Below the pieces are notes generated by a model that was given only the letters and a program-made list of their open reading frames with translations, was not told the origin of the DNA and made no database searches. Below are positions 1-17,585 of a stretch of 17,585 nucleotides of DNA, one piece after another; position 1 is the stretch's first letter; the number at the start of each line of letters is the position of its first letter. The position numbers and the translations under genes were made by a program. The stretch spans positions 1 through 17,585 of the forward strand of contig JBDRBK010000214.1 in NCBI GenBank assembly GCA_043822705.1. The letters run 5' to 3'. This stretch comes from Fidelibacterota bacterium (GTDB lineage: Bacteria > Fidelibacterota > Marinisomatia > Marinisomatales > TCS56).

Positions 1-163
1 GGCTATTTCGTCTTTTGCATAATTGAAATCTTATAAAATATCCGCATACTAAATAGCGCGAGTACGTACACGGGAACCTCCGATATACGTACAAAAAGCG
101 TACAATCAGAGCTCATTTTTAGTAAATACATACAACACAAACTAAAATATTCCAGAAAAATTC

Positions 164-193
164 TTGACTATCAGGGGTAACTAAAATTAGTTT
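164..193 (+). promoter_or_regulatory. Putative sigma70-type promoter of the dcw operon
   Basis: TTGACT at 164-169, 18-bp spacer, TAGTTT at 188-193, in an AT-rich region upstream of mraZ. TAAAAT at 182-187 is an alternative -10. Confidence 0.5.
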
Positions 194-210
194 GTGGGTA
201 GTTGTGGGTA
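192..210 (+). promoter_or_regulatory. MraZ-binding direct repeats (autorepression operator)
   Basis: TTGTGGGTA at 192-200 and 202-210 with exact 10-bp period, plus a partial GGGTA at 175-179. GTGGG/TGGG-type repeats with 10-bp spacing upstream of mraZ are the established MraZ operator. Confidence 0.8.
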
Positions 211-235
211 ATTATCCCTTTTAAGAGCGAAAAGA

Positions 236-700
236 ATGGCACTGAATGAAAATACATTTATCGGCGAATACGCCTATACCATTGACGCCAAGGGTCGGGT
301 AAATATTCCTGCCAAATTCCGGCAGGTTCTGACGGAAATCAATGCGAATACCTTCGTGGTAACCAAAGGTCAGGACCCCTGCGTCTGGGTCTATCCCCAG
401 ATCGTCTGGCAGGACATTATGGCCGGTTTGCGTAACCTGTCCGCCCTATCGCCGGTCAACCGCACCTTCATTCGCAGCACCACCCGTTACGCCTCCTTCA
501 CAACTTATGACAAACAGGGACGCATCCAGATACCCCAGCCACTGATCGATTACGCCAGTCTGGAGAAGGACGTGCTGATCATCGGTATGGCCAATAAGAT
601 CGAAATCTGGAATCCCCAAAACCTGGAACAGGTGGACCAGGCCAATCTGGAACTGGACCCCACCGCTTATGATGCATTATCCGATAAAATCATACTTTAA
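236..700 (+). CDS. mraZ: Division/cell wall cluster transcriptional repressor MraZ
   Basis: 154 aa with two AbrB-like repeats (IDAKGRVNIPAKFR; DKQGRIQIP...IEIW). First gene of the dcw cluster. Confidence 0.97.
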   Translation: MALNENTFIGEYAYTIDAKGRVNIPAKFRQVLTEINANTFVVTKGQDPCVWVYPQIVWQDIMAGLRNLSALSPVNRTFIRSTTRYASFTTYDKQGRIQIPQPLIDYASLEKDVLIIGMANKIEIWNPQNLEQVDQANLELDPTAYDALSDKIIL

Positions 701-1596
701 TGTCAGCGGCAGATTTACAGGACAGCAGGTCGCATATCCCGGTAATGTTGCCGGAGACGCTCGATTTTCTGGCTGTCCGGCCGGATGGCACCTATTTGGA
801 TGGGACCATAGGTCTCGGAGGGCACGCCACTGCAATCCATGCCCGGCTTTCCCCGGCGGGGAAACTGCTCGGGCTTGACCTGGATGAGGAGGCGCTGGTA
901 ATTGCTCGTTCGAAATTCAGCGCCTCTTCGTCACCCGCATCACTCCATCACCTTTCCTACGCCGAATTCCCGGCGATACTTCAAAAAACAGGCAGCGGCG
1001 CTGTGAACGGCATCCTGTTGGATCTGGGTCTCTCATCCTTGCAACTTGACAGCGTCGCCCGTGGTTTTTCCTTCGCCGCCGGCGGACCGCTGGACATGCG
1101 CTTCGACGGCAATGCCGGTCGCACGGCCGCCGAACTTATCTTTGCCAGCGCCGAAAAGGAACTGGCGGATATTATTTATCAGTATGGCGAGGAACGCCGT
1201 TCGCGGGCGATTGCCCGTTCGATTAAAAACCTGCAATCGATGGAATCGGCCGCTGATTTGACCGAGGCCATCCGGCGGGTGACGCCCCCGGCTCATCGTA
1301 ATCGCACCCTGGCCCGGGTATACCAGGCCCTGCGCATCGCCGTCAACGGCGAACTGGACAATCTGGAAAAATTCCTGGAAATATTCACCGATTACCTGGC
1401 CATCGGTGGCCGGATCGTGATAATCAGTTATCATTCCCTGGAAGACCGGCTGGTCAAGCAGACCTTTCGGAACCTGGCCAAGAGCGGCCGGCTGCAGGTT
1501 CTGACCAAGCGGCCGTTACGGCCGTCAGCCGAGGAAGTCGACAACAATCGCCGGTCGGCAGCCGCCAAGCTGCGGGCGGCGGAGCGGATCGGCTGA
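700..1596 (+). CDS. rsmH: 16S rRNA m4C1402 methyltransferase RsmH (MraW)
   Basis: HIPVML, DGTIGLGGH, DLGLSSLQLD, RGFSF..GPLDMR, YQALRIAVNGEL, ISYHSLEDRLVK and AKLRAAER motifs. Start overlaps the mraZ stop (TAATG). Confidence 0.97.
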   Translation: MSAADLQDSRSHIPVMLPETLDFLAVRPDGTYLDGTIGLGGHATAIHARLSPAGKLLGLDLDEEALVIARSKFSASSSPASLHHLSYAEFPAILQKTGSGAVNGILLDLGLSSLQLDSVARGFSFAAGGPLDMRFDGNAGRTAAELIFASAEKELADIIYQYGEERRSRAIARSIKNLQSMESAADLTEAIRRVTPPAHRNRTLARVYQALRIAVNGELDNLEKFLEIFTDYLAIGGRIVIISYHSLEDRLVKQTFRNLAKSGRLQVLTKRPLRPSAEEVDNNRRSAAAKLRAAERIG

Positions 1597-1934
1597 TGGC
1601 AAAGACTCCCACCCGGCGCAATTCCAAACGGAAGAAGGAATTTCTTCAGACCGTGACCTTTTTCTTCATATCGATTTTCTCGATCACCGGCCTGCTGGTC
1701 TACCTGTGGGTCTACAATGAAATCAACCTGACGGTCCGCGATATCGCCGCCCTGGAAAAGGTCGAGGCCAACCTGGCCAACGGCAACCGCCTGCTGGTCA
1801 ATAATATCGCCCAATTGGAACGGATCGACCGGATCACCGGCATCGCCCGCGATCAACTGGGCATGACCTCCGCCACCCCGGAATCGATCGTGGTCTATAT
1901 CGACACCAACCTGATCGAGGCCTTCCGTGACTAA
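1596..1934 (+). CDS. ftsL: Cell division protein FtsL-like (bitopic, coiled coil)
   Basis: 112 aa with a basic N-tail, one TM helix (FLQTVTFFFISIFSITGLLVYLWVY), a heptad coiled coil and a C-terminal RITGIARDQLGM. Lies between rsmH and ftsI. Confidence 0.82.
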   Translation: MAKTPTRRNSKRKKEFLQTVTFFFISIFSITGLLVYLWVYNEINLTVRDIAALEKVEANLANGNRLLVNNIAQLERIDRITGIARDQLGMTSATPESIVVYIDTNLIEAFRD

Positions 1935-3903
1935 GGTCTTTCTTAAGTACCGGGCGCGGATCACCGTATTGTCTTCCCTGGTACTGTTGGGCTGGGTTAT
2001 TCTGGCGGCGCGCCTGTTCCAGATTCAACTGATCGAAGGCGACGGGTACCGCCTGCAGGGTCAACGCCAGGCCCAGGTCAAGGTCGGCCTGCCGCCGGAC
2101 CGCGGCACGATTTACGACCGCAAAACCGTGGCGCTCACCTCCAATATTCATCATTATTCGATCGGCGTGCATCCCTCCCAAGTGCAATCGGCCCAGACGC
2201 TGGCCGAGGCAGTCAGCGCCATCACAGGCAAGGATGCCCAATCCTACCAGCGGCGCATCACTTCGGCGAAATCATTCATCTATCTGGAACGCAACCTGGC
2301 CGATCCCCGCTGCGAAGCACTGCTGGAGAACCGGCCGGCCGGACTGGCGATCGAAAAACGGGTCAGCCGCAGCTATCCCCATCAGAATATCGCCGCCCAG
2401 CTACTGGGCTTCGTCAATGTGGACGGTACGGGTATCGCCGGGCTGGAATTGAAACTGGACAGCCAGCTCCGCGGCCAGGCCGGCTGGATGGTCAAACAGG
2501 CCGATGGTCTGGGCAAGACCCAGCCCAAGGTCAGCTATCCCTACAAAGAGCCCCTAGACGGCTGCGATGTCTACCTGACAATCGATCTGGAGTACCAGGC
2601 ACTGCTGCAGGATGAGCTGAGCCGCCGGCTGCGCGAAACCGACGCCCGCTCCGCCTCCGGAATCCTGATGAATCCGCAGGATGGTTCCATTCTGGCGTTG
2701 GCTTCGGTTCCGGATTTCGATCCTGCCGCACCCGGCAACGCCCCGGCCGAGAACCAGAAAAACCGGGTCATCAGCGACCAGTTTGAGCCGGGCTCGACCT
2801 ATAAAATCGTCTGTGCCACCGCCGCCCTGGATCAGGATATCGTCGCAATCGACCAGGAATTCAACTGCGAAGGCGGCAAATATTCCCTGCCCGGAAAAAC
2901 AATTACCGACTGGGAAAGTTTTGGTCTGCTGAACTTCTCTCAGATCATCGAACAATCCAGTAATGTGGGTGTGATTAAAATCGCCCAACTGGTCGGCCCG
3001 AAAAATCTCTACCGCTATTCGCGCAACTTCGGATTCGGCTCCCAGACCAACGTCAACCTGATCAGCGAAACCTCCGGCACCCTGCGCCATACCGCCGACT
3101 GGTCGGAGATATCCCTGGCCGAATTGTCGATCGGCTACGAGGTCGGCGTGACCGCCCTGCAACTGGCAACGGCCTATTGTGCCGTGGCCAACGGGGGGAT
3201 CCTGATGAAGCCGCGGATCATCGACCGGATCGTCGCCGGCGATCAGACCGTGATTTACAGCGATCGTCCGGAAGTCGTGCGCAAGGTGGCTTCGCCGGAA
3301 GTAATGCAGACTCTGACCGGCATGCTGACCAGGGCCGTCGCTCATGGAACAGGCAGTAATGCCAAGATACCGGGCTGGTCGGTGGCCGGCAAGACCGGCA
3401 CCGCCCAGAAATATGTCGACGGTTCTTATTCGCAATCCAAATATATTTCCAATTTCGCCGGTTTTTTCCCGGTGGAAAATCCTCAACTAGTGGGCGTTAT
3501 CGTCCTCGATGAGCCGCGGATCGGCTACCACTGGGGCAGCATCGGCGCCGCTCCCGTATTCAAACGGGTAGTGGAACGCATCATCAACCTGGATGATGAT
3601 TTGCTACTGGCAGCCGCGGCCGAGCAGCCCGCCTTCGTACAAGCGGTCCCTCTAGAGGAACCCACTCCCGCACCGGTTTACATTCCCCTTTCCACCCGGG
3701 CCGTGGTTACGAAAACCAAAGCCGAACCGGGTAAATGCATAATACCCGATATCCGCGGCATGAGCCTGAAAAAAGCCTTGCAGACCCTCCACCAGGCCGG
3801 TCTGAAACCACAATTCCAGGGATCGGGAACGGTGACCTGGCAGAGTCCGCGTCCCGGTCTCAGTGTACCAGAAAACACCACTTGCCGGATCGGATTGCAA
3901 TGA
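1927..3903 (+). CDS. ftsI: Class B penicillin-binding protein FtsI/PBP3 with C-terminal PASTA domain
   Basis: GTG start, N-terminal TM, RGTIYDR, RSYP, GIAGLE. Catalytic motifs SxxK (EPGSTYK), SxN (SSNVG) and KTG (GKTGTAQK). An Ala/Pro-rich linker precedes a PASTA-like [12 protein letters not shown]...[13 protein letters not shown]. Confidence 0.95.
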
Positions 3904-5357
3904 AACGCTACTTGCATAAATTAATGGTCGGACTGGTTTCCGGCCTGGAAGCGATCCCGCAGATCCAAATCCGGGGGATCGCCTCCGACTCCCGGGATGT
4001 TGAACCGGGCTACCTGTTCATCGCCATACCCGGCGTCGCCCAGGACGGTCATGATTATATCGACCAGGCCATCCGCAACGGCGCGGTGGCAATAGTGACC
4101 GACAATCGCGAACTGCCGGAACCGGCTGTCCCGCGGATTCGGGTGATCGATCCGCGGCGGGCCGCTTCCCATATCGCCGCCGATTTTTACGGTTTTCCGT
4201 CCCGGGACCTGAGTATCGTCGGGGTCACCGGCACTAATGGCAAAACTACCGTCTCGTTCCTGATCGACTCGATTCTGAAATCAGCCGGGATTAAATCCGC
4301 CCTGCTGGGGACCCTGGGTGTTTTCGCCGGCGAATATTCCCGTGGCAAATCGCTGACCACCCTGGATGCCGGCACCCTGCACCGGCTGTTCGCCGATCTG
4401 CTGACCGCCGACTACACCCATGCCGTAATGGAGGTTTCGTCCCATGCCCTGCACCAGCAGCGGGTGGCTGATGTGGATTTTAACTTTGCCGTGTTCACCA
4501 ACCTGACGCCCGAGCACCTGGATTACCACGGCGATATGGAAACCTATTTCCAAGCCAAGGCCCACCTGTTCAAAACGCTGCCGATCACCGCCACCGCCAT
4601 CATCAATATCGATGATGAATTCGGCCGGCAATTGAAACCGTTGTGCCAGGCGCCGGCGGTCACCACTTCGATGACTATTGAAGGTGACGCCCACTACGTG
4701 GACTGGAAGGGCACAATTGACGGTATCCGGGGGATTATTGAGGTCGGCGGCCAGCGGTTCATGATCAAATCATCCCTGATCGGCAGTTTCAACCTGGAAA
4801 ATATTTTATCCGCCGCCACCGCCGCCTGGGCGATGGGTCTGGCTCCGGAGGTCATCGCTGCCGGTATCGATGGTTGCCAGCGAATACCGGGGCGGATGGA
4901 ACGGATCAAGGCAACCAAAGGCGGTACGGTAGTCATGGACTATGCCCACACCCCGGACGCCTACGAAAAAGTGTTAAGCACGATCAGGCGACTGGTCCCG
5001 GAACAGGCCCGGATCACCCTGGTTTTCGGCTGCGGCGGCGACCGCGATCGCAGCAAACGCCCGTTGATGGCAGCCATTGCCGAAAAATACTGTAACCGCT
5101 GTTTCATCACGCCCGATAATCCCCGTTTCGAAGCGGTCGAAACCATCAATGCCGATATCATCCGCGGCTTTTCCGGTAAGAATTATACGGCATTTGACGA
5201 CCGCGGCACCGCCCTGGAAAAGGCGTTGCGGGAATCGAAAAAAGACGATGTGGTCGTCGTGCTGGGCAAAGGTCGCGAGGACTACCAGGATATCCGCGGC
5301 GAAAAAGTTTTTTATTCCGATCTGCAACTGATCGAAAGCTATGCCGATGCGGGTTGA
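3900..5357 (+). CDS. murE: UDP-MurNAc-L-Ala-D-Glu:meso-diaminopimelate ligase MurE
   Basis: [56 protein letters not shown] and DNPR (meso-DAP specificity motif). Start placed at ATG 3900 (ATGA overlap with the ftsI stop), not the ORF-track start at 3735. Confidence 0.96.
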
Positions 5358-6690
5358 TCTGCCCGATCCGGTTGAATTTGCGGCACTGTTCGCCGCCGTG
5401 ACCGGCCAGACGCTGGAACGGACGGTCAGCGGTATCGCCACCGACAGCCGCGAGTGCCGGCCCAGCGATCTGTTCGTCGCCATCCGTGGCGAACAGGTGG
5501 ACGGCCACCGTTTCCTGGCGGCGGTGGACAGCGCCGGGAGCGCCGCCGCCCTGGTACAGCGCCCCGATCCTGATTTGAGCAGCTTCCGGCAGGTGGCCGT
5601 GGCCGACCCGGTGCGGACCATCGGCGACATCGCCCGGCAGTGGCGGCAGCGTTTTACAATCCCGCTGATCGGAATTACCGGCAGTAACGGTAAAACCACC
5701 ACCAAGGAATTATTGAGTCATATTTTCTCCGCCGACCGGAGTGTCCATGCCACCCGCGGTAATTACAACACTTCGGTCGGCCTGCCTTTGACGCTCCTGA
5801 CCCTGACCGCCAAGCACCGACTGTCGATCCTGGAAATGGGCGCCAACCGGCCCGGCGACATCGCCCTGCTGGCGGAAATCGCCGAACCGACCCACGGACT
5901 GATCACCAATATCGCCCCGGCCCATCTGGAAGGCTTCGGCAGCATCGAAATGGTGGCCCGCACCAAGGGCGAATTATTCGCCGCTCTGGCCGCCGGCACC
6001 GCTTTCGTCAACCGCAGTGACGAACGGGTCGCCGCCCTGCCGCTGGCGGGACAGGCGATCAGCTTCGGCTTCCGGCCCGACTGCGACTATTCCGCCGATC
6101 TGCATGTCGCCCCGGACGGCTACATTCAATTGACGATCAATACCAATGAACTGGACACCGGCTACAACAACCCGACCTTTGCCAGGAACACCCTGGCGGC
6201 GGTCGCCGTGGCTGACACTCTGGGGCTGGATTGGCCGACAATCCAGGCCCGGATAAAGACCTTCCGCCAGCCGCCGGGTCGTTGCGAAGTCAAACAACTA
6301 AAAAACATAACGGTAATCGATGATAGTTATAATGCTAACCTGGTTTCGGTTTCGGCCGCCATTGATTTTCTACGGTCTTACCATGCTGATGGTCGCCACA
6401 TTATGGTTTTCGCTGACATGCTGGAATTAGGGACCGAATCGCGGAACCTGCACATTCAAGTCGGAGAAATCGCCAGTGCCGCCGGACTGGATGCCATTTT
6501 CACTTTCGGACCGGCCGCCCGCCATACCGACGAAGCACTGACCAATACCGCCGACCATCGTCATTTCGACGATAAGGCGATTCTGGCCGGAGCATTGAAG
6601 GATTATTTGCGATCCGGTGACGTCGTATTATTCAAGGGCTCGCGAGGCATGGCGCTGGAAACAATCATCGCGGAGCTGCGGGAACTGTAA
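5341..6690 (+). CDS. murF: UDP-MurNAc-tripeptide:D-Ala-D-Ala ligase MurF
   Basis: [56 protein letters not shown] and KGSRGM motifs. Start could be 5341 or 5347. Confidence 0.96.
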
Positions 6691-7793
6691 TGCTGTATCA
6701 TCTGCTGTACCCGCTGAAATCCTATGTCTCCGGACTGAATATTTTTCAATATATCACGTTCAGGGCAACGTCGGCCGCCATTCTGGCGCTGCTTATGAGC
6801 TTCCTTATAGGACCGGTGATCATCCGCCTGCTGGAACGCTACCAGATCGGCGAAGAGATCAGAACCAGCGGTCCCCAATCTCATCAGAGAAAGAAGGGCA
6901 CGCCCACAATGGGGGGAATTATCATACTCAGTGCGGTGATTCTCCCCACCCTCCTTTTCGCCCGCCTGGATAACGCCTACGTGCTGATGATTCTGCTGGC
7001 GGTGGTCTGGATGGGCGTTATCGGCTTTATCGATGATTATCTCAAGACGATCAAGAAAACCAAAAGCGGGCTGGTGGCGCGTTACAAACTGGCCGGGCAG
7101 GTTTCGCTGGGACTGATCATCAGCCTCTGGGTCTTTCTGTCCCCGCAATTCCAGGATATCCGCAGCGTCACCTCGATTCCCTTTTTCAAGAACCTGGAGT
7201 TGGATTTCGGTTATTTCTATCCCGTGATTATCATTCTGATTATCACCTATTTCAGCAATTCCGTCAATCTTACCGATGGTCTGGACGGTCTGGCCGCCGG
7301 TCTTTCGGCAATCGCTTTCTCGGTATTCGCCGGCGTGGCCTATCTGTCCGGCCGGGTTGACTTTTCCGATTACCTCAACATTATTTACCTGCCCGGCGCC
7401 GGCGAACTGACGATTTTTGCCGCCGCCATGGCTGGCGCCTGTCTGGGTTACTTGTGGTTCAATGCCGCCCCGGCGCAGATTTTCATGGGTGACACCGGTT
7501 CGCTGGCCACCGGCGCGGCCCTGGGCACCCTGGCCGTTCTGCTGAAAAAAGAACTGTTATTGCTGATCATCGGCGGCGTTTTCGTCTGGGAAGGGGTCTC
7601 GGTGATGCTGCAGGTCGGCTACTACCAATGGACCAAAAAGCGCACCGGCACCGGTGTACGGATTTTCAAAATGGCACCGGTCCACCATCATTATGAATTA
7701 TCCGGCTGGCCGGAGACCAAGGTGGTCATCCGCTTCTGGATAATCGGGATTCTGCTGGCACTGTTCAGTTTCAGCACTTTCAAGATTCGCTAA
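6690..7793 (+). CDS. mraY: Phospho-N-acetylmuramoyl-pentapeptide transferase MraY
   Basis: KKGTPTMGG, GFIDDYLK, SNSVNLTDGLDGLA, FMGDTGSL and MAPVHHHYE motifs; polytopic membrane protein. Confidence 0.98.
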   Translation: MLYHLLYPLKSYVSGLNIFQYITFRATSAAILALLMSFLIGPVIIRLLERYQIGEEIRTSGPQSHQRKKGTPTMGGIIILSAVILPTLLFARLDNAYVLMILLAVVWMGVIGFIDDYLKTIKKTKSGLVARYKLAGQVSLGLIISLWVFLSPQFQDIRSVTSIPFFKNLELDFGYFYPVIIILIITYFSNSVNLTDGLDGLAAGLSAIAFSVFAGVAYLSGRVDFSDYLNIIYLPGAGELTIFAAAMAGACLGYLWFNAAPAQIFMGDTGSLATGAALGTLAVLLKKELLLLIIGGVFVWEGVSVMLQVGYYQWTKKRTGTGVRIFKMAPVHHHYELSGWPETKVVIRFWIIGILLALFSFSTFKIR

Positions 7794-9176
7794 ATGGATA
7801 TCACCGATAGAAATAATATTGACTTGCAGGATCGACGAGTCGCGATCATCGGCTTGAGCCGCAGTGGTTTCGCCGCGGCCCGGCTGGCCCGCCATCTGGG
7901 CGCCGAGGTCTTTGTCAGCGATAGCTCCGCCGGAGCGGCGGTGACCGGCAACCTGGCGGCCCTGCGGGAACTGGGAATTGACGGTGAAATCGACGGGCAC
8001 AGTCAGCGGATTTACTCGGCGGACCTGTGGGTGCTGTCGCCGGGGATCGCCCAGGATGCGGAAATCGTGAATCAGGCCCGGGTCCGCAGTATTCCCATCG
8101 TCAGCGAAATCGAATTTTCCAGCTGGTTCACCAGTGCGCCGGTGCTGGCAATTACCGGCTCCAACGGCAAGACCACCACCGCTTTCGCCCTGGCGCGGAT
8201 GTGCCAGACCGATACCGTCCATGGCGTGTTGGCTGGCAATATGGGCGTACCATTCGCAGAGATGGTGCTCCGCGATCTGAACGAACCGGACCCGGCCCGG
8301 GTATTTGTCCTGGAAATTTCCAGTTTTCAGATGGAATTCATCCGCCATTTCCGGCCCCGGGTCAGTGTTTTCCTCAATATATCGCCGGACCACCTGGACC
8401 GTTATCATTCCATGGATGAATATGTGACCGCCAAAATGAAGCTGGCGGCCAATGCCGGTGACGGTGATTTCATCGTCTATAACCACGATGATGCGATCCT
8501 GAGTGAGCGGTTGCATGATACTCCGGCGCGGCTGGTACCATTCAGCGTACGGCCGGCCGACGATCTGATTTATTCCATCGAAGAAAAAAAGATTTTGACT
8601 CAAGAGCGCGCCACGCTCATATCCCTGGATGAAGTCGCCTTGCCCGGTTACCATAACTACGCCAATCTGCTGGCGGCGGCAACGGCGGCTCATCTGTACG
8701 GGATTTCCGATCAAACCATCGCCACCGTGATGCAGACTTACCAGGGGGTTGCCCACCGTCTGGAAGAAGTGGCGAAAGTCGACGGCGTCCGCTACATCAA
8801 CGACTCCAAGGCTACCAATCTGGACGCCGTCAAGGTGGCATTGCAAAGCTTTCCTGGCCCGATCATACTGATTCTGGGTGGTAAAGACAAGGGCGGTGAT
8901 TTCACCGAACTGGTACCACTCCTGACGAATCGCGTGAAAAAGATCATCGCCATCGGCCAGGCCCGCGAGCGCATCAGGACCGCCCTGTGGGATGCGGCGA
9001 GACCCGAACTAGTTGAGGGTCTCAGGGATGCGGTCGAAGTCTCGCGGAAGTGCGCTAAGCCTGGGGACGTTGTTCTTCTGTCCCCAGGCTGCGCCAGCTT
9101 TGATCAGTTCCGCGATTTCGAAGACCGCGGCGACCAATTCCGGCAACTGACCCAGGCCCTGGAGCAGACTACATGA
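7794..9176 (+). CDS. murD: UDP-MurNAc-L-Ala:D-Glu ligase MurD
   Basis: [50 protein letters not shown] and LLSPGCASFDQF motifs. Confidence 0.97.
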   Translation: MDITDRNNIDLQDRRVAIIGLSRSGFAAARLARHLGAEVFVSDSSAGAAVTGNLAALRELGIDGEIDGHSQRIYSADLWVLSPGIAQDAEIVNQARVRSIPIVSEIEFSSWFTSAPVLAITGSNGKTTTAFALARMCQTDTVHGVLAGNMGVPFAEMVLRDLNEPDPARVFVLEISSFQMEFIRHFRPRVSVFLNISPDHLDRYHSMDEYVTAKMKLAANAGDGDFIVYNHDDAILSERLHDTPARLVPFSVRPADDLIYSIEEKKILTQERATLISLDEVALPGYHNYANLLAAATAAHLYGISDQTIATVMQTYQGVAHRLEEVAKVDGVRYINDSKATNLDAVKVALQSFPGPIILILGGKDKGGDFTELVPLLTNRVKKIIAIGQARERIRTALWDAARPELVEGLRDAVEVSRKCAKPGDVVLLSPGCASFDQFRDFEDRGDQFRQLTQALEQTT

Positions 9177-10309
9177 AACCGATCGAACTGCTCTGGAAAA
9201 ATTACGACCGCCCGTTGATTATCATGATCCTGGTCCTGTGCACACTCGGCACCGTCATGCTCTACAGCGCCAGCTCGATCTGGGCCTACAACCAGTACGA
9301 CACCGGCGCCTATTTCCTGCAGAAACAATTCCTGCGCCTGCTGATCGGACTGGCGGTAATGATCGGCTGCATGTTGTTTGATTACCGGCGCCTGAAAGAT
9401 TTAGCCGCGGCGATAATGATCATAGCCATCATACTGCTGGTGGCAACCAAACTATTATTCGTTCTACGGCATGATTTATCACCGGCCCGCTGGATCGCCC
9501 TGGGACCGCTCACGATCCAGACTTCCGATATCGCCCGCCTGGCGATGATCATCTACCTGGCGGCCTACATCGACCGGAAACGCCAGCTGCTGCAGGATTT
9601 CTATTTCGGTTTCCTGCCGGCCATCGTTGTCCTGGCGGTCATTCTGGCACTGATTATCATCCAGCCCGATTTCAGCACCGCCGCGATTCTGGGCATGATC
9701 GGTTTCACGATGCTGTTCCTCGGCGGAGCGAAATTGCCTCATATTCTGGTCACGATTACATCGGCGGTCACGGTCCTGATTCCCGTCATGTTGCTGGAGC
9801 CGTACCGCCGGGCGCGAATACTGTCCTTCCTGAACCCCGATAACGATATCCAGGGCGCCAGCTACCAGGTTCAGCAGAGCCTGATCAGCCTGGGCAACGG
9901 CGGATTGTTCGGAATGGGCCTCGGTAACAGCATGGAAAAAAATCTGTTTTTGCCCACACCCCACACCGATTTTATCTTTTCGATCATCGGCGAAGAAACC
10001 GGTTTCATCGGGGCGCTGGTGGTACTGACGCTGTTCCTGCTGGTTTTCCAGCGCGGTGTGCGTATCGCCAAGGAGGCTCCGGACACGTTCGGAATCCTGT
10101 TGGCCCAGGGACTGGCGTTTAGTTTCATCCTGTATGCCTTCATCAACGCCGCCGTCGTCACCAATCTGCTGCCGACCACCGGTCTGCCGATGCCGCTGAT
10201 CAGTTATGGCGGTTCCGGGCTGGTGATCAATCTGGCCGGGATTGGCATATTATTGAATATCAGCCGCAAACAGCGGCCGCCGAAACATTCCCAAGGGTGG
10301 TTGAATTGA
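9173..10309 (+). CDS. ftsW: SEDS peptidoglycan polymerase FtsW
   Basis: ARWI, QPDFST, YQVQQSL..GNGGLFG.GLGNS, LPTPHTDFIFSIIGEE.G and TGLPMPLISYGGS motifs. Lies between murD and murG. Confidence 0.96.
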   Translation: MKPIELLWKNYDRPLIIMILVLCTLGTVMLYSASSIWAYNQYDTGAYFLQKQFLRLLIGLAVMIGCMLFDYRRLKDLAAAIMIIAIILLVATKLLFVLRHDLSPARWIALGPLTIQTSDIARLAMIIYLAAYIDRKRQLLQDFYFGFLPAIVVLAVILALIIIQPDFSTAAILGMIGFTMLFLGGAKLPHILVTITSAVTVLIPVMLLEPYRRARILSFLNPDNDIQGASYQVQQSLISLGNGGLFGMGLGNSMEKNLFLPTPHTDFIFSIIGEETGFIGALVVLTLFLLVFQRGVRIAKEAPDTFGILLAQGLAFSFILYAFINAAVVTNLLPTTGLPMPLISYGGSGLVINLAGIGILLNISRKQRPPKHSQGWLN

Positions 10310-11415
10310 CCGGACCGGCTAACCTGCGGATCGTCATCGCCGGCGGCGGTACCGGCGGCCACCTGTATCCGGCTCTGGCGATCGGGGAAGGAATTTTGCG
10401 ACGGGAACCGGCGGCCGGCATCCATTATGTCGGTTCGCGCTTCGGCCTGGAAGCAACAGTGCTGCCGGCCAAAGAATTGACTCACACGCTGCTGGCGATC
10501 AGGGGGTTTCAACGCGGCCGGGATGCCCGCAGTATCAGTCGCAACCTGCTGTTTCCGGTCCGGGTGCTGGCGGCCTACCGCCAGGCAATAAGGCTGATCA
10601 ACCGGAATAAACCGACTGTCGTGGTCGGCACCGGCGGCTATGCCAGCGGCCTGCCGCTGCTGGCGGCTACCCGCCGCGGTATCCCGACCCTGATCCAGGA
10701 ACAGAACTCCTACCCCGGCATCACCACCCGCAAACTGGCTGCGCGGGTCGACCGGGTCTGCCTGGGCTTTGCCGATGCCCGGCAATTCCTGCCGGAGATT
10801 CCCACGATTCTGACCGGCAACCCGGTCCGGGAAGGAATCGCCGCTGGCGACCGGACGCAAGCCGCCCAATTTTTTAACCTGGATGCCGACCGGCCGACCG
10901 TATTTCTGTTCGGCGGCAGCCAGGGATCGGAAATTCTCAATCGCAGTCTGGCTTTCATCGCCCCGCAACTACGCCAGCAGGAAATTCAGGTTTTGTGGCA
11001 GACCGGAACGGCCAATTTCGGCGAATACCACCAATTCGATTCGACCGGCTGCCGTGTGGTTCCGTTCATCGACCGGATGGCCGATGCTTATGCCCTGGCG
11101 GACCTGGTACTGTCCCGGGCCGGCGCCCTGGCCCTGGCGGAAATCACCTTATGCGCTAAACCGGCCTTGCTGGTGCCGCTGGCCAGCGCCGCCGCCGACC
11201 ACCAGACCAAAAACGCCGCAAGTCTGGTAAAACAGGGCGCCGCCCGGATGATCGCCGAAAGCGAACTGACCCGCGAAAATTTATTCCAACAGATTTTTAA
11301 ATTAATCCGGGATAAAAAGCTACTCCGGCAGATGGGGCAGACGGCCTTGTCGCTGGCCCATCCCGACGCAACCGAATTGATTGTCAACCAAATCCTGGAA
11401 ATGGCCCGAAGCTGA
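10297..11415 (+). CDS. murG: Undecaprenyl-PP-MurNAc-pentapeptide GlcNAc transferase MurG
   Basis: GGGTGGHLYP, GTGGYAS, QEQN, TGNPVR, GGSQGS, SRAGA and HQTKNA motifs. Exact start uncertain (GTG 10297 or TTG 10306). Confidence 0.96.
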   Translation: MVELTGPANLRIVIAGGGTGGHLYPALAIGEGILRREPAAGIHYVGSRFGLEATVLPAKELTHTLLAIRGFQRGRDARSISRNLLFPVRVLAAYRQAIRLINRNKPTVVVGTGGYASGLPLLAATRRGIPTLIQEQNSYPGITTRKLAARVDRVCLGFADARQFLPEIPTILTGNPVREGIAAGDRTQAAQFFNLDADRPTVFLFGGSQGSEILNRSLAFIAPQLRQQEIQVLWQTGTANFGEYHQFDSTGCRVVPFIDRMADAYALADLVLSRAGALALAEITLCAKPALLVPLASAAADHQTKNAASLVKQGAARMIAESELTRENLFQQIFKLIRDKKLLRQMGQTALSLAHPDATELIVNQILEMARS

Positions 11416-12815
11416 TGTTCAGAAAAGTGAAAAAAGTGCATTTTGTCGGTATCGGCGGCATCGGCATGAGCGGTATTGCCGAATTGCTGCTGAACCTGGA
11501 TTTCAAAATCAGCGGGTCCGATATGATGGATTCGGAGATCATCGAACGCCTGCACCGCCTGGGAGCGACAATTTACAAGGGCCATCGCGGCGATCAGGTC
11601 CGGGACTGCGACGTACTGGTCTATTCCAGCGCCGTTCAGGAGGATAATCCGGAGCTACAGGCCGCCCGGGAACAGGGCATTCCGATTATCCGGCGGGCCG
11701 AGATGCTGGGTGAGCTGATCGCCGTCAAGGAATTGAGCATCGGCGTCGCCGGCACGCACGGCAAAACCACGACCACTTCCATGATCGGCTCGGTGCTGTC
11801 CACTGCCGGACTGGATCCGACCCTGGTCGTCGGCGGTCTGGTGAAAAATATTGATACAAATTCGCGTTTGGGCGCCGGATCGGTGATCGTGGTGGAAGCC
11901 GATGAATTCGATCGCAGTTTTTTGGCCCTGCGCCCCACGATCGCCATTGTCACCAATATTGAGCTGGAACATACCGATTGCTACGCCGATCTGGAGGACC
12001 TGCAGGGCGCGTTCACCCAGTTCTGCAATTCCGCCCCCTTCTACGGGGCCATTATCGCCTGCCTGGATTCGCCGGGTGTCCAGGGAATCCTCAGTGAAGT
12101 AAAACGACCGGTCACCACCTACGGATTCTCCAACCAGGCCCAGTTCCGGGCGGAGAATATCCGGTACCAGGAAAGCACGACCAGTTTCAGCGTCATTCAG
12201 GAAGGCGTCGTCATTGGTGAAATCAGCCTCAATTCACCGGGCCGCCATAATGTGCTGAATGCCCTGGCCGCCGTGGCCCTGGGACTGGAAATGGGCCTCG
12301 AGTTCACCACGATCAGGGATGGGCTGGCCGCTTATCCCGGTGTGCGGCGGCGTTTCGAGATCAAGGGCGTCACCGGCGATATCATGGTCGTGGACGATTA
12401 CGCCCATCATCCCACCGAAGTAGCGGCCACCCTGCAGGCCGCCCGGAAGGGCTGGGACCGGCGCATCGTGGCGGTTTTCCAACCCCATCTGTTCAGCCGC
12501 ACCCGCGATTTCTACCGCGAATTTGCCACCGCTTTCCTGGCCAGCGATGTTCTGGTCGTCACCGACATTTATGCCGCCCGCGAGCTGCCGCAACCGGGGA
12601 TTACCGGCGAAATGGTGGCCCAGGCGGCCCGCGAATCGGGCCACAAACAGGTCAGCTACGTGCCTGATTTGGATGATTTGATTCCGCAACTGCAGGCGCT
12701 GATCCGGCCCGGCGATATGGTAATCACCATCGGCGCCGGCAATATCTGGCGCTACAGTGATAAACTTTACCAGGTGCTGGAAGGCAGTCTTCCGGACCAG
12801 GGCAACCATGGCTAA
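11415..12815 (+). CDS. murC: UDP-MurNAc:L-Ala ligase MurC
   Basis: HFVGIGGIGMSGIA, RAEMLGEL, AGTHGKTTTTSM, EADEFD, RRFE, DDYAHHPTEV and FQPHLFSRT motifs. Confidence 0.98.
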   Translation: MFRKVKKVHFVGIGGIGMSGIAELLLNLDFKISGSDMMDSEIIERLHRLGATIYKGHRGDQVRDCDVLVYSSAVQEDNPELQAAREQGIPIIRRAEMLGELIAVKELSIGVAGTHGKTTTTSMIGSVLSTAGLDPTLVVGGLVKNIDTNSRLGAGSVIVVEADEFDRSFLALRPTIAIVTNIELEHTDCYADLEDLQGAFTQFCNSAPFYGAIIACLDSPGVQGILSEVKRPVTTYGFSNQAQFRAENIRYQESTTSFSVIQEGVVIGEISLNSPGRHNVLNALAAVALGLEMGLEFTTIRDGLAAYPGVRRRFEIKGVTGDIMVVDDYAHHPTEVAATLQAARKGWDRRIVAVFQPHLFSRTRDFYREFATAFLASDVLVVTDIYAARELPQPGITGEMVAQAARESGHKQVSYVPDLDDLIPQLQALIRPGDMVITIGAGNIWRYSDKLYQVLEGSLPDQGNHG

Positions 12816-13572
12816 AATCAGGAAAAAGCGTAATCTCACGGCCTATGTCTGGATTGCCGGCCTGACCGTATCGCTGGCAAGTCTGGTGCTGGTGGCGTTT
12901 CACTGGATCGACCGCACCCAATTGCTGCGGCTGGAGCAGATTGCGATCTCCGGTAACTCGATTCTGACCGACCGGGAAATCAGCGAGCTGCTGGGCGACC
13001 TGTCCGGCAGTATTCTGCCTGAACTCAATTTGTCCGAGCTGACGGTGCAACTGGAAGCCCATCCCTACGTGGCCGCGGCCCGCCTGAGTGTCGGCTACCC
13101 GCACCTGCTGAAAGTCGAAATTATCGAACGCCAACCGCTGGTCATGGTCAACCAGGCCGAGCTGTTTCTGCTGGATCGTGAAGGGGTCTGCCTGCCGATG
13201 ATTCCCCAGGCCTTCGAATACCAGATTCCGGCCTTATCGGGATTCAATCCCGACCGGGACTTGTATCCGCTGGGCCGGCCGGCGGTCTCGGTGAAAATGA
13301 AGGAAACGATCCGGTTGTTACGGAATGTACACGATAACTATCCCGCCCTGTTTCGCGAATTATCCGAAGTGACGCTCAGTCAGGATGATGAATACATGCT
13401 GATTCTCACCAACCGTCCGACCAGAATCAATCTGGGGAAAGCATCAATCATGCGCAAGATCGCCACCCTGATGGCTTTCGACCAGGCTTTGCAGGGTCGC
13501 AAGGCATTGACCGATTATAATTATCTCGATCTGCGCTTCAGTAAACAAATTATTGCCCGGGAATGGTCATGA
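12808..13572 (+). CDS. ftsQ: Cell division protein FtsQ/DivIB
   Basis: Basic N-tail and single TM, POTRA-like region (IAISGNSIL...HPYVAAARLSVGYPHLLKVEIIERQP) and C-terminal YLDLRFSKQII. Start placed at ATG 12808 (MAKIRKK), overlapping the end of murC. Confidence 0.88.
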   Translation: MAKIRKKRNLTAYVWIAGLTVSLASLVLVAFHWIDRTQLLRLEQIAISGNSILTDREISELLGDLSGSILPELNLSELTVQLEAHPYVAAARLSVGYPHLLKVEIIERQPLVMVNQAELFLLDREGVCLPMIPQAFEYQIPALSGFNPDRDLYPLGRPAVSVKMKETIRLLRNVHDNYPALFRELSEVTLSQDDEYMLILTNRPTRINLGKASIMRKIATLMAFDQALQGRKALTDYNYLDLRFSKQIIAREWS

Positions 13573-14840
13573 ATCCATTAAATCGTCGACAGGATAAACA
13601 AGTGCACGTCGGAATCGATATCGGTTCCTCAAAAATCTGCTGTGCTATCGTGGAAACCAATCCGGCAAATAACGCCACCAAGGTGCTGGGTCTCGGTTCG
13701 AAGCCTTTCAGCGGGATGCGCAAGGGCAGCCTGATCCATATTGACAAAACCATCGATACCCTGGAAGAAGTATTGCGGGAAGCGGAATTGATGGCCAATG
13801 TCAAGGTGGAACGGGCGGTGCTGAGCCTTTCCGGTGAACACATCCGGGGCATCAATACACAGGGCGCGATTGCAGTCCACAAAAGCAGTACGCAGAATAT
13901 TCCAGTCGAACATGAAATCAACGCCCAGGACGTCCATCGCGTGCTGGAGCTGTCCAAGGCGATCTCCCTGCCCATGGACCGCGATATCCTGCATGTTTTG
14001 CCCCAGGAGTATATCATCGACACGATGGGCAGCATCAAGGATCCTGTGGGCATGTCGGGCCGGCGGCTGGAGGCCAAGATTCATTTGATCACGACCGCCA
14101 CCACCGCCGCCAAGAATATCGCCAAATGCGCCGAGGAACTGGGGATTCAGGTCGAAGGTCTGGTTTTCCAGGCCCTGAGCGCCTCCCTGCCCACCCTGAC
14201 CCGGGACGAAAAAGAACTGGGCGTCGCCCTGGTGGATATCGGCGCCGGCACCACCGATATCACCGTATATCACGAAGGCGGCGTGCGGCATTCGGCCGTG
14301 CTGGGGATCGGCGCCAACAGCATTACCCACGATATCGCCATGATGCTACAGATCAGCATCGAGGAAGCGGAAAAGATAAAATTGAAATATGCCTCGGCCA
14401 AGGCCGCCATGTCTTCCACGGAACTTGATTTCGAACTGCCCGCTGCTGAGGGTGAGCTCGTCCGGCGGGTAACCGAGCACGAATTATCGCGCTATGTGGA
14501 GGCCCGGATGGTGGAGGTCTTTCAGATGGTGGCGCGGGAAATATCGCGGGCCGATATCCACGAACGGCTGACCTTCGGCGTCGTCCTCACCGGCGGTGGG
14601 GCAATGCTACGGAATATCGTATCGCTGGCCAGCGAGGTATTCCAGGAGCCGGTGCGGATCGGAACACCCAAAGGTATCAGTGGTGTCGTCGATGTTGCTT
14701 CCAGCCCGATTTATGCCACCGTGCTGGGTCTGACACAGTGGAAGACCCGGGAAGAAGAATTCAATCCCGGCCTGCTGCCTGATAAAACATTGAATCAGGT
14801 CTGGGGAAAATTGAAGAAATGGTTCAAGGAATTTTTTTAA
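13563..14840 (+). CDS. ftsA: Cell division protein FtsA
   Basis: GIDIGSSKI, PVGMSGRRLE, LVDIGAGTTD, VVLTGGGA and a C-terminal amphipathic helix (WGKLKKWFKEFF). Start could be 13563 or 13569. Confidence 0.97.
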   Translation: MVMNPLNRRQDKQVHVGIDIGSSKICCAIVETNPANNATKVLGLGSKPFSGMRKGSLIHIDKTIDTLEEVLREAELMANVKVERAVLSLSGEHIRGINTQGAIAVHKSSTQNIPVEHEINAQDVHRVLELSKAISLPMDRDILHVLPQEYIIDTMGSIKDPVGMSGRRLEAKIHLITTATTAAKNIAKCAEELGIQVEGLVFQALSASLPTLTRDEKELGVALVDIGAGTTDITVYHEGGVRHSAVLGIGANSITHDIAMMLQISIEEAEKIKLKYASAKAAMSSTELDFELPAAEGELVRRVTEHELSRYVEARMVEVFQMVAREISRADIHERLTFGVVLTGGGAMLRNIVSLASEVFQEPVRIGTPKGISGVVDVASSPIYATVLGLTQWKTREEEFNPGLLPDKTLNQVWGKLKKWFKEFF

Positions 14841-14879
14841 CAGATTTAACGTAAACCCTTTAATTGAAGGAGTCTATCT

Positions 14880-16079
14880 ATGTTGTTTGAATTCGATTAC
14901 CTGGCCGAACAGAAAGCGAAACTGAAGGTCATCGGAGTTGGTGGCGCCGGTGGCAATGCCATCAATCGCATGATCCAGACCGGTATGCATGGCGTTGATT
15001 TCATTGCCATTAACACCGATGCCCAGGACCTGGAGAACAATGCGGCAATGCACAAGGTGCAGATCGGCAAGAGCCTGACCAAAGGTCTGGGTGCCGGTGC
15101 CAAGGCCGAGATCGGCCGCGAGGCGATTGAGACTGACAAGGAAGCTGTTCAGGCGCTCCTGGAGGATGTGGACATGGTCTTCATCACCGCCGGGATGGGT
15201 GGCGGGACCGGTACCGGCGCCGCCCCGGTGATCGCCCAACTGGCCCGGGAAATGAAGATTCTGACGGTCGGCATCGTGACCCTGCCCTTCAATTTCGAAG
15301 GCCCCAAACGGATGCAACGGGCCATCACTGGTCTGGTGGAATTGCGTAAAGCCTGCGATACGATGATAGCCATTCCCAACCAGAAATTGATGACCGTCGT
15401 CGATAAATCCACCACAGTCATGGAGGCGTTCAAAACTGCCGATTCAACCCTGCACCAGGCCGTCCAGGGAATTTCCGACCTGATCAACGTACACGGCTTA
15501 ATCAACTTGGATTTTGCCGATGTGGAAACGATCATGAAAAACATGGGTGATGCCATCATGGGTACCGGCGTCGCCAGCGGCGAGGAACGGGCCGTACTGG
15601 CCGCCCAACAGGCCATTTCCAGTCCGCTGCTGGACAATGCCCAGATCAGCGGCGCCCAGGGTGTGCTGGTAAACATCACCGGCGGTCCCGATCTGACGCT
15701 GATCGAAGTCGACGAAGCCACCTCGATTATCTTCGAAGAAGCCGGCCAGGATGCCAATATCATCTTCGGCGCCGTGATCGACCCCAGCATGACCGAAGAA
15801 ATCAGGGTGACCGTGATCGCCACCGGATTCAATCATTCCGATTTTGTCGAAGAGGAAAAACGCCAGCCGCAGCGCGCGGAACAGCGTTATGAAAGCCATA
15901 TCCCAGCCCACGCCGAGCATATCAATATGCCGCTGATCAGTCAGAAACAGAATAAGCAGTACGTCCCCGAACAACCGGCGCTGGCCGCAAAACCACGCTT
16001 CGTGTTCGATGACACCAATCCGTCACTGTTTGATAACGATCTGGAAATTCCGGCCTTTCTGCGGCAGCAGCATAAATAA
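14880..16079 (+). CDS. ftsZ: Cell division GTPase FtsZ
   Basis: GVGGAGGNA, tubulin signature GMGGGTGTG, INLDFADV and C-terminal core DLEIPAFLR. A clear SD (GAAGGAG) lies just upstream. Confidence 0.99.
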   Translation: MLFEFDYLAEQKAKLKVIGVGGAGGNAINRMIQTGMHGVDFIAINTDAQDLENNAAMHKVQIGKSLTKGLGAGAKAEIGREAIETDKEAVQALLEDVDMVFITAGMGGGTGTGAAPVIAQLAREMKILTVGIVTLPFNFEGPKRMQRAITGLVELRKACDTMIAIPNQKLMTVVDKSTTVMEAFKTADSTLHQAVQGISDLINVHGLINLDFADVETIMKNMGDAIMGTGVASGEERAVLAAQQAISSPLLDNAQISGAQGVLVNITGGPDLTLIEVDEATSIIFEEAGQDANIIFGAVIDPSMTEEIRVTVIATGFNHSDFVEEEKRQPQRAEQRYESHIPAHAEHINMPLISQKQNKQYVPEQPALAAKPRFVFDDTNPSLFDNDLEIPAFLRQQHK

Positions 16080-16101
16080 GTCCAACAACAACATAGATAG
16101 T

Positions 16102-16135
16102 AAAACCCATTTCCCAAATTCTGAAAATGGTTTTT
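16102..16135. terminator. Possible bidirectional intrinsic terminator after ftsZ
   Basis: Imperfect inverted repeat AAAACCCATTT(16102-16112)...AAAATGGTTTTT(16124-16135) with A/T tracts on both sides. It pairs better on the minus strand (extra G-U pairs). Confidence 0.45.
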
Positions 16136-16516
16136 GTAAATGGATCAATCGTTCGACAGTACCATCCAACGACCGGATTACTCTATCAAACTGATTTCTT
16201 AAGAATATAATTAACTTAATGAGCGATCATACAGTTCGCAAACGCTCAAAATTGATTTCAACAATTAGCTAAGTCAATCATATATTCTATCAAATAGCTG
16301 AACAGGATATTATGATGAGTGGTACATTAACTTAAACGTGGATTGAATTTTGGAAACCAAGTCGAATGTTTAATCAACTCATTTCAGTGTCGATGAAAAT
16401 GCCTGCTATAATTTTATTGATTTGTAATCCTCCCTGTATTTAGGGCCATTGATAATGCAAAGTACTCGGCTAAACTTGGAGCTGGAGTGTCCAAAAGAAT
16501 TAAAAGACGAACACTA

Positions 16517-16819
16517 ATAAATACACAATGGGGACCAAATCTGTTCGATTCAATCCCCACTCACTTTTAGATCGCCTTAGCTTTCTAACTGTGCCAAGCT
16601 ACGGTTAGCCCACCTTTCCCTTGCGGGAACAGCCGCTATTAATACTTTGTACCACCTGCCAGCCTTATTCCGACCACCATTACGGTTACTCCATCCGCAA
16701 TATATCTTTGCAGACATAGTGTTTCTGAAGTGGGCCGGTTTTCTGCCAGCATTAAGGACAAGTTTTTAAAAGAGCCTGCTTTTTCAAGCCAGTGTATTAT
16801 CTCTCACCTGGTGAAAGAT
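16517..16819 (-). ncRNA. Candidate ~300-nt highly structured non-coding RNA, family unassigned
   Basis: No ORF. Many nested helices found by eye, two GNRA-capped hairpins, a 5'/3' closing helix and G-U pairs valid only on the minus strand. Promoter directly upstream; 14-bp hairpin with U-rich tail at the 3' end. Confidence 0.65.
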
Positions 16820-16846
16820 GTTATAGTATAGCACAGAAAAAGTCAA
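16818..16846 (-). promoter_or_regulatory. Putative sigma70-type promoter driving the candidate ncRNA
   Basis: Minus strand: TTGACT (16846-16841), 17 bp, TAACAT (16823-16818). An overlapping extended -10 TG-C-TATACT (16833-16825) would start transcription at ~16819. Confidence 0.6.
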
Positions 16847-17059
16847 CCATTATTCAATGTTTTAACAAATCTGTTCTTAAAATATCCGACTCTAATAGGC
16901 TCACTCAATTCCAGTTAACTGGCTCCTGACCAGGTCTGGATCGAAACGGAGTAATGACGATCAAGATTGATGATACAGGTGTCCGAAAAGTCCAGGAAGG
17001 GGTATATCCGATTTTTTTATGTTAATATCCAATGATTAATTGAGATCCTCAAAGTTGTT

Positions 17060-17216
17060 CTATCCAGCTATTCTTTTATAAGCAGACACCATTATCTTGG
17101 GCTGCATGATCGTAATTTTACGCAGGTAGTGTGGGATGCATTCTGTGTATAGCAGATACTGATTTGTACTGCAAAATCGCTGTCAGCATTTATCCCACGA
17201 TGTAATTCTTGGATAG
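17060..17216 (-). ncRNA. Candidate bridge RNA/seekRNA in the IS110 non-coding end
   Basis: Begins 2 nt after the recombinase stop. Closing stem 17216-17210/17066-17060 (CUAUCCA/UGGAUAG). Long interrupted stem-loop closed by GUGGGAU(17198-17192)/AUCCCAC(17137-17131). Second, weaker stem-loop at 17125-17102. Confidence 0.5.
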
Positions 17217-17218
17217 GG

Positions 17219-17382
17219 TTAAGCGATTCCGACCTCATAGATTGTTTCGTTAAGTAGCACGAAGCGGATGCGTCGTAACAGTTTTCTTGCTATACGAATG
17301 ATAGCACGATTGCCATTCATGCGATTTGTCAAGTTTTGGTAGGTGCGAATTAGGCCTGGATCATTCCTTAATGCTGCCCAGC
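17219..17382 (-). pseudogene. IS110-family (IS116/IS110/IS902-domain) transposase/recombinase, C-terminal fragment
   Basis: Manual translation of 17380-17219: WAALRNDPGLIRTYQNLTNRMNGNRAIIRIARKLLRRIRFVLLNETIYEVGIA*. This fits the recalled IS110 C-terminal pattern W.A.R.DP....Y.....R....AI..IARKL..RI..VL.....Y. Absent from the ORF track because it has no suitable start. Similarity stops at 17382. Confidence 0.8.
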
Positions 17383-17585
17383 TGTTTCGCCGCGATTTTT
17401 GAACGATGTCGCATAAGCAGCATTTTATTCGCTATAATCCATTTCCGGTTAATTGGCAATGATTCTGATTTGACCAGTAAAGTCTACGTTGGTTACGTTG
17501 ACCGATCAATCGTTTTTTTCTTTCCTTCAGGATGGCTTCAGCCCGTCCCTCATGTTGATCAATGGGATGGACATATCCGATCCCG
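17383..17585 (-). mobile_element. Right end of an IS481/IS3-like DDE insertion sequence (continues beyond the window)
   Basis: Terminus reads TGTTTCGCCGCGATTTTTGAACG from 17383 on the + strand (TG/TGT end typical of IS3/IS481). It lies 49 bp past the transposase stop and exactly where IS110 similarity breaks. Confidence 0.68.
17432..17584 (-). CDS. Integrase-core (rve) DDE transposase, C-terminal 50 aa (partial, window edge)
   Basis: Manual translation: GIGYVHPIDQHEGRAEAILKERKKRLIGQRNQRRLYWSNQNHCQLTGNGL*. It resembles the recalled H..(I/L)G.V.P.....GR.E.IL..R tail of IS481/IS3-type transposases. Confidence 0.72.
   Translation of the reverse strand, partial: GIGYVHPIDQHEGRAEAILKERKKRLIGQRNQRRLYWSNQNHCQLTGNGL

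Follow-up and report, generated by a model that had tools for sequence, protein, structure and literature searches.

We found that the DNA beyond ftsZ in a member of the Fidelibacterota very probably encodes a real structured transcript, a non-coding RNA of ~295-303 nt predicted on the minus strand at 16517..16819 of the window (the whole stretch of DNA analysed, 17,585 nt), with a folding z-score of -5.6 to -6.3 and RNA contigs over 16555-16792 only. The RNA is uncatalogued and of a known broad kind, the abundant stand-alone structured RNAs; we tentatively favour the reading of a horizontally acquired, stable molecule that binds protein and works in trans, either as a scaffold or as a decoy.

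A discrete transcript downstream of ftsZ

Part of the region 16100-17000 is present in eight public sequencing runs from six studies, and six of the eight are RNA runs; three of these (X5, X6 and X8) have only small shares of it and are left out of the evidence. Four runs were placed on 16080-17050, namely the RNA runs X2, X4 and X7 from three studies and the DNA run X1; the records of the RNA runs give aquatic, estuary and groundwater habitats. The contigs of these three metatranscriptomes span 16555-16792, 16604-16759 and ~16568-16748, so that within the 971-nt stretch they lie wholly inside 16555-16792, and the flanking bins are empty in all three. The DNA run X1 gives one contig from upstream of 16080 to 16707, which crosses the flank. 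The summed contig depths of the RNA runs are 3.6, 4.6 and up to 37,450 (X7), values of contig depth that carry no housekeeping-RNA scale, strand or exact ends. The transcript forms a discrete unit that is plentiful in one community or more, at an uncalibrated expression level. An earlier sequence-only reading of this DNA had proposed an unannotated gene for a ~300-nt non-coding RNA, and the confinement of the RNA-run contigs to this stretch supports such a gene with its own transcript. The GC content of the gene is 44.6%, versus 34% and 39% in its flanks.

Both ends of the gene are predicted, the 5' end at 16819 or ~16812 and the 3' end at ~16520-16517. A candidate sigma-70 promoter on the minus strand (16818..16846), with TTGACT (16846-16841) and TAACAT (16823-16818) spaced by 17 nt, would place the start of the RNA near 16812-16809, and a start at 16819, where the 5' hairpin begins, requires an alternative, overlapping extended -10 element, TGnTATACT (16833-16825, minus strand), seen by eye. 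The promoter that had been proposed is present in the DNA, but such sites occur at chance frequency (four found in our scan versus 4.3 expected) and the one in question points to ~16812-16809 rather than to 16819.

Predicted fold and natural variation

Over 16510-16825, the minus strand folds at -108.8 kcal/mol (z -6.31) with none of 100 dinucleotide shuffles as good, as against a z of -1.35 for the plus strand, which is equalled by eight of 100 shuffles; the fold is better than chance on the minus strand only. The minimum-energy fold has 101 pairs in 303 nt, with about two-thirds of the bases paired, and 15 of the pairs are G-U, a type of pair that had been taken from the sequence to mark a minus-strand RNA. 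The folding asymmetry between the strands and the pattern of natural substitutions (see below), both indirect readings of strand, support an origin of the RNA from the minus strand. By these calculations the end helices supply much of the z-score, which becomes -5.2 when the 5' hairpin is left out and -1.8 for the core (16791-16562), which lacks the 3' hairpin and the closing helix as well. For comparison, the tmRNA, 6S-like RNA and RNase P RNA of the same genome give z-scores of -4.8, -5.1 and -2.5, respectively, and among ORF-free 303-nt windows of the genome (188 available) four of the 64 tested reach z <= -5, all four looking like repeats, palindromes or terminators.

The preferred fold, which is a thermodynamic prediction and not a covariation model, is a multi-way junction sealed by the closing helix 16798-16792/16526-16520 (16520..16798; pair probability 0.95, all elements on the minus strand). 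The junction is preceded by a 5' hairpin of 9 bp (16799..16819; 0.98) that forms only with a start at 16819. Within it, the model places a short 6-bp hairpin with an A-rich loop (16773..16790; 16790-16785/16778-16773, 0.84) and a 130-nt long arm (16639..16769; z -2.8 alone), whose helices (16763-16758/16650-16644 and 16751-16745/16663-16657, probability 1.00; 16738-16733/16675-16670, 0.89) are spaced by symmetric 6x6 internal loops, one being AGAAAA/AAUAAG, and whose tip domain (16732-16676) has competing alternative folds. These are joined by an arm (16597..16638; 16638-16606 in the preferred fold) bearing the GNRA-capped hairpin UUCCC-GCAA-GGGAA (16629-16616; 0.93), the base of which competes with a hairpin at 16610-16597, and by a 32-nt arm (16562..16593; 0.97-0.98) made of CAC/GUG, UUAGA/UCUAA and a small capping hairpin. 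The terminal hairpin of 15 bp (16527..16561; 16561-16547/16541-16527, 0.99) is terminator-like with a weak U tail, and this U-tract also serves as the 3' side of the closing helix. Two pseudoknots may form in addition, 16632-16627/16546-16541 and 16700-16695/16626-16621.

All ten helices named in the sequence-only reading are complementary at their coordinates, and about half of the fold drawn from them is probably wrong, judging by the calculated ensemble. The 5' hairpin, the closing helix and UUCCC-GCAA-GGGAA reappear there at the probabilities given above, as does the helix GUCUGCAA/UUGCGGAU at 0.64. The uninterrupted 14-bp 3' helix holds and extends to 15 bp, with only the U tail after it falling short, and the GCUU-GAAA-AAGC hairpin survives in a shifted register (16790-16785/16778-16773, 0.84) rather than in the one proposed (0.10). 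CUUUUA/UAAAAG, CCUUA/UAAGG, GGCCCACUU/AGGUGGGCU and CACUAU/AUGGUG each have an ensemble probability of 0.00. The long nested central rod is not supported, and the model of the sequence-only reading, when forced, reaches -91.9 versus -108.8 kcal/mol, i.e., ~17 kcal/mol dearer. The CCUUA/UAAGG helix is also broken by a natural variant at 16577.

The sister strain in X1 carries five substitutions within 16517-16707, three of which recur in X7. Four of the five fall at predicted unpaired sites and one, in the hairpin 16610-16597, converts G-U to G-C; none is a double change. The variant at 16577 turns the UAAG loop of the 16562-16593 arm into UACG, a UNCG tetraloop. Measured on the minus-strand fold, the five substitutions break 0.03 expected pairs versus a null mean of 2.56 (P=0.0027), in a post hoc test that uses one X1 strain contig of depth 4 and covers the 3' two-thirds of the RNA; the three variants common to X1 and X7 give P=0.026. 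The same test gives P=0.35 with the plus-strand fold and P=0.43 with the helices of the sequence-only reading. This pattern is the best evidence for selection on the predicted minus-strand fold, which it supports; the substitution density of the RNA equals that of the flank (2.6 versus 2.7 per 100 nt), so no purifying selection on the sequence is visible.

A probable IS-damaged insertion between ftsZ and rpmB

The RNA gene lies 440 nt from its convergent neighbour ftsZ (14880..16079, plus strand), the last gene of the dcw cluster, names that we assign from sequence motifs and gene order. On the other side lies the 3' part of an IS110-family element (17015..17386, minus strand), comprising the transposase C-terminus (Pfam PF01548, PF02371) and a 3' non-coding end, with 84% identity to an intact copy on contig C115. 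It is split by a second IS end encoding the C-terminus of an integrase-core protein (17387..17585, minus strand), which breaks the contig and of which the same 140 bp are found at the ends of four other contigs. The IS110 element continues, from the corresponding position, at the end of contig C133; beyond it come a small inverted-repeat element, an orphan ORF of 159 aa, rpmB and then GNAT-like and dusB-like genes. From this continuation we infer a join across the two contigs, by which the RNA would lie within several kb of AT-rich, IS-damaged DNA inserted between ftsZ and rpmB. Among eight family relatives, ftsZ is followed directly by rpmB in six and by other DNA in two, and the RNA is found after ftsZ in none of the eight within the 0.55-1.5 kb downstream examined. 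The gene is single-copy in its genome and lies outside the IS110 element. Convergence on ftsZ had been noted from the sequence; we regard this link as incidental, since the insertion that holds the RNA is specific to the lineage and the gene stands 440 nt beyond the stop codon of ftsZ.

Several other elements of this accessory DNA deserve mention in their own right. A promoter-and-leader-like element on the plus strand (16404..16515), with TGCTATAAT at 16404-16412, points at the 3' end of the RNA; this leader-like element of ~80-110 bp is present in three places, all in AT-rich accessory DNA (16404-16515 and diverged copies at C133:33961-34040 and C41:58865-58930), and the C133 copy directly precedes an ORF whose N-terminus is secretion-like. 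The element might act as an operator or as a small RNA that regulates in cis. The orphan 159-aa ORF (L119:3472-3948, minus strand; C133:33947-33471) has no Pfam match and an N-terminus that we take to be twin-arginine-like and lipobox-like; it was considered as a partner of the RNA across the IS debris and rejected, as it has no homologue among proteins of 87-279 aa. Strain X1 has 33 extra bases at 16101-16106, which form a GC-rich hairpin with a run of T downstream of ftsZ. These bases are missing from the window, where a deletion between 6-bp repeats seems to have removed them, and the dcw transcript may terminate less well there. The ~200-nt 3' non-coding end of IS110 (17015-17218, minus strand; L002:1501-1711) is 84% conserved between two copies and is presumably the place where IS1111-type elements encode their bridge/seek RNA. 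Finally, C94:10800-16620 holds several copies of a ~170-bp structured repeat (z ~-9), two of them in tandem near 12570-12950.

Searches for homologues and relation to known RNAs

Rfam 15 gives no match at the gathering cut-off over the whole window, and closer scans return only noise (E > 1.6 in 15900-17200 and E > 7.9 in 16505-16830); no family is matched at this locus. RNase P, tmRNA and SRP RNAs are each found above cut-off on another contig and none of them here, which agrees with the absence of their hallmarks noted from the sequence. The same holds for introns: the group I model RF00028 has no match at E <= 10 on contig C214, which carries the RNA, no host gene is interrupted, no group II domain model of Rfam matches at the locus, and we saw no domain 5 of the usual consensus by eye. 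There is no tRNA in the window. With no Pfam remnant in the six-frame translation of 16080-17020 and no downstream ORF of at least 60 aa on the minus strand, the view that the RNA is not a riboswitch is supported; a decayed protein gene was likewise rejected, there being no Pfam match and no paralogue.

No homologue was detected by BLAST in 61 relatives (seven short matches of 18-28 nt), in 401 genomes of the phylum, in ~1,030 genomes of four other phyla (301, 232, 301 and two largely overlapping sets of 201) or in five single genomes and phage and plasmid collections, the phage set comprising 50,697 records. Two BLAST matches in the other phyla lie inside protein genes (one with what we take to be an hsdR-like start) and were discarded as chance. 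A covariance model, R1, made from the single sequence and our structure and run with a loose first filter and low sensitivity, gives only weak partial matches in 101 relatives and 151 genomes of the phylum. Twelve pattern scans with guessed conserved motifs, in collections that may lack the records nearest to this genome, covered viral contigs (eight scans), metagenome contigs (two) and genome contigs (two); three were empty, and of the loci returned by the others (1, 18, 2, 60, 119, 54, 21, 67 and 96, one of these counts being an "at least") none extends beyond the seed by nhmmer or R1. Related genomes, in which the sequence-only reading had proposed to look for homologues, thus yield none below strain level, and no homologue below ~95% identity was found in ~1,400 genomes or the 12 pattern scans. 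As such searches are weak for diverged RNAs, the result is to be read as "not found" and not as "absent". None of the publications that we found describes an RNA of this sort from the phylum; unnamed candidates may sit in the supplements of large screens.

The scans also returned loci of separate interest. Twenty-one metagenome loci that share ~28 nt were rejected as homologues, being a Pseudomonas intergenic region beside the sRNA P1. That region (L399, L413, L419 and 18 more) lies between two glutamine-synthetase-like genes and has on the other strand an apparently decayed gene with a conserved core of ~60 nt. A group of viral loci (L122, L123, L125, L128, L182, L196 and others) shares a ~40-nt motif with two GGCTAC boxes around a C run and a terminal hairpin, which among the matches listed stands, in many phage contigs, directly 5' of a ribosome-binding site that belongs to one gene. 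It has no Rfam match in the 16 loci scanned and is a candidate cis-regulatory RNA or operator, unrelated to the RNA described here.

The closest likeness in kind is to the raiA motif RNA (RF03072), which PMC10861870 presents as an independent, very abundant structured transcript of 200-300 nt with no known partner protein or function; ours is similarly a stand-alone, multi-helix, abundant independent transcript. The raiA model, however, has helices P1-P6, two pseudoknots and 51 conserved positions and does not match our locus (no match on C214 at E <= 10, a threshold to be read with the fact that no control genome reached the cut-off either), and raiA RNA occurs in >2,500 species of Bacillota and Actinomycetota, as a rule flanked by raiA and comFC, whereas ours was seen in one species, between ftsZ and IS debris/rpmB. 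ROOL, in PMC12286853, is as abundant as 16S rRNA and yet non-essential, and ROOL and GOLLD travel on mobile DNA with no function described there. Like these and OLE, the RNA here is an abundant structured RNA, but it is half their size or less, has no Rfam match, has no tRNA beside it in the window and has no match in the phage records or the eight viral-contig scans. The 6S RNA (RF00013) is an abundant trans-acting decoy, and the long arm of our RNA is an irregular rod with internal loops; 6S, in contrast, is an unbranched rod of ~180-200 nt with a central bubble, whereas ours is branched, longer and without an RF00013 match at the locus. The genome moreover has a 6S-like gene of its own elsewhere (C98:26837-27044, minus strand), with conservation in a relative from the family, which RF00013 misses and which is 81% identical to a sub-threshold match in the relative G004; the 6S RNA of this phylum appears to be poorly covered by Rfam.

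Possible roles of the RNA

What we see is a single-copy gene in an accessory insertion with a discrete transcript; its mechanism is what we infer. There is no exact match of at least 15 nt between the RNA and the rest of the genome, and 13-14-mers are fewer than in shuffles, so no guide or antisense target is evident. As there is no cis gene, no visible guide and no reverse transcriptase or nuclease partner, a folded trans-acting RNA is the simplest role, and the earlier preference for a trans-acting RNA over a riboswitch stands in so far as no gene lies downstream, its trans mechanism being conjectural. We therefore place the scaffold or decoy reading first, at somewhat under an even chance. 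The RNA would work in trans as a folded molecule and not as a message or guide. Its sealed 5' and 3' ends and the hairpins at both ends would resist exonucleases and let it accumulate. The RNA could hold a host protein by the GNRA-capped arm and the purine-rich loops inside the long arm, or these elements could dock with one another. The RNA might then serve as the scaffold of a ribonucleoprotein or, by titrating its partner, as a decoy, which is how RNAs of the raiA, ROOL and 6S types have been proposed to work. Against this stand its narrow range, one species so far, unlike the phylum-wide raiA or 6S, the core z of only -1.8 and a substitution density no lower than that of the flank.

The RNA could instead be the orphaned half of a mobile-element or defence ribonucleoprotein whose protein gene has been deleted, i.e., a DRT2/retron-type ncRNA, an IS200/IS605 omega/reRNA or an IS110 bridge RNA, which we consider unlikely. 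HEARO/omega, retron/DRT and bridge RNAs share with ours the size range, an own promoter and a mobile-DNA setting, and its branched fold also fits this group. The insertion is AT-rich and strewn with IS debris, a lost gene may have left its trace in the 440 nt downstream, and the genome is only 93% complete. However, that DNA has no Pfam remnant in six frames (16080-17020), no reverse transcriptase gene lies directly downstream, and neither RVT_1 nor TnpB is found in this 93%-complete genome, with positive controls giving matches. The genome search for IscB carries no weight, its control having been silent; the six-frame translation shows neither TnpB nor IscB adjacent to the RNA gene. There is no match to HEARO or related Rfam families, the gene is single-copy, and it was rejected as a part of the adjacent IS110, which ends at 17015, ~170 nt before the promoter.

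A bolder proposal, which we rate as distinctly unlikely, makes the RNA the first representative of a class, not described before, of compact bacterial RNAs with a tertiary fold, which would move between genomes without a protein partner and be very abundant in subsurface and estuarine cells. Its long arm would dock two loops like the hairpin ribozyme, with another partner, and it may be catalytic or self-assembling.

It is improbable that the RNA is a base-pairing sRNA that regulates mRNAs in trans via short loop seeds. The own promoter, the terminator-like hairpin and the lack of a cis gene would suit one, and short seeds are invisible to an exact-match count; against it, two-thirds of the bases are paired, complementarity to the genome is not in excess, and the RNA is long and branched for this type. 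Just as improbable is a functionless transcript from a chance promoter in AT-rich foreign DNA, kept by its end-protecting hairpins. It would account for the chance-level promoter count, the core z of only -1.8, a substitution rate equal to that of the flank, its having been found in one species only and the four of 64 ORF-free windows that fold as well. The avoidance of predicted pairs by the substitutions (P=0.003), the strong strand asymmetry, the 15 G-U pairs, a closing helix that joins 5' and 3' strands 270 nt apart and detection of the RNA alone in three studies argue against it.

We consider it still less probable that the transcript is a structured mRNA, encoding either a peptide of 13 residues or a type I toxin that an antisense RNA, made on the plus strand from the 16404-16412 promoter, would oppose. 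A GGAG (16692-16689) stands 8 nt before an AUG at 16680, opening a 13-codon ORF in the long arm (16639..16692, minus strand), and 5'-3' pairing with a convergent promoter-like site is reminiscent of type I toxin-antitoxin loci. This ORF is probably not translated. The peptide that it would encode is short and makes no hydrophobic helix, and its one variant (16655) is non-synonymous. Further, the plus-strand leader is also found at two unrelated loci and, as a weak point, no RNA contig covers 16419-16554.

The least probable reading is a ribozyme, suggested by analogy with the helix/loop and strand order of the hairpin ribozyme in the long arm, where a loop-B-like AGAAACA (16726-16720) would face AUAUAUUGC (16705-16697), with AGAA at 16744-16741; by the numbering of the canonical ribozyme, G8 would be 16743, A22-A24 16724-16722, C25 16721 and A38 16703. 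Six of the seven invariant positions of the hairpin ribozyme (G8, A22, A23, A24, C25 and A38, with G+1 invariant in 941 natural examples; PMC8216279) can be placed by eye, but the position of G+1, which in the ribozyme pairs with C25, is an A (16666), the loop A counterpart is 6x6 and not 4x4, RF00173 and RF04190 have no match at the locus at E <= 10, the loop-B-like module competes with a 9-bp helix of probability ~0.6, the likeness was chosen from many known motifs, and the RNA is a single chromosomal copy and not a circular RNA, with no circular joints seen in the contigs.

The weight of the RNA, which we tentatively read as a trans-acting scaffold or decoy, is limited by its narrow distribution and the absence of a functional clue. 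Its expression in three independent environmental studies and its fold-respecting variants are features that most candidates lack, and its ~300 nt are short enough for immediate synthesis in vitro and for probing or imaging. Large structured RNAs such as raiA, ROOL, GOLLD and OLE have repeatedly given new folds or real phenotypes, and abundant RNAs restricted to one uncultured lineage, like the one described here, are missed by comparative screens.
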